This document shows positions 1-64,000 of a DNA stretch of 64,000 nucleotides, one piece after another (positions within the stretch are counted from its first letter, which is position 1; each line of letters opens with the position of its first letter). The position numbers and the translations under genes are program-made. Location: assembly GCA_047602405.1 (NCBI GenBank), contig JASGHJ010000002.1, positions 2,688,001 to 2,752,000 on the forward strand, read 5' to 3'. Under the pieces are notes generated by a model. It worked only from the letters and a program-made list of their open reading frames with translations, was not told the DNA's origin and ran no database searches. This DNA is from Anaeromyxobacteraceae bacterium. Lineage in GTDB: Bacteria > Myxococcota > Myxococcia > Myxococcales > Anaeromyxobacteraceae.

Positions 1-36
1 GGTAAAGGTCCCTGGACACCCCGGAGGTCCTCCAGC

Positions 37-3000
37 ATGGCTCGCCTCTCCCGCCTCGCCGCCCCCGCGGCGCTCGCGCTGCTCGCCGCGTGCTCGCCCG
101 ACTCCGGCACGAAGCCCGGCCCCGAGGCCGACCGCACGGCGCCGACCACGCCGCAGGGGCTCACCGCGCAGGCGCCGACCCCGAACCGGGTGGTGACGAC
201 CTGGACACCCTCGACGGACGCGGCGAGCGGGGTGGGCGGCTACCTCGTCTTCCGGGACGGCGCGCTCGTGGCGACGACCGCGGTCACCACCTACCAGGAC
301 GACGGGCTCACCCCCGCGACGGCCTACCAGTACACCGTGAAGGCGTTCGACCAGGCGGTGCCGCCCAACACCTCGGCCGCGTCGGCGCCGGCGGACGTGA
401 CGACGCCGCCCCTGCCCGACACGACGCCGCCCTCGGTGCCGCAGGACGTCGTCGCGGTGGCGGCGTCCCACGCGAAGGTGAACGTCACGTGGTCGCCCTC
501 CACCGACACCGGGGGCGCGGGGCTCGCCGGCTACGAGGTCCGGCGGGACGGGGCGCTCGTCGCGACCGTCGGCCCGGGCGCGGTGAGCTGGGCGGACCTC
601 ACCGTCCAGCCCGCCACGACCTACGCGTACACCGTGCGCGCATTCGACGCCGCGGCGCCCGCGAACGCCTCGGCCGACTCGATCGCGGCCGGCGTGACCA
701 CGCCGGCGGCGCCGGACCTGACCCCGCCGACCGTGCCGGCCGACCTCCTCGCCCACGCGAGCGCGCCCACCCGGATCCTCGTGACCTGGACGGCGTCCAC
801 CGACGCGGGCGGCGCGGGCCTCGACGGCTACGAGCTGCGCCGGGACGGCGCCCTCGTCGCGACGCTCGGCGCCGGCGCGGTGAGCTACGAGGACCTCGAG
901 GTCCAGCCCGCCACGACCTACGTCTACCGGCTCCGCGCCTTCGACGCGGCGCTGCCGCGGAACGTGTCCGCCGACTCCGCGCCCGCGAGCGCCACCACCC
1001 CCGCGGTGCCGGACACGACGCCGCCGACGGTCCCGCAGGACGTCGTCGCGACCGCCACCTCGCACGCGCGCGTGGTCGTGACCTGGGCGGCCTCCACCGA
1101 CGCGGGCGCAGGGCTCGGCGGCTACGAGGTGACCCGCGGCGACGGCGTGAAGACCACCCTCGGCCCCGGCGTCACGTCCCACGAGGACCTCGGCGTCCTT
1201 CCCCAGACGGCCTACACCTACGTCGTCCGCGCGTTCGACCTCGCCGCGCCGGCCAACGTCTCCGCCCCCTCCTCGCCGCCGGCGAGCGTCACCACCCCGG
1301 CCGCCCCCGATCTCACGCCGCCCTCCGTGCCCTCGAGCGTGGTCGCGACCGCGCTCTCCCCGACGCGGGTCGTGGTGAGCTGGAGCGCCTCGACCGATCC
1401 CTCCGGCGTCGCGTCGTACGACGTCCGGCGCGACGGGGTGGTGGTGGGCTCGGTCTCCGCCCCCGCCGCGAGCTACCAGGACGACACCGTCGCCCCGGCC
1501 ACGACCTACGCGTACGCCGTCCGCGCGGTGGACGCCTCGCCCGCCGCGAACGCGTCCGCCTACTCCTCGCCCGCGGCGGGCGTCACGACGCCCGCGGCGA
1601 CCTCGCCGACCGGCCTCGACACCCGGCCGTCGAACACGACCTGCCTCGCCCCGGCCCGGCCGACGCCCTCGACCGGCCTCGACCGCACCGACGCCTACCC
1701 GGGCGCGCCGGCCTTCGCGTTCCCCGTGAAGGCCCTGCAGGCGCCGGGCGACGGCTCCCGCTGGTTCGTCGTCGAGCAGGGCGGCAAGGTCTGGTCCTTC
1801 CCGAACTCGCCCTCGGCCACCACCCGGACCCTCTTCGCCGACGTCAGCGACCGGGTCGTGTGGGGCGGCGAGCTCGGGCTCCTCGGGATGGCCTTCCACC
1901 CGCAGTGGCCGGCCGTACCGGACGTGTTCCTGCTCTACACGCGGGCGAACCCGTACCGCACCTTCCTCTCGAGGTTCCACACCTCGGACGGCGGCCTCTC
2001 CATCGACTCCTCCGCCGCGGGCGAGCAGCCGGTCCTCGTCGTCGACCAGCCGAGCGACACCCACAAGGCGGGCGACCTCGCCTTCGGCCCGGACGGCTAC
2101 CTCTACGCGTCGCTCGGCGACGGCGGCGGCGAGTTCGACACCTACGGCAACGGCCAGAACCTCGGCACGCACCTCGCGAAGGTCCTGCGCCTCGACGTGA
2201 CCGGCACCGGCGCCGGCTACGCGATCCCCGCCGACAACCCGTTCGCCGGCCCGGGGGTGGCAGAGTGCCCGTCGGCGGGCCGCTCCGCCGCGCAGCCCTG
2301 CCCGGAGATCTACGCGTTCGGGTTCCGCAACCCGTGGCGCTTCTCCTTCGACCGGGCGACCGGCGACCTGTGGACCGGCGACGTGGGGGAGAACAGCTGG
2401 GAGGAGGTCGACCTCGTCGAGAAGGGCCAGAACTACGGCTGGCCGGTGCGGGAGGGCATGCACTGCGGGCGGGACTACCCCGCGTGCCCGTCGCCGGGCA
2501 CGATGCTGAACGGGGGCCTCCTCACCGATCCGGAGGCGGAGTTCGCCCACGTCCTCCCGGGCCCGTACGCCGTCACCGGCGGCCACGTCTACCGGGGCTC
2601 GAAGATCCCCGCCCTCGCGGGCCGCTACGTCTTCGCCGACTTCGGCAACGGCGACGTGTACGCGCACGATCCGGGCGTGGCGGGCTCGAACACCTACCTC
2701 TTCCACGCGGGCTTCGCGATCTCCGCCATGGCCGAGGACACGGCGGGCGAGCTCTACCTCCTCGACTTCGGCGCGGGGCGGCTCTACCGCATCGACCCCA
2801 TCGGCCAGGGCGTCGACACGGTGCCCGCCGACCTCGCCCTGGCGTGCCCGAGCGCGGTCGACCCCGACGGCCCCGGCTCGGTGCTCGTGCCCTACGCCCT
2901 CGAGGCGCCGTTCTGGTCGGACGGCGCCGTGAAGCAGCGCTGGATCGCGATGCCCGACGGGACCCAGGCCACCGTCACCGCCACGAACGATCTCGACTTC

Positions 3001-3720
3001 CCGGTCGGCACGGTGCTCGTGAAGCAGTTCGCGCTCGGCGGGAAGAAGGTCGAGACCCGGCTCCTCATGCGCCACACCGACGGCGCGTGGGCGGGGTACA
3101 GCTACGAGTGGAACGACGCCGGGACCGCCGCGACGAAGGTCGTGGGTGGCAAGGAGAAGGCGCTGCCCGGCCAGACCTGGGTCTACCCGAGCGAGCAGCA
3201 GTGCCTCCAGTGTCACACCGCGGCGGCGGGCCGGAGCCTCGGCCTCGAGCTCCCGCAGCAGAACGGGCTCTTCACCTACCCGAGCACCGGCCGGACCGCG
3301 AACCAGCTCGACACGCTCGCGCACCTCGGGATGGTGACCCTCCCGCAGCCGCCCGCGAACCTGCCCGCGTACCCCGAGCCGTTCGGGACCGCCCCGGTCG
3401 CGGAGCGCGCCCGCGCCTACCTGCACTCGAACTGCTCCCACTGCCACCAGCCCGGCGGCCCGACGCCCTCCACGATGGACCTGCGCTACTCGACCCTGCT
3501 GAAGGACACGAGGACATGCGGGCTCGCGCCGTCGATCGGCGACCTCGGCATCCCGAACGCGAAGCTCGTCGCGCCCGGCTCGCCGTCGACCTCGATCGTG
3601 CTCGAGCGCATGAAGCGCCTCGACGGCCACCGCATGCCGCCGATCGGGCGGCTCGTGGTGGACCAGCAGGGCGTGCAGGTGGTGACGCAGTGGATCCAGG
3701 GGCTGCAGGCCTGCCCGTGA
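37..3720 (+). CDS. Lipoprotein: 5 fibronectin type III repeats + PQQ-dependent glucose/sorbosone dehydrogenase beta-propeller + C-terminal di-heme c-type cytochrome domain
   Basis: GGAGG RBS; lipobox LAAC; five D-x-T-P-P-x-x-P...W...Y-x-V-x-R-D-G...Y-x-Y-x-V-x-A-x-D repeats; GSDH motifs GELGLLGMAFHP, FGPDGYLY, GFRNPWRFSFD; two heme motifs CLQCH and CSHCH. Confidence 0.85.
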   Translation: MARLSRLAAPAALALLAACSPDSGTKPGPEADRTAPTTPQGLTAQAPTPNRVVTTWTPSTDAASGVGGYLVFRDGALVATTAVTTYQDDGLTPATAYQYTVKAFDQAVPPNTSAASAPADVTTPPLPDTTPPSVPQDVVAVAASHAKVNVTWSPSTDTGGAGLAGYEVRRDGALVATVGPGAVSWADLTVQPATTYAYTVRAFDAAAPANASADSIAAGVTTPAAPDLTPPTVPADLLAHASAPTRILVTWTASTDAGGAGLDGYELRRDGALVATLGAGAVSYEDLEVQPATTYVYRLRAFDAALPRNVSADSAPASATTPAVPDTTPPTVPQDVVATATSHARVVVTWAASTDAGAGLGGYEVTRGDGVKTTLGPGVTSHEDLGVLPQTAYTYVVRAFDLAAPANVSAPSSPPASVTTPAAPDLTPPSVPSSVVATALSPTRVVVSWSASTDPSGVASYDVRRDGVVVGSVSAPAASYQDDTVAPATTYAYAVRAVDASPAANASAYSSPAAGVTTPAATSPTGLDTRPSNTTCLAPARPTPSTGLDRTDAYPGAPAFAFPVKALQAPGDGSRWFVVEQGGKVWSFPNSPSATTRTLFADVSDRVVWGGELGLLGMAFHPQWPAVPDVFLLYTRANPYRTFLSRFHTSDGGLSIDSSAAGEQPVLVVDQPSDTHKAGDLAFGPDGYLYASLGDGGGEFDTYGNGQNLGTHLAKVLRLDVTGTGAGYAIPADNPFAGPGVAECPSAGRSAAQPCPEIYAFGFRNPWRFSFDRATGDLWTGDVGENSWEEVDLVEKGQNYGWPVREGMHCGRDYPACPSPGTMLNGGLLTDPEAEFAHVLPGPYAVTGGHVYRGSKIPALAGRYVFADFGNGDVYAHDPGVAGSNTYLFHAGFAISAMAEDTAGELYLLDFGAGRLYRIDPIGQGVDTVPADLALACPSAVDPDGPGSVLVPYALEAPFWSDGAVKQRWIAMPDGTQATVTATNDLDFPVGTVLVKQFALGGKKVETRLLMRHTDGAWAGYSYEWNDAGTAATKVVGGKEKALPGQTWVYPSEQQCLQCHTAAAGRSLGLELPQQNGLFTYPSTGRTANQLDTLAHLGMVTLPQPPANLPAYPEPFGTAPVAERARAYLHSNCSHCHQPGGPTPSTMDLRYSTLLKDTRTCGLAPSIGDLGIPNAKLVAPGSPSTSIVLERMKRLDGHRMPPIGRLVVDQQGVQVVTQWIQGLQACP

Positions 3721-3730
3721 GCGCCGGGAT

Positions 3731-3763
3731 CCGTTCGTCCTGAGCGTGTCGAAGGACGAACGG
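3731..3763. repeat. REP-like hairpin between convergent genes
   Basis: 11-bp inverted repeat CCGTTCGTCCT/AGGACGAACGG around GAGCGTGTCGA. Confidence 0.6.
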
Positions 3764-3808
3764 CCCGGGCGGCCGGCCTGCTACCGCGCCGCTCCGGCTG
3801 CCCCGCCG

Positions 3809-4249
3809 TCAGCCCTTCGCCCACTCGAGGAGCGCGACCGCAGCGCGCCGGTCGACCTCCGCGCAGAACGCCGCGTGGCCCGCCGGGCAGCGCTCGCGCG
3901 CGTTCCGCTGGATGGCCTCGAGCTGCTGCGGCGAGAGGTAGGCGTCGACGTGCCGGAGGAGGAGCTCGCGGAAGCCGCGATCCGTGAGCAGCTTCCCCGC
4001 CCTCCCCTCGAGCTCGCGCCAGCGCTTCTCGAGGACCGCCCCGATCGCGTCGCCGAACGCCTCGGCCACGTAGCCATCGTCGCACCCGCCGTGGGTGCGG
4101 TGGACGCGGTGAAGCGCCTTCCAGGAGAGGTCCTCGCGGTGGAGCTGCCGATAGGCGGCCTCGCCCTCACCGGGCCCGCACCTGACCACGTGCCTCGGCC
4201 CGGCCACGGCGGGCCCGGCGAGGAGCAAGGAGAGCACGGCAACCAGCAC
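3809..4249 (-). CDS. Hypothetical secreted protein (4 Cys)
   Basis: Hydrophobic N-terminal signal-like segment; high-GC codon bias. Confidence 0.55.
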   Translation of the reverse strand: MLVAVLSLLLAGPAVAGPRHVVRCGPGEGEAAYRQLHREDLSWKALHRVHRTHGGCDDGYVAEAFGDAIGAVLEKRWRELEGRAGKLLTDRGFRELLLRHVDAYLSPQQLEAIQRNARERCPAGHAAFCAEVDRRAAVALLEWAKG

Positions 4250-4264
4250 TTCGCGATGCTATCG

Positions 4265-4381
4265 CGTCCCTGCCCCTGCCGCTGCCGCTACCCCTGCCGC
4301 TTCCGCTGCACTGCCGCTTCCGCTGCTCCCGCTCCCGCTCCTGTTCCTGCTCCTGTTCCTGCTCCAGCTCCTGATCCCGCC
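4265..4381. repeat. Low-complexity 6-nt-period repeat tract
   Basis: Runs such as (CCGCTG), (CCGCTC), (CCTGCT/CCTGTT)n in an intergenic region. Confidence 0.6.
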
Positions 4382-6166
4382 CTACTCCGTCGTCTCGCAG
4401 CTCGCCCAGCCGCAGCGGCTGCAGGTCCGGCACCCGCCCGCGAGCACGAGCTCGCCCTGGCACTGCGGGCACTCCCCCGAGCGCACCGCCCCGCCGGTCA
4501 GCACCTGCTGCTCGCGCGAGCCGTCGCGGTACACGGTGATGCCCTTGCAGCCGAGCTCGAACGCGAGCCGGTACGCGTTCGCCACGTCCTCGGCGGTCGC
4601 GCCGCGCGGCAGGTTGATGGTCTTCGAGACGCCGTTGTCCACGTGCCGCTGGAAGGCCGCCTGCATCCGCACGTGGGCCTCGGGGGCCACGTCGTGCGCG
4701 GTGGCGAAGACGCGGCCGACGGCCTCCGGCACGCCGGCGACGCCGCGCGCCCGGCCGAGCGCCCGCACCTCCGCGAGGGCGCCCTCGGCGCCCGCGGCCC
4801 GGAGGGCGGCGGCGAGCGCGGGGTGCTCCTCCCTCAGCTCGGAGTCCCCGAGCGCCCGCCGGAGGTAGGTCAGCGCGAACAGCGGCTCGATGCCGGACGA
4901 GCACCCGGCGATGAGGGAGAGCGTCCCGGTCGGCGCGATGGTCGTCACGGTCGCGTTCCGGCGCGGCGGGACGCCCTTCGCGGCGAGCGCGCTCGTCGCC
5001 CATCCGGGGAACGGGCCCCGCTCCCGGGCGAGCGCCTCGGAGGCCGCGTGGGCGGTCCGCTGCACGAGCCCCATCACCTCGTCGGCGAGCGCGAGCGCGG
5101 CGGGTGCGTCGTACGCGAGCCCGAGCGCGACGCACAGGTCCGCGAAGCCCATCACCCCGAGGCCGATCTTCCGGTTGCGCCCGGTGATCGCCGCGATCTG
5201 CGGCAGCGGCCACGCGTTCACGTCGAGCACGTCGTCGAGGAAGCGCACCCCGTCCCGCACGCAGGCCGCGAGGGCGTCGTGGTCGACCCGGCCGCCGCGC
5301 ACGAAGCGCGCGAGGTTCACCGAGCCGAGCGTGCACGCCTCGAAGCCGAGCAGCGGCTGCTCGCCGCACGGGTTCACCGCCTCGAACCGGCCCGCGTCGG
5401 GCGTCGGGTTCGCGGCCTCGACGCGGTCGAGGAACACGAGCCCGGGCTCGCCCGACTGCCAGGCGGCCTGTGCGATGCGCTCGAGCAGCCCCTCGGCGTC
5501 GACCGTGCGCACCGTCGCCCCGGAGCGCGGGTGGACGAGCGGCCAGGCCTCCCCCCGGAACGCGGCCGCGAAGAGCGCGTCCGGCACCGCCACGGAGAGG
5601 TTGAAGTTCTCGAGCCCGGCCCCGCGCTTCACGTCGACGAACGCCTCCACGTCGGGGTGGGCGGCGGAGAGCACGGCCATGTTGGCGCCCCGCCGCACGC
5701 CGCCCTGCTTGATGATCTCGGTCGCCGCGTCGTAGACGCGCATGAACGAGAGCGGCCCGGAGGCGACGCCGTGGGTGGTGCGCACCACGTCGCCGGCCGG
5801 CCGGAGGCGCGAGAAGGAGAACCCGGTGCCGCCGCCCGACTGGTGGATGAGCGCGGCCCACTTGAGCGCGTCGAAGATCGCGCCGAGGTCGTCGTCCACC
5901 GGCAGGACGAAGCAGGCGGCGAGCTGGCCGTGCGCCCGGCCGGCGTTCATGAGCGTGGGCGAGTTGGGGAGGAACTCGAGCGCGTCCATCCGGGCGAGGA
6001 ACCGCTCCGCCCAGCGCCCGCGCTCGCCCTCCGGCTCGGCCGCCGCGACGCCGCGGGCCACGCGGCGGAACATCTCCTCGGGCGTCTCGGTCACCCGGCC
6101 CTCGTCGTCGCGCAGGAGGTACCTGCGCTCGAGCACGTGCCGGGCGTTCTCGGTGAGGGCGGCCAT
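4382..6166 (-). CDS. nrdJ: Class II (adenosylcobalamin-dependent) ribonucleotide reductase with C-terminal zinc ribbon
   Basis: FLPNSPTLMNAG, LAACFVLP, GGGTGFSFS, GGVRRGANM, active-site NPCGEQ, TIAPTGTLS, CKGITVYRDGSR; tail CPQC...CRTCSRCG. Start taken at ATG 6166. Confidence 0.92.
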   Translation of the reverse strand: MAALTENARHVLERRYLLRDDEGRVTETPEEMFRRVARGVAAAEPEGERGRWAERFLARMDALEFLPNSPTLMNAGRAHGQLAACFVLPVDDDLGAIFDALKWAALIHQSGGGTGFSFSRLRPAGDVVRTTHGVASGPLSFMRVYDAATEIIKQGGVRRGANMAVLSAAHPDVEAFVDVKRGAGLENFNLSVAVPDALFAAAFRGEAWPLVHPRSGATVRTVDAEGLLERIAQAAWQSGEPGLVFLDRVEAANPTPDAGRFEAVNPCGEQPLLGFEACTLGSVNLARFVRGGRVDHDALAACVRDGVRFLDDVLDVNAWPLPQIAAITGRNRKIGLGVMGFADLCVALGLAYDAPAALALADEVMGLVQRTAHAASEALARERGPFPGWATSALAAKGVPPRRNATVTTIAPTGTLSLIAGCSSGIEPLFALTYLRRALGDSELREEHPALAAALRAAGAEGALAEVRALGRARGVAGVPEAVGRVFATAHDVAPEAHVRMQAAFQRHVDNGVSKTINLPRGATAEDVANAYRLAFELGCKGITVYRDGSREQQVLTGGAVRSGECPQCQGELVLAGGCRTCSRCGWASCETTE

Positions 6167-6288
6167 GGAGGATCTAGCGCCCCGGCGGGCGCACCGCCGG
6201 TGCGACGGCGCGCCGGCCCCGGGCGCGGTTGCCCCACCCCGGGCCGTGCCCACCTTCCCAGGCATTCCTCGACAACCAGGAGGCGACC

Positions 6289-6486
6289 ATGGCGGAACGC
6301 GATCCCCACGGCAGGGACCGGCGCGCGAACGCGGGCGGGCAGATGACGGTGCGCGAGGCGGGGCGCAAGGGCGGAGAGGCCCGCAAGGAGCAGCTCGGCT
6401 CGCGCGGGTACTCGGAGCTGGGCCAGAAGGGGGGCCAGCGGGTCCGCGAGCTCATCGAGGAGGCGAAGCACGCCGAGCGGAAGTGA
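6289..6486 (+). CDS. KGG-repeat general stress protein (GsiB/YciG/Em-like)
   Basis: [19 protein letters not shown]...YSELGQKGG repeats. Confidence 0.8.
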
Positions 6487-6570
6487 GGCCTCGCCCGGCG
6501 GGCGCGGCGGGTAGGTGCGGCGCGCAGGTGGGGACCTTGCCCGCGCGGCGGGCGTCTGCGAAGAAAGGGC

Positions 6571-7272
6571 ATGCCCCGCCACGCCCTCCTCCTCGCCGCC
6601 GCGCTCGGCCTCCTCGCCTGCACGCCCGCCGCCGTGATCCCGGACGGCGAGCGGGACCGCGTGGCGAAGGTGCTCGACGGCGCCACCCGCCACCTGCGCG
6701 TGGCGGCGTACGTGTCCCCGTTCTACGGCGACGCCGCGCGGGCGCTCCTGTCCGACCAGCCGCCGGCCGAGCTCGACCTCGTCCGGACGCCGGGCGGCGA
6801 CGCCGTGAAGGCGCCCTCACCGGAGCGCGTGCTCGCGCCCGGCACGGCCGTGCGCGTCCGGGAGGTGCAGTTCCCGACCGGCTGGACGATCGCGAAGCGG
6901 GTCGTCATGTCCCCCCGGTACCACCCGTGGGCGATCCTGGACCTCGCCGGCGAGCCGCGGCCGCTCGTGCTCGTGCTCTCGCAGACGGCGGTCACCTACG
7001 ACGACGTCCGCGGCGAGCTCGAGCGCGTGCTCGCGGTCGACGACCCCGGCGTGTTCTACCGGCAGCTCCCGGAGGAGCAGCGCAACGCGGTCTTCAGGAA
7101 GGAGCTCCTCGAGGGCATGAGCACCCGCGCCGTCGAGATGGCGTGGGGACTCCCCGAGCGGAAGAAGATCGACCGCCCGGCGAACACCGAGGAGTGGACG
7201 TGGCCCGGCGGGCGCCGGACGGCGTTCTTCGAGGAGGACCGGCTGGTGCGCTGGGAGAAGAAGCGGCCGTAG
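6571..7272 (+). CDS. Hypothetical lipoprotein
   Basis: Lipobox LLAC; C-terminal GMS..V..AWG.P...EEWTW segment resembling the BamE/SmpA-like fold. Confidence 0.7.
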   Translation: MPRHALLLAAALGLLACTPAAVIPDGERDRVAKVLDGATRHLRVAAYVSPFYGDAARALLSDQPPAELDLVRTPGGDAVKAPSPERVLAPGTAVRVREVQFPTGWTIAKRVVMSPRYHPWAILDLAGEPRPLVLVLSQTAVTYDDVRGELERVLAVDDPGVFYRQLPEEQRNAVFRKELLEGMSTRAVEMAWGLPERKKIDRPANTEEWTWPGGRRTAFFEEDRLVRWEKKRP

Positions 7273-7277
7273 CCGCC

Positions 7278-8069
7278 TTAGAACCGATCCCGCCCGCGCC
7301 CGCCGCCGCCGCGGCGCGGTCCGCCCCGGTCGCCGCCGCGCCCGCCGCCCCGGCCGCCGCCGTGACCGCCGCGCCGGTCGCCGCGATCCCGGCCGCCCCG
7401 GTCGTCGCGGCCCCGGTCGCGCCCCGTGTCGCCGGTGGGCGTGACCCCGATCGCGACGGCGTACACCGAGCCCGCGCGGAGCTGCGCGACGAGGTCCGCC
7501 TCGGTCCGCACCGGCTCCCTGAAGAGCGTGGCGGCCTTGCCGATCTCGGCGGCCTCGTGGGCCCCGGACGCGCCGATGCAGGGCAGGTTGAGGTGATCGG
7601 CCGCCTCGACCGCGAGGTCGTTCGCCGGCCCCTTGCGGCGCGCGTTCAGCCCCTCGATGGCCGCGAGGCCGTCGAGCGTGAACACGAAGTCGCCGCTCGG
7701 GCGCTCGATGGTCTTGTCGTACGGGTGCGCCGCGACGGCCACGCCGCCGAGCTCCTTCACCTTCGCGAGCACGTCGCGCACCGGCCAGGGCGTCGCCGAG
7801 CCGAAGACCTGCGGCGGCGCGGGCACCTTCGCGGGATCGGGGAAGAAGCAGAGGTAGTGGCCGTGGTCGGTCGCGACCTCGACGCCGCACAGGGCGAGCA
7901 GCCCCTCCGCCGCGCCGGCGGCGCGGATCTCCTCGAGGCCGTCGAGCGTGTTGAGGTCGGTGACGGCGATGCCGTCGAGGCCGGCCTCCTTGGCGCGACG
8001 GACGGCGTCGCGCGGCGCGAGGCTGCAGCCGCGGGTGTGGTGGCTGTGCACGTGCAGGTCGATGAGCAT
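7278..8069 (-). CDS. PHP-domain protein with RG/RGG-rich C-terminal tail
   Basis: MLIDLHVHS, GLDGIAVTD, GVEV, AAHP motifs. Confidence 0.8.
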   Translation of the reverse strand: MLIDLHVHSHHTRGCSLAPRDAVRRAKEAGLDGIAVTDLNTLDGLEEIRAAGAAEGLLALCGVEVATDHGHYLCFFPDPAKVPAPPQVFGSATPWPVRDVLAKVKELGGVAVAAHPYDKTIERPSGDFVFTLDGLAAIEGLNARRKGPANDLAVEAADHLNLPCIGASGAHEAAEIGKAATLFREPVRTEADLVAQLRAGSVYAVAIGVTPTGDTGRDRGRDDRGGRDRGDRRGGHGGGRGGGRGGDRGGPRRGGGGRGRDRF

Positions 8070-8217
8070 GCCCCGCTCCCCTCGTGGACGGACGGTCCCG
8101 GACCGGGCCGTGAGTAGCATGGACCCAACGTCCCGGGGAAGCGCGCTGCGCGGCACCGCGGTGGCGGCGGCCGGCCGCTGCGCCTCCTCGGCCTGCGCGC
8201 CGGACCCCGGGTGGGCC

Positions 8218-8469
8218 TCAGGCCCGGGCGACGAGCTCCCGCGGGGAGCGCTCCTCGGCCGCGCGGATGAGATAGCCCATCAGCATGAGGCTCGAGGTGT
8301 TCTCGAGGACCTTCTCCGGGCTCCGGGCGATGAGCGAGGCCGAGTAGTGCAGGAAGAACTGCGCGAGCTCCTCCCCGGCCTCGCGGAGGATGAGCGCGTT
8401 GAGCTCGGACGGCTCCATGGTCCGGATCCGGTCGATGAACCCGAGGGCGAACCCCTTCTTCGCAGCCAT
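8218..8469 (-). CDS. Small hypothetical protein
   Basis: GGAG RBS before ATG 8469; typical codon bias and non-low-complexity sequence. Confidence 0.6.
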   Translation of the reverse strand: MAAKKGFALGFIDRIRTMEPSELNALILREAGEELAQFFLHYSASLIARSPEKVLENTSSLMLMGYLIRAAEERSPRELVARA

Positions 8470-8636
8470 CCCCGCTCCTCCGAGCACGACGCGCGCCCGC
8501 CCCGAAATCTAGGGGCGGCCGGTCCGCCGCGGCATCGGGCCCGGGGGGCGGCCCCGGGGGGCCTGCACCGTGGGCAGGCGCACCGGCGGGGGGAGAAAAC
8601 CTCCAGCCGGCATCGGGTGTTATCGCGGCCCGTTTG

Positions 8637-8666
8637 TTGACGCTCCCGGCGGGGCTCGGCCATACT
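8637..8666 (+). promoter_or_regulatory. Possible sigma70-type promoter
   Basis: TTGACG-18 nt-CATACT upstream of ORF 8717. Confidence 0.35.
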
Positions 8667-8716
8667 TCCGGGGGTTTTCAGGCGAGGGAGGCGGCGACGT
8701 GAGCGAGGGGAGCCCG

Positions 8717-8908
8717 ATGGACTTCACCGGCGTGAAGGTGTTCTCCGCCACGAAGGCGAAGGAGCGCGAGGAGCTCGGCGAGACCATCACCCGCTGGATC
8801 CGCGCGAACGCCGACCTCCAGATCGTGGACCGGGTGGTGACCCAGTCGTCCGACGACGAGTTCCACTGCCTCACGATCACGATCTTCTACAAGGAGCGGC
8901 CGCGCTAG
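8717..8908 (+). CDS. Small hypothetical protein (63 aa)
   Basis: GAGGGGAG RBS; MDFTGVKVFSATKAKERE...QSSDDEFHCLTITIFY; strong GC3 bias. Confidence 0.7.
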   Translation: MDFTGVKVFSATKAKEREELGETITRWIRANADLQIVDRVVTQSSDDEFHCLTITIFYKERPR

Positions 8909-9081
8909 CTCCGGGGCGGCTCGCCCGGGCCAGGCGTGTCCTTCGGGGGCGCCTCGCCGTTCGCGGCCTGCTTGAAGTTGCGCATGGCCTTGCCGATCCC
9001 GGCGCCGAGCCCCGGCAGCTTCTGCGCCCCGAAGAGCACCACCACGATCAGCAGGACCAGCAGGAACTCGAAGAATCCCAT
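8905..9081 (-). CDS. tatA: Twin-arginine translocase subunit TatA/E
   Basis: MGFFEFLLVLLIVVVLFGAQKLPGLGAGIGKAMRNFK (TM helix, FG hinge, amphipathic helix). Confidence 0.88.
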   Translation of the reverse strand: MGFFEFLLVLLIVVVLFGAQKLPGLGAGIGKAMRNFKQAANGEAPPKDTPGPGEPPRS

Positions 9082-9171
9082 CGCAGCCTCCGCGCCTCGC
9101 CGGAGCCTCTTACACTCGATCGGGGTCACGACGCCAGCGCACGCGGCGGCGATTCGCGGTAGGAGTGGCTC

Positions 9172-10575
9172 ATGAAGCTCAAGCAGCGGCCCGAGGACTT
9201 CCAGGTCACCGAGTCCTGGCGGTTCGACGAGGATCCCCGCGGGCGGCACCACGTCTACCTCATGGACAAGCAGAAGCTGTCGACCTTCGAGGCGGTCGAT
9301 CGCATCTGCTCGACGTTCCGCATCCCGCGCGCCGCGGTCTCGTACTGCGGCCTCAAGGACAAGCAGGGCCGCACGACCCAGCTCATCGCGATCGACGGCG
9401 GGCAGGTCGAGGTGCAGGACGCGGACCTCAGGCTCAAGTACATGGGCCGCTCCGCGACCCCGCTCTCCGCGGAGAACACCACCTCCAACCGCTTCGCGGT
9501 GACGGTGCGCGACCTCGGGGACGACGACGTCGCGCGCCTGCCCGGGTCGATCGCCGAGGTGCGGCGGCTGGGGGTCGTGAACTACTTCGACTCGCAGCGC
9601 TTCGGCTCGCTCAAGCACGGCCAGGGCTTCGTCGTGAAGGAGCTCATGCGCGGCGAGTTCGAGACCGCGCTCAAGAACGTCCTCGCGCGGCCGAGCGAGC
9701 TCGACCGCTCCGACGACGCGAAGGTGAAGACCTGGTGGCGCGACCACTGGGGCGAGTGGGCGAGCCGCAACCCCCACCCCGGCGCCGACCGGTACACCCC
9801 GGTGGTGCGCTTCCTGCGCGACCACCCCGGCGACTGGCGCGGGGCGTTCCTGCGCACCGAGCCGCGCTGGCGCGCGCTGCAGGTGTTCGCGTACCAGAGC
9901 TGGCTCTGGAACGAGGGCGTGAAGGCGTACCTGCGCGACGTGGTCGGCGTGCAGCGGCTCCTCTCGCTCCGCTACCAGGCCGGCACCCTGCTCTTCCCGC
10001 GGGAGCTCGATCCCGCGACGTCGAAGAAGCTCCAGGAGACGTTCCCCCTCCTCGCCCCGAAGACCCGCTTCGCCGACCCCGCCGTGGAGAAGGCGGCGCT
10101 CTCGGTCCTCGGCCGCGAGGACATGGGGCTCGCCAATCTCGCCGTGCCCGGCACGCCCGAGATCCACTTCGACCCCGAGGAGCGCCCGCTCTTCTCGGTC
10201 CCGGGCCGCCTCGCCGTCGGCGAGGCGAAGCCGGACGAGCTCAACCGCGGCCGCCTGCGCGTGAACGTCGCGTTCACGCTGCCGCCCGGCGCCTACGCGA
10301 CGCTCGTCGTGAAGCGGCTCTTCCACTGGACGCTCGCCCCCCGCGGCGCGCGGCCGGAGCCGGTCCGCCCGGCCGCGAGGCCGGCCCGCGCGCCCGCGGC
10401 GCCCGCCGCCCCCGCGCCGGTCACCGTCGCGGGCGCCCCCGTGAAGCCACCCGCCGCGGAGCCCGCCGCGCCGCTCGGCTTCCTCGCGCGCAGGAAGGCC
10501 GAGAAGGCCGCGCGCGCGGCCCGCCGCGCGGCGGCGCCCGTCTCGCGGAAGCCGGCCGGCAAGAAGCGCCGCTGA
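9172..10575 (+). CDS. truD: tRNA pseudouridine(13) synthase
   Basis: KQRPEDFQVTE, CGLKDKQGRTTQ, NRFAVTVR, NYFDSQRFG, AYQSWLWN, FTLPPGAYAT. Confidence 0.92.
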   Translation: MKLKQRPEDFQVTESWRFDEDPRGRHHVYLMDKQKLSTFEAVDRICSTFRIPRAAVSYCGLKDKQGRTTQLIAIDGGQVEVQDADLRLKYMGRSATPLSAENTTSNRFAVTVRDLGDDDVARLPGSIAEVRRLGVVNYFDSQRFGSLKHGQGFVVKELMRGEFETALKNVLARPSELDRSDDAKVKTWWRDHWGEWASRNPHPGADRYTPVVRFLRDHPGDWRGAFLRTEPRWRALQVFAYQSWLWNEGVKAYLRDVVGVQRLLSLRYQAGTLLFPRELDPATSKKLQETFPLLAPKTRFADPAVEKAALSVLGREDMGLANLAVPGTPEIHFDPEERPLFSVPGRLAVGEAKPDELNRGRLRVNVAFTLPPGAYATLVVKRLFHWTLAPRGARPEPVRPAARPARAPAAPAAPAPVTVAGAPVKPPAAEPAAPLGFLARRKAEKAARAARRAAAPVSRKPAGKKRR

Positions 10576-10591
10576 TCCGCGGGCCGGGCGG

Positions 10592-12838
10592 TCAGGCGCC
10601 GAGGTCCTCCGCGGTCCTGAGGCCCATCGTCAGCCGGTCGGAGAGCCGCCCGGCCTGCCGCACCCGGCTCGCGTCCACGAGCATGCGCCCCGCCCAGCGG
10701 TACACGTTGAACTCGGCCACGAGGCGCCGCATCGCGCGCATCCGCTCGGCCTGCTGCTCGGCGGGCATCGTGAGCGCGGTGGCCAGCGCCGCGCTCGCCT
10801 CCTCGAGGTCGTACGGGTTCACGACGAGCGCCTCGGAGAGCTCCCGCGCGGCGCCGGTGAAGCGCGACAGCACCAGCACGCCGCGCTCGTCCTCCCGGGC
10901 GGCGACGAACTCCTTCGCGACGAGGTTCATCCCGTCGTGCAGCGAAGAGACGTAGCAGAGGTCCGCGGCGCGCAGGAACTCGAAGATGGCCGGTGGCTCG
11001 TGGTGGCTGCGGAGCAGCACCACCGGCCGCCAGCCGTCCCGGGCGAAGCGCGCGTCGATGCGGGCCGCGAGCGCCTCCACCCGCGCGTCGAGCGCCCGGT
11101 ACCGCTCGATGAGCGTGCGGCTGGGCGCGGCGAGCTGCACGAAGGTGAAGCGCCCGTGCAGCCAGGGGAACCGCTCGAGCGCGCGCTCGACGGCGAGCAG
11201 CCGCTCCTCGATGCCCTTCGTGTAGTCGAGCCGGTCCACCCCGACCCCGAGGAGCGCGTCGGCGGGGAGCCCGAGCCGCTGCCGCACCACGCGCCGGCAC
11301 TCGGCGGGCGGCGGCGCCCCCGCGGCCCAGTGGTTGGGCCACTCGATCGAGATCGGGTAGCTGCGCACCAGGCACTCCCGGCCCGCCTGGACCACGCTCT
11401 GCCGCTCGCGGTCGATGCGCGACTCGAGGAAGCGGTCCACCGCGTCGACGAAGTTGTTGCAGTGCTGCTGCGTGTGGAAGCCGACGATCGACGAGCCGAG
11501 CAGGCCGTCGAGGAGCTCGCGGGCCCACGGGCAGATGGCGAGCCGCTCCGCGTTCGGCCAGGGGATGTGCCAGAAGGTGAGGATGGTGGCGCGCGGCAGG
11601 CGCTCGCGGATCATCCGGGGCGCGAGCGCGAAGTGGTAGTCCTGCACGAGGACGATGGGGTCGGGCCCCTCCACCTCCTCGCAGACCGCCTCCGCGAAGC
11701 GCCGGTTCACCCGCTCGTACTCGCGGAAGTCCGCCGCCCGGAACTCGGGCCGGGTGTCGGCGAGGTGGCAGAGCGGCCAGAGCCCCTCGTTCGAGAAGCC
11801 GTAGTAGTAGCCCCGCTCCTCCTCCTGCGAGAGCCAGACCCGGCGGATGGCGTAGGACTCCTCGCCCGGGGGGACCCGCACGCGGTCGTGCCGGTCCACC
11901 GTCTCGCGGTCGGCGTCGCCGCTCCCGTGCGCGACCCAGGTGCCCGAACAGGCGCGCATCACCGGCTCGATCGCGGTGACGAGCCCGCTCGCCGGGTGGA
12001 GCACCCGCAGCTCGCCATCCTCGCCGCGCGCGTGGACGTAGGGCTCGCGGTTCGCGAGGAGCACCACGCTCTCGCCGTGCAGCGCCTCGCGGAGCACGTG
12101 CTGGAGCCGCGCGGCGGACCAGGGGCCGACCGCGGCGGCGCGCTCGGCGGCGAGCTCCGCCACGAGCCGGCGCACGTCGGCGAGGAGCGGCTGGAACTGC
12201 TGGCGTGGCGGGCGGGTCCCGAGAGGCAAGGAGACGCGCGCGAGCGGGAGCATGCGGCGCAGCTCGTCGGTCCAGCTCCGCCACGAGGCGCGCCGGAGCG
12301 CCACCGTGAGCACCGAGGCGAGGAGCGCGACGAGCCCGAACGTGCCGAGCGTGAAGCGGCGCATGGCCTCCTCGCGGCGGGTCATGAAGGAGAGGTCGTG
12401 CACGAGCACCAGCGCGCCCCGCGGCGCGCCCTCCGCGACGAGCGGGTGCAGGCTCGCGAGCACGCGCCCGCCGTCGACCTGGTCCTCGACGGTGTCCTCC
12501 GGCCCTGCGCCGCGCGCGCGCATCGCGGCGCAGGAGAGCTGCGCCGGGTAGGCGCGGGTCCGCGCCACCGGCGCGAACGCCTCGTCGCAGAGCTCGGCCG
12601 CCATGACGCGCTCGTCGCGGGTGAGATCCTCGAGCAGCGCCGCGGCCCGGCGGCGATCGTCGCCCGCCACGAGCGGCGCGAGGGCGGCCTGTGCGCCGGT
12701 GGCCGCGAGCCGGGCCCGCAGCGCGACGTCGCGCAGGAACCAGGCCCGCGCCGCCTCGTTGACGATCTGTGAAGCGCCCAGGGCGAGGAGCGCGAGGCAA
12801 CCCAGCAGCGGCAGCCCCACCCGCCATATCGTCCGCAT
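10592..12838 (-). CDS. otsA: Trehalose-6-phosphate synthase (GT20) with N-terminal two-TM/extracytoplasmic extension
   Basis: ANREPY, YYYGFSNEGLWPLCH, VQDYH, FWHIPWP, GVDRLDYTKGI, DGMNLVAKE. Confidence 0.9.
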   Translation of the reverse strand: MRTIWRVGLPLLGCLALLALGASQIVNEAARAWFLRDVALRARLAATGAQAALAPLVAGDDRRRAAALLEDLTRDERVMAAELCDEAFAPVARTRAYPAQLSCAAMRARGAGPEDTVEDQVDGGRVLASLHPLVAEGAPRGALVLVHDLSFMTRREEAMRRFTLGTFGLVALLASVLTVALRRASWRSWTDELRRMLPLARVSLPLGTRPPRQQFQPLLADVRRLVAELAAERAAAVGPWSAARLQHVLREALHGESVVLLANREPYVHARGEDGELRVLHPASGLVTAIEPVMRACSGTWVAHGSGDADRETVDRHDRVRVPPGEESYAIRRVWLSQEEERGYYYGFSNEGLWPLCHLADTRPEFRAADFREYERVNRRFAEAVCEEVEGPDPIVLVQDYHFALAPRMIRERLPRATILTFWHIPWPNAERLAICPWARELLDGLLGSSIVGFHTQQHCNNFVDAVDRFLESRIDRERQSVVQAGRECLVRSYPISIEWPNHWAAGAPPPAECRRVVRQRLGLPADALLGVGVDRLDYTKGIEERLLAVERALERFPWLHGRFTFVQLAAPSRTLIERYRALDARVEALAARIDARFARDGWRPVVLLRSHHEPPAIFEFLRAADLCYVSSLHDGMNLVAKEFVAAREDERGVLVLSRFTGAARELSEALVVNPYDLEEASAALATALTMPAEQQAERMRAMRRLVAEFNVYRWAGRMLVDASRVRQAGRLSDRLTMGLRTAEDLGA

Positions 12839-12948
12839 CCGCGGAAGGTGCCCGCCGGCAGGCGGGCAAGCAAGCCCCCGCGGGTACGGGGACCCTCACG
12901 GAGGTGCGTCGAGGTGCTTCACGCGCCGCCGGGGTGGGCGGGCCCGTT

Positions 12949-12994
12949 CATCCCGACCCTCCGACGCGCCCGGCGTGAACGGAGTCGAGGGACG
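12949..12994 (+). repeat. Degenerate REP-like element (TCCCGA...CGGAGTCGAGGGA family)
   Basis: Shares both ends with the copies at 28652 and 32335. Confidence 0.45.
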
Positions 12995-13008
12995 AGCCCC
13001 CGCAGCGC

Positions 13009-13482
13009 TCAGCTCGGGCGCGGGTCGGCCCACTCCCAGACGAGCGCACCGTCGCGCGCGGCGCGCTCGAGCAGGCGCGCGAGCTCCTCGAGCGGCGCGG
13101 CCGGGGGCACGTCGATGGCCACGAGCTTCGGCCGGAGCACCTCGTGCGTGCAGCCGAGCCGGACGACGGCCGCGAGGAGCCGCTCGGTCCGCTCGCTCCC
13201 GAGCTCCTCGCCCACGTCGAGCGCGAGCCGGAGCGTGCGGTGCCCGCCCCGCTCCACCACGGCGTCGATCCACGGCGGCCGCCCCGGCGCGTGCACCACG
13301 TCCTCGCGGGAGAGGCCGTACGCGAAGAACGGGCAGCTCTCGACGCGGTAGCGGCCGGACCCGAGCGGCTCGGCCCACAGCCAGTCGTCGTCGGGCCCCG
13401 GCTCGCCCGGCCCGCGCTCGAGCGCGATGCGGATCCGCACCAGCCCCTCGACGGCCTCGACCTCGTCCTTCGTCCCCGGCAC
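13009..13482 (-). CDS. DUF4265-like protein
   Basis: WLWAEPLGSGRYRVESCPFFAYGLSREDVV...GHRTLR...VAIDVPP. Start GTG 13482 is inferred; the longer ORF call runs into the mobile element. Confidence 0.7.
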   Translation of the reverse strand: MPGTKDEVEAVEGLVRIRIALERGPGEPGPDDDWLWAEPLGSGRYRVESCPFFAYGLSREDVVHAPGRPPWIDAVVERGGHRTLRLALDVGEELGSERTERLLAAVVRLGCTHEVLRPKLVAIDVPPAAPLEELARLLERAARDGALVWEWADPRPS

Positions 13483-13492
13483 GCAGGAGGTT

Positions 13493-15433
13493 CTAAGAGC
13501 TGTCCCACAATTGCTCAAGCAAGTCGTGGGGCAGACCGGTTCGCCACCGGGCCCGCTCGGACGTGGTCTCCCGTGAGGAAGGCTCATTCCGGGTTGGGCC
13601 CGCGGCCGTGCCGGCGGTTCGCCGAGCCACCGGCGATGAGGCCGGTGTGGACGTCCGCCACGCGGGGCAACTGGCCTCGCGGGCGAAGAGGTCGTTTGAC
13701 TCGGACCGGGTGTCTTGCCACCCGAGACACAGGTAGGGTGTGAGGAGGCGCTGGATTTCGGGGCGGGAGCCGTTTGCGGCGGCGTAGTCGACGCGCGCCG
13801 AGTCGGGTTCGCTGGAGAGGTCGAGCACGACGAAGCTCGCGAGCACCGCGGAGACGGCGTCGCGGTCGCCCTCGAGGCCGCAGCCTGGGCAGCGGTGGAC
13901 CCGGTCGGCGAGGGTCTTCGGCACGCGGGCGCCGCAGGGGCAATGCTGGGAGAGCGCGGTCGTGCGGGTGGGGATCCGGACGACGCCTCCCTTGGTCTGG
14001 GCGAGGCCTGCCACCGCCTTTGCCTCGCGGTCGATGGCCGAGACGAGCAGGCCCGGCGTGAATGCGGCCACGCCGCGGCCCCAGCGGCGCGCCCACGCGG
14101 AGATGTGGCCTTCCTCGACGAACAGTCGGTAGCCGTGGGTTCGGACGACGTCGGCAGCCACCCGCCTGGCGCGGTCGCGGCGGGCCTGCACCCCGGCAGC
14201 CGCGCTGGCGACCTCTTCGGCCCGAAGCCGCCGGTGGCGGCGCGAAAGTTGGTCGCGCCGGTAGGCCTGGAGCGGCACGCCGTCCGCCCTCGCAATCCTC
14301 GGCCCCTGCGGAATGACGTTCACGGGCGAGAGGCCAGAGGCGGCGCGTCGCCGGGCGCGCTTCTCTTGCCGCGTCGACAGCCGGTACTGTTCCTGGTTGG
14401 CAGCGCGGCGGGACCGGTCCAGCGCCCGCTGCCTGCGGCGCTCGCGGCGCCGCCGGCCACGGTCTCCATCCTTCGTGGCAAGGTCGCGCGCGATCCGCGT
14501 GAGGCGCAGGTCGCCTCCCGCCACCTGCGAGGCGATCGTCAGGTTCGACACGTTGACGTCCATCCCCGCGAGGCGGTCAGCCTCGGCGACGGCGACCTCC
14601 GCTCGACGCGCCCTCGTGGCGGGCGAGAGGTAAGGCTCCTTCAGCACCATCAGGTGGGCTTCGTAACGCCAACCTCCGGGCGCATGAGGTGCCCGGGTGC
14701 GAACGAGGTCGACCTTGTGCCAGAGGCTCGGGTCGGCGAGGTGGTAGTCGAGGATGGGCTGGTTGCACGGTGCCGTGGGCAGTCGCACCGGGAGGACCAG
14801 CGAGCCGTCGGCGAGCCCGCTGAAGACGAGCATCAAAGGACCTTGGTAGGCCCACCAGTCGACGCGGCCGCCCGGAGCCGAGGGGGCTCCGAGGCGATGG
14901 CCCGCGAGCGAGCCGTGCAGCCGGAAGGTCTCCCACTTCCGCGCCGTCGTGTGAGAGCGCGCGCGGCCGGGCAGCCTCCCGAAGTCGAACCACCGTCCGA
15001 CGTGGAGCAGTCCCTGCCGCTTTCCGGTCGCGTCGGGGAACAGGTGCCGCTCCGCCGCCGACCAGACCGAGTCGGCGAGGTGCATCGCGAGCGCCTTCGT
15101 GACGAAGCGCCGGAGGTGAGGCGCCGCCTCGAGAACGGCGTACGCGGTGTGCTCGAGCGCCTCCCGGCTCAGGCCGAGCCGGTCGCGCGTGCCCGCGGCG
15201 TCCCGGGCCCGTTCGTGCTTCGCCGCCCAGTAGGCCCGCGTACGGTTCCGGGCCGCCCGCTGCAGCGCCCGCCGCACCCGGTACGCGTCCGCGAACATCC
15301 GCTCGAGCCGCCGACGCTGCAGGGGATCGTGGACGTCGAGCGCGAGCCGCAGGACCGACACGCCGCCCTCGGGCCGGCGCGCCCAGGGCTCCTGCTTGTT
15401 CGGACCGCGGGTCCGCTTGGGTTCGACTTCCAC
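13493..15433 (-). CDS. tnpB: Large TnpB/Cas12-superfamily RuvC nuclease (646 aa), probably RNA-guided
   Basis: RuvC-I LAGMDVN, Arg-rich helix, RuvC-II LFVEEG, zinc finger CPCG...CPGCG, RuvC-III DRDAVSA; D-E-D triad intact; uninterrupted ORF. Confidence 0.85.
   Translation of the reverse strand: MEVEPKRTRGPNKQEPWARRPEGGVSVLRLALDVHDPLQRRRLERMFADAYRVRRALQRAARNRTRAYWAAKHERARDAAGTRDRLGLSREALEHTAYAVLEAAPHLRRFVTKALAMHLADSVWSAAERHLFPDATGKRQGLLHVGRWFDFGRLPGRARSHTTARKWETFRLHGSLAGHRLGAPSAPGGRVDWWAYQGPLMLVFSGLADGSLVLPVRLPTAPCNQPILDYHLADPSLWHKVDLVRTRAPHAPGGWRYEAHLMVLKEPYLSPATRARRAEVAVAEADRLAGMDVNVSNLTIASQVAGGDLRLTRIARDLATKDGDRGRRRRERRRQRALDRSRRAANQEQYRLSTRQEKRARRRAASGLSPVNVIPQGPRIARADGVPLQAYRRDQLSRRHRRLRAEEVASAAAGVQARRDRARRVAADVVRTHGYRLFVEEGHISAWARRWGRGVAAFTPGLLVSAIDREAKAVAGLAQTKGGVVRIPTRTTALSQHCPCGARVPKTLADRVHRCPGCGLEGDRDAVSAVLASFVVLDLSSEPDSARVDYAAANGSRPEIQRLLTPYLCLGWQDTRSESNDLFAREASCPAWRTSTPASSPVARRTAGTAAGPTRNEPSSRETTSERARWRTGLPHDLLEQLWDSS
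13496..13735 (-). ncRNA. Putative omegaRNA-like scaffold overlapping the tnpB 3' end
   Basis: The ~80 codons of low-information protein tail lie over stacked hairpins at 13708-13730, 13628-13647, 13536-13550 and 13504-13530; same position as TnpB omegaRNAs. Inference. Confidence 0.45.
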
Positions 15434-16165
15434 CTTTTCACCTTAAGCCAAAGCCCTGACAGGCGTTCAGGGCCTCCGAGCAGGCGCCCATGGACGAAGT
15501 GAGCAACGTTCGCGCCTCCAGGCTGTCCCTCATCCCGACCCACCGACTGCTCACCCTCGCGTCCCTCTCATGGCGCGACCTTGCTCGCCTCCGGCGCGTG
15601 CTCCCCGCGTCCAGGTGCCGGGGGCGTCCCTGCTCGAGCTCGCCGCTGCACCGTCTCCTCGTCGCCTGCATCGCGCTGCGCACCAACCTCACCCTGCGCG
15701 AGCTCGCCGCCGTCGTCGGCCTCTCGAAGTCGACCGTCCATCGCATCGTCGCAGCCTTCACGCCGAGGCTCGCTGGCCTCGCTCGCCCTCCCGTCCGGAG
15801 AGATCGCCGCGAGACCTGGATCGTCGATGGGACCCTCATCCTCACTCGTGATCACGGCCGCCCACCGTCGGCGAGCACACGGCGGTGGTCGAGGCCCCTG
15901 AAAGCGGGGATGCGAAGGCCGGTGAAGCCTCGGTATCCTGCAACGCCCGGGTGCTCGTGCGCTGGCGAGACCGTCGGAGCAACGGGACCGTTCGGGATCG
16001 CGCCTGGCGCCGCCATCGTCGCCGCCGGGCTCGCGTCGAACACGTCCTCGCTCGCCTCAAAGGCGCGTCCTGCGCGACCACCGCCGACGCGGCCGCCACC
16101 TCGCGGCCACCGTGGCAGCCGTCGCCGTCCTTCACAATCTCAAGCGAAACTTGTGGGACAGCTTC
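13496..16165. mobile_element. IS5-family-like element with terminal inverted repeats, carrying a tnpB-like gene and a decayed DDE transposase
   Basis: Left end AGAGCTGTCCCACAA (13496-13510) versus right end TTGTGGGACAGCTTC (16151-16165), 13/15 identical; TA on each side (13494-5, 16166-7); empty site reconstructs to CTAG; more A/T-rich codon usage than the flanks. Confidence 0.85.
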
Positions 16166-16168
16166 TAG
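15490..16168 (+). pseudogene. IS5-family (HTH + DDE, IS112/ISL2-like) transposase remnant
   Basis: RGRP...LRTNLTLRELAAVVGLSKSTVHR (HTH); IVDGTLILTRDH (first D); RARVEHVLARLK in a second frame (E); VLRDHRRRG...LHNLKRNLWDSF* in a third frame; middle ADxGY motif missing. Confidence 0.8.
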
Positions 16169-16953
16169 CGCGGACCGAGCCGCGCCGCGATCCCCTCGGC
16201 GAGGTCCCCGCCCGTGTGCCGCGGCGGAACGACACCCGGCTCGAGGCCCTCCTCCCGGAGCGCCGCCGCGGTGGTCGGGCCGATGGCCGCCAGCACGAGG
16301 CCCGCGGCGCCGAGCAGCGCGCGCGCGCGCGGGCCCAGCCCCGCGACCACCGCCCGGACGGCGGACGGCGACGCGAAGGCCACCGCCGCGATCTCGCCGG
16401 CGTCGAGCCAGCGGCCGAGCGGCGCGAACGCCTCGGGCGCGGCCGGGACGGTGCGGTACGCCTCGACGGCGACCACCTCGGCGCCCGCCGCGGCGAGCCC
16501 CGCCAGGATCTCCGGGCGCCCCTCCGCCGGGCGCGGCACGAGCACCCGGGCGCCGCGCACCTCGGGGCCGAGCGCGGCGGCGAGCGCGTCGCCGCGGGCC
16601 TCCGCGGGCACGAGGTCCGGGGGCCGGCCCAGCGCGGCCTCCAGGCGCTGCGCGGTGGCCGGGCCGACCGCGCCCAGGCGCAGGCGTCCGAGCGCGGCGC
16701 GCGGCACGCCCAGGGCGGCCATGCGCTCGAGCGTGCGGTCGACGGCGGTCGCGCTCGCGAAGACCGCCCAGGCGTGGGACGGCAGCGCGCGCAGCGCCGC
16801 GTCGAGCGGCCCCGGGTCGGCGGGCGGCGCGAACGCGATGGCGGCGACGTCGCGGACCTCCGCGCCGAGCGCGCGAAGCCGGGCGGACAGCTCGTCCTCC
16901 CCGCCGCGGCCGCGGGTCACCACCACGGCGCGCCCGGCGAGGGGGCCGGCCAA
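16165..16953 (-). CDS. hemD: Uroporphyrinogen-III synthase
   Basis: PLAGRAVVVTR, FASATAV, AVGPATA, VEAYRT, FASPSAV, AIGPTTA; follows hemC. Confidence 0.9.
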   Translation of the reverse strand: MAGPLAGRAVVVTRGRGGEDELSARLRALGAEVRDVAAIAFAPPADPGPLDAALRALPSHAWAVFASATAVDRTLERMAALGVPRAALGRLRLGAVGPATAQRLEAALGRPPDLVPAEARGDALAAALGPEVRGARVLVPRPAEGRPEILAGLAAAGAEVVAVEAYRTVPAAPEAFAPLGRWLDAGEIAAVAFASPSAVRAVVAGLGPRARALLGAAGLVLAAIGPTTAAALREEGLEPGVVPPRHTGGDLAEGIAARLGPR

Positions 16954-16958
16954 GTCCG

Positions 16959-17906
16959 CTACCCCTGGCGCTTCGGGGCCGAGAGCCCCGCCGCCTTGCC
17001 CTCGGCCTCCTTGAGGATGGCCGCGGCACCCTTCGAGAGGAGGTCCTCGGCGAGCGCGACGCCCATCGCGCGCGCGGAGCCGGCGGGACCGGTCCGCTCA
17101 CCGCGGATGATGCGGGTGCCGTCGAGCGACGCGACGAGCGCGCGCATCTTCACCGTCCCGCCGTCCACCGTGGCGTGGCCGGCGATCGGCACCTGGCAGC
17201 CGCCCTCGATGCGGCCGAGGAACCCGCGCTCCGCCTCGATGCGCACCCGGGTCTCCGGGTGCTCGAGCCGGGCGAGGCGCGCCATCGTGGCGGCGTCGGC
17301 GGCGCGGGCCTCGAGCGCGAGCGCGCCCTGGGCGACGGCCGGCAGCATCTCGTCGGGCGAGAGCACCTGGGTGGCGTGCTCGGCGAGGCCGAGGCGGCGC
17401 AGGCCGGCGTACGCGAGGACCACCGCGTCGAGCTCGGAGGTGGCCTTGTTGAGCCGGGTCTGCACGTTGCCGCGCACGACGTGGAGCTCGAGGTCGGGGC
17501 GGACCGCCTTGAGCTGGGCGCCGCGGCGGAGCGAGGAGGTGCCGACCTTCGCGCCCTTCGGGAGCTGGTCGAGCGTCTTCCAGCGCGGCGAGCAGAGCGC
17601 GTCGCGCGGGTCCTCGCGCACCGGGACGGCGGCGATGACGAGCCCCGGCGCGAGCTCGGCCGGGAGGTCCTTCATCGAGTGCACGGCGATCTCGGCGTCG
17701 CCCTTCAGGAGCGCGTCCTCGATCTCCTTCACGAACAGCCCCTTGCCGCCGACCTCGGCGAGCGGCACCTCGAGGATGCGGTCGCCCTTGGTCATGAGCT
17801 CGTGGAGCACCACCTCGAGGCCGGGCTCCTGGGCACGGAGGAGGTCGGCCACGTGGTTGGCCTGCCACTTCGCCAGCGGGCTGCGGCGGGTCGCGATGCG
17901 GATCAT
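16959..17906 (-). CDS. hemC: Hydroxymethylbilane synthase (porphobilinogen deaminase)
   Basis: IRIATRRSPLAKWQ, GGKGLFVKEIE, AVHSMKD, VGTSSLRR, GGCQVP. Confidence 0.96.
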   Translation of the reverse strand: MIRIATRRSPLAKWQANHVADLLRAQEPGLEVVLHELMTKGDRILEVPLAEVGGKGLFVKEIEDALLKGDAEIAVHSMKDLPAELAPGLVIAAVPVREDPRDALCSPRWKTLDQLPKGAKVGTSSLRRGAQLKAVRPDLELHVVRGNVQTRLNKATSELDAVVLAYAGLRRLGLAEHATQVLSPDEMLPAVAQGALALEARAADAATMARLARLEHPETRVRIEAERGFLGRIEGGCQVPIAGHATVDGGTVKMRALVASLDGTRIIRGERTGPAGSARAMGVALAEDLLSKGAAAILKEAEGKAAGLSAPKRQG

Positions 17907-17923
17907 GTCTCGTGTTCTCCTGG

Positions 17924-19249
17924 CTACGACTCGGACGACGCCGCCTTGCGGTCGGGGGCGCGTGGTTCGGGTCTCTTCGGGTCCGGCGACGCGCCGGGGC
18001 TTTGCTCGCCCGCGATGCCGAACAGGTCGGCCGCGGCGGTGGGCAGGGTCCCGTCGCCGGAGGCCGCGGCCTCCTTCAGGCGGGAGGTCGGGCCGTGGAG
18101 GAGCTTGTTGACGATGGCCTGCGCCATCGCCTCCACGCTGCGCTTCCCCTTCTCGTCGAGCTTCTGGCCGAGGTGGGCGAGCGTCCGCTCGGCCTCGGCG
18201 CGGGCGATCTGCTCCGCGTGGCGGCGGAGCTCGGAGAGCACCGGCAGGGCCGCCCGGGTCTCCCGCTCCTTCGCGAAGGCCATCACCTCGGCCTCCACGA
18301 TCGCCTCCGCCCGGAGCGCCTCGCCCTTGCGGGCCTCCTGGGTGGAGTTGACCACGCGCTCCATGTCGTCCACGTCGTAGGCGAAGACCTCGCCCATCTC
18401 GGCGCAGGCCGGGTCGACGTTGCGCGGCACCGCGAGGTCGATGAGGCAGAGCGAGCGGGAGCGGCGCGAGCGCATCGCGGTCCCGACGAGCTCCTTCGTG
18501 ACGACGTACGTCGGGGCGCCGGTCGAGACGATCACGACGTCCGCCTCGACGAGCAGCCGCGGGAGCTCCTCGAAGGTCCGGAACAGCCCGCCCACCTGCT
18601 CGGCGAGCGCGAGGCCGCGCTCCGGCGAGCGGTTCGTGACGAGGATCCGGTCGGCGCCGAGCACCGCGAGGGCCTTCGCCGAGAGCGCGCCCATCTTGCC
18701 GGCGCCCACGAGGAGGATGGCCCGGCCCTTCAGGTCTCCGAAGATCTTCTCCACGAGCTCGACGGCGACCTGGGACATCGAGGTCGCGCCCCGCCCGATC
18801 TCGGTCTCGGTGCGGATGCGCTTCGCGGTCGAGAAGGCGCGGTTGCAGAGGCGCGAGATGTAGGAGCCGGCGGTCTGGGCGGAGCTCGCGAGGCCGTAGG
18901 CCTCCTTCACCTGGCCGAGGATCTGCTGCTCGCCGACGACCATCGAGTCCAGTGACGAAGAGACCCGGAACAGGTGCCGGATCGCCTCGACGCCGCGGCG
19001 CACGTAGACGTGGTCGCCGGCGGCCTGGGAGCGGGAGGTGAAGAACCCGCGCGCCGCGGCCTCCGACTCGGCGTGGACGAACACCTCCACGCGGTTGCAG
19101 GTCGAGACCACGAAGGCCTCGTCCACCCCGGGCTCGGCCTTGAGCGCCTGCATCGCGACCTTGAGCGCGTCGCCGGTCAGCGCGACCTTCTCGCGGACCT
19201 CGATGGGCGCGCTCTTGTGCGACAGGCCGACGAGGAACAGCTCCTTCAC
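17924..19249 (-). CDS. hemA: Glutamyl-tRNA reductase
   Basis: [53 protein letters not shown] start overlaps upstream stop (GTGA). Confidence 0.95.
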
Positions 19250-20118
19250 GGCCGCGCCTCCGTCGTGGCGGGCGCGCCGGCGGGCTCGGTCAGCCCGTAG
19301 TTGCCGGTGTGGCGGGTGATGCCCGGGACCATCTTCATCGTCACCATCGAGCTCATCACGATGGCGAAGCCGACGAGGGTGAGGAGCGCGTAGCGGCGGC
19401 CGTGCCACCCGGAGTGGCGCAGCTGCACCATCGCGCCGTAGAGGAGCCACACGCCCACCGAGACCACCTGCTGCGGGTCCCACGACCAGGCCGTCTTCCA
19501 GACGCTGGTCGCGGTGACGGTGCCGGCGACGAGCGCCACCGAGAAGACGACGAAGCCCGCCCGCACGAGCCGCTGGTTCATGCGATCGAGCTGGTCGAGC
19601 GAGGGCAGGCGCGAGAAGAGGGCGCCGAAGCGCTTGCCCTTCACCTCGCGCTCCTGGAGGAGGTACATGACCCCCACGCCGAACGCGATGGCGAAGAGGG
19701 CCACCCCGAGCACCGCCGACATGATGTGGATGGTGATGGCCGGGTGGCGCACCATCTCCGGCGCGATGTCCGGGTGGCCGGGGGTCCCGAAGAGCGCCGG
19801 CGTGAGCAGCACCAGGGTGAACGGGGTGACGAACGCCCCGAGGCTCGGCAGCCGGTAGAAGCGGTGCAGGAGCAGGTAGGCGCCCGTCACGAGCCAGACG
19901 AGCAGGACCACCCCGCCGCGCAGGCCGAAGAACTCGCGGCCGCCGAACTCGGCGCAGCCCGCGCCGATGGCCATCGCGTGGACGACGAACCCGCCGAGCT
20001 GCCACCAGAAGCCGAACGTGGCCGCGGCCGTATGCCGCGGGCGCGCGAAGTAGAGGATGTAGCCGGCGGCGCCGACGAGGTACAGCAGGGCTGCGATGCG
20101 TAGGATCTCGATGCTCAT
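19246..20118 (-). CDS. ccsA: Cytochrome c assembly protein (CcsA/HemX-like membrane protein)
   Basis: Multi-[16 protein letters not shown] motif; directly upstream of hemA. Confidence 0.8.
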
Positions 20119-20147
20119 GGCTTCTTCCCGGGCTTCAGAGAGCCCGG

Positions 20148-20615
20148 TCAGGACAGGTTGTCGAGCAGGAAGCGGGCGAGGGCCTCGGCCTCCTTGCGCT
20201 TCTCCTCGAGCTCCTTCGGCAGCGGCGCGCCGCCGAGCGGCTTCGACCGCGCCTCCTCGGCCGGCTTCTTCTTCGCCGGTCCGGAGGGCGCCGTCGCGGC
20301 CGCCTGCAGCACGCTCGCCTCGGCGAGGAACCCCTGCTGCACCTCGTAGACGAGGTCCCCGACGATGCAGGAGTCTCCGGCGGGCTCGGCGCCCATGTCC
20401 TTGAGCTGCGACATGGGCTTCACCTTGTGGACGAGGGCGTTCGGGTCGGTCTCGCCCGACAGGAGCTTCATGAACCGGATCGCCGGCTCGAGGGCGTAGC
20501 TCCTCCCCGACCCCTCCCCCGAGAGGAGGGTCATCACGTTGCCGACGAAGTCGATCTTCCCCTGGTCCGCCCAGGAGTCGAGCATCGCCTGCGATACGAA
20601 GAGGAGTCCCGCCAT
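20148..20615 (-). CDS. Hypothetical protein
   Basis: Good codon bias; same-strand order with ccsA-hemACD. Confidence 0.7.
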   Translation of the reverse strand: MAGLLFVSQAMLDSWADQGKIDFVGNVMTLLSGEGSGRSYALEPAIRFMKLLSGETDPNALVHKVKPMSQLKDMGAEPAGDSCIVGDLVYEVQQGFLAEASVLQAAATAPSGPAKKKPAEEARSKPLGGAPLPKELEEKRKEAEALARFLLDNLS

Positions 20616-20713
20616 GGTGCCGCGCGGAAATTACCACCAAAGGCGACACCCTTGCCAGGGTCAGACCCAGCGGCTAAACAAGGCCCCCTCCAGCCTTCCA
20701 CCGGAGCGAAACC

Positions 20714-21046
20714 ATGGCCTCGAACGACCTCGTCATCCTGCAGGACGCCACCTTCGACAAGGAGGTCCTGAAGTCCGACGTCCCCGTGCTCGTCGACTTC
20801 TGGGCGGTGTGGTGCGGCCCCTGCAAGGCGATCGCGCCGCACGTCGAGGCGCTCGCCTCCGAGTACAAGGGCAAGGTGAAGGTCGCGAAGATGGACGTGG
20901 ACGAGCACCAGCAGGTGCCCCAGCAGTACGGCATCCGCTCCATCCCGACCCTGCTCGTCTTCAAGGGCGGCCGCGTGGTCGACACGATCGTCGGCGCGGT
21001 CCCGAAGGCGAAGCTCGAGGAGTCGCTGAAGAAGGCGATGGGCTAG
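20714..21046 (+). CDS. trxA: Thioredoxin
   Basis: [19 protein letters not shown]. Confidence 0.96.
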
Positions 21047-21081
21047 CTGTTCGTGGGATGCGCAGCATCCCACGAACCTGC
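21044..21081 (+). repeat. REP-like hairpin, possible bidirectional terminator (TAG-CT-stem-GCA-stem-CTGC family)
   Basis: 13-bp perfect stem GTTCGTGGGATGC/GCATCCCACGAAC; homologous to 44181-44216. Confidence 0.65.
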
Positions 21082-21101
21082 CTCTCCCCCGGGCGTCGCG
21101 G

Positions 21102-22223
21102 CTAATTCACGAACCGTCTCATCCCCAGGTTCGCGAGCAGCCCCATGGCCGCGTAGATCACGAGCACGGACGAGCCGCCGTAGCTCATGAGCGGCAGGGT
21201 CACGCCGACCACGGGGAGCACGCCGGTCACCATCCCGACGTTGATGGTGACCTGCCAGAAGAGCATCCCGACGAGCCCCACCGCGAGGAAGCTCCCGAAC
21301 CGGTCGCGGGCGTTGCCGGCGATCTCGATCGCGCTCGCGATGAGGACGAAGTAGAGCGCGAGGAGGAGCAGGCAGCCCACGAAGCCGCGCTCCTCGGCCC
21401 ACACCGAGAAGATGAAGTCGGTGTGCTGCTCGGGCAGGAACGAGAGGTAGGTCTGGGTCCCCTGCCCCCAGCCCTTCCCGAAGCCCTGGCCCGAGCCGAC
21501 CGCGATCATCGACTGCGTCGCGTGGTAGCCCGCGCCGAGGGCGTCCTTGCCCGGGTCGAGGAACGTCTCGACGCGCTTCTTCTGGTACGGCTTCAGGTGC
21601 GGGTAGACGAACACCGCGCCGCTCACCGCGACCGTGGCGAGGATCGCGAGCGTCTTCCAGCGCACCCGCGCGAAGAGGATCTGGGTCATCCCCGTCGCGA
21701 CGATGATGAGCGCGGTGCCGAGGTCGGGCTGCTTCAGCGTGAGCACCGCCGGCAGGAGGATGATCGCGAACGGGATGAGGAGGCCCACGAGCCCGTAGCC
21801 CTCCTTGCCGCGCCGCTCGGCGTCGCGGCTGAACCAGGCGGCGAGCGCCAGCGCCACCGCGAGCTTCGCGAGCTCGGAGGGCTGCAGGTTGATGGGCCCG
21901 AGGTCGAGCCAGCGCCGGGCGCCCATCACCACCTTGCCCTTCACGAAGACGAGCAGGAGGAGCCCCACCGTGGCGCCGTAGGCGAGCCAGGCGAGCCGCT
22001 GGAAGGTGCGGGTGTCGAACAGGCAGATGCCGAGGGCGATCACGGCGCCGGCGCCCATGAACCAGCTCTGCTGGATCCAGACCGGCGCGTGCGCGCTGCG
22101 GGAGGCGGAGGCGAGGTTCCAGATCCCGATCACCGAGATCGCGAGCGTGACGAACGCGAGGTGCCACGGGAAGTGGGCGAAGATCCGCCGCTGCGGCGAC
22201 GCGGAGAAGCTGATGTCAGCCAC
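21102..22223 (-). CDS. rodA: Rod shape-determining protein RodA (SEDS)
   Basis: GARRW, QPSELAK, QPDLGTA, LPEQHTDFIFS, LPLMSYGGSS. Confidence 0.95.
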   Translation of the reverse strand: MADISFSASPQRRIFAHFPWHLAFVTLAISVIGIWNLASASRSAHAPVWIQQSWFMGAGAVIALGICLFDTRTFQRLAWLAYGATVGLLLLVFVKGKVVMGARRWLDLGPINLQPSELAKLAVALALAAWFSRDAERRGKEGYGLVGLLIPFAIILLPAVLTLKQPDLGTALIIVATGMTQILFARVRWKTLAILATVAVSGAVFVYPHLKPYQKKRVETFLDPGKDALGAGYHATQSMIAVGSGQGFGKGWGQGTQTYLSFLPEQHTDFIFSVWAEERGFVGCLLLLALYFVLIASAIEIAGNARDRFGSFLAVGLVGMLFWQVTINVGMVTGVLPVVGVTLPLMSYGGSSVLVIYAAMGLLANLGMRRFVN

Positions 22224-24273
22224 GCTTCACCTCGAGCCGGGCTTCCGCGGGCCGGAACTCGCCCATCTGCGGCTTCCAGGGCTTCCAGGGCGCGAGCGGC
22301 GGCACGGACGACGGGGACGGCGCGGGCGAGCCGGCGGGCAGCGTCCCGGGCGGCGTCCCGGCGCGCTCGGCGTCGTCCTGCGCCTTCAGGCGGACCCAGG
22401 CCTTCACGACCTCGACCGCCGTGGGGGCGGCGTTCGACGCGCCGAAGCCGGAGTGCTCGTTGAGCACGACCACCACGATCTGCGGATCGTCCGCCGGCGC
22501 GAAGGTCACGAACCAGGCGTGGTCGCGCTGCGCGTAGGGCACCTGCGAGGCCTTGAGGCGGACGGCGCCGATCTTCACGACCTGGGCGGTGCCGGTCTTC
22601 CCGGCGAGCTTCACCTCGAGGTCCTTCGGACGGACGCCGTAGGCCGTGCCGAACGGCTCGTTGACCGCGGCGAGCAGCCCCTTCAGCACCGCCGCCCGGG
22701 TCTCCGGCGCGATGCGCGGGCGGGACTTCTCCTGCGGCGCGAACTGCTGGAGCACGCGCCCTTCGGCGTCCTCGACCCGGAGCACCACCTGCGGCTTCCA
22801 GACGATCCCGGTCGCGAGCGCGCCGTAGAACACCACCTGCTGCATCGGCGTGACGTTCACGTCGCCCTGGCCGATGGCGAGGTTCACCGGCATGCCGCGC
22901 TGGTAGCCCCCCGGGATCCGGGCGTCGTGCCACTTCACGTCGGGCACGATGCCGGGCACCTCGCCCGCGACGTCGAAGCCGGTCGGCACCCCGAGCCCGA
23001 AGGCGTTCGCCCACTTCGCGAGCGGGTCGGCGCCGAGGCGGGCGCCCGCCTCGTAGAAGAAGACGTCGCAGCTCGCGCCGAGCGCGTGCTCGAAGTCGAC
23101 GTAGCCGTGGCCCGACTCCTTGTCGCAGCGCCAGCGGTACTTCCCCATCGTGAAGTGGCCGGGGCAGAAGACCTGGGTGGTGGGCTTGAAGACGCCCTCC
23201 TCCATCGCCGCGATCGAGGTGAGCGCCTTGAAGGTCGAGCCGGGGTGGTAGTGCTGCTGGATCGCCCGGAAGAGCTCGGGCTGCAGCGGGTCGGAGTGGA
23301 TCGCGGCGAGCTCGGCGGAGGTGATGCGGCCGGACATCTTGTTCGGGTCGGGCGCGGGCCGGTCGACGAGCGCGAGCAGGAAGCCGGTCTTCGCGTCCAT
23401 CGCGATCACCGCGCCCGCGGTGGCGGGGAACGTCTTCTCGGCGATCTCCTGGAGGCGCCAGTCGATCGAGAGCACGAGGTTGTGACCGGGCGTCGAGCGC
23501 ACCACCCGCTGGTCCTCGGGGATGAGCTCGTCGGCGTCGTCCTTGCGGCGGCCCTTCGCGTCGACGGGGACACGCTCCTTCCCGTCCACGCCGCGCAGCT
23601 CGCGCTCCCAGCGGCGCTCGAGCCCGCGGCGGCCGACGTAGTCGCCCACGAGGTAGGCCGACTGCGAGGCCTTGTCCCGCTGCAGGTCGTCGTTGAGCTT
23701 CTTGAGCTCCTCGGGCCCGGCCTCGTTCATGTAGCCGATGAGGTGGCCGCCGAGCGAGCCGTAGCGGTAGTTGCGGTGGGGCGTCGCCTGCACGTCGATG
23801 CCCGGCAGGTCCATCTGGTTCGCGAGGAAGAGGTCGAGCTCCTCGCGCGGGATGTCCACCTTCACGGTGAAGGGGCGGAAGCGCTCGAGCTTCTTCGCCG
23901 AGCGGAGCTGGTTCCGCGCGCGCTCGAGCTCCTCCTCCGACATCGCGAGCATCGTCGCCAGGCGGGAGAGCACGTCCTCGCAGGTCTTGCCGCAGAAGTA
24001 GGGCGTCAAGGAGACGTCGTAGGAGGGGCGCGCGTCGACGAGGATCCGGCGGTTCTTGTCGAGCACCTGCCCGCGGTCGGCGGGCTGGCGGAGCTCCTTC
24101 ACGAAGTTCTCGTCCGCCTTCTCCTTGAACTCGTCGCCGCGCAGCACCTGCAGCTGGTAGAGGCGGCCGAGGAGCACGAGGAAGGCGACCACCATCACGC
24201 CGGTCGCCCAGAACAGGCGGGGCCTGAACTCCTTCTGCGAGGCGCCGGGGGCGCTGGGGGGCAGGAGCGACAT
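22216..24273 (-). CDS. mrdA: Penicillin-binding protein 2
   Basis: PGSTFK (SxxK), SCD (SxN-like), GKTGTAQ; between mreD and rodA. Confidence 0.95.
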   Translation of the reverse strand: MSLLPPSAPGASQKEFRPRLFWATGVMVVAFLVLLGRLYQLQVLRGDEFKEKADENFVKELRQPADRGQVLDKNRRILVDARPSYDVSLTPYFCGKTCEDVLSRLATMLAMSEEELERARNQLRSAKKLERFRPFTVKVDIPREELDLFLANQMDLPGIDVQATPHRNYRYGSLGGHLIGYMNEAGPEELKKLNDDLQRDKASQSAYLVGDYVGRRGLERRWERELRGVDGKERVPVDAKGRRKDDADELIPEDQRVVRSTPGHNLVLSIDWRLQEIAEKTFPATAGAVIAMDAKTGFLLALVDRPAPDPNKMSGRITSAELAAIHSDPLQPELFRAIQQHYHPGSTFKALTSIAAMEEGVFKPTTQVFCPGHFTMGKYRWRCDKESGHGYVDFEHALGASCDVFFYEAGARLGADPLAKWANAFGLGVPTGFDVAGEVPGIVPDVKWHDARIPGGYQRGMPVNLAIGQGDVNVTPMQQVVFYGALATGIVWKPQVVLRVEDAEGRVLQQFAPQEKSRPRIAPETRAAVLKGLLAAVNEPFGTAYGVRPKDLEVKLAGKTGTAQVVKIGAVRLKASQVPYAQRDHAWFVTFAPADDPQIVVVVLNEHSGFGASNAAPTAVEVVKAWVRLKAQDDAERAGTPPGTLPAGSPAPSPSSVPPLAPWKPWKPQMGEFRPAEARLEVKRG

Positions 24274-24279
24274 CGGCGG

Positions 24280-24789
24280 TCAGGGCAGGAGGCCCGGCTC
24301 CTCGCGATCGAACAGGAGGTCCACCCGGCGCAGGAGCGCGAGCACCGCCGGCGAGGCGGCCGCGGTGCACACGGCCTCCACGGCGATGCGGCCGGCGAGG
24401 GTGGCGCCCGGCGCGAGCTCCGGGGCGGAGGTGAAGCGGGTGAGGAGGAGCGCGCCCAGCGCGAGGACCGCCGCCGCGAGCCCGGAGAGCGCCGCGAAGG
24501 GCGCCCGGCCCCGCACGTCGACCGCCGCGGCGACCGCGCGGGCGAGCACGAAGACCAGCACGCACAGGAAGGTGTGGAGCCCCTTCGGCGCGCCGGTCAC
24601 GACGTCGAGCACGTAGCCGGTGCCGGCGGCGGCCACCGAGCCGTCGACGTTGTTCTCGTGGAGGCCGAGGTAGACCACCACCGAGGCGAGCAGGGAGAGC
24701 GAGAAGGCCCCGCCGCCCAGCCAGGTGAGGAGCGCCGCCTGCGCCGCCGCGAGCAGGAGCGCCACGAGGACGTGCGCGAGCGCCTTCAC
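24280..24789 (-). CDS. mreD: MreD-like membrane protein
   Basis: Hydrophobic ~170 aa with GYVLDV motif between mreC and mrdA; GTGA overlap with mreC. Confidence 0.7.
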   Translation of the reverse strand: MKALAHVLVALLLAAAQAALLTWLGGGAFSLSLLASVVVYLGLHENNVDGSVAAAGTGYVLDVVTGAPKGLHTFLCVLVFVLARAVAAAVDVRGRAPFAALSGLAAAVLALGALLLTRFTSAPELAPGATLAGRIAVEAVCTAAASPAVLALLRRVDLLFDREEPGLLP

Positions 24790-25661
24790 GGCGCGGTCCC
24801 CGGCGCGAGCGCGGCCGGCATCACGTCGTTCGACCGCTCCCAGCGGGTGACGACGAGGACCTCCTCGATGCGGGTCACGTCCACGGCCGGCGCGACCCGC
24901 GCGTCCATGAAGAGCCCGTGCGCGTTCTTCTCGAGGTGGTGGACGCGGCCGACCGGCAGCCCGCGGGGGAACACGCCGTCGGTGCCGGCGGTCACGAGGA
25001 GGTCGCCCTCGATCATGTCCTCGGAGCGGAGCGCGTAGTCGAGCCGGGCGGCGTCGGGCTTGCCGAGGCCGCGCACGTTGGCGCGGGCGCGGGTGCGCTC
25101 GACGCGCACGGCGATGGAGCTGTTGCGGTCGGAGAGCACCAGCACGTCGGCGGTCGTGTCCGACACGCTGTGCACCCGCCCCACCACGCCGTCCGCGACC
25201 ACCACCGGCATCGAACGGTCCACGCCGTCCTTCAGCCCGCGGTCGAGGGTGACGAGCTGCAACCCGGTGGGCCCGAGCTTCACGCCGATGATGCGCGCGC
25301 CCACGTAGGTGCGCTCGGACGCGCCGGCCTGGAAGGCGAGGAGGTGCCGGAGCCGCTCGACCTCGACGCGCTCGGAGAGGAGCTCGAGCCGCTCGAGGCG
25401 CAGGCGGTTCACCTCCTGCGACAGCTCGACGGCGCGCTCGTGCGCGTGTCGGAGGCCGACGTACCCCGACCAGGCGTTCATCGTCCCGGTGACGGCCCAC
25501 GCGACCCCCCGCTCGAGGGGCGTGGTGAGCCAGAGCACCGCCCGATCGAGGCGCGTGCGGTCGCTCGGCTTGCGCGCGTGGGCGAAGAAGACGCCGAGGG
25601 GGACGAGGAGGAGCACCGAGACCAGGATGAGCTCTCGGTACCGCCTGAGGAGCGCGAGCAC
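24786..25661 (-). CDS. mreC: Rod shape-determining protein MreC
   Basis: N-terminal TM, coiled coil, LDRGLKDGV, GVVGRV, TAGTDGVFPRGLPVG. Confidence 0.92.
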   Translation of the reverse strand: MLALLRRYRELILVSVLLLVPLGVFFAHARKPSDRTRLDRAVLWLTTPLERGVAWAVTGTMNAWSGYVGLRHAHERAVELSQEVNRLRLERLELLSERVEVERLRHLLAFQAGASERTYVGARIIGVKLGPTGLQLVTLDRGLKDGVDRSMPVVVADGVVGRVHSVSDTTADVLVLSDRNSSIAVRVERTRARANVRGLGKPDAARLDYALRSEDMIEGDLLVTAGTDGVFPRGLPVGRVHHLEKNAHGLFMDARVAPAVDVTRIEEVLVVTRWERSNDVMPAALAPGTAP

Positions 25662-25865
25662 GCGACTTTGACTCCGGGCTGCTGGTTACCTACCGCTGGG
25701 TTGCTGCGGACGGCTGGGCTTCGGGTGACGGCACGGGATGGGCGCGGAGATCCGGCGTGTAGGCCGGAATCACTTGCATTTTAGCCCCTGTTGACTAGGG
25801 TGTTCAACCTCGCAGCGCTCCCGTGAGGGGGCGCCGACCCTTCAACAACCGGGAGCACCCGTTTC

Positions 25866-27431
25866 ATGCTCGACGTCCTGCGTGACAACAAGCGCGGCCT
25901 GTTCAGCTGGATCATCATCCTCGGCCTCGCCGCCATCTTCGCCATCTACTTCGGTGGGCCGGGCTCGCTGTCCCGCCAGAAGGGCGGCGGCGTGTCCGGC
26001 GGCACCGCCCAGTACGCCGCCCGCGTGAACGGCGAGGTGGTCGGGGCGATGGAGTTCGAGAAGCAGGTCAACCGGCTCTTCGAGGTCTACCGCGCCCAGT
26101 CGGGCGGGCAGCTCACCCGGGAGCTGGCGGTCCAGCTCGGCCTGACGACCCAGGCCCTCGACATGCTCATCGACCGCAAGGTCGTGATCCAGGAGGCGAA
26201 GCGGCGCGGGATCCTGATCCCGGACGAGGAGGTCGCGAAGGAGATCGCCCAGAACCAGGCGTTCTTCGTGAACGGCAAGTTCGACCGCGCCGCCTACCGC
26301 GAGATCGCCCGCCAGAACTTCGGCAACGAGGCGCGCTTCGAGGACGCCATCCGCGAGGACATGCTCTACCGGCAGCTGACCGGCGCCGTGGAGCAGACCG
26401 TGAAGGTCTCGCCCGCCGACGTCCGCCAGACCTGGGAGCAGGCCAACGACCGCGTCGCGCTGCGGTACGTCCTCTTCCCCCGCACGGCGCTCGAGGCCGA
26501 GGTGAAGCCCACCGACGCCGAGGCCACCGCGTTCGCGCAGAAGGAGGCCGCGAAGATCCAGGCCTTCTACGACGGGAACAAGGCGCGCTTCGAGCAGAAG
26601 GCGAAGGCCAAGGTCCGCCACGTCCTCGCCCGCGTGGCCGAGGGCGACGCCGCCGCCGACGCGGCCGCGAAGAAGCGCATCGAGGAGGCCGCGGCCCGCG
26701 TCCAGAAGGGCGAGGACTTCGCCGCCGTCGCCGCGTCGCTCTCCGACGACGAGAACACGAAGCTCAAGGGCGGCGACCTCGGCTACGTCGCCGAGGGGCT
26801 CTACGACGAGGCCTTCGTGAAGGCCGCGCTCGCCCTCAAGAAGGGCGAGGTCTCCCCCCCGGTGCGCACGCAGGCCGGCTGGCACCTCGTGAAGGCCGAC
26901 GAGATCGTCCCGGCGAAGACCACCACCCTCGAGGAGGCGAAGCTCCAGATCGCGAAGGAGCTCATCGCGAAGGAGCGCGCCGTGAAGCTCGGCGCCGAGA
27001 AGGCCGCCGCCGCGCTCGCCGCCGCCCAGAAGGTGAAGGAGCCCGGCAAGCAGCTCGCCGGCTTCAAGGCGAAGCTCGGGGGCCGCGACCTCGCCGCCGC
27101 CGAGACCGGCGCCTTCGAGGCGAGCTCCGAGGTCGTCCCCCAGCTCGGCCTGGTCAAGGAGCTCCGCGACGCCGCCCTCGCCGCCAGCGCGGGCACGCTG
27201 CTCCCGAAGGTCTACGAGACGGCCGCCGGCCCGGTGGTCGCCGAGGTAGTCACCCGCGAGCGCCCGGATCCCGCGAAGTGGGAGAAGGACAAGGACGCCG
27301 CCACCGACGCCCTGCGCCGCCAGCGCAGCTACGTCGCGCAGCAGGCGTGGGTGAAGACCCTCCGCGACGCCGCGAAGATCGAGAAGAACGAGGTCTACCT
27401 CGCCGAGGTCGCGCCCGGCGCCCGGCGGTAG
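25866..27431 (+). CDS. ppiD: SurA-N/parvulin peptidyl-prolyl isomerase (PpiD-like)
   Basis: N-terminal [26 protein letters not shown]...KGGDLG, GWHLVK. Confidence 0.8.
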
Positions 27432-27433
27432 CC

Positions 27434-28015
27434 GTGCCCCGCCTCGTCCTTGCCTCGCAGAGCCCACGCCGGCGCGAGCTGCTCGCCGGCCTGGGCCTCG
27501 CGCTCGACGTGCGCCCCGCGCACGCCGACGAGTCCCAGCGGCCGGGCGAGGCGCCCGCCGACTACGTCCTGCGCGTCGCGCGCGACAAGGCCCGGGCCGT
27601 GCCCGGCGACGTCGTGCTCGGCGCCGACACCGCGGTCGTGGTCCGCGGCGCCATCCTGGGCAAGCCCGCCGACGAGGCGGACGCGCGCCGCATGCTCCGG
27701 GCCCTCTCGGGCGAGGTGCACGAGGTCCTGACCGGCGTCTGCGTGCGCCGGAACGCCGGGACGCTCGGGGTCGAGCTCGACGCGGTGGTGTCGACCGAGG
27801 TCCGCTTCCAGCGCCTCACCACCGCGCAGATCGACTGGTACGTCTCCACCGGCGAGCCCCTCGACAAGGCCGGCGCCTACGCCCTGCAGGGTGCGGGCGG
27901 CGTCTTCGTGGCCGGCGTCGAGGGCTCGGTCTCCAACGTGATCGGGCTGCCGCTCGGCGAGACCGTCGACCTCCTCCGGCACGCCGGCTTCCCCCTGCCC
28001 TGGGAGTCGCCGTGA
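27434..28015 (+). CDS. maf: Maf-family nucleoside triphosphate pyrophosphatase
   Basis: [37 protein letters not shown]. Confidence 0.92.
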
Positions 28016-28665
28016 GCGTCGGCGACCGCGCCCGCGCCATCCTCGCCAGGATCCCCGCCGGCGCGACGCTCGTCGCGGTGTCGAAGACGCAGCCCGCCGA
28101 CGCGATCCGCGAGGCCTACGCGGCCGGGGTCCGCGACTTCGGGGAGAACTACGCGCAGGAGTGGCGGGCGAAGGCCGACGCGCTCGCCGACCTCGCCGAC
28201 CTCCGGTGGCACTTCATCGGCTCCCTGCAGACCAACAAGGCGAGGCTGCTCGCCGGCCGGGTGGCCTGCGTCCACGCGGTCGACCGGCTCGAGCTCGCGC
28301 GCGAGCTCTCGAAGCGGTGGGCCGCGCTCGGAAAGACGCTGAAGGTCTTCCTCGAGGTGAACACCGGCGGCGAGGCGTCGAAGGGCGGCTGCGCGCCCGG
28401 AGGGGTGGAGGCGCTCGCGGCCGCGGTGAAGGCGCTCCCCGCGATCGAGCTCGTCGGGCTCATGTGCATCCCGCCGCCCGAGGACGATCCCCGGCCGCAC
28501 TTCCGCACGCTCCGCGCGCTGCGCGACCGGCTCGGCCTGCGGGAGCTGTCGATGGGCATGAGCGCCGACTGGGAGGCCGCCCTCGAGGAGGGCTCGACCT
28601 TCGTGCGGGTCGGCAGCGCCATATTCGGCGCGCGGCCGCCAAGAGCCGACCCATCCCGAGCGTAG
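28012..28665 (+). CDS. yggS: PLP homeostasis protein (YggS family)
   Basis: [41 protein letters not shown]. Confidence 0.94.
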
Positions 28666-28699
28666 CGGCCGCGCCAGCGGCCGCGGAGTCGAGGGACGG
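28652..28699 (+). repeat. REP-like element (TCCCGAGCGTAGC...GCGGAGTCGAGGGA family)
   Basis: Imperfect palindrome; contains the yggS stop codon; matches 32335-32427. Confidence 0.65.
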
Positions 28700-28729
28700 C
28701 GCGCGGCCTCCAGCAGAGGGACGGAGGCC

Positions 28730-28948
28730 CTAGATCCCCTTGAGCTTCAGCCGGCCCTCGTCGGTCACGGTCACCAGGTACTCCTGGCCGCAGTAGTAGC
28801 AGCGGATCTCGTCTCCGTTGCCGAAGCCGTCGTCCCAGGGGTTGTTGGCGTTGCAGTCGGGGCAGTCGAAGTCCTTGAACCGGCGCTCCGCGCCCTCGCC
28901 ACCCGGTTGCTTCTCGTCCTCGTCGTCGTACGTCCGGTCGTACGGCAT
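28730..28948 (-). CDS. Small acidic zinc-ribbon-like protein
   Basis: CPDC...CYYC in 72 aa. Confidence 0.65.
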   Translation of the reverse strand: MPYDRTYDDEDEKQPGGEGAERRFKDFDCPDCNANNPWDDGFGNGDEIRCYYCGQEYLVTVTDEGRLKLKGI

Positions 28949-29103
28949 CTCTGAAGGCCCCTCCCCGGCCCGCAGCGTACACGGGATCGGGTGTGCGTGT
29001 GTGGGTGCCCGCACCGGCCCCGGCCCTGGGTTAGGATCAGGGCATGGAATACACTGGCCTGCCCGGCCGTCGGATCGGCATGCGGCCGCGGAGAACACGC
29101 CGG

Positions 29104-29853
29104 ATGATCCTCAGCCTCGCCGCCTCGCTCCTCGCCCTCGCCGCGACCGCCCCCGCCCGTGCCGAGGCGTTCACGCCCGGCGAGGAGGCGATCTACCAGG
29201 TCACCTACCTGAAGCTCCCCACCGGCGAGGCCCGCATCTCGGTCGGCGCGCCCCAGGGCAGCATCTGGCCGGTCACCTTCCAGGCGAAGACCGGCGGCAT
29301 CGCGAGCCTGTTCGACATCAAGGAGCACATGGTCTCGTTCTGGGACCACACCACCCGCTCCTCCCGCGGCTCCGACCTGCGCGCGTACGAGGTCGGCGAC
29401 CTCCACGTCGACTCGACCCGCTTCGACCGCGAGAACGGCAAGGCGACGGTCACCATCGAGCGCAAGGGCAAGAAGAAGGTGAAGAACCTCGACGTCCCCT
29501 CCGACGTCCACGAGCTCACGAGCGCCTTCATGTGGCTGCGGCTCCAGCCGCTCGCCGAGGGCCAGACCTACCGGCTCCCGGTCATCGCGAGCAACAAGGC
29601 CTCCACGCTCGTGATGCAGGTCGAGAAGCGCGAGCGGGTGAAGACCCCCGCCGGGCAGTTCGAGGCCTTCAAGCTGAAGGTCGAGACGCAGATCGAGGGC
29701 AAGTTCTCCTCGTCCCGCCCGCTCGCGATGTGGGTCACCAGCGACGACGCCCACGTGCTCCTGCGCGTCGAGGCGGACTTCGCGGTGGGCAGCATGGTGG
29801 TCGCGCTCAAGCGCTACACGCCGGGCGCGCCGATGACCGCGGACGCCCGGTAG
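29104..29853 (+). CDS. DUF3108-like secreted protein
   Basis: Signal peptide; FTPGEE..Y, ERVKTPAGQFEA, LLRVEADFAVGS. Confidence 0.75.
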   Translation: MILSLAASLLALAATAPARAEAFTPGEEAIYQVTYLKLPTGEARISVGAPQGSIWPVTFQAKTGGIASLFDIKEHMVSFWDHTTRSSRGSDLRAYEVGDLHVDSTRFDRENGKATVTIERKGKKKVKNLDVPSDVHELTSAFMWLRLQPLAEGQTYRLPVIASNKASTLVMQVEKRERVKTPAGQFEAFKLKVETQIEGKFSSSRPLAMWVTSDDAHVLLRVEADFAVGSMVVALKRYTPGAPMTADAR

Positions 29854-29899
29854 GGGCCGCTCCGCTCCCCCCGCGGCGCCGGGCGACGCACGTTCGGGC

Positions 29900-31558
29900 G
29901 TGCGCCCGTCCGCCCTCGCCGCGCTCGGCCCCTGCCTCGCGTGCCTCCTCGCGACGACGTCCTGCGTCCCCGCCGCCGCCGCCGCGCCGCGCGCGGGCGC
30001 CGGGGTCGGCGTGGCCACGTCGCTCGAGAAGCTCCGGCCGGACGACCCCCTCCCGGCCGGGCGCGCGATCACCCTCGCCGCGGCGCGCGGCGAGTGCGAG
30101 GCCGCGCAGGTCGCCGTGCGGGCGGGCGCCCGCCCGGTCGCGCTCTCCGCCGCGGCGGCGCCGCTCGCGGGGCCCGGGCGGCTCGAGGTCACGCTCTACC
30201 GCGTGGCGACGATCCGGCTCGCGCGCGGCTCCGGCCCCGAGGGAGAGCCCGGCGAGTGGCCGGACCCGCTCGTCCCGGCGCGGGACCCCTACTTCGGCGA
30301 GGCCCGGCGCGCGTTCCCGGTGCGCCTCGAGCCCGGCCGGCTCGGCGCGGTCTGGGTCGAGGTCTGCGTGCCCGCCGCCGCCCGGCCGGGCGGCTACGCC
30401 GGGGAGGTCGTGCTGACCGACGGTGACGCGCCGCTCGCGCGCGTGCCGGTGAGGGTGCGGGTCTGGCCCTTCGCGCTCCCTCCGACCCCGACCTTCGTCG
30501 CCGCGGCGGGCCTCTCGACGCGCCTCGGGACCCGCGCGCTCGGCGCGCCCGACGACGTCGCCGTGGCCCGGGCCCTCGCGGCCGCCGCGCTCCGCCACCG
30601 GCTCTCGCCCTACGTCCTGTCCGCCGATCCACCCTGGGGCGACTGCACCGCGGCGCGCTGCGCGCTCGACTGGACGCCGCTCGACGCCGAGCTCGCGCCG
30701 GTGCTCGACGGCACGCTCGTGCCGGGCGTGCGCGGCGGCTTCGCCGAGGTGCGCATCCCGGGGAAGGTCTGGGACGGGCCGGAGGCCGACCTCGCCGCCA
30801 CGCTCCTCGCGTGGCGCCGGCACTTCGAGGCGCGCGGCTGGGCCGACCGCCTGTGGCTCTACGTGCTCGACGAGCCCCGGCCCTCCGACCTGCCGGAGCT
30901 CCGCCGGCGCGCCCGGCTCGCGCACGCGGCGGGGATCCGGGTGTTCGTCACCGCGCCGCCCACGCCCGCGCTCGCCGCCGTCGTCGACGCCTGGGCGCCG
31001 CAGGAGCGGCTCGCGACCGCGGCCGGGCCCGGCGCGGCCTCCTTCTCGTACACGTCCTGCTACTCGCACGGCTGCGACGAGCTGCCGGCCGGCGGCCGGG
31101 TGCGGGCCGCGATGCAGAAGGAGTTCTCCGGCTGGCCGGGGTACGTGATCGACCGTCCGGGGACCGCCGCGCGCGCGGTGACGTGGCTCGGCGTGGTCCG
31201 CGGCCTCTCCGGCTCGCTCTACTACGATATGCTCCAGGCGTGGACCCGCGATCCGTGGCGCGACCCGAGGGCGTTCGCCGGCAACGGCGACGGCACCCTC
31301 CTCTACCCGGGCCGGCCGGACGCGCTGGGCGGGGAGCACCCTTTCCCGGTGGAGTCGATCCGGCTGAAGGTCATCCGGGACGCCCTCGAGGACGCGGAGC
31401 TCCTCGCGCTCGCGCGGGAGGCCGGCCTCTCGGCCGAGGTGGACGCCGCGCTCGCGCGGCTCGTGCCCTCGGCGCGCGGCTGGGAGCGCCGGCCCGGGCC
31501 CTGGCTCGCCGAGCGGGCCGCGCTCGCGGATGCCCTCGCGGCGCGCACGGCGAGGTGA
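29900..31558 (+). CDS. DUF4091/GH123-like exported protein
   Basis: AARGECEAAQV, WPDPLVP, YVLDEP, NGDGTLLYPG, SIRLKVIRDALEDAE. Confidence 0.7.
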   Translation: MRPSALAALGPCLACLLATTSCVPAAAAAPRAGAGVGVATSLEKLRPDDPLPAGRAITLAAARGECEAAQVAVRAGARPVALSAAAAPLAGPGRLEVTLYRVATIRLARGSGPEGEPGEWPDPLVPARDPYFGEARRAFPVRLEPGRLGAVWVEVCVPAAARPGGYAGEVVLTDGDAPLARVPVRVRVWPFALPPTPTFVAAAGLSTRLGTRALGAPDDVAVARALAAAALRHRLSPYVLSADPPWGDCTAARCALDWTPLDAELAPVLDGTLVPGVRGGFAEVRIPGKVWDGPEADLAATLLAWRRHFEARGWADRLWLYVLDEPRPSDLPELRRRARLAHAAGIRVFVTAPPTPALAAVVDAWAPQERLATAAGPGAASFSYTSCYSHGCDELPAGGRVRAAMQKEFSGWPGYVIDRPGTAARAVTWLGVVRGLSGSLYYDMLQAWTRDPWRDPRAFAGNGDGTLLYPGRPDALGGEHPFPVESIRLKVIRDALEDAELLALAREAGLSAEVDAALARLVPSARGWERRPGPWLAERAALADALAARTAR

Positions 31559-31562
31559 GCCG

Positions 31563-32321
31563 GTGATCGCCGCCGCGCTCTTGGCGGCGGCCCTCGCGGG
31601 CGGGTGCGGCCCGCCGCAGCCCGCGCCCGGGGCCCGGCCCTTCCGCACCGGTGAGACGCTCACCTACGACCTCGACCTCCTCGGCATGGTGAAGGCGGGC
31701 GACCTCGAGCTCGCGGTCGGCCGGCCGATGTCGGCGGGCAAGATCGTCCCGCTCAAGGCGCGCGCCCGGACGACCGCGCAGGTCTCATCGCTGAAGAAGC
31801 TCGCCGCCGTGGGGCTCTCCTGGGTGGAGGCCGCGACGCTGCTCCCCGAACGCTACCGCGACGAGTCGGAGGAGGGGGGCGTCCACCGCTCCTCCGACGC
31901 GAAGCTGCGCCCGCCCGCGGCGGAGGTCGCGCTCGAGAGCGTCACCGGCGACCAGCGGGGGACGTCGCGCTTCGAGCGGAGGGGTGACGTGCTCGATCCC
32001 GTCTCGACGGTCTTCCTCCTGCGCGCGGCGCGCCTGGAGGCCGGCGAGCGGTTCTGCTTCGACGCCGTGGGCCGGGGCCGCTACTGGCGGGTCGAGGCGA
32101 CCGTCGCGCCGGACCGCGAGCGGGTCGAGACCCCGGCCGGGAAGTTCGACACCGTGCGCGTCGATCTCACCGGGCGCCGCGCCGACGGGCGCGCCGGCGC
32201 GAAGGCCTACGAGGTGCACCTGTGGTTCTCGCGCGACGCCCGGCGGCTGCTCGTCGCGGCGGTGGCCGACCTCGACATCGGGCCGGCGAGCGTGACGCTC
32301 ACCTCGATCCGGACTCCGTGA
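31563..32321 (+). CDS. Second DUF3108-like protein
   Basis: PFRTGETLTY, ERVETPAGKFDT, LWFSRDARRLLV; similar to 29104-29853. Confidence 0.7.
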   Translation: MIAAALLAAALAGGCGPPQPAPGARPFRTGETLTYDLDLLGMVKAGDLELAVGRPMSAGKIVPLKARARTTAQVSSLKKLAAVGLSWVEAATLLPERYRDESEEGGVHRSSDAKLRPPAAEVALESVTGDQRGTSRFERRGDVLDPVSTVFLLRAARLEAGERFCFDAVGRGRYWRVEATVAPDRERVETPAGKFDTVRVDLTGRRADGRAGAKAYEVHLWFSRDARRLLVAAVADLDIGPASVTLTSIRTP

Positions 32322-32334
32322 TCCTCGACCGCAT

Positions 32335-32427
32335 GTCCCGAGCGTAGCCTCCCGCCAAGGTCCGCACGTCCCGAGCGTGGCCCCCGCGCAGCGGGGGCGG
32401 AGACGAGGGGAGGCGGAGTCGAGGGAG
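32335..32427 (+). repeat. Nested pair of REP-like elements
   Basis: Outer TCCCGAGCGTAGCCTCCC...GGGAGGCGGAGTCGAGGGA encloses inner GTCCCGAGCGTGGCCCCCGC...GCGGGGGCGGAGACGAGGGG (32368-32410). Confidence 0.65.
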
Positions 32428-32429
32428 GG

Positions 32430-32825
32430 CTACATCCGCGCGGCGACCTGCGCGAGCCGGCGCCGCAGCGACGAGAGCGTCTGCGAGAGCGCCTCCATCT
32501 TCTCGATGGGCGCGCCGCCGATGGCGAGCGAGAGGAAGCGGCCCTGCGACGGCTCCGGATCGCGGAGCGCGGCGTCCACGTTCGCGACGTAAGCGGCGAC
32601 GGCGGAGAGCGCGGCGCGGGCCTCGGCGAGGTCGTCCTCGAGGAAGTCGAGCACCACGTGCTCGCGCGCGCTCTTGTCGGCGAGCCGCTGGCGCAGCGCC
32701 TCCACCGGGCCGAGGGCGGGCGCGGCCGGCGCGGCGCGAGGCGCGGGGCGCACCGCGGTCGTCGCCAGGGTGGCCTGGACGGACTGGACGGCGCGGGCGA
32801 CGGCGGCGGCGGTCTTGTGGCTCAT
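32430..32825 (-). CDS. Hypothetical helical protein
   Basis: GGAGG RBS; ATGA overlap with the upstream gene. Confidence 0.6.
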   Translation of the reverse strand: MSHKTAAAVARAVQSVQATLATTAVRPAPRAAPAAPALGPVEALRQRLADKSAREHVVLDFLEDDLAEARAALSAVAAYVANVDAALRDPEPSQGRFLSLAIGGAPIEKMEALSQTLSSLRRRLAQVAARM

Positions 32826-33571
32826 GCGGTTCCTCCGGCCTCCCGCGCCGCGCGGCGGCGGCGGACGGCCTCGATGGCGGCGTGGATGCGTGCGGGGCTC
32901 TGGCCCTCGGCGACGAGCTCGCGGACCTCGCGGGCGGCGGCGGCGAGGCCGTCGGGATCGGTGGCGCCGCGGGCCTCGGCGAGCGCGCGGGCGAGCGCCT
33001 CGTCGGGCGCGGCCGGGCGGCGGGGGCGCGGCGGGGCGGCCGGGGACGCGGCGACGCGCGCGGCGACGGGCGGCGGCGGCAGGGCCTCGAGCACCGCGCG
33101 ACCGGAGAGGACGTCGTCGCCGAGCGGCGCGCCGTCGGCCTCGCGCGGCAGGAGCACGCGCCAGAGGGTGCCGCGGTTGTCGCGGTGGAGGGGGCGCGCG
33201 AGCCCGGCGGCGACGACCGCGTCGAGCACGCGCAGCAGGCGGCGCTCGGAGAGGCCGAGCCGGGCCTCGAGGTCGCGCTTCGCGATCCGGCAGAAGTTCC
33301 GCCCCTCGCCCCACGAGAGGCGCAGCAGCTGCAGGTACGCGGCCTGCTCCTCGGCGCGGAGCCGGCGGGAGAGATCGTCGAAGGCCTCGAGCGGGATGGG
33401 CGCGTAGGCGGCGCGCACGCGCACGGCGCCGAGCAGCTCGCCGCCGAAGGGGAGGCGGCGCATCTCGCCGGCCTCGAGGCGCTCGGCGGGCACGGCCGCG
33501 GGATCGACCCGCGCCGTCGTCAGCGCCGCGCTGCCCCGGATGCCCCGGTGGTTGACCCGCCCGCCGCCCAC
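32822..33571 (-). CDS. Hypothetical protein with probable winged helix-turn-helix
   Basis: YLQLLRLSWG...AKRDLEARLGLSERRLLRVLDAVVAAGL...GTLWRV; start uncertain. Confidence 0.55.
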   Translation of the reverse strand: MGGGRVNHRGIRGSAALTTARVDPAAVPAERLEAGEMRRLPFGGELLGAVRVRAAYAPIPLEAFDDLSRRLRAEEQAAYLQLLRLSWGEGRNFCRIAKRDLEARLGLSERRLLRVLDAVVAAGLARPLHRDNRGTLWRVLLPREADGAPLGDDVLSGRAVLEALPPPPVAARVAASPAAPPRPRRPAAPDEALARALAEARGATDPDGLAAAAREVRELVAEGQSPARIHAAIEAVRRRRAAREAGGTA

Positions 33572-33629
33572 GCCCGCTCCTTCCCCGTACCGAACCCAGG
33601 GGACGAGCGTAATCCAGCGATATCGAGGG

Positions 33630-34064
33630 TCAATTTTCCGTCCGCGCGACCTCGGCCTCGAGGCGATCGAGGTTCTGCTCGTTCGCGGGCTCGACGAACG
33701 CGGCGAGCTGGTCGCGCAGCGCCGCGGTCGGGAAGGCCTGGGTCCAGGTGAGCCGCGTGCCGCCCGCCTCGGGGGCGAGCGCGACGGTGAGCACGAAGGG
33801 CGGCGCGTTCAGGTGCTCGATGACGACCAGGTCCGGGTCCACGCGCACGAACCGGCTCTCGTTCGGGAAGTGCTTCCCGTCCGGACCGTGCATGGTGAAG
33901 CGCCACGCACCGCCGGGCCTGGGCTCGCAGACCTCGAAGGTGTTCGTGAAGCCCTTCGGCCCCCACCAGCGCGCGAGGCGGGCGGGATCGACGAAGGCGG
34001 CGAGGACGCGATGGGGCGGCGCCGCGAGACGCCGAGAGGTCGTCAGGGAGCGGCCGTCGTCCAC
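33630..34064 (-). CDS. SRPBCC/AHSA1-domain protein
   Basis: LARWWGPKGFTN, RPGGAWRFTMHGPDG, EQNLDRL. Confidence 0.85.
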   Translation of the reverse strand: MDDGRSLTTSRRLAAPPHRVLAAFVDPARLARWWGPKGFTNTFEVCEPRPGGAWRFTMHGPDGKHFPNESRFVRVDPDLVVIEHLNAPPFVLTVALAPEAGGTRLTWTQAFPTAALRDQLAAFVEPANEQNLDRLEAEVARTEN

Positions 34065-34077
34065 GGAGGCCTCGCTG

Positions 34078-34288
34078 CCGGGGTGGGCCCCGCGGGGCTC
34101 CGCCCCGTGAGGCGGGGGTACGCCCCCGTGCGAAGCGAAGCGGAGCACATCCGGGGGTGGGGCCCCGATCCAGCTCCGCTGGTCGGGGCGGGGGGCTACG
34201 CCCCCCGTGCGAAGCGAAGCGGAGCACATCCGGGGGTGGGGCCCCGATCCAGCTCCGCTGGTCGGGGCGGGGGGCTACGCCCCCCGTG
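34078..34288. repeat. Tandem 79-bp palindromic repeat (two identical units plus a degenerate partial), BIME-like
   Basis: GTGCGAAGCGAAGCGGAGCACATCC... starts at 34128 and 34207; boundary GTG again at 34286. Confidence 0.85.
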
Positions 34289-34292
34289 AAAC

Positions 34293-34812
34293 TCGAGATC
34301 AGGCCGCGGGAGCGACGGAGCAGCTCGATCGTCTTCTGGTACTCGATGTCCCAGGCGGCCGTGCCCTCCTGGAGGTGCTTCAGGCGGGCGCGCGCCTCGC
34401 GATCGATCTCGTCGTCGACGTCGAGGTGCTTCTTGAAGATCTGGTTCACCTTGCGGCGGATCGAGTGGTCGTCGGAGTAGACCTCCTCGACGTTCCTGGA
34501 GATGAGCAGGAACTCGATCATCTGGCCGATGACGTACTCGATGCCCTCGTCGCCCATCTTGAAGCCGCGGACGTCGGCCATCTCGCGCTTCACCTGGTTG
34601 AACCGGGACTGGTCGTAGCCGCGGCGCTCGAGCGCCTCGCGCGTGGCCGCGTTCACCCGCTCCTCGGCCGCGAGGTACTCCTTCATGATGGCGGCCATGT
34701 CCATCTCGGCGTCCGAGATGCGGAGGGTCTCGACCTCGATGTCGCCGTCCTGCATGAGGGTCTGCACGACCTCTCGGGCGATCGTCGGGATGACCTTCGG
34801 GTAAAGCCTCAT
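34293..34812 (-). CDS. DUF507-family protein (stop codon apparently disrupted)
   Basis: MRLYPKVIP...VEEVYSDD...EGTAAWDIEYQK...SRGLI, then ATC TCGA where ATC TGA would be expected. Confidence 0.75.
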
Positions 34813-35050
34813 GGAGTATGCCCCGGTGTCCTCGCTACCCGGGCGGTGCGTGTGCACCGCCGAAGTACGCGATTCGCAAAAGGTAACGCCCTATAAACCC
34901 CGCCCGCGTTTCGAGGCAAGGGAAAAGGCACGTCGGCTGGCATGTTCCGTGCGTTTCTCACCGAACGCACGCGCCCCGTGGGGCTGAAACCCTTCCCGGG
35001 CCCCCCACGGGGGCCCGGGTCGGCACGACCGTGGCGCGCGACCTACCGCC

Positions 35051-35980
35051 TCACGGCTGGTAGATCTTCATGACGTCGGCGAGCAGCTTCAGCGCCTCGG
35101 CCTTCGGGCGCTGGAAGGCGTTGCGGCCCATGATCGAGCCGAACGCGCCGCCGTCCCGGAGGCCCTTGATCTCCTCGAGCACGGCGTCGGCGCCCTTCGC
35201 CTCGCCGCCCGAGAAGATGACGATGCGCTTGCCGTTGAACGCGGCCTGCACGACGTGCTTCACGCGCTCGGCGAGCGTCGAGGTCGGGATCTTCTGCTCC
35301 TCGTAGACCTTCTTCGCCTCGGCCTGCTCGAGGAACGCCTTCGGCGGCTTCACCTTCACGATGTGCGCGCCGAGCTGGCAGGCGATCTGCGCCGCGTACG
35401 CCGCGACGTCGATGGCCGTCTCGCCGTCCTTCGACACGCCGGTGCCGCGCGGGTAGCTCCACACCACGACCGCGAGGCCGGCCTGCTTCGCCTCCTCGGT
35501 CAGGGCGCGCAGCGCCTCGTACTGCGTGTTCCGGGCGTCGGAGGCCGGGTAGATCGTGTAGCCGATCGCCGCGCAGCCGAGGCGGACCGCCTCCTTCACC
35601 GAGGAGGTCACCGCCGAGATCGGCGCGCCGCCGAGCTTCGAGAGCGAGTCGGAGTTGTTCACCTTCAGGATGAGCGGGATCTGGCCGGCGTACTTGTGCG
35701 CGATCGCCTCGATGAAGCCGAGCGGCGCCGCGTATGCGTTGCAGCCGGACTCGATCGCGAGCTGCACGTGGTACTCGGGATCGTAGCCGGCCGGGTTCTT
35801 CGCGAAGGAGCGCGCGGGGCCGTGCTCGAAGCCCTGGTCGACGGGCAGGATGACGAGCTTGCCCGTGCCGGCGAGCGTGCCGGTCATGAGCAGGCGGTAG
35901 AGGTTGGCGCGGGTGCCAGGGCTGTCCGAGTCGTACCAGGACAGGATCTCCTTCACGCGCGCGGTCGTACGCTCCTGCAT
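35051..35980 (-). CDS. fbaB: Class I fructose-bisphosphate aldolase (DhnA type)
   Basis: ILPVDQGFEHGP, WSYPRG, GAHIVKVK, GSIMGRNAFQR. Confidence 0.9.
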   Translation of the reverse strand: MQERTTARVKEILSWYDSDSPGTRANLYRLLMTGTLAGTGKLVILPVDQGFEHGPARSFAKNPAGYDPEYHVQLAIESGCNAYAAPLGFIEAIAHKYAGQIPLILKVNNSDSLSKLGGAPISAVTSSVKEAVRLGCAAIGYTIYPASDARNTQYEALRALTEEAKQAGLAVVVWSYPRGTGVSKDGETAIDVAAYAAQIACQLGAHIVKVKPPKAFLEQAEAKKVYEEQKIPTSTLAERVKHVVQAAFNGKRIVIFSGGEAKGADAVLEEIKGLRDGGAFGSIMGRNAFQRPKAEALKLLADVMKIYQP

Positions 35981-36123
35981 GACTTCCTCCAGGCTTTGTT
36001 CGAGTGCCCCACCGGAACGGGGGGATGTCGGGCCGGTGCGAATCTACGGACACGCAAGGAGCCCCGGCAAGAGAAAAGCCGAGGTCCGGACGCGGTCGCA
36101 TCGCCGCAGGGCCGACCCGCGCG

Positions 36124-39100
36124 TCAGCCGCTCACGGGGTGGCACCGCGGGACGAAGCCACACCCCTCCGAGCGGCAGGTTTCCACCGAGCGTCCCAGCG
36201 CACCCGCCGTCGGCACTTCGCCTCCCAGTGCGAGCCGCGCGAGCCGCGGTGCGTCGCGCTCGAACGCGCGGAGCTCGGCCGCCGACGGCGTGAGCTCGAC
36301 GACGCGGTGGTCGCCGCGCAGGAACACGATCGCCGCGCGCACCTTCGCGCCCGGGTGCGCCCGCGCCGCGGCGAGCGCGTACGCGGCGAGCTGGAAGCGG
36401 TACCGCTCCGCCGCGCCCGGCCGCGGGAGCGCGTACTTGTAATCGATGACGAACACCTCGCCCTTCTCGCGCGCGAGGAGCGCGTCGATCGCGCCGTCGA
36501 GGTAGAGGGCGCCGGCCTTCGAGCCCGGCTCACCGTCGAGCCGGAGCAGGAACGGCACCTCGCGGCGCAGGCGCCCGGCGCGCGCCGCCTTCGCGAGCTC
36601 CTTCCCCGCGGCGGAGTCGAGGAAGCGCGCCACCTCGACGAGGATCCGCTTCACCCCGCGCGCCTCCGGGTCGTGCCCGCGCCGCGCCGCGACCGCCGCG
36701 AGCTGGGCCCGCCGCTCGAGCGGCGGCGCCGCGAGGTCCGCCTCGGAGAGCATCGCGTGCGCGAGCGTGCCGCGGACGGTCGCGCGCCCGGGATCGTCGC
36801 CCGGCTGCATGCCGGACACGCCCCGTGGCTCGGCGAGGCCGAGCACGTGGGCGAAGTGATGGCGGCGAGGGCAGCGGAAGGCGTCGGAGAGAGAGGTGAC
36901 TGCGATGCGGAGAGCGGGGGGAACGGGAACGGGAGCAGGACCGGGATCGGGATCGGGATCGGGATCGGGAGCGTGAGCAGGATCGGGACCGGGAGCGGGG
37001 TCGGGAGCAGGAGCGGGAGCAGGTTCGGGAGCTGCTCCTCCGAGCTCCATCTGCCCCGTCGCGACCCTCCTCACCAACGTCTCATGCTCTGCGACGTCCG
37101 CCAGCGCGCCCTCGAGGATCGCCCTCCACGTCTCCTGCCCCGACCCCTTCGTCGCCTCTCCCGACAGGATCAGGTGGTCCCGCGCCCGCGTCATCGCGAC
37201 GTACAGGAGCCGCCTCGACTCCGCCGCCGCCGACCGGCGGTCCGCGGCCCGCGCGGCCTCGAGCGAGGCGGTCGTCCGCACCGCGTCCGCGAGCGGATCG
37301 ACGAGCGGCGCGCACAGCCTTCCCTCGGCGTCGAGCAGCGGCCGCGGCCGGTCCTGGATCGGCCGCGCCCCGAGGTCCGGCACGAAGACGACCGGCCACT
37401 CGAGCCCCTTCGCCTGGTGGATCGAGAGGAGCGCCACCGCGTCGCCCGCCTCGAGGTCCCCCTCCGGCTCGCGCGGCGGCCGCTCCGCCATGGTCCTCAA
37501 ATGGCGCGAGAGCTCGAGCGCCCCGCCCCCGTCGTCGTGGAAGCGGTGCGCGAGGGCGAGCGCCTTGTGGACGTTCGCGAGCCGCCGCTCGCCGCCGGGG
37601 GACGCGAGGAGCGCCGCGTCGAGCTCGAGGACCTCGACCGCGCGCGCGAGGAGCTCGTGCACCGGCAGCCGGTCGCGCAGCGGCCGGAGCGCCGCGAGCG
37701 TGTCGAGGAGCGCCCCGAGCCGGTCCCACTCGTCGTCCGGCACCGCACCGGGCCCCGCCTCCTCCTCCACCCGGGCTCGGACGGCCGCGGCGCCCTCCCG
37801 GCCGAGCCGGCCGAGGCCGCCCCGGGCGAGCAGGAAGAGCGTGCCGTCGGTGACCGCGCAGAGCGGCGAGCGCAGGAGCGCCGCCCAGGCGGCCGCGTCC
37901 TCCGGGTCGAGGAGCGCCGCGAGGAGCTCGCCGAGGTCGCGGACCTCCGGCGCCTGGTAGAAGCCCTGCCCGCGCGCGACGCGGAACGGGATCCCCGCCG
38001 CGCGCAGCGCCCGCTCGTACACGTCCACCTCGGTGAGCCGGCGGAAGAGCAGCGCGACGTCCGACGGCCGCGGCGCGCGCGCCCGCTCCACCCCGTCCGC
38101 GCCGCGCTCGCGCACGAGCGCCCCTCCCGCGCCGGAGACGAGCGCGCGCACGCGGCGGGCGATCGCCTCCGCCTCGCGGGCGCGCAGCTCGGCGGCCTTG
38201 CCGCCCTCGGCGTCCACGAGGAGCTCGCACGCGGGCCGCGCCCCCTCGGGCCGACGCGGCACCAGCCGGTCGCTCGGCGCGAAGGCGAGCTCGTCGTCGC
38301 GCGGGGCCTCGCCCGCCGGTGCCCGCATCGTGCGCTCGAACACGGCGTTCACGAGGTCGACGACGGCAGGCGCCGAGCGGTGGTTCTCCGACTGGTGGAG
38401 CACCCGCCCCTCGCCGGCCTCGAAGCGGCGCAGCAGCCGGGTGAAGACGCCGAGGTCCGCACCCCGGAACCGGTAGATCGACTGCTTCGCGTCGCCGACC
38501 GCGACCATGATCGGACCCGCGGGCGCGATGCTGCCGGGGTGGGGCCCCGACGGGCTTTGACCGGCGGGGCGGGGGGCGCCGAGCCCCCCGAGGAGATCGA
38601 AGAGCTGCTGCTGGACCGCGTTCACGTCCTGGTACTCGTCGACGAGCAGCGCCCGGTACCGCCCGCGCAGCTCGGCGCGGAGCGCCGGATCCCGGCGGAG
38701 GAGGTCGCGCGCGAGCCGGAGGAGGTCGTCGAAGTCGACCGCGCGGGCGGCCGCCTTCCGGGCCCCGTAGCGCGCCTCGCCGTCCGCCACGAGCGCCGCG
38801 AGCGCGCGGCGCTGGGGCAGCCCCCGGGCGTCGGCGGCGCCCCGCAGCCACGCGTCCACCGCGGCGCCGAGCGCGTCGCGCGCGGCCTTCCCGTCCCCGG
38901 ACAGCCGGCCGCCCTTCGACGCGAGCTTCAGCCCCTCCACGCGCGCGAGCGTCGCCCCCTCGAGCGGCCCCGCGCGGTCCTCCGGGCCGAGCGCCGCGAG
39001 GGCGGCCTGGACCGCGGCGGAGACGCCCACGCCGGCGCCGGCGAGCGCCGCGCCGGCGGCGAGCGCGGCCTCGCGCGCCGCGAGCGCGGGCGCGGGCTCC

Positions 39101-39726
39101 GCGACCGCGGGCTCCGGGGCGCCCTGCTCGCCCCGGGTCGCGCGGGCGCGGACGAGCGCGACGATCGACGCGGCGAGGGCCCCGACGCCGTCGCGCGCCG
39201 CCAGCGCGCGCACCTCGAGATCGCCGCGGTCGAGCGCGGCCATGACCGCGGCCCGCGCGGCCGCGGCGATCCAGGCGGCGGTGCGCTCCTCGTCGAGCAC
39301 CGCGAAGTCCGGGTCGAGGCCCGCCTCGGGCGCGTGCTCGCGCAGGAGCCGGCCGCAGAAGCCGTGGATCGTGCCGACCGCCATCCGGTCCAGCCCGGCG
39401 AGCCGCTCGTGCCAGGCGTCCCTCGACTCCGGGCCGCCTGCGGCGGCCCCACGCTCGGGATGAGCGGACTCCGGAGGCCTCGCGGCCGCCCGCGCGGCCA
39501 CCGCCGCCCGGAGCCGCTCCACGAGCTCCGCGCCGGCGCGCTCCGTGAACGTGATCGCGGCGAGCTCCCCGGGGTCGCACGGCGTCCCGAGCGCCTCACC
39601 GGAGAGGAGCCGCACGCACAGCTCGACGAGCGCGGTGGTCTTGCCCGAGCCCGCGCCGGCCGAGACCGCGGTGGGCGCCGAGAGCTCGAAGAGCGCGAGC
39701 GCCGCCTCGCTCCAGCGGACCGTCAC
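36124..39726 (-). CDS. addA: AddA/RecB-like UvrD helicase with C-terminal PD-(D/E)XK nuclease
   Basis: AGAGSGKTT, AITFTE, TIHGFC, LVDEYQD, VGDAKQSIYRFRGAD, SIHQAKGLEW, LYVAMTRARD, GAID...IDYK, QLAAY. Confidence 0.88.
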   Translation of the reverse strand: MTVRWSEAALALFELSAPTAVSAGAGSGKTTALVELCVRLLSGEALGTPCDPGELAAITFTERAGAELVERLRAAVAARAAARPPESAHPERGAAAGGPESRDAWHERLAGLDRMAVGTIHGFCGRLLREHAPEAGLDPDFAVLDEERTAAWIAAAARAAVMAALDRGDLEVRALAARDGVGALAASIVALVRARATRGEQGAPEPAVAEPAPALAAREAALAAGAALAGAGVGVSAAVQAALAALGPEDRAGPLEGATLARVEGLKLASKGGRLSGDGKAARDALGAAVDAWLRGAADARGLPQRRALAALVADGEARYGARKAAARAVDFDDLLRLARDLLRRDPALRAELRGRYRALLVDEYQDVNAVQQQLFDLLGGLGAPRPAGQSPSGPHPGSIAPAGPIMVAVGDAKQSIYRFRGADLGVFTRLLRRFEAGEGRVLHQSENHRSAPAVVDLVNAVFERTMRAPAGEAPRDDELAFAPSDRLVPRRPEGARPACELLVDAEGGKAAELRAREAEAIARRVRALVSGAGGALVRERGADGVERARAPRPSDVALLFRRLTEVDVYERALRAAGIPFRVARGQGFYQAPEVRDLGELLAALLDPEDAAAWAALLRSPLCAVTDGTLFLLARGGLGRLGREGAAAVRARVEEEAGPGAVPDDEWDRLGALLDTLAALRPLRDRLPVHELLARAVEVLELDAALLASPGGERRLANVHKALALAHRFHDDGGGALELSRHLRTMAERPPREPEGDLEAGDAVALLSIHQAKGLEWPVVFVPDLGARPIQDRPRPLLDAEGRLCAPLVDPLADAVRTTASLEAARAADRRSAAAESRRLLYVAMTRARDHLILSGEATKGSGQETWRAILEGALADVAEHETLVRRVATGQMELGGAAPEPAPAPAPDPAPGPDPAHAPDPDPDPDPGPAPVPVPPALRIAVTSLSDAFRCPRRHHFAHVLGLAEPRGVSGMQPGDDPGRATVRGTLAHAMLSEADLAAPPLERRAQLAAVAARRGHDPEARGVKRILVEVARFLDSAAGKELAKAARAGRLRREVPFLLRLDGEPGSKAGALYLDGAIDALLAREKGEVFVIDYKYALPRPGAAERYRFQLAAYALAAARAHPGAKVRAAIVFLRGDHRVVELTPSAAELRAFERDAPRLARLALGGEVPTAGALGRSVETCRSEGCGFVPRCHPVSG

Positions 39727-42720
39727 GGCCCCTCCCCCGGCCCCTCGGCGGGCGGCGCGGCCGTCCGCTCCGGCCGGCAGACCGCGGGCCACGGGCAGGT
39801 CTCGCAGCCGCCCGGCACCTGCGGGAACGCGCCCGCGCGGATGCGGCCCACGAGGCCGACCACCTTCCCGGCGAACGCCTCCGCGCCGGCGGGGGCGCCC
39901 TCGCGCACCTCGTAGGCCTCGCCCTTCGCGTCGGCCGACCGGAGGAAGGCGTAGCGCGCCTCGAGCGCGGCGCGGCCCGGGAAGTCGCGGGCGGCCGCGA
40001 GCAGGTAGGTCGGGACCTGGAAGCTCGACTCGCCCCAGGTCTCCGGGTCGAGCAGCGCGCCGTGGTCCACCCGGCCGTCGCTCTTGCCGCCCTTGTAGTC
40101 GACGACGCGCAGGCGGCCCGGCGACGCGTCGACCCGGTCGATGCGCCCCTCGAGCCGCACGGTCACGCCGCCCGCGGTCAGCTCGAGCGGCGCGCGCTCC
40201 GGGCCCGCGCCTGGGCGGCGCCCTCCGAACCGGTGCTCGACCGCGACCGGCACGAGCGCGTCGGCGGCCTCGGCCTCCGCCTCGAGGTGGCGCTCGAGGC
40301 GGGCGGCGAGCACCTCCCGGCGGCCGGTCCACGCCGCGGGATCGCCGGCCCGCCCCTCCCCCTCGAGCCCCGCGATCGCGGCGTCGAGCGCGGCGCGCAG
40401 GTCCGCGCGCTCGGCGTCGTCGCCGCGCAGCGGCCCGGCCGCGCGCGCGATCCGCGCCCGGTGGAAGAGGCTCGAGCGCGCGGTGCAGGAGCGAGCCCTC
40501 GTCGCGCGCCGAGGCGTCGAGGTCCGGGGCGTCGTCGTCCGGCAGGCGCACGAAGCGCGAGAGGAGGAGCCGGAAAGGGCACTCCGCGTACTTCTCGAGC
40601 TGCGAGGGCGACCACGCCTCGGGGAGCGCGGCCTGGAGCACCTCGAGCGCGCGGCCGCGGACCGCGCCGGCGTACGCGGAGCCCGGCAGCGCGGCCCGGC
40701 GCTCGGCCTCCACCGCGGCGCGCGCGAGCGCCCGCGGGCCGGGCGCGCGGCGGGGCCGGGGCTCCGGGCCGCGCGGCAGGGTCACGCCCACCGCGAGGAG
40801 CGCCTCGGCCACCGCCGGCGCGAGCGGGCCGTCGCGCCCGGCCGCGCCCGCCGGCCCCGGGGCGGCCCAGGTGAACGTGAGCGCGTCGCGCGCCGCCGCC
40901 ATCGCCGCGAACGCGCGGTGCAGCGCGCGGGCCCGGCGGCCCGAGGCGAGCGGGAGGTGCAGCGGTCGCCGCGCGGCGCGGGCGAGCGCGGCGCGCTCGG
41001 GATCGCGCAGCACCGGCTCGGCGCCGGCCGGCGCCGGCCAGCCGCGGCCGCAGCCCGCGAGGACGACGCCGCGCACCGACAGCACCGGCGCCTCCTCGAG
41101 CGACCAGAGCTCCACCGCACCCGCCGCCGGCCCCGGCGGAACCGGCGCGGAGGCCTCGTCGACCGCGATCGCGAGCAGGGCCGCGAAGTCCGCGGCGGGC
41201 ATCGGGGCCGCCCCGCGGCCGGCGAGCCCGGCGGCGCGCGCGACGCCGTCGGCGGCCTCCTCGAGCCGCCGCAGCGCCGCGAGGTCGGCCGCGGCGGTCT
41301 CGACGCCCGCGTGCGCCGCCCTGCGCCGCAGGCCCGAGGCGTCGAGGAACTGGACGAGCCGCGCGGCGTGGGCCCGCGGCGTGGCCGGCGCCGAGAGCGC
41401 GCGGGCGAGGGCCACCCCGTGCTCGGCGGCGTCGAGGGCGCGGGCCGCAGCGGTGCGCGCCCGCACCGCGCCCGGCGAGAGCGCGGCCGCGCGCCGGCGC
41501 AGCGCCTCCGCCGGGTCGCCGCGCCCCTCGATGGCCCCGGCCGCGTCGAGCTGGGCCGCGAGCGCGACCGGTGAGCGGGCGCCGGGATCGCAGGAGGCCG
41601 CGAGGTACGTGGAGGCGACGATCCGCTCCAGCGCCGCGCGATCGAGCCCCCCGGCCGCGCCGAGCACCGCGAGGGCGGCCCGGACCGCGCCGTTCTCGGC
41701 GAGCGGCGCCCCGCGGCCGGGCGCGAACGGGATCCCGCGCGCGCGGAGCGCCCGCGCGAGCGGCCGCGCGAGGCGCCGCGGTGAGGCCGAGAGCACCGCG
41801 ACGTCGCCGGGCGCGAGGCCGGCCTCCAGCTGGCGCTGCACCGCGAGCGCGATGGCCTCGGGCTCGTCCTCCTCGCCCGCCGCCGCGAGGGCGGCGACGA
41901 GGCCGGCGCCGCCGGGGTCCCCCACCGGCGGTCGCGCCGTGGGCCCCGCCTGCGCCGCGCCGGGGTGGAAGGCGGCGAGGAGCGCCGCGAGCCGCGGCGC
42001 GCGGCCGTCCTCGAGGTGCCGCAGGACGATGGCCGGCGCGCCCGCCCCCCTCGGCCCGCCGCCCTCCTCGAGCCGGCGCAGGAGCCGCTCCGCGGGCTCC
42101 GACAGGTCCGGGCGATCCGGGAAGTACGGCAGCTCGACCCGGGTGCGGCCCGCGCGCGCGACGAGGGCGAGGAGGAGGTCGGTCGCGGCCGGCCCCGCCT
42201 CCGAGAGCCCGTCCACGACGAGGAGGTCGAGGCGGCCCGGCTGCCCGGGCAGCGGCGCCTTCCGCGCGAGGGTCGCGGCGGCCCGGACCGCGGCGGCCTC
42301 GTCGAGGGCGGAGAGCTCCGCGAGCCGCGCCTCGAGCCGCGCCAGGGCACCGGCGAGCGCGAGGAGCCGCTCCCGGGCGGCGCCCTCCACGAGGAGCGCC
42401 GCCGCGTGGGCCTCGTCGGACGAGAGCTCCGCCAGGCGGAGCTCGGCGAGCGCCGCGGCGAGCCCGGCGCCGTGCCCGTCCTCGGCCCGGACGCCGGCGA
42501 GCGGCCCGCCCGCGGCGCGCCCCGCCTCGGCGGCCAGCAGGCGGAACGCGAGGGGGGTCAGGACGGGGCGGCGGTCCCCGGCGTCCGCGAGGAACGCGCC
42601 CGCGAGCCGGTCGAGGGTCGTGACGGCCGGGCCGAACAGCACCCCGCCCTCCGCGTCGCACAGGCGGCGCGCGGCCCTCGCCGCGGCGAGCGGCGTGGAG
42701 GTGAGGACCAGCGCGGACAC
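39723..42720 (-). CDS. addB: AddB-like inactive helicase/nuclease subunit (frameshift near 40465)
   Basis: SPSQLEKYAECPF...GSLLHRALE in one frame; GRIDRVD, VVDYKG, CETCPWPAVC in the next; GTGA overlap with addA. Confidence 0.8.
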
Positions 42721-42823
42721 GACGCCGGAACGTACCTCGGGGGGCTGACGCGCGGGCGACAGATCCCGGCCGGCGGCCGTGCGTTCCACCCGACAGCGCG
42801 GTCCCTGGCCGCGGGAGGCTCAC

Positions 42824-43726
42824 ATGATGATCACGGCAGTCGGTCTGGCGCTGCTCCTCGCGGCGCCGCAGGCGAAGGGTGCGCCCGCGGCCGCCCTCGC
42901 GGAGGGCGTCTCGGTGGGCGCGCCCATCACGAAGGGGAACCTCTCGGTCTTCCCGCTCTCCGTCCGCCCGGCGGCGGGGACGGCCGGGGCGGAGCCGCTC
43001 ACGCTCGACGAGGCGAGCCGGGCGAAGGTGGTCCGGGTCGAGGAGGCGGGCGCGGGCGGCGACGTGAACGCGCTCCAGGTCCACAACGACGGCGACCGGC
43101 CGGTGCTGCTCATGGCCGGCGAGCTCCTCCTCGGAGGCAAGCAGGACCGGATCGTGGGGCGCTCGCTCGTGCTGCCGCCGCGCTCGCGCCAGCCGGTGCC
43201 GGTCTACTGCGTCGAGCACGGCCGCTGGAGCGGCGGGCGCGCGTTCGAGAGCGGCGGCGCCCTCGTCCCCCCCGGCCTGCGCAAGACGGCGCTCGCGGGC
43301 GATCAGCAGCAGGTGTGGGACGAGGTCGCGCGCTCGAACCGGAAGCTCGGCACCCAGACGAGCTCGGGCACCTACCGCGCCGCCGCGCGGAAGCTCTCCG
43401 GCGAGGCCGGGCCGGTCGCGCGCGAGCTCTCGGAGGCGCTCGCCCGCGACCCGCAGGCCGCCGGCCTCGCGGTCGCGATCGACGGCGAGGTGGTGGCGGT
43501 GGAGTGGTTCGCGTCGCCGCGCCTCTTCGGGCGGGTGCGCGAGAAGCTCGTGGCCTCCTACGTCGCGCAGGCGCTCGCCGACGACGCCCCGCGCCCGGCC
43601 TCCGCGCCGGCCCCGGCCGCGCCGAAGGACGTGATCGACTTCGCGAGGAAGGCCGAGCAGGGGGCCGCCACCGTCGAGCGGGCGACCTCGGCGGGTGAGG
43701 CGGTGCAGACCACGTACCTCAAGTGA
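42824..43726 (+). CDS. Exported DUF6569/ARPP-1-like protein
   Basis: Signal peptide; GELLLGGKQDR, VPVYCVEHGRW, QQQVWDEV. Confidence 0.65.
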   Translation: MMITAVGLALLLAAPQAKGAPAAALAEGVSVGAPITKGNLSVFPLSVRPAAGTAGAEPLTLDEASRAKVVRVEEAGAGGDVNALQVHNDGDRPVLLMAGELLLGGKQDRIVGRSLVLPPRSRQPVPVYCVEHGRWSGGRAFESGGALVPPGLRKTALAGDQQQVWDEVARSNRKLGTQTSSGTYRAAARKLSGEAGPVARELSEALARDPQAAGLAVAIDGEVVAVEWFASPRLFGRVREKLVASYVAQALADDAPRPASAPAPAAPKDVIDFARKAEQGAATVERATSAGEAVQTTYLK

Positions 43727-43729
43727 AGC

Positions 43730-43759
43730 GGGGGAGGCGCTATCGGCTCGCCTCCCCCC
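43730..43759 (+). terminator. GC hairpin after the stop codon
   Basis: GGGGGAGGCG/CGCCTCCCCC stem; no U-tract. Confidence 0.4.
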
Positions 43760-44180
43760 ATCGCCCCCGTCCCCTGCAACCGTGTTCACGTGGGCGGCGC
43801 TGCCACGCCCGGCTTTTCTCGCGCCCGCGGCGCGCCCGCCCTCCGGCGTCCCGAGGGCGCGGGTCGTCGGTGTGCGGCCACGGCGGGAGCGCTCCGGCGC
43901 CGTCGCACGCGCCGCCACCTGAAGGCGCGTTCGACCCCCGCGCGCGCGACGTCCCGGAGCGTTCACGGACGGTGCGTCGGTCCGGTCCTCACCTCTTTTT
44001 CCGGGGCGGCTGACGGGGCGTTCACGTGGGAGCGGCGCGCACGGGCGGGTTTTCGCGCGAGGCGACGGTTGCGCACCTGCGGGCGTGCCGCGCGCGAGGG
44101 GCAGGGTGTGAGGGCGGCGGGCCCTGCGGGCCTACGGGGCCTCAGGCTTCGGCACCTGCTTGGGCGTTTGGAACCTCGAA

Positions 44181-44216
44181 GCAGGTACGCGGAAGCTGCG
44201 CTTCCGCGTACAGCTA
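44181..44216 (-). repeat. REP-like hairpin following the queD stop codon
   Basis: Minus strand TAG-CT-GTACGCGGAAGC-GCA-GCTTCCGCGTAC-CTGC; homologous to 21044-21081. Confidence 0.65.
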
Positions 44217-44606
44217 CTCCTCCCGGTACACGGCGAGGGAGCCCTCGTTCTCCCACACGTCGACCTTCGACACCCGCACCCGCCCGCCCTCGGACGTCTG
44301 CAGCCGCGCGTTCACCTCGTCGTGGAAGAACTTCGCGAGGAGCTCGGCGGTGGTGTTCACCTGGTCGAACGGCGGGATCTCGTTCACGTTCTGGTGGTCG
44401 AAGCGGGAACCGACCTCGGCGACGAGCTTCTGGAGGTCGGCGAAGTCGATGACCATGCCGATGCGGTTGAGCTCGGACGCCCGGACGTGGACGCGGATGC
44501 GCCAGTTGTGCCCGTGGAGCCGCTCGCACTTGCCGCCGTGGAAGCGGATTTGGTGCGCGGCGCTGAACACGAAGTCCTTCGAGATCTCGTAGACGGGCAC
44601 GGCCAT
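44214..44606 (-). CDS. queD: 6-carboxy-5,6,7,8-tetrahydropterin synthase
   Basis: FSAAH, CERLHGHN, GMVIDF, FDH, TTAE, VWE. Confidence 0.92.
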   Translation of the reverse strand: MAVPVYEISKDFVFSAAHQIRFHGGKCERLHGHNWRIRVHVRASELNRIGMVIDFADLQKLVAEVGSRFDHQNVNEIPPFDQVNTTAELLAKFFHDEVNARLQTSEGGRVRVSKVDVWENEGSLAVYREE

Positions 44607-44658
44607 GGGCGGGGCAATATAGCGGAACCCCTGACGGAGTGCAGGGGCTCTCGAGATC

Positions 44659-45264
44659 ATGCGCGACCACGACCACGAGCACCGCGACCGGCACGGCAAC
44701 CCGGAGCACTGGGACGCCTACCTCGGGAAGCTCCTCGACCCGGAGCGCGACGGCTGGCAGAAGCCGGACCTCGTCGTGGGGGCGCTGGGCCTCGGGCCCG
44801 GCGCGGTGGCCTGCGAGATTGGCCCGGGGCCCGGCGTGTTCGTCCTCCGGATGGCCCGCGCGGTCTCGCCCGGCGGCCGGGTCCACGCGATCGACGCCGA
44901 TCCGCGGATGACCGCGCTCCTCGCCGAGCGTGCGCGGGGGGCCGGCCTCGCGAACGTCGCCATCCACCTCGCCGAGGACGGCCGCGGCGTGCCGCCGGAG
45001 CCCGTCGACGTCATCCTCGTCGTGAACACCTTCCACCACTTCCCGGACCCGGCCGCGTACCTCGCCGAGCTCGCGGCGCACCTGAAGCCCGGCGGGCGGC
45101 TCGTGAACGTGGACTTCCACGCGGGCGACCTGCCGGTCGGCCCGCCGCCCGATCACCGGGTGTCGCGGGAGCAGTTCCTCGAGGCGGCGAGGGCCGCCGG
45201 CCTCCGCGTGCTCGAGGAGCGGGCCTTCCTGCCGTACCAGTACTTCATCGCGCTCGGGTCCTGA
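44659..45264 (+). CDS. Class I SAM-dependent methyltransferase
   Basis: RDGWQKPD, EIGPGPG, VHAID, LKPGGRL. Confidence 0.85.
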   Translation: MRDHDHEHRDRHGNPEHWDAYLGKLLDPERDGWQKPDLVVGALGLGPGAVACEIGPGPGVFVLRMARAVSPGGRVHAIDADPRMTALLAERARGAGLANVAIHLAEDGRGVPPEPVDVILVVNTFHHFPDPAAYLAELAAHLKPGGRLVNVDFHAGDLPVGPPPDHRVSREQFLEAARAAGLRVLEERAFLPYQYFIALGS

Positions 45265-45314
45265 CTCCCGACCATCCCGGGCGTGGGGGCGCGCAGCGCC
45301 CCGGGTCGAGGGAG

Positions 45315-46017
45315 CTACTCGCCCGCGGACATCTGGGCGAGGAAGCTGCGCTTCACCACGAGCCGCTTCCCGGAGAGCACGATGTGCCCGCGGCGGGCGA
45401 GCTCGGAGAGCGCGCGAGAGACCGTCTCGCGGGAGGTGCCGATCGTCGCCGCGATCTCGGCCTGCGTCGGGCGGCTCCGGACGAGGAACCCGTCCTCGGT
45501 CACCTCGCCCTCGGCCTCGGCGAGCTCCTTGAGCTTCCCGGCGAGCCGGCCGTAGACGTCGAGGAGCGCGAGGTTGCCGATGACCTCGTCGGCGCGGCGC
45601 AGGCGGCGCGAGAGCTCGGTGAGGACGCGGAGCGCCGTCTTCGGGTGGCGCTGGATGTGCGCGCGGAAGTCGGCCCGGGAGAGGACGAGCAGCCGCGACG
45701 GCTCGCTCGCCACCAGGGTCGCCGAGCGCGGCTCGTCGTCGAGCAGGCTCATCTCGCCGAAGAAGTCGCCCGGCGCCTTGAAGACGTTGAGGATGATCTC
45801 GCGCCCGGAGTCGCCGTACAGCACGACCTTCACCCGACCCTTGACGAGGACGAAGAGCGCGTCGCCGGGCTCCTCCTGCGAGGCGATGATCGCCCCGTCG
45901 TCGTACTCGCGGACCTGGGCGAGGCGCTCGAGCTCGCCCGCGCTCGTGGCGTCGAGCTCGGAGAAGATTCGAGACGCTGCGGAGCAGCTCACGCCCGCGC
46001 GGGACGGCCTGGCTCAT
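45315..46017 (-). CDS. CRP/FNR-family transcriptional regulator (frameshift near 45969)
   Basis: FFGEMSLLD..PRSAT (cNMP pocket); TQAEIAATIGTSRETVSR (HTH); N-terminus MSQAVPRGRELLRSVS lies in the adjacent frame. Confidence 0.88.
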
Positions 46018-46049
46018 GGGCGCGACCGTAGCGATCCCTGCACCATCGG

Positions 46050-46694
46050 TCAAGGCGAGACGGCCCCGGGGCCCGCCGCGAGCAGGGCCGCGACGTCGAC
46101 CCGCGGGTCGGCCCCCTCGAGCCACGCGCGCAGCACGGCCACCCCCCGCGCGCCCGCGGCGATCACCCGGGGGGCCGCGCCGGGGTCCACGCCCCCCAGG
46201 CCGACGAGCGGGAGGCCGAGGCGGGCCGCGTCCGCGAGGGCGGCGAGCCCGACCGGCGGCCCGTAGGCGCGCTTCGAGGGCGTGTCGAAGACCGGGCCGA
46301 ACGTGGCGTAGTCCGCCCCGCCCTCCCGGGCCCGGAGCACGTCGGCCGCGCCGTGGCAGGAGACGCCGACGAGCGCGCCCGGGCCGAGCAGGCGCCGCGC
46401 CTCGGCCGGCGGCACGCCGGCGGACGGCAGGTGCGCCCCCGCCGCGCCCGCGGCGAGCGCGACGTCGAGCCGATTGTTGACGAGCAGGAGCGCCCCCGTG
46501 TCGCGGCAGGCGGCCGCGAGCGCCCGCGCCGCGGCGAGGAGCGCCGCGCCCCCGAGGTCCTTCTCCCGCAGGTGCACCGCCACGCGCCCCGCCGCGCCGC
46601 CCGGGCCGAGCGGCGCGAGCGCCTGCCTGAGGCGCGCCGCCGGATCCGGGTTCACGCGCCGATCCGTGATCAGGTGGACAACCGGAACGCCCAT
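46050..46694 (-). CDS. thiE: Thiamine-phosphate synthase/TenI family
   Basis: HLREKD, LLVN, GAHL, GVSCH, GADY..FGPVFDTPSK, LGGV. Confidence 0.8.
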   Translation of the reverse strand: MGVPVVHLITDRRVNPDPAARLRQALAPLGPGGAAGRVAVHLREKDLGGAALLAAARALAAACRDTGALLLVNNRLDVALAAGAAGAHLPSAGVPPAEARRLLGPGALVGVSCHGAADVLRAREGGADYATFGPVFDTPSKRAYGPPVGLAALADAARLGLPLVGLGGVDPGAAPRVIAAGARGVAVLRAWLEGADPRVDVAALLAAGPGAVSP

Positions 46695-46740
46695 CCGTAA
46701 GCTCGCCCCCGTTTTCTCATGGTGCCGACGGGAGGGCCCC

Positions 46741-47557
46741 GTGTCGAGCGAGCTGCAGTCCTTCCTCGAGTTCCTCGAGGCGCAGAAGGCGAAGCAGGCG
46801 AGCCACTTCCCCACGGTCCGTGCCGAGAAGGTCCTCTCCTTCATGGGCACGACCAGCCTCGCCGGCTCGCGCGCCTCGGTCTCGATCGACGCGCTGCGCG
46901 GCATCTCGCCCGGGCCGACCCCGCGCGAGCTGCGCATCCAGCTCGGCGGCGCCCTGCCCCGCGCCCCGCAGCGCGGCGAGTGCGTCACCGTCCACGTGAC
47001 CCGGCTCGAGCAGTACCAGGGCTACCAGGTGAAGTCCCGGGCCGTGGGCCCCGGCGTCGTCGAGGCCGACCTCGTCGAGGTGGCGGCCGGGGGCGGGGCC
47101 GGCTTCACGGTGAAGGGCGCGCAGACCTACACCGTCCACCACAGCCCCTACACGCTGAAGTTCTTCGAGAGCGTCCCGTACGACGAGCTGCAGGAGATTC
47201 GTGGGCGGGGTGAAGGTCGCGGTGGTGGCGGTGGGCGAGACGGCCAACCTCTCTCCCCGGTTCATCTTCCACCACGCCATCGAGGACGGGAAGCTCGCGC
47301 TCTACCACGGCGACGGCCTCGCCCTGAAGACGTACATGAACCTGAAGTCGAACACGCGGGAGGCCCGCCTCGTGCTCGACCTCGACGACTTCTCCGGCTG
47401 GGCGCTGCCCGGCGTGGTCGAGGAGTTCCAGCCCCACCAGCACCCCGAGGCCTACGAGCGCATCTGCGCCGGCTTCCAGGCGGGCTCGTGGGGCATGCCC
47501 TCGCGCGTCTTCCGGTTCGTGCCCGAGTCGTTCCAGCGGATCCAGCCGCAGGGCTGA
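46741..47557 (+). CDS. Hypothetical protein split by a frameshift near 47200; C-terminal half resembles an FMN-binding split barrel
   Basis: GGAGG RBS before GTG 46741; GAG ATT C GTG junction; ANLSPRF...KTYMNLKSN pattern. Confidence 0.55.
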
Positions 47558-47585
47558 CCGCGCCTCCCGCAGCGAGGAGCCCCCC

Positions 47586-48053
47586 ATGAAGACCCTCCGC
47601 ACGCTCGCCCTCGCGGGCCTCACCGCGCTCGCCGTCGCCGCCCGCGCCGAGGCTCCGGCCGCCGCCCCCGCCTCCGCCGCCGCGCCTGCCGCCGAGGCCC
47701 CGAAGCTCGACCCGTCCGCCGCCGAGGCCGCGAAGGCCGCCGAGGCCTGGCTCGGGCTCATGGACGCCGGCCAGTACGAGCAGTCCTGGCAGGAGGCGTC
47801 CGGCCTCTTCCGCGGCAAGGTGACGAAGGAGCGCTGGGTGCAGCAGGCGCAGGGGGTCCGCGGCCAGCTCGGCAAGGTGACCACGCGCGCGCTCGATCGC
47901 TCCGCCCCGATGAAGGTGGAGGGCGCCGACGCCTGGGTCCTCGGCTGGACGAGCGGCCTCGAGAAGCTCCCGGAGGCCGCCGAGATCGTGACGATGGTGA
48001 AGGACGGCGCGGCCTGGCGCTGCGCCGGCTACTTCATCCGCCCGCGGAGCTGA
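47586..48053 (+). CDS. DUF4019-domain exported protein
   Basis: Signal peptide; AEAWLGLMDAGQYEQSW, WRCAGYFIR. Confidence 0.8.
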   Translation: MKTLRTLALAGLTALAVAARAEAPAAAPASAAAPAAEAPKLDPSAAEAAKAAEAWLGLMDAGQYEQSWQEASGLFRGKVTKERWVQQAQGVRGQLGKVTTRALDRSAPMKVEGADAWVLGWTSGLEKLPEAAEIVTMVKDGAAWRCAGYFIRPRS

Positions 48054-48086
48054 GCCCCTCGCTCGCCCCGCGCGCCCGGTCCCGGA

Positions 48087-49088
48087 TCAGCTCCCGATGA
48101 GCCCGGTCATCGGGCTCGAGGCGGCGGCGTGCAGCTTCATCGGGATGCGGCCCGCGAGGAAGGCCTTGCGGCCCGCCTCCACGCCCGCCCGCATCGCGTC
48201 CGCCATGAGCACCGGGTCCTTCGCCTCCGCGATGGCGGTGTTCATGAGCACCGCGACCGCGCCGAGCTCCATCGCGACGGCGGCGTCGCTCGCGGTGCCG
48301 ACGCCCGCGTCGACGAGCACGGGGACCTTCACGGTCTCCATGATGATCCTCAGGTTGTACGGGTTGCGCAGCCCCAGGCCCGAGCCGATGGGCGCCCCGA
48401 GCGGCATCACCGCCGCGCAGCCGGCGTCCTCGAGCTTCTTCGCGGTCACCGGGTCGTCGTTCGTGTAGGGCAGCACCGTGAAGCCCTCGCCCGCGAGCGT
48501 GCGCGCCGCCGCCACGAGCCCCTCCACGTCCGGGAAGAGCGTGCGGCGGTCGCCGATGACCTCGAGCTTCACGAGGTCGCCCATCCCGAGCTCGCGCCCG
48601 AGCCGGGCGGTGCGGACCGCCTCGTCGGCGGTGAAGCACGCGGCGGTGTTGGGCAGGAGCGTCATGCCCTTCGGGATCCACTCGAGCAGGGACTGCTCCC
48701 CCGTCTTCGAGAGGTCGAGGCGGCGGACCGCCACCGTGACGACCTCGGCGCCCGAGATCTCGAGCGCCCGCTTCATGGTGGGGAAGTCGGGGTACTTGCC
48801 GGTGCCGACCAGCAGGCGGCTCGTGAAGCGGTGCTTGCCGAGGAGCCAGCCGTCGTCGGCGGGGGCCGGCGCGCCGCCGCCCACGAAGGCCACGATCTCG
48901 ACCGAGTCGCCCTTCGAGATGCGCTGCGCCTCGTAGCGGTCCTTCGTCACGACCGTGTCGTTGAGCTCGACGGCCACCCGGACCGCCTTCACGCCGAGGT
49001 GCCCGAGCAGCCCCGTGACGGTGAGGCCCTCGGGGATCTCCCTGAGCTCGCCGTTCAGCCTGATCTGGATGCCCTGCTGCTCCGCCAT
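48087..49088 (-). CDS. thiG: ThiS-ThiG fusion (sulfur carrier + thiazole synthase)
   Basis: IRLNGE...VAVELN...[10 protein letters not shown] in frame with [37 protein letters not shown]. Confidence 0.9.
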
Positions 49089-49158
49089 CGCGTCGCCCCT
49101 CCGGAGTCCGGACGTATGGCCCCGGACACGGCCGCCGTCAAGGTACACTCGCGCGGTC

Positions 49159-50091
49159 ATGGCGCGCGACCTCGCGATCCGGCCGCTCGGCCTCGGGCAG
49201 GTGGTGGACCGGTCGGTCGCGCTCACCCGCCGGCATTTCCGGGCGCTCTTCCTCGCGATGCTGGTGGTTGAGGCGCCGGCGCTCGCGCTCGCGCGGCTCG
49301 AGGCCGCCCGCCTCGACGACGTGCTCGCGCTCGTCACCGCGCCCGCCCGCGCGGCCGAGGCGCTCCCCGCCCTCGGCGCGGCCCTCGCCGTGCTCCTCGT
49401 CGCGCTGCTCCTCCTGCAGCTCGTGGGCACGGCCGTCACCGCCGTGGTGGTCGGGCCGTCGCTCGACCCGCGACCCCGGCCGCGCGCGCCCGCGGTCCGG
49501 CTCGCCCTCGCGGTGCTCTCCGCCGCCGCCCTCCACGGCGCCGCGCTGGTCGCCCTGCCGGCCGCGGCCGCCCTCCCCGGCGCCTGGCTGCTCGCCCGGG
49601 CCGGCTCGACCGGCGGGCTCGTCGTGGGCGCGGCCGCGCTGGTGCTCCTCCCGCTCGTCGCGTTGGTCGTCGCGCTCGTGCGGCTCGTGCTCGCGCCCGC
49701 GGCCGCCGCGGTCGAGCTCCGCGGCCCCTCCGCGCTCCTGCGCTCGAGCCGGCTGATGGCGCCGCCGCGCGGCGGGCCGTTCCTGGAGCGCCCCGGCGTG
49801 CGCGCCTCCCTCGTGCTCCTCGCCACCTTCCTCCTCGTGCTCGCCGTGAACGCGATCGCGGGCCTGCCCCGCGCCATCGCGGTGCGCGCCGTGGGGACGC
49901 CCGGCCCGCTCGGGCTCCCGCTCGGGCCCCTCCCGCTGCCGCTCGAGCTCGGCCTCGGGCTCTTCGAGGCGCTCGCGGGCGCGGCGCTGCAGCCCTTCAG
50001 CCTCGTCGCCGTGGTGGTCCTCTACTTCGAGCGGCGGGCCCGCACCGAGGGGCTCGACCTCGAGCGCTGGGCGGCGGGGCTCGGGCGGTGA
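49159..50091 (+). CDS. Polytopic membrane protein of a MoxR/DUF58 cluster
   Basis: [11 protein letters not shown]...[13 protein letters not shown]; several TM segments. Confidence 0.7.
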
Positions 50092-50993
50092 CCGCGCTCG
50101 CCGCCGCCCTCGCGCTGTCCCTGGCCGCCGCGCCGGGGCCCGCGCCGGGCTGCCCGGCGGCGCTCGCGGCCGCCGGCGCGCTCGACGACCACGGCCTCGC
50201 GGAGGACGCGCCCGGGCTCGTCGCGCGGCTCCGGCAGGACGGCGGCGGCCGGCCCCTCGCCGCGGTCACCCGTGCCGCGGAGGAGCTCGTCGGGGCCCAC
50301 GCCGGCGGCGTCGCCCTGGAGGGCCCGGCGCGCCGCCTGCGCGCGGTGCTCGCCGGCCACTGCGCCGCGGCGGCCCTGCCCGCGCTGCCGGAGGCGAGCG
50401 CGCAGGAGCGGGCCGCGCTCGACGCGCTCCTCGCCCGCCCGGAGTTCCGCCGCGCCCGCGCCGACCCCGTCGCGCTCCGGCGCCTGCTCCTCGACGCCTG
50501 GGACTGGATCGTCGAGCGGCTCGGGAGCGCCGAGGCCGAGCGCTGGGCCGGGCTCGGCCGCGCGCTCTTCCTCGGCGCCGCCGCGACCGCGGCCGGGCTC
50601 GCGCTCCTCGGCTGGCGCCGCCGCCGGCGCGGCCGCGAGGTGCCCGCCCCGGCCCACCGGGCCGCCGTCGCGGTGGGCCCGGGGCCCGACCGCGCCCTCG
50701 CGCGCGCGGAGGCCGCCCTCGCGCAGGGAGAGCACGCCGCCGCGGTGCGGGAGGCGATGCTCGCCGCGCTCGCCGCGCTCGAGCGCGCCGGGCGGCTCCC
50801 GCGCGGCCGGGCGCTCACGAACGCCGAGGTGGTCCGGGCCGTCGCCGCGCGCGACCCCGCGCTCGCGGCGCCGCTCGGGCCGCTCGCGCGCCGGTTCGAC
50901 GGCGCGATCTACGGGGGGCGGGCGACCGGGGCGCCCGAGGCGCGCGACGCGGTGGAGCGGGCGCGCGCCATCGACGCGGCGGTGCGGCGGTGA
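50088..50993 (+). CDS. DUF4129-domain protein
   Basis: C-terminal AVRE..LA.L...TNAE...FDGAIYGG; GTGA overlaps. Confidence 0.7.
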   Translation: MTALAAALALSLAAAPGPAPGCPAALAAAGALDDHGLAEDAPGLVARLRQDGGGRPLAAVTRAAEELVGAHAGGVALEGPARRLRAVLAGHCAAAALPALPEASAQERAALDALLARPEFRRARADPVALRRLLLDAWDWIVERLGSAEAERWAGLGRALFLGAAATAAGLALLGWRRRRRGREVPAPAHRAAVAVGPGPDRALARAEAALAQGEHAAAVREAMLAALAALERAGRLPRGRALTNAEVVRAVAARDPALAAPLGPLARRFDGAIYGGRATGAPEARDAVERARAIDAAVRR

Positions 50994-52096
50994 GGCGCGG
51001 GCTCGCCGCGGCCGGGATCGTCGCGGCCCTCGCGCTCGTGCTCGCCGGCACCGTGGTGGGCCAGCGCCGGCAGGCCGCGGCCGCGCTCGATCCGCTGCCC
51101 TCGGCCGAGAACACGGGGCCCGCCGGGCTCGCGGCCGCGCGCGCGTTCCTCCTCGGCCGCGGGGTGGCGGCGCCCGTGGTGCGCCCCGGGGACGCGCCGC
51201 CTCCGCCCGGCGAGGGCGTCGTGGTGGTCGCCGCGCCCGCGGCGTCCCTCGACGTCCGGGAGGCCGACGCGCTCCTCGAGCACGCCGCGCGGGGCGGCAC
51301 GCTCGTTCTCGCGGCGGGGCGCGCGCCCCAGCCCGCGCTCGAGGCGCGCCTCGGCGTGCGGTTCGCGCCCGCCCCCGGCGCGCGCATGGCGGTCCCGCTC
51401 GCGCCCCACCCGCTCGTCGAGGGGCTGGTGCTGCCCGTCGGCGAGGGCCAGCTCCTCGTCACCGGCGGCGACGCCCTGCCGATCGCGGGCGTCCGCGACG
51501 CCGTCGCCGCGGCGGCGCTCCGTGTCGGGCGCGGCGAGGTCGTGCTGCTCGCGGGGCCGGAGCCCCTCACGAACGCGCGGCTCGCCCAGGGCGGCGCGCT
51601 CTCTCTCCTGATCCGCCTCGCCGCGCGCGGCCCGGTCGCGCTCGACGAGCGCTGGCTCGAGGCCCGCACCGGCGCTCGCGCGCCGCCCGCCGCGCTGGGC
51701 GCGCTCGCGGGCCAGGCGCTGCTCGCCTTCGGGGCCTACGCGCTCGCGCGCGGGCGCCGCCTCGGCGCGATCCGGCCGCCCCCCGCCGACGGGCGCGGGC
51801 GGACCGCGCGGGATTACCTCCGCGCCCTCGCCGGGCTCTACCGGCGCGCCGCCGCCGAGGGCGAGCTCGCCCGCGCCGCGTGGGCGCGCGCGCGCCGGGA
51901 GCTCGAGCGGAGGGCCGGGATCCCGGCCCGGCTGCCGGACGCCGACGCCGCGCTCCGGCTCGAGGCCCGCTCCCCCGCGGCGGCGGCCGCGTTCGAGCGG
52001 GGTCGCACCGCCCTGGCGAGGCAACCCGGACCGGACGCGCTCCTCGCGGTCGTGCGTGCGTGCGCCGATCTGGACGACGCCCTTCGCGGTAAGTGA
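50990..52096 (+). CDS. DUF4350-domain membrane protein
   Basis: PS.ENTGPAG, GGTLVL, GRGEVVLL...LTN, LDE, RRLG...ALAGLYRRA. Confidence 0.7.
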   Translation: MRRGLAAAGIVAALALVLAGTVVGQRRQAAAALDPLPSAENTGPAGLAAARAFLLGRGVAAPVVRPGDAPPPPGEGVVVVAAPAASLDVREADALLEHAARGGTLVLAAGRAPQPALEARLGVRFAPAPGARMAVPLAPHPLVEGLVLPVGEGQLLVTGGDALPIAGVRDAVAAAALRVGRGEVVLLAGPEPLTNARLAQGGALSLLIRLAARGPVALDERWLEARTGARAPPAALGALAGQALLAFGAYALARGRRLGAIRPPPADGRGRTARDYLRALAGLYRRAAAEGELARAAWARARRELERRAGIPARLPDADAALRLEARSPAAAAAFERGRTALARQPGPDALLAVVRACADLDDALRGK

Positions 52097-52184
52097 CAAA
52101 CCCACATCCACATCGCCTTTACCCTGGGAGCGGTGGGCGCTAGGTTGAGCGCTCATCCTCGCGCACCGGGAGAAGACGAAGACC

Positions 52185-52928
52185 ATGAACGGCCGTCGCC
52201 TGCCCAGCCTCGAGAAGCCCTGCCTCGAGAAGCCCTGCCTCGAGAAGCGCCGCCTCGAGAAGCTCCGCCTCGGCAAGCTCGCCCTCGCCGGTGCCCTCGT
52301 GGCCCTCGCCGGCTGCCCCTCCATCTCCACGATGGGGACGGCGCGCACGATCCCGGAGGGGACCTACCAGTACTACGTGGCCCCCGGCGTGAGCTCGCTC
52401 GGCGACTTCTCCGTCGGTGAAGGCGGAGCCCCCGCCTCCGACCGGCTGCCCGGCCTCGAGATGGGCGCGCGGTACGGCGTCTCGGACAGGGTCGAGGTCG
52501 GCGGCAAGATCTTCCCGGTCGGTTACGAGGTGAGCTCGAAGCTCCAGGTGCTCCGGTCGCGCTCCGCCGACCGGGGCCTCGACCTCGCCGTGGCGCCCGC
52601 CCTCTCGATCTATCCCTGGTCGAAGGGCGCCTTCGGCTGGGCGCACCTCTCGGTGCCGGTCGGCTTCAACGCGGGCGGCGGCAACCAGCTCGTGCTCTCG
52701 CCGCGCGCCTCCGGCCTCCTCGTGAGGTCGAAGGACGGCACCGGCAAGGTGTTCTTCGCCGGCGCGTCGATGGGGTTCGCGTTCCGCGTGGCCGGCGTGC
52801 GGCTCCTGCCGGAGATCTCGGCGCTCGTGCCGCTGTCGCGCTCGCTCCCGACCGACGTCGAGGCGAAGTTCGCGCTCAAGGGGCCGGTGTTCCAGGCCGG
52901 GCTGGGGTTCCTGTTCGGGGACGAGTGA
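52185..52928 (+). CDS. Hypothetical lipoprotein, possible outer-membrane beta-barrel
   Basis: Lipobox LAGC; amphipathic beta pattern; ends GLGFLFGDE. Confidence 0.6.
   Translation: MNGRRLPSLEKPCLEKPCLEKRRLEKLRLGKLALAGALVALAGCPSISTMGTARTIPEGTYQYYVAPGVSSLGDFSVGEGGAPASDRLPGLEMGARYGVSDRVEVGGKIFPVGYEVSSKLQVLRSRSADRGLDLAVAPALSIYPWSKGAFGWAHLSVPVGFNAGGGNQLVLSPRASGLLVRSKDGTGKVFFAGASMGFAFRVAGVRLLPEISALVPLSRSLPTDVEAKFALKGPVFQAGLGFLFGDE
52208..52282 (+). repeat. 15-bp tandem repeat (5 units) inside the signal peptide region
   Basis: CCTCGAGAAGCCCTG x2, then three degenerating units. Confidence 0.8.
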
Positions 52929-52955
52929 CCCTGCGGGCGTGGTAGACCCGTGCCT

Positions 52956-53900
52956 ATGGCCACCCCGGGCGCGGACACCCTCACGGACGAGATCGCGAAG
53001 GCCGTCGTCGGGCAGCGGGAGCCCGTGGAGCAGCTCCTCTGGGCGCTCGTCGCCGGCGGCCACGTGCTGCTCGAGGGCGTGCCCGGCGTCGCGAAGACGC
53101 TGCTCGCGAAGGCGCTCGCGCGGGCCCTCGACCTGAAGTTCGGCCGGATCCAGTTCACGCCGGACCTCATGCCCGCCGACATCCTCGGCACGAGCGTCTA
53201 CCGCGCCCAGACCGGCGAGTTCGAGCTGAGGCGCGGCCCCATCTTCACCGAGGTGCTGCTCGCCGACGAGGTGAACCGCACGCCGCCGAAGACGCAGGCC
53301 GCGCTCCTCGAGGCGATGGAGGAGCGGCAGGTCACGCTCGACGGCGGGCGCGAGGCCCTGCCGGCGGGGTTCTTCGTCATCGCGACGCAGAACCCGGTGG
53401 AGTACGAGGGCACCTACCCGCTCCCGGAGGCGCAGACCGACCGCTTCCTCATGAAGGTGCGCGTCGACTACCCCGCCGCCGATGACGAGCGGGAGATCCT
53501 CCGCCGCGCCGCCGCGGGCTTCGACGGCCACGACCTCGACGCCGCCGGCGTCCGCCCGGTGCTCGACCGCGCCGGCCTCGGGGCGCTGCGCGCGCGAGCC
53601 CGCGCCGTGCCGGTCGCGCCGCCCGTGCTCGAGTACGTCGCCCGGCTCGTGCGCGCGAGCCGCGAGCTGCCCCGCGTGCGCCTGGGGGCGAGCCCGCGCG
53701 CCGGCGTGGCGCTGCTCGCCGCCGCGCGCGCCCGGGCCGCGCTCGCGGGCGCGGAGTGGCTCTCGCCCGACGACGTGAAGACCGCGGCCCTCCCGGTGCT
53801 CCGGCACCGGCTCGTGCTCCGGCCCGAGGCCGAGCTCGAGGGCGCGACGCCGGACGACGCCGTGCGCGACCTCACCGAGGCCGTCGAGGTCCCGCGGTAG
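52956..53900 (+). CDS. moxR: MoxR-family AAA+ ATPase
   Basis: [66 protein letters not shown]. Confidence 0.92.
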
Positions 53901-53913
53901 CCGGGCGCCCGGC

Positions 53914-55219
53914 ATGCCGGTCCCCACGCCACGCACCGCGCTCCTCCTCGCGCTCGGGGGCGCCCTCGCCGTCGCGGCGGCCGGCGCGCCGTGGCTCGCG
54001 TGGGCGCTCGCCGCGCTCGACGCGGCCGTGCTCGCCCTCGCGCTCGCCGACGCCTGGCGGGCGCCGCGCGCGGAGGCGTTCCGCGCGGCGCGGCGGGTGC
54101 GCGAGCCGCTCTCGGCGTTCGCCCCGAACCGGGTCGAGCTCGCGATCGAGCACCTCGGCCCCCGCGCCGTCCGGCTCGAGCTCGCCGACGCGCCCCCGGC
54201 CAGCTTCGACGCCACCGGCCACCGCGCCCGGCTCGTGCTCCCGGCCGGCGCGACGGCGACCCTCGCCTACGACGCCGTCCCGCGCGCCCGCGGCGCCGCG
54301 CGCTTCGGGGACCTGCACCTCCGCGCGCTTGGGCCGCTCGGCCTCGCGGCCCGCCCCGTCCTGCTCCCGCTCGCGCGCGACGTGCGCGTCTACCCGGACC
54401 TGCGCGCGCTCGCGGCGCTCCCCGGCGCCGAGGCCGCGGAGCCCGGGCGCCACCGCGTGCGCGGCCACCGCGAGGGGCGCGAGTTCGAGTCGCTCCGGCC
54501 GTACCTCTCCGGCGACGACCTCCGCTCGGTCGACTGGAAGGCGACCGCCCGCCGGGGCGCGCCGGTCGTGAGGGCCTGGCAGCCGGAGCGGAACCAGACC
54601 GTGTGGCTGCTCGTCGACGAGGGGCGGCTCCTCTCCGCGCGGCTCGCCGACGGCCGGACCAAGCTCGACCACGCCGTGGACGCCGCCCTCGCGCTCGCGC
54701 GCGCGGCCTCGCGCCGGGGCGACCGGGCCGGGGCGGTGCCTCTTCGGGGCGGAGGTCGAGCGGGTCGTGCCGCCGGGCTCCGGCCGCGGGCAGCTCGGGC
54801 CGCTCGCCGAGGCGCTGCACGCCGCCGAGGCGCGGATCGAGGAGTCGGACTACGGCGCCGCGTTCGACGCGCTCGCCGCGCGCCAGCGCCGCCGCGCGCT
54901 CGTCGTGCTGTTCACCGACCTCGCCGATCCCGACACGAGCGCCGCGCTGCTCGCCCGGGCGGCGCTGCTCCGCCGCACGCACCTCGTCCTCGTCGCGGCC
55001 GTCTCCGACTCCGAGGTCGCCGACGCGGCCCGGACCCGGCCCGCGTCCGCCGACGAGGCGTACGCCCGGCTCGCCGCGGAGCGGATCCTGGACGAGCGGG
55101 AGGCGGCGCGGTCCCGCCTCGCCGCCGCCGGGGTCCGGGTGGTGTCGGTGCCGGCCCGGGAGCTCGCCGCCGCCGCCGTGGGCGGGTACCTCGAGGCGAA
55201 GGCCACCGGCGCCCTGTGA
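53914..55219 (+). CDS. DUF58/VWA-like protein (frameshift near 54740)
   Basis: GREFESLRPY..GDDLRSVDWKATAR; C-terminal RRALVVLFTD in the next frame. Confidence 0.8.
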
Positions 55220-55342
55220 CGCGCCGGGACGTACCTCGGGCGCGCGACCGTTGACCGCAGCCGGCTGGGGTCACGAACGCAGGACGGCTTGCTCCCTCCC
55301 ATCTGCCGTGTTAACCGACCCGCTCTCCCGGAGGGCTTTCCC

Positions 55343-57547
55343 TTGAAGAGACTCGTCTCTCTCGCCGTCCTCGCCGCCGCGTCCGTCACACGCGCCGAGG
55401 AGGGCATGTGGATGCCGCAGCAGATCCCCGACCTCGCCGGCCGCCTGCAGACGCTCGGGTTCAAGGGCGACGCGAAGGCCTTCGCCGACCTGACCGGCCA
55501 GCCGATGGGCGCCATCGTGTCGCTCGGCGGCTGCTCGGCGTCCTTCGTGTCGCCGGACGGCCTCATCGCCACGAACCACCACTGCATCCAGGGCGCGCTC
55601 CAGTACAACTCGACGCCCGAGCGCGACCTCGTGGAGGACGGCTACGTCGCCCGCAGCCGCGACGAGGAGCTCTCCAACGGGCCCGGCTCGCGCGTCTACG
55701 TGACCGTCTCCGTGAAGGAGGTCACCGACGAGGTCGTGGGCAAGCTCGACCCGCGCATGGACGACGTCGCGCGCGCGAAGCTCGTCGAGAAGCGGGTCAA
55801 GGACGAGACCGGCAAGTGCGAGAAGATGGGGCTGCGCTGCACGGTGGCCTCCTTCTTCGAGGGCGCCCGGTACTTCGCCATCGGCCAGCAGGAGATCGAG
55901 GACGTCCGGCTCGTCTACGCGCCGCAGAACAACGTCGGCAACTTCGGCGGCGAGGTCGACAACTGGATGTGGCCGCGCCACTCCGGCGACTTCTCGCTCT
56001 ACCGCGCCTACGTCGGCAAGGACGGGAAGTCGAGGCCGTTCTCGAAGGAGAACGTCCCCTACCGCCCGGCGCATCATCTCCCGGTGAACACCGGGGGCAT
56101 CTCCCCCGGCGAGCTCGCGCTCGTGGCCGGCTACCCGGGCCGCACCTACCGCCTCCAGACCGTGGCCGAGGTGAAGGACATGGTGGAGTGGGCCTACCCG
56201 CGCACCGTGAGGCGCTACGGCGACATGCTCGCGATCCTCGCCGACCTCTCGGCGAAGAGCCGCGCCACCGGCATCAAGGTGACGACCCGCGTCCGGGGCC
56301 TCGCGAACACCATGAAGAAGATGAAGGGCGTCCTCGAGGGCGCCGGGCGCCTCGGCATCCTCGGGGAGCTCGCCGGCGAGGAGAAGGCGCTCCAGGCGTG
56401 GATCGACGCCGACGGCCGGCGGAAGAAGGAGTGGGGCGACGTCATCGCGAAGATCGACGCCATCCAGGCGAAGCGCGCCGAGACCCGGGAGCGCGACGCG
56501 CTCCTCGTGGAGCTCCTGCCGCCGGGCGGCCGCTCCGCCTCGTTCATGAGCACCGCGCGCACGCTCTGGAAGATGGCCGACGAGCGCCCGAAGCCGGACG
56601 CCGAGCGCCAGCCGGAGTTCATGCAGCGCAACTGGGCGCGGCTGAAGGAGGGGCTCGAGCGGCTCGACCGCTCCCTCGACGTCGGCGCCGACCGCGCGCT
56701 CCTGCGCTACACGCTCGCCGACGTCGCCGCGCTGCCGGCCACGAGCCGGATCCCGGCCGTGGACGCGGCCATCGGCCTCGCGCCCGGCATGGCCAGGGAC
56801 GAGGCGGCGAAGAAGATCGACGCCTTCCTCGACGGCCTCTACGCCTCGACGAAGCTCGGCGACAAGGCCACCCGCCTCGAGCTCTTCGAGAAGGCGAGCC
56901 GGAAGGACCTGCAGGGCTCGACCGACGGCTTCGTGAAGCTCGCCATCGCGCTCGCGCCGATGGAGAAGGAGCTCGAGACCCAGAAGTACGCCCGCGAGGG
57001 CGCGCGCTCCCGCTGTGCGCCGCTCTACGCGAAGGCGCGGCTCGCGAAGGCGGGCGGGCTGCTCTCGCCCGACGCGAACTCCACGCTGCGCGTCACCTAC
57101 GGCCTCGTCGAGGGCGTCGTGCCGCGTGACGGCATGGTCTACGTGCCCCAGACCCGGCTCGCCGGCGTGATGGAGAAGCACAAGGCCGGCGACGCCGAGT
57201 TCGACGTCCCCGCGCCGGTGCGCGAGGCCATCAAGGCCCAGGAGGCCGCCGGCAAGGGCCCGTGGGTCGACCCGAAGCTCGGCGACGTCCCCGTGAACGC
57301 GCTCGCGTCGGTGGACATCACCGGCGGCAACTCCGGCTCCGCCGTGATGAACGGCAAGGGCGAGTTCGTCGGGCTCATGTTCGACGGGACGTGGGAGTCG
57401 ATCACGAGCGACCTCAAGTTCGACCCCGCCTCGACCCGGTCGATCTTCGTCGACGTCCGGTACCTCCTCTGGTCCCTGCAGAACGTCGCGAAGGCGACGA
57501 ACCTGCTCGAGGAGCTCGGCGTGAAGGCGGGGGCGGCGGGGAACTAG
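55343..57547 (+). CDS. S46-family dipeptidyl peptidase
   Basis: EEGMW, GCSASFVS..GL..TNHHC, DNWMWPRH.GDF, DANSTLR, DITGGNSGS, FDG. Confidence 0.93.
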   Translation: MKRLVSLAVLAAASVTRAEEGMWMPQQIPDLAGRLQTLGFKGDAKAFADLTGQPMGAIVSLGGCSASFVSPDGLIATNHHCIQGALQYNSTPERDLVEDGYVARSRDEELSNGPGSRVYVTVSVKEVTDEVVGKLDPRMDDVARAKLVEKRVKDETGKCEKMGLRCTVASFFEGARYFAIGQQEIEDVRLVYAPQNNVGNFGGEVDNWMWPRHSGDFSLYRAYVGKDGKSRPFSKENVPYRPAHHLPVNTGGISPGELALVAGYPGRTYRLQTVAEVKDMVEWAYPRTVRRYGDMLAILADLSAKSRATGIKVTTRVRGLANTMKKMKGVLEGAGRLGILGELAGEEKALQAWIDADGRRKKEWGDVIAKIDAIQAKRAETRERDALLVELLPPGGRSASFMSTARTLWKMADERPKPDAERQPEFMQRNWARLKEGLERLDRSLDVGADRALLRYTLADVAALPATSRIPAVDAAIGLAPGMARDEAAKKIDAFLDGLYASTKLGDKATRLELFEKASRKDLQGSTDGFVKLAIALAPMEKELETQKYAREGARSRCAPLYAKARLAKAGGLLSPDANSTLRVTYGLVEGVVPRDGMVYVPQTRLAGVMEKHKAGDAEFDVPAPVREAIKAQEAAGKGPWVDPKLGDVPVNALASVDITGGNSGSAVMNGKGEFVGLMFDGTWESITSDLKFDPASTRSIFVDVRYLLWSLQNVAKATNLLEELGVKAGAAGN

Positions 57548-57573
57548 CCGGCCGTCGGTCGCCGATGGTTTCG

Positions 57574-57608
57574 AGGGGCGCCGTCCGAGAGGGCGGCGCC
57601 CTTCTTCA
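57574..57608 (+). terminator. Intrinsic terminator after the S46 peptidase gene
   Basis: GGGCGCCGTCC-GAGA-GGGCGGCGCCC stem followed by TTCTTC. Confidence 0.7.
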
Positions 57609-57628
57609 TGGGCGCCGGGGCCGCCGTA

Positions 57629-57959
57629 TTGACGGTCGGTGAATATCGAGGCGCAACGGGCGGTTGCGCGGGATAATTCGGCAGTTCAGCCGGCTGAACT
57701 GCGGCTCGAGGATGGGCTTCGGTCGGGACGTCGGAACACCGCGCCGGCCACGGGCGGCGGGCACGGCCCGCTGCGCAGCGTGTTCACGCCCGGGGCAGAG
57801 GGAGAGTGGGTCGAGCTTACGCCCGGTTCGCCGGGTCGATGCATGGACGGACGGCCGTTGACTCACCGTGACTATCCAGTCGTGACGGGCGGTTACGCGG
57901 AACAATTCGCTGGTTCAAGCGCTTGAACCAAGCCCGGAGGAGGGGCTTCGGTCGGGACG
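57629..57959 (+). ncRNA. Tandem pair of ~102-nt structured non-coding repeats (57629-57730 and 57858-57959), unknown family
   Basis: Ungapped alignment, 76/102 identical by hand count; compensatory stem changes; conserved GGC-TTCG-GTC. Confidence 0.5.
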
Positions 57960-58196
57960 GTTTTCCCTACTGGCAGGGATACCGCATATCGGCGGCCAAC
58001 CTGCCGTGACCACTTGGTTTGACAGTTGGAGCGGAGCGCCCGCCACACGAGCGTGATGCCGATGGCGGCAATGCCCAGGCCTGCAGGCCCGAGCAGCGAG
58101 CCCTGGGCGGACCCCCACCAGAGGAGTCCGCCCAAGATGATCAGGCCGGGCGCGTGGCCCGCAGGGCGGAAGGGCGGGCGGCCCGCGGCCGCCAAG

Positions 58197-58457
58197 CTAC
58201 CCTTCCCTCCCCCCGCACTGACAGGCCTCGTCCCTCCCGGCCAGCACCTCCAGGATCCTGGCGCGGCCGCAGGCGGTGCAGACGGTCGCGAGGTGGACCA
58301 CCATCGCCCCCGCGACGAGCAGGCCGCAGGCGATCCACTCGAGCGCCCAGAGCGACGCGAGCGTCGAGACGAGCCCCAGCGCGCCGGCGGCGAGGAGCGC
58401 GCGGGTGCCCCAGCGGAGCTGGAGGGCGCGGGTGGCAGGGACGAGGCGGGCGTTCAC
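58197..58457 (-). CDS. Small two-TM hypothetical protein with CTAC/CQC
   Basis: GGAGG RBS before GTG; directly downstream of the natB-like gene. Confidence 0.5.
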   Translation of the reverse strand: MNARLVPATRALQLRWGTRALLAAGALGLVSTLASLWALEWIACGLLVAGAMVVHLATVCTACGRARILEVLAGRDEACQCGGREG

Positions 58458-58469
58458 GTGGGTCCTCCT

Positions 58470-59651
58470 CTACGCCTTGTCGAAGAGCAGCTTCCCGCCC
58501 TCGAAGAGGCGGGAGGCGACGCGCACCAGGACGATGGCGAGCACGAGGCTCGCGGCCATGGCCATCGCGGCGTCCTGGAAGGCGACCTGCTCGCCGCGGA
58601 GCAGCCGCACCATCACGAGCTGCTCGCCGAGCGCCGGGGTGAGCTTCATCCAGAGCTTCTCCTTCACCGGCGTCATGGCGAGCACGAAGCCGGGGATGGC
58701 CGGGACGAGCATGAGGAAGCTCATCGTGCTCTGCGCCGCCCGGAACGAGCGCGCCCGGGCCGCCACGACGACCATGAGGGCGTTCGCCGCGAGGAGCAGC
58801 GGGATGCAGAGCAGGAAGAGCTGCAGCACCACCGCGGGGTCGAGCTTGAACGAGAGCCCGAGCGTCTCGATGGGCGCGATGACCGGCAGCAGCGCGAAGC
58901 CGACGGAGGTCTCGGCGAGGGCGATGAGCGAGAAGGTCGAGGAGGTCGCGATCTTCCCGAGCACGAGCGCCTGGCGCGGCACCGGGTTCGCGAGGAGCGG
59001 CTCGAGCGAGAGCCGCTCCCGCTCGCCGGCGGTCATGTCGATCGCCGTCGACATGCCCCCGATGAAGATCGCGAGCACGAGGAAGTACGGCATCACGCTG
59101 AAGAGCATGGCCGCCCGGCTCTCGGCGGTGGAGACGTCCACCTTCTCGATGGCGAGCGGCTCCACCACGGCGGGGTGCACGCCGCGCATGATGAGGCGCT
59201 GGGCGCCGGTGAGCCGGCCCCACAGCTCGAGCCGGTCCTCGAGCCGGTCGGCGGTGACCTTGGCCGCCCGGCGCGACTCGTCGACGTAGAGCCGGACCGG
59301 CGCGGGCTTCCCCTCGCGGAGGTTCTCGGCGAACGTCTCCGGGATCGCGAGCACCACGTCCACGTCGCCGGCGCGGACCGCCTTCTCCGGCTCGGCGGGC
59401 GGGGCGACGGGGTCGAGCCCGCCCTCGCGCAGGAACGCGACGAGCTGCGGCGCGCGCTCGGGGTTCACGACCGGGAGCTTCACCGCGTCCTCGATCGCCG
59501 ACTTCACGTCCTTCGTGACGAGCGAGAAGGACCCGGCCATCACGAGCGGGCCCATGAGCGGGAAGATGAGCGCCATCGACAGCGTGCGGCGGTCGCGGAG
59601 CCCGTCCCGGAGCTCCTTCCAGAAGACCGTGCGTGCGAGCTTCCAGGTCAT
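58470..59651 (-). CDS. natB: ABC-2 type permease (NatB-like)
   Basis: KELRDGLRDRRT, AIDMTAGERERLSLEPLL..PV....VLGK. Confidence 0.8.
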   Translation of the reverse strand: MTWKLARTVFWKELRDGLRDRRTLSMALIFPLMGPLVMAGSFSLVTKDVKSAIEDAVKLPVVNPERAPQLVAFLREGGLDPVAPPAEPEKAVRAGDVDVVLAIPETFAENLREGKPAPVRLYVDESRRAAKVTADRLEDRLELWGRLTGAQRLIMRGVHPAVVEPLAIEKVDVSTAESRAAMLFSVMPYFLVLAIFIGGMSTAIDMTAGERERLSLEPLLANPVPRQALVLGKIATSSTFSLIALAETSVGFALLPVIAPIETLGLSFKLDPAVVLQLFLLCIPLLLAANALMVVVAARARSFRAAQSTMSFLMLVPAIPGFVLAMTPVKEKLWMKLTPALGEQLVMVRLLRGEQVAFQDAAMAMAASLVLAIVLVRVASRLFEGGKLLFDKA

Positions 59652-60379
59652 CCCAGCCCCTCCTCGGATCCGATGGCCGCCACGAACGCGTCCTCCAGGC
59701 TCTCCTTGCCCGTCGCCCGGCGCAGCTCCTCCGGCGTGCCCTGCGCCACCACCTCGCCCCGCGCGATCACCACCACCCGGTCGCACAGGAGCGCGACCTC
59801 CTGCATCACGTGCGACGAGAACAGCACGCAGCGCCCCTCGTCGCGCAGCCGCTTCAGGAGCGCCCGCACAGCGCGGGTCGCCCCGACGTCGAGGCCGTTC
59901 GTGGGCTCGTCGAGCACCACGTTCCTCGGGTCGTGCACGAGCGCGCGCGCGAGCGCCACCTTCACCCGCTGCCCCTGCGAGAACCCGTCGGTGCGGCGGT
60001 CGGCGATCTCCTTCATGTCGAGGAGCGCGAGCACCTCCTCCACGCGCTTCTCGAGCGGCGCGCCCTCCATTCCCTGCAGCTCGGCGAAGTAGCGCACGTG
60101 CTCGCGCGCCGTGAGGCGCGGGTAGAGCCCCTGCGCGTGCGGCAGCACGCCGAGCCGCTTCTGCGCGGCGATGCGGTCGGCCGCGAGATCCAGGCCGTCG
60201 ACGGTCGCGCGGCCCTCGTCGGGCGCGAGCACGCCGTACAGCACGCGGAGCGCGGTGGTCTTCCCGGCCCCGTTCGGCCCGAGCAGGCCGGTCACCTGGC
60301 CGTCCGCGACCTCGAACGACACGCCCCGGAGCGCCTCCACCTTCCCGAACCGCTTCTTCACCCCCGCGAGCGCGATCAC
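59648..60379 (-). CDS. natA: ABC transporter ATP-binding protein (NatA-like)
   Basis: GPNGAGKTT, FSQGQ, LDEPTNGLD, FSSHVMQEV. Confidence 0.85.
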   Translation of the reverse strand: MIALAGVKKRFGKVEALRGVSFEVADGQVTGLLGPNGAGKTTALRVLYGVLAPDEGRATVDGLDLAADRIAAQKRLGVLPHAQGLYPRLTAREHVRYFAELQGMEGAPLEKRVEEVLALLDMKEIADRRTDGFSQGQRVKVALARALVHDPRNVVLDEPTNGLDVGATRAVRALLKRLRDEGRCVLFSSHVMQEVALLCDRVVVIARGEVVAQGTPEELRRATGKESLEDAFVAAIGSEEGLG

Positions 60380-61875
60380 GGCGAGCCTCCCTGCGCGTCG
60401 AGGAACGGCGGCGCGGCGCGCACGCGCTCGAGGCAGCCGGTGTCGAGCCCGTCCGCGGTCCCCGCCTCGAGGAACGCCGCGGCGACGCGGGGCATGCAGC
60501 CCCGGAAGAAGACGCCGTGCCCCTGGCCGGGCAGGACGAGGTGCTTCGCCCTGGGCAGGTCCTGCGCCGCGAGCTCGGCCCAGCGCGGCGGCGTCACGGG
60601 GTCGGCCTCCCCGGACATGAGGAGCGCCGGCGCCTGGATCTTCACCGTCCGGCGGAAGACCGCGTCGTCCACCGGCTTCACCGGCCAGCTGGCGCAGAGG
60701 TTCAGGAACTGGTCGCGCACCCTCGCGCCGAACCAGCCGCCGCCCGCGGGCGGCGCCTTCTCGTAGAAGGGGATGTCCTCCTTGCAGATCACCGAGAGCT
60801 GCATGGCCCGGGCGATGGTCGTCTCGATGTCGCCGGAGACGATCTGGACCGCGCCCGCGAGCGGCACGAAGTCGCCGCCCGCCGCGGCGTGGACGAGCGG
60901 CGGGAGGAGCGCGACCGTCTCGCCGGTGTAGGCGAAGGAGAAGAGGACCTGCCGGAGCTCGTCGGCGCCGAACGAGCGCGGCTTCGGCTCGTTCGTGAGC
61001 GCGTCGCGGACCTCCACCTTCACCGGGGCGGCGGCGAGCCTCGCGAGGAGCCCCTCGACGTCCTTGCGGAGGTCGGGGAAGCGCGCCTTGCAGCCGGGCT
61101 CGGCGGCGCAGCGCCCGACGAGCTTCTCGATCGCGGCCTGCCCGTCGGGCTCGAAGGTGTCGCCGATCTTCATCGACATCGGCGCGACGCCATCCAGGAC
61201 GAGCGCGCGGACCCGGTCGGGGAACTCCCGCGCGTAGACCTGGGCGGCGCGGGTGCCGTAGGAGAAGCCCACGAGGTCGACCTTCTCGTACCCGAGCGCG
61301 GCGCGGACCCGCTCGAGGTCGCGCACGAAGGTGACGGTGTCGTAGGCGTCGAGGTCGGTGCGCTTCGCGAGCGCGGCGGCGCACGCGCCCACCACCCGGC
61401 GCTGCTCCTCCGGCGAGAGCGGCCGGCCCACCGCGGGCTGCGGCACCTCCGGGCACTCGAGCTTGCCCGAGCCGCCGGTGCCGCGCTGGTCGACGAGCAC
61501 GACGTCGCGCTTGCGCTGGATGCGCTGGAACGCCTTCGCGAGCTGCGGGTAGACCTCGGTCGCGGCCTGGCCGGGGCCGCCCGCGAGCACGAAGACGGCG
61601 TCGGGCGCGGGGGAGCCCTCCGCCCCGGCCACCGCCACACGGAGCGTCAGGGTGCGCGCGCCCGCGGGGACCGCCTCGCCCGGCGCGGGCTCGACGAGCG
61701 GCACGTCCAGGGTGCCGCAGCGGGCGGCGACGCGCTGGGCGCCGAAGCCGGGCGGGGAGAGCTGACACGGTGCGAGCTCGATGCCTCGGCGCGGCGGCGC
61801 CGCGCGGGCCGTGGAGCCGAGGGCCAGCGCGGCGAGCGTCGCGAGCACGCCAGGGAGCGTTCTCATGCGGCGCAT
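60376..61875 (-). CDS. Exported alpha/beta hydrolase (TAP-like peptidase)
   Basis: Signal peptide; LAGGPG, DQRGTG, GFSYG nucleophile, DPVTP, GHG. Confidence 0.85.
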   Translation of the reverse strand: MRRMRTLPGVLATLAALALGSTARAAPPRRGIELAPCQLSPPGFGAQRVAARCGTLDVPLVEPAPGEAVPAGARTLTLRVAVAGAEGSPAPDAVFVLAGGPGQAATEVYPQLAKAFQRIQRKRDVVLVDQRGTGGSGKLECPEVPQPAVGRPLSPEEQRRVVGACAAALAKRTDLDAYDTVTFVRDLERVRAALGYEKVDLVGFSYGTRAAQVYAREFPDRVRALVLDGVAPMSMKIGDTFEPDGQAAIEKLVGRCAAEPGCKARFPDLRKDVEGLLARLAAAPVKVEVRDALTNEPKPRSFGADELRQVLFSFAYTGETVALLPPLVHAAAGGDFVPLAGAVQIVSGDIETTIARAMQLSVICKEDIPFYEKAPPAGGGWFGARVRDQFLNLCASWPVKPVDDAVFRRTVKIQAPALLMSGEADPVTPPRWAELAAQDLPRAKHLVLPGQGHGVFFRGCMPRVAAAFLEAGTADGLDTGCLERVRAAPPFLDAQGGSP

Positions 61876-62006
61876 TCAACCACCCGCGCCGCGCGCGGCA
61901 AGGGAAACACGACGGGTGACGTGTCGATTCTAGAAGAGTTGCGTCGTCCCTGCGGTTTTCTCTCGGTGCGACCCGCCGCCGCAATTCACGGTGCGTCCGC
62001 GCCCGC

Positions 62007-63190
62007 TCACTCCCGGGGGATGCCCACCTGCGCGCGCAGCTCGACGGGCTCGCCGGCGAACGACGGGAACGTCGTGCGGGCGACGGTGCGGCGCAGGCAG
62101 GAGGCGATCTCGGTCGGCTCGAGCGCGGGGTCGTCCACCCGCGCGGTCGCGGCGCCGGTGCCGGCGACCTTCACGAGGAGCAGCGCGGAGCGCCCCTGCC
62201 ACGCGGCGCCGCCCGCCGAGGTCGCGGCGTAGTCGAAGCACGCATCGAGCGCCGCGCGCCGGCCGTCGAGCACGCGCGAGAGCTCGGTGGGGTCGGGGAG
62301 GCCGGTGCGGACGGGGGCGTCCTGCTTGCGCAGGAGCGTCGCCGCGAGGCCGGGGTCGACCGCGGTCGGCGCGGCCGGCGCCGGGACCTTGCCGCCCTGG
62401 CCCTCGAACGCGACGCGGGCGCTCGTCGGCGGCGGCGCGGGAGCCGGTGCCGGAGGGGGGCGCGCCGCGGGCTTCGCGGCGGGTCGCGGGCGGGCGGCGG
62501 ACGGCGGCGCGGCGGCGACGGGGACGGGGCCGGCCGCGGGTCTCGCGACCGCTCCGGTCGGCATCGGGTAGGCGGGGTACTGGGCTGGAGCAGGAGCGGG
62601 AGCTGGAACCGGTGCAGGTGCAGCGACGGCGGATGACGCTCCCCCTCCTGGTCCTGATCGTGAACCGGACCCTGCTCCGGATCCCGCCGAAGCCGCCCGG
62701 AACAGCAGCCCGACGATGAGCAGCAGCACGGCGGCGGCGGCCGAGGTGATGGCGAGCGTCAAGCGCCGCTCGCGCGCGGCCTGCTTGCGCCGCTGGAAGA
62801 GCGGCAGCTCGTCCGAGAGCCCGAGGTCGATCGGGATCTCCTCGGTCCCGTAGTCCGGGGGGACCGCCTGGGCCGACGCCGGCGGAGGGACCTCGCGCGG
62901 GAGCGGCGGCGGGGCGACGGCGCGCGCGGCCGGGCCCGGCGCGGGACCCGGGAGCGGAGCCGGGCCGGCCTCCACCGGCGGCACGACGTCGAGCGGGAGC
63001 TCGAGGGACGGCATCGCCCCGGCGTCCCGCGGTGCGCCGGCGTCGAAGCCGTCGGGCGCCTCCCACGGGACCGGGGCCTGGACCGTCAGGAGGGTCCCAC
63101 ACCGGCCACAGCGGATTTGTAGACGCGGCCCGGGAACGGCTCGTCCACGCTGGCGAAGCGTTTGCCGCAGCTGTGGCAGACGAACTTCAC
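62007..63190 (-). CDS. Zinc-ribbon/TM/AgmX-PglI-like C-terminal domain protein (frameshift near 63117)
   Basis: MKFVCHSCGKRF...(shift)IRCGRCG; Pro/Ala linkers; single TM; C-terminal two-Cys TonB-C-like domain ending FPSFAGEPV. Confidence 0.6.
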
Positions 63191-63300
63191 GGGAGGGTCG
63201 AACGTACCGCGCCCCGCGCCCGGGATCGAGTGTGCTAGAGTCCCTCCCTCGGGGTCCCGGTCGGGTGACGGGACAGGGCGGAAGTCGCGCCGCGGGCTTC

Positions 63301-64000
63301 ATGGGAAGGGTGGCGGGTCGGATGGGCGGGTCCCAGGTCTCCACAGGCGCAGCCGTCTCCTCGCGTGCACGCGCCCCCCGCGCGTCGCTCACGCCGTTCC
63401 ACCAGCGCATCGCCGCGGAGGCGCTCACCGCGCGCTCGGGCGCCGGCGCCTCCCGGCTCGCCCCCGCCCTCGCCCACTCCTCCGTCGACCTCAACCCGCA
63501 CCAGATCGAGGCGGCCGCGTTCGCCCTCGCCGCCCTGCCCACCGGCGGCGCCGTGCTCGCCGACGAGGTCGGCCTCGGCAAGACCATCGAGGCGGGCATG
63601 GTGCTCGCCCAGCTCGCCGCGGAGGGCAAGGGGCGCGCGATCATCCTCGTGCCCTCCTCGCTGCGCGCGCAGTGGCGGGACGAGCTCTCCTCGAAGTTCG
63701 GCCTCGACTCCGACGTCATCGACGGCGACTCGGTGCGCGCGGCGGCGAAGGCCGGGCACCGCCTCAACCCGTTCGACACCGGGCGCATCGTCATCTGCTC
63801 GCACCCGTTCGCGGCGATGCACGCGACCGAGATCGAGCGCATCCCCTGGGACGTCGCGGTCATCGACGAGGCCCACCGCCTGCGCAACGCCTACCGGCGC
63901 GACCACCGCACCGGCCAGGCGCTCAGGAAGGCGCTGAGGAAGTGCCCGAAGCTCCTCCTCACTGCCACCCCGCTCCAGAACGATCTCATGGAGCTCCTCG
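63301..64000 (+). CDS. SNF2/RapA-family helicase (truncated by window end)
   Basis: LNPHQIEA, LADEVGLGKTIEAG, ILVP...QW, IDEAHRLRN, LLLTATPLQN. Confidence 0.9.
   Translation, partial: MGRVAGRMGGSQVSTGAAVSSRARAPRASLTPFHQRIAAEALTARSGAGASRLAPALAHSSVDLNPHQIEAAAFALAALPTGGAVLADEVGLGKTIEAGMVLAQLAAEGKGRAIILVPSSLRAQWRDELSSKFGLDSDVIDGDSVRAAAKAGHRLNPFDTGRIVICSHPFAAMHATEIERIPWDVAVIDEAHRLRNAYRRDHRTGQALRKALRKCPKLLLTATPLQNDLMELL

What the first reader, a model, noticed from the sequence alone, without database searches (positions are those of the whole stretch)
13476..13735. Predicted omegaRNA ending in the terminal repeat, with a guide read from flanking host DNA
Seen: after RuvC-III the ORF continues as a low-information tail over several hairpins. 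The last hairpin (minus strand CCCACGA-C-TTGC-TTGA-GCAA-TTGTGGG, 13504-13530) uses the terminal repeat itself as one arm. Established: TnpB omegaRNAs overlap the gene 3' end and take their guide from DNA beyond the element end. Inference: the guide would be about (TAG)AACCTCCTGCGTGCCGG and would target the element-free hemD-DUF4265 junction, with the TAM supplied by the other flank (...GGTCCGCGC[TAG]).
Basis: inference. Interest (0 to 1): 0.75.

Follow-up and report, generated by a model that had tools for sequence, protein, structure and literature searches.

The report
Guide RNA of cut-and-paste TnpB transposon
A jumping gene with inverted-repeat ends carries a conserved, strongly folded RNA region that ends exactly at its insertion site and likely guides its TnpB nuclease to the element-free version of that site; this pairing is known in outline, but the sequence here gives a predicted RNA fold, guide boundary and target signal that can be tested directly.

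Summary
Window 13496-16165 is an IS5-like element with inverted repeats, a broken transposase and a tnpB with intact RuvC residues. The last ~230 nt of tnpB fold into a conserved structure: 51 of 57 pairs show two-sided changes in mostly held-out homologs. Conservation stops sharply at CT|TAG. The element-free junction exists in relative G010 and reads CTAG. Metatranscriptome contigs from relatives map to this stretch; one ends 16 nt past the TAG (weak evidence).

Corrections: the duplication is TA within CTAG, not TAG. Nothing upstream of CTA is conserved, so the TAM is predicted to be CTA(G). A predicted pseudoknot (AAGA/UCUU, paired in 108 of 112) uses the first target-derived base, so the guide likely starts after TAG. 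The tail is not low-information: the tnpB frame ends on that TAG in most homologs.

DDE-associated TnpBs are in print (Altae-Tran 2023); my searches found no RNA or TAM described for this group. The scan earlier noted a similar IS5-type TnpB element in another genome. Cleavage is untested, and this copy has a ~13-15-residue deletion.

The parts
13493..13725 (-). Predicted omegaRNA scaffold (~232 nt), entirely inside the tnpB ORF
   Evidence: Covariation; model R1 hit 13493-13728; RNA contig 5' ends at 13716-13738 in 7 of 8 runs laid
13707..13724 (-). First hairpin; its loop AAGA (13713-13716) is the predicted 5' strand of the pseudoknot
   Evidence: (helices 1 and 2)
13500..13534 (-). Terminal hairpin whose 3' arm is the right terminal repeat (core 13504-13530)
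   Evidence: weakest helix (77% of cells paired)
13495..13498 (-). UCUU, predicted 3' strand of the pseudoknot: last 3 nt of the element plus the T of the duplicated TA
13496..13510 (.). Right terminal inverted repeat
13493..13495 (-). TAG = duplicated TA plus the G of the CTAG target; also the tnpB stop codon
13477..13492 (-). Predicted 16-nt guide from host DNA (hemD-DUF4265 spacer and first codons of DUF4265)
   Evidence: Conservation ends at TAG; one RNA contig of a relative runs 16 nt past TAG; length inferred
13493..15433 (-). tnpB, 646 aa including the ~110-residue tail over the RNA; RuvC D292, E440, D525 and C4 zinc finger intact; ~13-15 aa in-frame deletion near residues 180-192
15490..16165 (+). 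Divergent IS5-like (HTH_Tnp_4 + DDE_Tnp_4) transposase, broken by an internal deletion and inversion; an uninterrupted copy lies at G000:C1 ~645840-646690
16151..16165 (.). Left terminal inverted repeat (first two bases differ from the sister copies)
16166..16168 (-). 5' flank CTA (C plus duplicated TA), source of the predicted TAM
16165..16953 (-). hemD; its TAG stop is the insertion site and survives, completed by the first base of the element
13009..13482 (-). DUF4265 gene, directly downstream of hemD in element-free relatives

Best explanation
The 3' end of tnpB in this inverted-repeat, IS5-like transposon encodes a conserved ~230-nt structured sequence ending at the insertion-site TAG, which is likely the omegaRNA scaffold that loads TnpB and would carry about 16 nt of flanking host sequence as guide. 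Shown: the element inserts at CTAG and duplicates TA; the fold covaries; conservation ends at CT|TAG; the empty hemD-DUF4265 allele exists in a relative. Inferred: the tnpB mRNA reads through the right end and is trimmed to the scaffold plus guide. A pseudoknot between the first hairpin loop (AAGA) and the end (UCUU) closes the scaffold across the element boundary, so the TAG is scaffold and the guide begins at about 13492. TnpB would recognise CTA(G) followed by the guide match, which occurs only in the element-free allele. The filled allele offers TTAG before the same sequence, so self-protection would rest on one C/T difference. Cutting empty alleles would favour repair from the filled copy and so keep the element.
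For: Structure: 26 of 51 RNAalifold pairs have compensatory changes. In A2 (23 sequences), 92.9% of cells are paired and 31 of 61 pairs change on both sides; 0 of 500 shuffles reach this, and slid controls give 31-40%. Model R1 hit 77 of 81 further loci; 51 of 57 pairs change on both sides there (alignment fitted to the model). Boundary: 54 of 64 genome loci had a locatable end, all CT|TAG (the pattern required TAG but allowed C or T before it). 61 of 65 model-defined ends read CTTAG. Bases after TAG are unconserved. Left flank: CTA in 36 of 39 unconstrained finds, no consensus upstream. Empty sites: G010 for this copy, and CTAG at 4 of 9 further insertions tested. Pseudoknot: fully paired in 108 of 112 distinct loci, with the outer A-U to G-C switch in 3 separate lineages. 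The last element base is T in 121 of 121 right ends, while the first base of the left end varies (A 41, G 16, C 3, T 1 of 61). The one own-genome end reading CCTAG is a fragment that has lost most of tnpB and the scaffold. Protein: fold matches ISFba1 TnpB and Cas12f (E 1e-10); catalytic D/E/D present in 120/121/117 of 121 loci. RNA: in run X2 a 242-nt contig covers 13489-13718 plus 12 unlike bases, that is TAG + 16 nt, with no other part of the element laid. Precedent: PMC10711439 reports that flanking or duplicated bases enter the scaffold in IS607 TnpB and Fanzors.
Against: No cleavage, binding or small-RNA data for this copy. RNA evidence is from assembled contigs of relatives, found with this region as query. 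No DNA run was laid as control, several contigs are single-read length, strand is unknown, and two contigs run on into the coding part (13812, 13853). The pseudoknot's outer pair is an A-C mismatch in 4 loci (2 lineages), two loops could not be located, its inner three pairs barely vary, and my loop pattern was partly constrained. The terminal hairpin folds better on the opposite strand in 76 of 111 ends and has more C-A than G-U cells (15 vs 7). 2 of 9 further empty sites read CTAC and 3 were uninformative. This genome's TnpB has a 13-residue segment where 95 of 100 matched loci have 23 or more. No CTAG + guide site with fewer than 5 mismatches exists in this assembly, so the target must come from excision or an incoming allele.
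Confidence: 0.8

Rival explanations
1. The RNA is an omegaRNA, but the guide starts inside the TAG (at A or G), with a TAM of only CT or CTA, closer to the first reader's bracketed version.
For: The pseudoknot accounts only for the T of TAG. The invariant A and G could simply reflect the transposase's target preference. Contig ends are imprecise.
Against: In IS607 TnpB and Fanzors the fixed flanking or duplicated bases are scaffold (PMC10711439; review PMC13565253). The X2 contig gives 16 nt counted from after TAG.
Confidence: 0.3
2. The RNA and guide are made, but this particular TnpB no longer cuts; it is a decaying copy or a binder only.
For: Lineage-specific loss of a near-invariant QP-containing segment. 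The transposase of this copy is broken, and two sister copies are frameshifted in the tail.
Against: All catalytic and zinc-finger residues are intact, the ORF is uninterrupted, and the RNA scores at the top of the model hits in its genus. The model is confident overall (mean pLDDT 83.7).
Confidence: 0.25
3. The folds are DNA or RNA signals for transposition or termination (subterminal repeat, opposite-strand hairpin), or a by-product of a conserved protein tail, not a guide scaffold.
For: The terminal hairpin folds as well or better on the other strand, its 5' arm resembles the terminal repeat, and some left ends also form hairpins. The reading frame of the tail is conserved.
Against: Core helices favour the tnpB strand (G-U 83 vs C-A 23 cells; 23 of the G-U come from one invariant pair). 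There is no codon periodicity in the tail (entropy 0.67/0.72/0.67). Tail peptides change frame in some lineages while RNA motifs persist. The hairpin is much stronger at the right end than at the left. No terminator-like site was found.
Confidence: 0.07

Closest known systems
DDE-transposase-associated TnpB branches DDE-1 to DDE-6 (Altae-Tran et al. 2023, PMC10691335; section 9 and passages read; review PMC13565253 names ISL2, IS630 and IS1031 partners, passages)
   Same: TnpB inside inverted terminal repeats with a DDE transposase; tnpB 3' end near the element end; transposase-less copies with the same ends.
   Different: Those texts give no RNA structure, guide boundary or TAM for these branches in the parts I read. 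I could not assign the branch: figures and Additional Files 10-11 are not held, and the supplement PDF text lacks the branch names.
IS200/IS605 TnpB reRNA/omegaRNA, e.g. ISDra2 (passages)
   Same: RNA overlaps the tnpB 3' end; subterminal hairpin at the element end; pseudoknot next to the guide; ~16-nt flank-derived guide; TAM matches the insertion motif.
   Different: DDE rather than Y1 transposase, symmetric ends and a TA duplication. The scaffold is about twice as long (~230 vs 116 nt) and lies wholly in the ORF, and the pseudoknot is predicted to use a target-derived base. NCBIfam TnpB models score far below cut-off (25-30 bits).
IS607 TnpB (ISXfa1, ISFba1) and Fanzor RNAs (PMC10711439 section 25 and passages; PMC11061315 passages)
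   Same: Fixed flanking or duplicated bases are taken into the scaffold; Fanzors in TIR elements include the repeat and the duplication; the top fold match is ISFba1 TnpB.
   Different: Not a serine recombinase element. No RAGATH-18 or other Rfam match. The ISFba1 RNA does not overlap its ORF. RuvC-II here is the canonical type, not the Fanzor rearrangement (E440 lies ~58 residues before the zinc finger).

Membership tests
TnpB (OMEGA) RNA-guided nuclease system | RuvC I/II/III with D-E-D and C4 zinc finger, TnpB/Cas12f fold | tested here: met
   (PF07282 above cut-off)
TnpB (OMEGA) RNA-guided nuclease system | Conserved structured RNA at the right end, conservation ending at the element boundary | tested here: met
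TnpB (OMEGA) RNA-guided nuclease system | Pseudoknot next to the guide | tested here: inconclusive
   108 of 112 paired, 3 compensatory lineages, 2 lineages with a mismatch at the outer pair
TnpB (OMEGA) RNA-guided nuclease system | Discrete expressed RNA extending ~16 nt into the flank | tested here: inconclusive
   Contigs of relatives only; one with TAG + 16 nt; no DNA control, no raw reads
TnpB (OMEGA) RNA-guided nuclease system | Guide- and TAM-dependent DNA cleavage | not testable with these tools
   Needs a bench assay
IS200/IS605 or IS607 element | Y1 (HUH) or serine-recombinase TnpA, no inverted repeats, no duplication | tested here: not met
   DDE transposase, inverted repeats and TA duplication
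IS5 family (ISL2-like group) | HTH_Tnp_4 + DDE_Tnp_4 transposase | tested here: met
   PF13359 above cut-off in 3 of 3 homologs tested, PF13613 above cut-off in 1 of 3
IS5 family (ISL2-like group) | Score above a curated IS5 model cut-off or placement in the ISL2 group | tested here: inconclusive
   NF033581 40-52 bits against cut-off 140; no tree with ISfinder references; the ISL2 label is recalled from the domain pair and from the review
IS5 family (ISL2-like group) | Short terminal inverted repeats and a 2-3 bp target duplication | tested here: met
   ~15-bp repeats, TA duplicated in CTAG; the group's typical duplication length is recalled
Known Rfam RNA family (e.g. RAGATH-18) | Match to a curated covariance model | tested here: not met
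   Only 2 chance-level hits in 13300-16300, neither in the scaffold

The most novel reading that the evidence does not exclude
This family uses the target-derived TAG three ways: it closes the omegaRNA pseudoknot, it separates self (TTAG) from target (CTAG) by a single base, and it is the selected stop codon of tnpB. Ribosomes would then have to translate the whole ~230-nt scaffold, coupling guide-RNA production to translation, for example by shielding it from Rho or delaying folding until TnpB is made. That would be a translation-coupled omegaRNA biogenesis route not found in my searches, and an answer to how a duplication-making DDE transposon can keep an RNA-guided homing nuclease.
Probability: 0.3. 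Interest if true: 0.72.

Novelty: new variant of a known kind. Interest (0 to 1): 0.55.

Why it matters
TnpBs partnered with DDE transposases are listed in print but were excluded from the largest omegaRNA survey (PMC10278001 section 13). A recent review calls their rarity in prokaryotes an open point and asks for their characterisation. This family spans Myxococcota, Actinomycetota and other phyla. It yields a concrete scaffold, guide boundary, TAM and self-avoidance rule, plus a natural empty allele, so the question of how TnpB copes with target duplications becomes directly testable. The maintained reading frame through the RNA is an unexplained extra. As an editing tool a CTAG TAM would be restrictive.

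Tried and rejected
Rfam: no family. Sigma-70 promoter and terminator scans: none. 'TAG duplication' rejected in favour of TA in CTAG; my first left-end searches forced CTA, so only one search counts as a test. A longer TAM from the upstream flank was rejected: no consensus at 8 upstream positions in 59 flanks. A protein-only explanation of the tail conservation was rejected. Targeting of host stop codons could not be tested, because GC-rich shadow frames make 65% of the 1073 genomic CTAG sites end a long frame. The fuzzy empty-site search gave mostly chance matches and was replaced by BLAST. Uncovered parts of the element in RNA runs prove nothing; 8 of 24 listed runs were laid, all as contigs, and three of them (2025 sludge) may be one campaign. 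14 of 80 metagenome loci were not given to the model search (mostly cut before the 3' end or duplicates). The tree is the quick version, since the careful search did not finish. Literature searches: TnpB + IS5 family + terminal inverted repeats + RNA-guided, 0 papers; TnpB + TAM + CTAG, 0; TnpB + ISL2, 3, of which only the review is relevant; TnpB + DDE + Myxococc + guide RNA, 1 general review, listing only. A family motif was absent from the Nety supplements. Subscription papers and bioRxiv supplements were not searchable.

Full report
1. The element. The window holds a 2670-bp element at 13496-16165 bounded by ~15-bp inverted repeats. It carries tnpB on the minus strand (13493-15433, 646 aa) and a divergent transposase on the plus strand, broken by an internal deletion and inversion relative to an uninterrupted sister copy. 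The genome has six full-length or near-full-length copies and one fragment. Intact homologous transposases hit Pfam DDE_Tnp_4 and HTH_Tnp_4 and, below cut-off, NCBIfam IS5 models, so I call them IS5-like; 'ISL2-like' is a recalled label. The TnpB has D292, E440, D525 and four zinc-finger cysteines, conserved in 117-121 of 121 loci. Its predicted fold (pLDDT 83.7) best matches ISFba1 TnpB and Cas12f.

2. The observation. The hairpin is at 13504-13530 as stated, and the region folds better than 200 of 200 shuffles (z -2.55). No Rfam family matches.

3. Conservation and boundary. Of 64 genome loci, 54 had a locatable right end, all CT|TAG followed by unrelated sequence. A covariance model built from 23 of them hit 77 of 81 further loci, 66 metagenomic and 15 genomic; 61 of 65 ends examined read CTTAG. 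Positions after TAG show no consensus in 115 distinct ends. An unconstrained search for left ends found CTA before the repeat in 36 of 39, and nothing is conserved further upstream. The target is therefore CTAG with TA duplicated. The window's left end is a variant that mimics a TAG duplication.

4. Empty sites. In relative G010 the hemD stop is followed directly by DUF4265 and reads GGTCCGCG CTAG AACCTCC, matching 14 of 16 predicted guide bases. The hemD-end and DUF4265 hits lie within about 150 nt in 20 of 22 relatives with both. Of 9 further insertions tested, 4 had CTAG at the empty site (one with only the downstream flank aligned), 2 had CTAC and 3 were uninformative.

5. Structure. RNAalifold gave 51 pairs, 26 with compensatory change. 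My 61-pair structure on 23 sequences has 92.9% of cells paired and 31 pairs with two-sided change; no shuffle of 500 reached it and slid controls gave 31-40%. On 73 distinct model-aligned sequences, 51 of 57 pairs change on both sides (fitted alignment). Core helices favour the tnpB strand (G-U 83, C-A 23; 23 of the G-U from one invariant pair), and the tail shows no codon periodicity. The terminal hairpin pairs the repeat in 104 of 111 right ends against 25 of 58 left ends. It is the weakest helix and folds better antisense in 76 of 111; in ISDra2 the analogous end-overlapping stem tolerates mutation (bioRxiv 10.1101/2025.02.11.637750, passages).

6. Pseudoknot and guide boundary (inferred). 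The loop of the first hairpin (AAGA, 13713-13716) is complementary to UCUU at 13498-13495, whose last U is target-derived. It is fully paired in 108 of 112 distinct loci: 78 AAGA/UCUU, 27 AAGG/CCUU and 3 with a wobble. Four have an outer A-C mismatch, and in two loci the loop was not found. On a quick tree the G-C state appears in three separate lineages and the mismatch in two. PMC10711439 (passages and section 25) shows that fixed flanking or duplicated bases join the scaffold in IS607 TnpB and Fanzors, and that the pseudoknot is needed for ISXfa1 activity. By analogy the TAG is scaffold, the guide starts near 13492 and the TAM is CTA(G). The filled allele presents TTAG before the guide match. 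The last element base is T in 121 of 121 right ends but its left counterpart varies, which fits both the pseudoknot and self-avoidance; the two cannot be separated here. The only CCTAG end seen belongs to a fragment lacking most of tnpB and the scaffold (one case).

7. Expression (weak). 24 runs, mostly metatranscriptomes, held 7-12% of the query's words; 8 were laid. In X2 one 242-nt contig (10 differences in 230) spans 13718 to the TAG plus 16 further bases, 12 of them unlike this flank, with nothing else of the element laid. Contigs without a loose 5' end stop at 13716-13738 in 7 of 8 runs, though several are single-read length and two contigs continue into the coding region. These are relatives' contigs, selected with this region, without strand or DNA control.

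8. An unexplained feature. The tnpB frame ends exactly on the target TAG in 37 of 54 and 52 of 65 loci. The RuvC-III-to-TAG distance is a multiple of three in 97 of 121 loci, across 19 of 36 distinct lengths (p 0.012 against one third; kin not independent). In the main 84-row clade 74 are in frame, and the exceptions are tips. Some lineages shift frame internally but return to the same stop, so the stop position rather than the peptide seems selected. Translation through the scaffold may protect or time the RNA; this is a hypothesis.

9. Caveats for this copy. Its TnpB has a 13-residue segment where 95 of 100 matched loci have 23 or more, and no close CTAG + guide target exists in the assembly (best 5 mismatches of 16). 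A homing role needs precise excision or an incoming empty allele. Precise excision is reported for the related PIF/Harbinger elements (PMC4561436, abstract) but is untested here.

10. Known or new. TnpB with DDE transposases and inverted repeats is in print (PMC10691335; PMC13565253). Such systems were excluded from the Nety survey, and my searches found no RNA or TAM description for them. The scan has two earlier notes on similar pairings in other genomes. Verdict: a real, well-supported omegaRNA prediction, a new variant of a known kind, interest 0.55.

Noticed in passing
window 13493-13495 and 16165-16168; homologs: Both genes of the element run into the terminal repeats in the same frame and use a target-derived TAG as stop, so TnpB and transposase end in near-identical peptides (LWDSS / LRDSS).
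   Followed up: partly
window 16165-16167: The insertion sits on the hemD stop codon; TA plus the element's first base (A or G in 57 of 61 left ends) still reads as a stop, so hemD stays intact while DUF4265 is separated from it by 2.7 kb.
   Followed up: partly
G000:C2:2661891-2662052 (L190): Short remnant of the element with a right end reading CCTAG, lacking most of tnpB and most of the scaffold.
   Followed up: partly
G000:C2:797494-801976 (L186): Sister copy of 4482 bp with about 1.7 kb of extra sequence between tnpB and the transposase region, and a frameshifted tnpB.
   Followed up: no
G000:C1:600047-602262, C1:1536137-1538336, C2:2144178-2146378: Three ~2.2-kb copies with most of the transposase deleted, probably moved in trans by the uninterrupted copy at C1 ~645840-646690.
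   Followed up: partly
L001 and L003 flanks against G000: Two empty sites read CTAC where the filled allele has TAG; later divergence or a relaxed target is unresolved.
   Followed up: no
G024:C55 and G014:C16: hemD end and DUF4265 are about 6 kb and 21 kb apart in these two relatives, with no match to the RNA model in either genome; other insertions may lie at or near this junction.
   Followed up: no
L029-L063 (Dactylosporangium and kin): Many copies per genome of ~2.1-kb elements with no transposase found, more divergent repeats and longer scaffolds (up to ~320 nt).
   Followed up: partly

Follow-up and report, generated by a model that had tools for sequence, protein, structure and literature searches.

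A TnpB-carrying, IS5-type element family with a CTAG target and a predicted omegaRNA in Myxococcota and Actinomycetota

In an Anaeromyxobacteraceae genome, a 646-aa TnpB-type protein is encoded next to a divergent IS5-type DDE transposase gene inside a 2,670-bp element with terminal inverted repeats (TIRs), and homologous loci in two phyla and on plasmids show that the two genes form one coherent, co-diverging family. The window analysed is a stretch of 64,000 nt, to which all coordinates refer unless a locus or contig is named. Judging by how the closest homologues are labelled, the host is probably Anaeromyxobacter-like (Myxococcota). On the evidence presented below, this is a mobile IS5-family cut-and-paste element inserting at CTAG, whose TnpB probably serves as an RNA-guided homing nuclease; it would cut the empty allele and thereby let repair restore the element by copying.

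The element, its insertion site and its copies

The element lies at 13496-16165. Its 15-bp TIRs, at 13496-13510 on the + strand (AGAGCTGTCCCACAA; the tnpB/omegaRNA end, equivalent to the IRL of the plain insertion sequence) and at 16151-16165 on the - strand (GAAGCTGTCCCACAA; the transposase end), are identical at 13 of 15 positions and are flanked by a TA duplication within the target CTAG, with one copy at 13494-13495 on the RNA side and the other at 16166-16167 on the transposase side. The flanks read CTA-AGAGCTGTCCCACAA at 13493-13510 and TTGTGGGACAGCTTC-TAG at 16151-16168. The RNA-side TIR ends in T on the - strand, and the terminal base on the transposase side departs from the consensus, hence the window junction there reads CTAG. 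These repeats and the duplication were reported in the first-pass annotation, and the same layout recurs in five further copies. The IS5 family is characterized by short TIRs and a 2-3-bp duplication at YTAR-type targets, which agrees with the 15-bp TIRs, the TA within CTAG and the empty allele described below. IS200/IS605, IS1341 and IS607 elements, with a Y1 or serine transposase and lacking TIRs and target-site duplications (TSDs), are set apart by the TIRs, the TA duplication and the DDE partner found here.

The gene tnpB (13493-15433, - strand) and the transposase gene (15490-16168, + strand) run outwards from a 56-bp spacer (15434-15489) that presumably holds both promoters. Both frames close on the LWDS-x-stop motif noticed earlier, with LWDSS-stop ending the 646-aa ORF, LWDSF-stop ending the transposase-side frame and the duplicated TA used by both stops. 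The insertion target was the stop codon of hemD (uroporphyrinogen-III synthase; 16165-16953, - strand; HEM4 E=2e-51), which is intact, the transposase-side TA copy providing the TA of its stop codon. On the other side of the element lies a DUF4265 gene (13009-13482, - strand, with a putative start codon), which directly follows hemD in the empty allele. That allele had been predicted as GGAGGTT-CTAG-CGCGGACC and is present letter for letter in a relative (genome G010, locus L037), with a single CTAG and contiguous flanks of about 93% identity. An intergenic sequence of about 77 bp at 12925-13001 is REP-like and has many repeats in this genome and in G010.

A search for further ends, as the first-pass annotation had proposed, yielded five more full-ended copies in the genome. 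There are therefore six, each of the form C-TA-TIR...TIR-TA-G, plus one short end fragment. Together with the predicted empty allele in G010, the five additional copies exclude chance. The DDE transposase is intact in two copies, absent in three and scrambled in the window copy. Copy E2 (2,788 bp) encodes an intact transposase of 265 aa; in copy E3 the transposase is also intact, tnpB is frameshifted and the intergenic spacer harbours an ISAs1 element; and copies E4-E6, of about 2,200 bp, are devoid of transposase. E4 and E5 are 100% identical across tnpB, which indicates a recent move in trans. The ISAs1-family element nested in E3 (L025:1785-3484, or G000:C2 798284-799983) encodes a 445-aa transposase and has CAGACCTGAT ends and a duplication of about 11 bp; a second genomic copy (G000:C1 661275-662958) is 99.6% identical to it. 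The end fragment (L029, G000:C2 2661894-2662052) retains a single TIR, that of the RNA side, together with the last ~80 nt of the scaffold and part of the zinc-finger region. Apart from the six elements and a single end fragment of 79 nt, this genome yielded no standalone omegaRNA copies.

The E2 transposase matches the Pfam models DDE_Tnp_1 (41.6 bits, cut-off 23), DDE_Tnp_4 (36.6 bits, cut-off 24.8) and also HTH_Tnp_4 above their cut-offs. Its best NCBIfam model, IS5_4, stays below cut-off (47.5 against 140), as it does for a RefSeq-named IS1373 protein (95.4). The nearest named relative is an IS1373-family IS5 transposase, with 48% identity over residues 57-198; IS1373 may be a member of the ISL2 group of the IS5 family. 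The Pfam and IS1373 matches bear out the IS5 type assigned in the first-pass annotation, and what was termed a remnant there is a gene that short inversions and deletions have scrambled. Compared with E2, the window gene (HTH_Tnp_4 and DDE_Tnp_4) is colinear to about 15861 and keeps the first Asp; beyond this point there are two short inversions, one of which (15862-15939) holds the second catalytic Asp, a 41-bp piece (15936-15976) is displaced, about 107 bp are lost, and 15976-16163 is colinear in another frame. From its sequence, the window transposase would be either dead or misassembled. Such a tight cluster of inversions, displacement and deletion within 15862-15976 is an unusual damage pattern or an assembly artefact.

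TnpB and its predicted omegaRNA

The 646-aa protein carries the RuvC triad D292 (14558-14560), E440 (14114-14116) and D525 (13859-13861), all on the - strand, and a zinc finger formed by C498, C500, C515 and C518; the first-pass annotation had noted a RuvC/zinc-finger protein with an intact D-E-D. Conservation among 93 homologues is nearly complete, both for the triad (D292 and E440 in 93/93, D525 in 92/93) and for all four cysteines (92-93 of 93). The RuvC-III motif reads DRDAV-S/A instead of DRDxN. In the structural and HMM placement, the fold proved to be of the TnpB/Cas12f type by Foldseek, with Cas12m2 among the top matches, and the ESM Atlas returned TnpB-like clusters only; the curated NCBIfam models were matched below cut-off and over the C-terminal part only (guided_TnpB, 25 bits against 100; IS607_TnpB, 30 against 350). 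Judged by these scores, this TnpB is a divergent lineage. A simple repeat-spacing detector applied to the flanking sequence found no CRISPR array adjoining any of 114 family loci.

A block of ~230 nt, running from 13724 to the TIR, is strongly conserved and is predicted to be the omegaRNA scaffold (13496-13724, - strand), with a 5' hairpin at 13724-13707 followed by GTCC at 13706-13703. It covers tnpB codons ~571-646. Across the three codon positions, conservation is 0.75/0.80/0.59 for the coding core and a flat 0.73/0.72/0.74 for the RNA block, indicating that residues ~571-646 are constrained by the RNA. As these last ~75 residues overlap the block, the nuclease proper, or folded core, would be about 570 aa. 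The tail of the ISDra2 TnpB is described as dispensable, with a comparable RNA-constrained C-terminus (PMC10097598). In 66 of 89 cases, the ORF is still in frame through the block to the TSD stop. RNAalifold, applied to 21 sequences, predicted 60 pairs, 25 of them compensatory, with 96% of cells pairing, a level reached by none of 500 shuffles and compared with 35-43% in slid controls, all of these controls being biased in favour of the structure because it was taken from the same alignment. An omega-type match was detected in 103 of 114 loci, the misses being mostly at contig ends, and Rfam gave nothing at E<=1 for the block.

A predicted pairing joins the GTCC past the 5' hairpin to GGAC of the TIR (13505-13502, - strand); each of its pairs is kept in 74-78 of 80 sequences. 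In actinobacterial elements the TIR reads GGTC and the scaffold partner switches too (T-A 57, G-T 14, A-T 1), essentially as one event. Conservation falls to background directly past TAG (89 ends), and the flanks beyond CTAG are random, as expected of a guide. In the window, the putative guide would be AACCTCCTGCGTGCCG (13477-13492, - strand), the host flank after TAG, its start and length being predicted. The sequence thus has the features of an OMEGA system, namely a predicted structured RNA over the tnpB 3' end and element end, followed by a variable guide.

The terminal base of the RNA-side end is T in all 86 distinct ends, and far ends finish in C in 8 of 59, the apparent far end of locus L018 being excluded from the count as a reversed RNA end; kinship among the loci means that the Fisher p=6e-4 for this bias is overstated. 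Position -3 is also tighter at the RNA side (T in 79/86 against 33/60). Because the RNA-side end finishes in T, the filled site reads TTAG, which suggests a CTA(G) target-adjacent motif (TAM) with self-avoidance; constraint on the scaffold alone could also explain the bias. Within this genome, the sole RNA-side end finishing in C is that of fragment L029, most of whose scaffold is lost. At L018:3391-4849, the 3' part of tnpB and the RNA end are inverted upstream of the remainder of the gene, through rearrangement or misassembly.

Linkage across loci and the role of TnpB

We analysed 108 outside loci (23 from GTDB, 5 from plasmids and the best 80 of 494 from metagenomes) and the six copies of the source genome. 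Of the outside loci, 68 extend 900 bp or more upstream, and 57 of these (duplicates included), from Myxococcota, Actinomycetota and plasmids, have a divergent transposase, so the count proposed at the outset shows that the same IS5 transposase and the same repeats flank the homologues. In 9 of the 68, neither the transposase nor the far end was nearby, and some of these are remnants or contain other insertions. The position and orientation of tnpB are constant across the two phyla. TnpB and transposase identities, which reach as low as 44% and 38%, respectively, are correlated across 33 loci (Mantel p=0.001, Spearman rho 0.83), and in a quick midpoint-rooted tree 42 TnpB-linked transposases split from 13 plain ones at a branch with SH-aLRT 100. 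All 51 two-ended elements, 2.1-2.85 kb long, read CTA...TAG although the search demanded only TA, and CTAG occurs in this genome at 0.23 of expectation. One locus, L023, ends CTCT-TGA, with TGA in place of TAG. The family is present on five plasmid records, none of 72 pattern matches in viral contigs was confirmed, and a survey of the phylum with the transposase as query found it in 3 of 301 genomes, the source genome included, a patchy distribution for that query.

The linkage data and the tree, which lacks an outgroup root, point to one capture of tnpB, in the interval separating the left TIR from the transposase gene, and the ancestor was likely an IS1373-like insertion sequence of 0.85 kb that gained a tnpB-omegaRNA cassette at that position. 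Several loci show further arrangements. On a Mycobacterium plasmid, a family member is followed immediately downstream by an IS607 element that has a tnpB of its own (L031:4430-6689). Distant homologues at L139:2253-2441 and L140:2891-3079 have a partial omega-type match, with no TIR or IS5 transposase found at these loci, and are possibly an outgroup or an immobilised form. At L148:1480-1520, an element end directly adjoins another TIR-like sequence in head-to-head orientation, which would fit an insertion into the CTAG regenerated at another end.

The DDE enzyme presumably moves the element, and would have acted in trans on the window copy and on the three copies with a deletion. In the homing reading that we favour, the omegaRNA would be transcribed from the 3' end of tnpB through the TIR, with the ~16 host bases past TAG as guide; taken from the host flank, the guide would be reprogrammed at every jump. 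The TAM would be the insertion target itself, 5'-CTA(G), and the filled site would be spared because the RNA-side TIR ends in T and gives TTAG. The proposal that the empty site, CTAG plus flank, is the target follows the analogy with Fanzors in DDE elements, for which the 5' TSD is described as part of the TAM and the 3' TSD as part of the scaffold (PMC13565253). Cutting of empty homologous alleles, on the sister chromosome after excision or on incoming DNA or plasmids, followed by recombination, would keep or spread the element. Against homing stand the RuvC-III motif without its usual Asn, the curated TnpB scores far below cut-off, the consideration that a clean CTAG will not necessarily be restored on cut-and-paste excision, and the argument that TnpB may be of little benefit to DDE elements (PMC13565253).

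The same atypical DRDAV-S/A context, the large size of the protein and the presence of Cas12m2 among the top structural matches would also fit a complex that binds and cuts poorly or not at all, in the manner of Cas12m, so that the donor site is protected or silenced or a neighbouring gene repressed; the putative guide in the window does match the 5' region of the downstream host gene. We regard this as unlikely. Still more doubtful is the proposal that TnpB cuts mainly to harm element-free cells or replicons, by post-excision killing or exclusion of empty plasmid alleles, with no copy-back. The same anatomy and the five plasmid records support it, and it is among the options in the discussion of Altae-Tran 2023 (PMC10691335), but homing is the model given for IS605/IS607 TnpB in a 2026 review (PMC13565253), and the present data do not distinguish the two. 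That TnpB and its omegaRNA direct the DDE transposase to its target, as in CAST-like RNA-guided transposition, is very improbable. The stable, co-diverging partnership and a use of CTAG stricter than in the plain relatives (2 of 7 in non-CTAG targets) would agree with it; against it, the nuclease triad is intact, flanks past CTAG are random, close relatives transpose without tnpB, and the six guides have no perfect CTAG-preceded match in the rest of the genome, with one match at three mismatches. A chance nesting of an independent IS1341/IS605-type insertion in an IS5 element, for which one could invoke the usual association of TnpB with Y1 or serine transposases (PMC10691335), has next to no probability left and is rejected by the linkage, the co-divergence, the constant position and orientation across two phyla and the placement of TnpB-bearing transposases on one side of the SH-aLRT 100 branch of the quick tree, and by an RNA scaffold that enters the IS5 TIR and is predicted to pair with it.

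Relation to known TnpB and DDE systems

The first-pass annotation had suggested a separate family of DDE transposons that carry an RNA-guided nuclease. A coherent TnpB-carrying IS5-type family, with no nested IS605, is upheld by the linkage, the co-divergence and the empty allele, but the arrangement was largely catalogued in 2023. Altae-Tran 2023 reports six DDE-associated TnpB branches, DDE-1 to DDE-6, all with inverted terminal repeats, and solo tnpBs within the same ends, its text naming only DDE-6 (IS630) (PMC10691335). According to Kojima 2026, ISL2, IS630 and IS1031 transposases are the TnpB partners named from that work (PMC13565253). Two of these, ISL2 and IS1031, are groups of the IS5 family (PMC12730594, legend to Fig. 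3), so the arrangement is not new. In the present elements, too, there are inverted terminal repeats and a DDE transposase gene no more than 1 kb away, and the clade may be among the DDE-1 to DDE-6 branches. In the literature outside subscription papers, we found none describing or testing this clade by name.

It is conceivable, though doubtful, that these elements are an undescribed old IS1373-derived lineage, shared by Myxococcota and Actinomycetota, whose ~570-aa TnpB and DDE transposase co-evolved around a shared four-base code, the CTAG target being the TAM, the TIR doubling as an omegaRNA pseudoknot strand and the fixed terminal T blocking self-cutting. If true, they would be the bacterial equivalent of Fanzors carried by DDE transposons and offer a direct way to test homing in an element of the cut-and-paste type. 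The 2026 review asks whether TnpB benefits a DDE transposon that moves by cut and paste, and in what way (PMC13565253); the family is a ready test case, since copy E2 is intact, empty alleles are known, the RNA has been modelled and the TAM prediction is explicit, with CTAG cut and TTAG spared. Its value lies in explicit, testable predictions of TAM, guide and self-avoidance for an untested class; a larger, divergent TnpB with a short, C-containing predicted TAM would also be on offer for editing screens.

The DDE-1 to DDE-6 systems resemble the family in having TnpB within TIR-bounded DDE elements, a tnpB whose 3' end lies close to that of the element, solo tnpB copies that share these ends and moved in trans, and plasmid occurrence. 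The present clade is IS1373-like, CTAG-specific and ~650 aa, a comparison made from text in which DDE-6 alone is named, and the text sections compared give no TAM, RNA structure or test for the DDE branches (PMC10691335). IS1373-like Streptomyces elements (RefSeq 'IS5-like element IS1373 family transposase') have a near-identical TIR (TTACGGGACAACCTC-TAG), the TA duplication and the DDE motifs, but they are 838-873 bp long, lack tnpB, and have a terminal C in 4 of 7 and non-CTAG targets in 2 of 7, these being the seven with clear ends (six were left out) among 13 fetched of 169 plasmid records.

The IS605/IS607 TnpBs of ISDra2 and ISFba1 share the fold, the D-E-D triad, the zinc finger and an RNA over the tnpB 3' end and element end. 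By analogy with ISDra2, the guide is predicted to derive from the flank, and the long-range pairing predicted near the guide recalls the pseudoknot described for that system (PMC10097598). The two differ in the core, about 570 aa here and about 400 aa there, with 11-17% identity, in the TIR/TSD ends and DDE enzyme as opposed to HUH or serine enzymes, and in DRDAV-S/A as opposed to DRDxN. Finally, Fanzors also occur in TIR/TSD DDE transposons, whereas the present element is bacterial, and the scaffold-end pairing that Fanzor1 is described as having lost (PMC13565253) appears to be kept here.

Follow-up and report, generated by a model that had tools for sequence, protein, structure and literature searches.

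Dispersed palindromic repeats in a myxobacterial genome as putative stray copies of the linker of a multicopy HNH nuclease gene

A pair of 102-nt intergenic repeats in a 64,000-nt stretch of an Anaeromyxobacteraceae genome (6.16 Mb, 74% G+C), referred to here as the window, appears from sequence comparison to consist of stray copies of the linker stretch of a multicopy HNH gene and not to be a new small RNA, a reading to which we assign a probability of roughly 0.55. In minus-strand orientation, its sequence corresponds to the proline-rich linker encoded by a DUF222-like HNH endonuclease gene. We propose that the repeats are free-standing copies of an in-frame linker stretch of ~90–105 bp and putative binding sites of the gene's own protein, which would likely help to spread these sites as non-autonomous, REP-like elements.

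The two copies (57629–57730 and 57858–57959) were described in an earlier reading made from the letters of the window alone (hereafter the sequence-only reading). Realignment bore out that they are ungapped, 229 bp apart and identical at 76 of 102 positions, and the two strings of a proposed stem A, the common 17-mer and the TTGAC at both starts are all present in the window sequence; blastn against the whole genome returned the pair at E 1.7e-12. A 650-bp interval holds both copies, with a peptidase S46 gene on the left and a convergent ABC-2 transporter operon on the right (Table 1). The statement that the pair lies past a terminator held in part, since a GC-rich hairpin does follow the S46 stop codon, but the terminator scan called none. 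The segment after the second copy had been taken for a variable module and turned out to be an inverted third module, whose arm end is approximate (to about 58039). Module 1, with its frame open across the module, and module 2, with the same palindrome, matched the HNH linker of a second genome of the genus, G010, at 43 and 52 of 91 ungapped positions, respectively. Module 3 was the second-best non-training match of a profile of the arm and was identical to the HNH linker of this genome at 45 of 91 positions; its G010 counterpart translates like the linker of the metagenome protein P0002.

Table 1. Features of the repeat locus, in window coordinates
Feature	Coordinates	Strand	Remarks
Peptidase S46 gene, left neighbour	55289..57547	+	Pfam PF10459, E 2e-226
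GC-rich hairpin	57573..57604	+	After the S46 peptidase gene; terminator-like by eye
Solo module 1	57624..57730	- (gene's sense)	Putative copy of DUF222-like HNH linker; nhmmer and covariance-model family match
Module 1 palindrome	57684..57699	.	Perfect, 16 bp, GTTC-N8-GAAC class
X block	57734..57788	.	Imperfect inverted repeat; 79% over 48 nt to G010 locus L002
Solo module 2	57853..57959	-	Putative copy of HNH linker; stop codons in the gene's frame
Module 2 palindrome	57913..57928	.	Perfect, 16 bp; identical to the palindrome within the G010 HNH gene
Solo module 3	57964..58039	+	Inverted; CCCTA-N6-AGGG-type imperfect palindrome (57964–57979) plus arm; missed by the sequence-only reading
Small membrane-protein ORF, right neighbour	58197..58457	-	Last in the convergent ABC-2 transporter operon

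At the same locus, G010 holds one forward module, an inverted module and an X block after the inverted module, which suggests that the pair in the window arose long ago, when a ~230-bp unit was duplicated locally. The G010 locus also has an extra ORF of ~130 aa between the modules and the ABC operon (L002:1730–2122) that is absent from the window. No module was found downstream of the S46 orthologues in four other genomes (G008, G018, G023, and G027), and the S46 locus of G033, which is cut at a contig end, contained no module match. A tRNA-linked site was considered and rejected, as the sole tRNA of the window, tRNA-Ala(TGC) at 46368–46450 on the minus strand, is 11 kb away. Upstream of the locus, the ORF after a MoxR ATPase, which we take to be a DUF58-type gene, is apparently split over two frames (53914–55254 and 54767–55219), a possible frameshift.

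The module belongs to a small dispersed family. A strict pattern found eight copies in this genome and five in G010 and was absent from the other 35 of the 37 genomes of the genus; the exact pattern, when reversed, had 0 copies here, and searching the reversed genome with a profile of the eight copies yielded no match below E 1.6. Further homologs, for which the sequence-only reading had suggested a covariance-model search, were indeed recovered by a covariance model without structure, which matched 10 times in this genome and 11 times in G010, and across 151 genomes of the order the remaining matches were weak (E above 5e-5) and mostly over the palindrome. Each module is composed of a 16-bp palindrome and a 60-bp asymmetric arm in an alignment that is nearly gap-free over about 90–110 nt, and gaps are almost absent over ~90 nt despite roughly 30–65% divergence among the copies. 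Convergent-gene intervals hold six of nine module loci against a background of 13–19% (p 0.002), no same-strand gene lies directly 3′ of the copies in our own gene calls, and inverted doublets are present in the window, at C2:1222.7k and at C1:1022.1k. Outside the HNH gene, no arm-bearing copy was located within any called gene. Inspection of the module ends, which are old and could have decayed, made no target-site duplication or terminal repeat evident. At least six module loci are common to this genome and G010, where the modules are 53–72% identical and the flanking DNA is mostly 80–98% identical, indicating that the modules are old and inherited rather than freshly moving. This comparison shows persistence by vertical inheritance at loci common to the two genomes.

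The link to a gene came from an arm-only profile, whose best non-training match (C2:1271118) lies inside an opposite-strand gene, C2:1270435–1271646, that encodes an HNH protein (PF01844, E 2.2e-7). The DUF222 match of this protein is below the Pfam threshold (E 0.0035, 17.2 bits against a cut-off of 24.4), and DUF222 is found on 42% of the members of the neighbouring atlas cluster. In the G010 orthologue, which is 63% identical in amino acids, the exact palindrome of module 2 and the whole arm are present in frame in the interdomain linker. The meaningful strand of the repeat is accordingly the minus strand, on which it reads as the linker, and not the plus strand that the sequence-only reading had favoured. 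In a held-out test, a profile made from solo arms only matched both orthologous linkers at the position right behind the palindrome, with 33.6 and 29.1 bits, and gave 33.6 bits to a metagenome contig with the linker of G010; every other linker among the 129 from genomes and 71 from metagenomes described below scored 4.4 bits or less. One solo copy, C2:951432, extends into the coding sequence of the ribbon-helix-helix domain (E 1.6e-11; 76% over 142 nt), and the independent metagenome proteins P0002 and P0003 encode the same arm, and for these reasons the arm-bearing solos most likely come from the HNH gene. The orthologous genes of this genome and G010 diverge most in the linker (42–53% identity vs 83–85% just downstream) and carry different palindrome types, both of which occur as solos in both genomes. 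This pattern is compatible with, though no proof of, sequence exchange between solos and gene.

Within the gene family, the palindrome itself appears to be maintained. The HNH family was detected in 35 of the 37 genomes of the genus, with 1–44 matches each, and at 10 loci in this genome. From 150 loci, 129 distinct linkers were retained by requiring both domains and leaving out duplicates and incomplete or over-long cases. The motif BTTS-N7/8-GAAH was present in 100 of these 129 linkers, many of which come from related genomes and are hence not independent; the mean was 1.4 after synonymous recoding and 2.6 after shuffling. Its density was 4.3 per kb in linkers, 0.42 in N-domain DNA and 0.07 in C-domain DNA, it was distributed over two reading frames, with 71 hits in one and 46 in the other, and the inner eight bases were complementary in 130 of 172 pairs compared to 93.6 after shuffling. 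Altogether, 58 distinct palindrome motifs were counted, which are clade-specific and sit at the same place in the linkers; in metagenomes, the motif was present in 52 of 71 linkers from 80 loci. Taken together, these counts show that selection acts on the palindrome at the DNA level within the gene family. A multicopy clade of DUF222-like HNH genes, with loci from G008, G018, G023, G027, and G033, shows no linker palindrome, so that not every clade requires the site for its multiplication. Some HNH genes hold two or three tandem palindromes, and tandem clusters of three to five with a 32–42-nt period and variable spacers were observed both between genes and within linkers (L480 in G150, L472 in G089, and L074/L136/L141).

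Pieces of the gene are scattered unevenly. When 11 HNH genes were blasted against this genome, orphan N-domain, C-domain and linker pieces were found at 0, 8 and 20 loci, of which 1 of the 8 C-domain pieces (C1:1731856–1732103) and 15 of the 20 linker pieces were convincing; a protein-profile scan detected no domain remnants at the solo loci. This tally shows a scattering that is, as judged by alignment, biased to linker pieces, with nearly none from other parts of the gene. Stop codons in the gene frame were present in 8 of 21 solo windows. A second linker family, derived from other HNH paralogues, found only in this genome and G010 among the 37 and with loci common to both, gave 21 matches, 19 of them intergenic and two in genes (C1:290641 and C1:1594553), one solo being 97% identical over 67 nt to the linker of a living gene. 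Its solos are 55–70 nt long and fall into two sub-types (for example, C1:466832, C1:255482/255630, C1:308827, and C2:2994609). A third palindrome, GCGCAGACGTCTGCGC, outnumbers all other perfect 16-bp palindromes in the genome, with 21 exact occurrences and a core that occurs 26 times (for example, at C1:1920908, C2:656956, and C2:2602435); 20 of the 26 are intergenic, one is in an HNH linker and five are in frame in unrelated genes, with no common flanks.

In other genomes, the balance between genes and solos varied. Five genomes of another family carried 12–31 palindromes each against at most four near-full-length HNH genes, and 28 weak-match loci comprised seven in HNH genes, 18 solos and three without a palindrome. 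Non-gene palindromes of G130 were non-coding in 17 of 19 cases, several of them inside repeats of 200–470 nt; six of 17 fetched loci matched the flanks of its other HNH genes, and its solos share just the palindrome with the gene linker. Solos were few where intact genes abound: in five such genomes, 46 palindrome loci divided into 34 full genes, nine truncated genes and three without a gene, and a genus-wide pattern search placed 12 of 15 loci from outside this genome in linkage with a gene. As the loci in other genomes were found via the palindrome, these sets are biased towards its retention. Relatives contain a graded series of deletion derivatives that keep the linker. For several HNH genes of G010 (L081, L084, L085, and L088), the two flanks correspond to separate HNH loci in this genome, which may reflect either inter-copy recombination or mis-assembly at repeats.

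The sequence-only reading had interpreted the pair as a duplicated sRNA or as an array of a constant scaffold with variable modules, and this for the most part did not survive comparison across copies, where the palindrome alone is conserved as paired. RNAalifold on 15 copies retained the 6-bp palindrome stem alone. When the helices of the sequence-only reading were imposed on the 15 copies, the proposed stem A was paired in 66.7% of cells and the UUCG hairpin in 64.4%, with one cell each changed on both sides; stem A was Watson–Crick at all six pairs in just 1 of 23 modules, copy 1 of the window, and neither is conserved as a helix. The pairing claimed for the palindrome was upheld, with full complementarity in 15 of 15 copies. 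Its two innermost positions were also complementary in all 15, even though a hairpin loop would leave them unpaired; this suggests dyad symmetry of the DNA rather than an RNA hairpin and fits the fallback that the same reading had offered, an operator or cruciform DNA element. Only three palindrome variants are present among the 15 copies, so that the covariation rests on few events, and template-switch correction could also yield covariation in a palindrome. The whole imposed structure beat 500 of 500 shuffles in cells paired and in covariation score, a signal that stems from the palindrome, and the folding z-scores of the arm were scattered around zero. A/T patches recur in the arm every ~11 bp (permutation p 0.0005), a periodicity that we give little weight because the p value ignores A/T clustering and common ancestry. 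Consensus-based readings of the arm as an IHF-like or sigma-54 site were rejected when a spacing count in intergenic DNA gave no clear peak at the observed spacing.

An RNA function could be that of a structured sRNA family, as in the sequence-only reading, or that of antisense RNAs that silence the nuclease genes. We consider this improbable. The copies do sit after gene ends with no same-strand protein gene directly downstream, most begin with a TTGAC-like hexamer when read antisense to the gene, and the palindrome can form a 6-bp hairpin, but the Rfam scan proposed with the sequence-only reading, run over 56500–59200 to E 10, gave two chance matches, neither of them on a copy, and a scan for sigma-70 promoters and terminators called none at the copies. 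No structure is conserved past the palindrome, whose complementarity reaches positions that RNA could not pair; moreover, some copies end 12–77 nt from a convergent gene, and their ~35–72% identity to surviving genes would allow poor antisense pairing. The palindrome as an operator of a host regulator such as LexA, with the copies as decoy or regulatory sites, is in our view highly improbable. Its GTTCA/TGAAC half-sites are also those of the deltaproteobacterial SOS box (10.1101/2020.12.14.422803), and several copies are near DNA-repair genes (neighbours named by reading their sequences). In that box, however, TGAAC precedes GTTCA across a 4-bp spacer, whereas in the repeat the half-sites face the opposite way across a spacer of 6 bp, and the repeat is therefore not an SOS box. 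Properly oriented SOS-like boxes do precede repair and HNH genes here, and the module was found in just two of the 37 genomes of the genus, with most copies lacking an adjoining promoter-bearing gene.

Two further explanations share with ours the relation to the HNH gene and differ in how the copies came about. In one, an independent miniature repeat of the REP or MITE kind was moved by another transposase, and the HNH linker was a tolerant landing pad that captured it in frame. The in-frame occurrences of the third palindrome in five non-HNH genes, from which it follows that palindromes can land in genes here, argue for it, as do the inverted doublets, which resemble REPINs (PMC3116915), and HNH elements in G021 with terminal inverted repeats, possible passengers of another transposase. 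We still judge it rather unlikely: no arm-bearing copy is in a called gene other than the HNH gene, one solo runs on into HNH coding sequence, unrelated metagenome proteins encode the same arm, the palindrome keeps one position in 100 of 129 linkers and differs in sequence between clades, and the sole Y1-type transposase gene recovered by a motif search, a heuristic that may miss others, lies 132 kb away from the closest copy and has no such motif in the 600 bp around it. The other explanation sees the copies as passive remains of dead HNH genes with no active spread, the palindrome surviving either because it is bound, whether as a decoy for the protein of surviving genes or by some host protein, or through template-switch self-correction. 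Such decay would fit the coding remnants that adjoin some solos, the vertical inheritance at loci common with G010, the graded internal deletions in relatives and the stop codons in the gene frame of some solo windows. Random decay should leave pieces of the N- and C-domains too, and these are nearly absent, while the near absence of gaps among such diverged copies, the solo with 97% identity to a living linker, and the inverted doublets and the palindromes clustered in tandem, up to five together, away from genes, both of which need copying, all argue against it, so that we regard it as unlikely.

An AlphaFold2 model of the HNH protein has a confident N-domain, a disordered linker (131–186) and two further domains. 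A fold search with residues 1–126 ranked the DNA-binding domains of ParB, KorB, Spo0J and Noc first (Z 5.4–5.8 for the domain alone, up to 7.6 for the full model), a match that is below significance by the tools' own notes, with Foldseek E above 0.4; a PDB profile search with the N-domain gave nothing below E 0.25 and no sequence-profile match to ParB. Residues 190–241 matched TraM-type ribbon-helix-helix folds (Z 5.8) and residues 253–331 matched HNH nucleases. The protein is thus predicted to comprise a ParB/KorB-like helix-turn-helix, a disordered linker, a ribbon-helix-helix and an HNH domain.

The HNH gene is preceded by an SOS-box-like motif and by a motif like the LexA-independent damage promoter (RecA-NDp-like) of mycobacteria (PMC5656591). 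This damage-promoter-like motif also precedes genes read as ssb, radA and a UvrD-type helicase. The pattern TGTCRG-N10-TAnnnT, which resembles that mycobacterial promoter, had 17 intergenic matches, several before repair genes (C1:20445, C1:165538, C2:159020, C2:1842806, and C2:1271674), which suggests a PafBC-like regulon in this myxobacterium. A multicopy ORF family, TnpB-like by eye (C1:600280, C1:1538098, C1:645872, and C2:2703461), has both the SOS-like box and the damage-promoter motif in common with the HNH gene. TTGAC is found 170–215 nt before the start in 99 of 129 HNH genes. The HNH elements of G021 (loci L055, L108–L118, and L177–L193) have conserved non-coding flanks of ~420 nt at the 5′ end and ~250 nt at the 3′ end in addition to their terminal inverted repeats.

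With linker homology, selection on the palindrome, linker-biased scattering and persistence at common loci shown as above, we infer the following course of events. The HNH protein would be made after DNA damage, as the SOS-box-like and RecA-NDp-like motifs suggest, and a dimer of it would, with odds slightly better than even, bind the 16-bp palindrome. Nicking or cutting nearby, followed by repair, might then leave deleted mini-elements that retain the site as well as copies elsewhere, a step about which we are somewhat doubtful. The window pair would have arisen when one composite unit was duplicated locally.

Several known systems resemble this arrangement in part. REPINs and their RAYT nucleases (PMC3116915 and PMC3733652) likewise involve short palindromes between genes, often as inverted doublets and between convergent genes, which are vertically inherited and associated with a nuclease gene present once or in a few copies. 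In contrast, the linked protein here is an HNH nuclease and not a Y1 tyrosine transposase, the repeat is inside coding sequence instead of flanking the gene, and in this lineage a 60-bp asymmetric arm travels along; the hairpin foot lacks a GTAG/CGTC tetranucleotide, the bases adjacent to the palindrome being variable and CGTC lying ~30 nt off in some copies, and a repeat-flanked Y1 (RAYT) gene was not found with the motif heuristic. MITEs are non-coding deletion derivatives of insertion sequences that keep a cis-acting site and outnumber the parent gene, and the solos are similarly non-coding and more numerous than their putative parent, but the part retained here is an internal mid-gene site and not two ends, with no target duplication seen. 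ParB, KorB and Noc proteins have 16-bp palindromic sites, and the predicted helix-turn-helix fold of the N-domain combined with a dyad site of similar size recalls them, although the model has no apparent CTPase domain, the N-domain is joined to ribbon-helix-helix and HNH domains, and the fold match alone is non-significant.

Closer in gene content are the DUF222/REP13E12 repeats (PF02720), which, according to the sections of PMC13061034 and PMC10589994 at our disposal, are multicopy dispersed HNH genes with a DUF222-like N-terminus, a C-terminal HNH and exchange between copies; the genes here differ in being myxobacterial and weakly DUF222-like. Neither source, in those sections, mentions an internal palindrome or solo linker copies for these genes, and both describe the function of the genes as undefined, PMC13061034 doing so for the REP13E12 repeats. 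A wider search of open literature on DUF222/REP13E12 HNH genes, Anaeromyxobacter HNH copies and ParB-like or ribbon-helix-helix HNH elements returned, in the text that was accessible, no description of internal palindromes or solo copies. HEARO and IscB (OMEGA) elements also combine a selfish HNH ORF with an attached conserved non-coding sequence, but their proteins have RuvC and a guide RNA from the 5′ UTR (PMC9755519), while the HNH protein here gave no RuvC family match and the Rfam scan of the window region 56500–59200 had no match over the repeat copies, to RF02033 or any other family.

These observations replace a candidate sRNA with a testable link between unexplained multicopy HNH genes and dispersed palindromic repeats. 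As a tentative extension, in which we have less belief than doubt, the DUF222-like HNH genes may form a distinct class of selfish element with a cis-acting site mid-frame, in which damage leads to binding and cutting of the palindrome and hence to whole copies as well as solo families of 16–100 bp, each paralogue having its own palindrome and repeat family and exchanging sequence between solos and linker. If this is true, it would provide an HNH-driven origin for untagged REP-like palindromes, some REP classes being without a known mobiliser according to PMC3733652, as well as a mechanism, open to testing, for the DUF222/REP13E12 repeats that have long lacked an explanation; if the protein binds and copies its site, it would constitute a new class of selfish element. 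The clade-varying internal palindromes are a ready substrate for binding and cleavage assays and, if the protein recognises them, would represent a natural library of site-specific nucleases of ~350 aa with diverged 16-bp targets. For readers of genomes, the case also serves as a warning that covarying intergenic palindromes in these myxobacteria can be relics of a gene linker and not RNAs. A further REP-like hairpin family of ~50 nt with a variable apical stem was observed at no fewer than 65 loci of this genome (at least 65; for example, C1:932169–932234 and C2:251465–251517).
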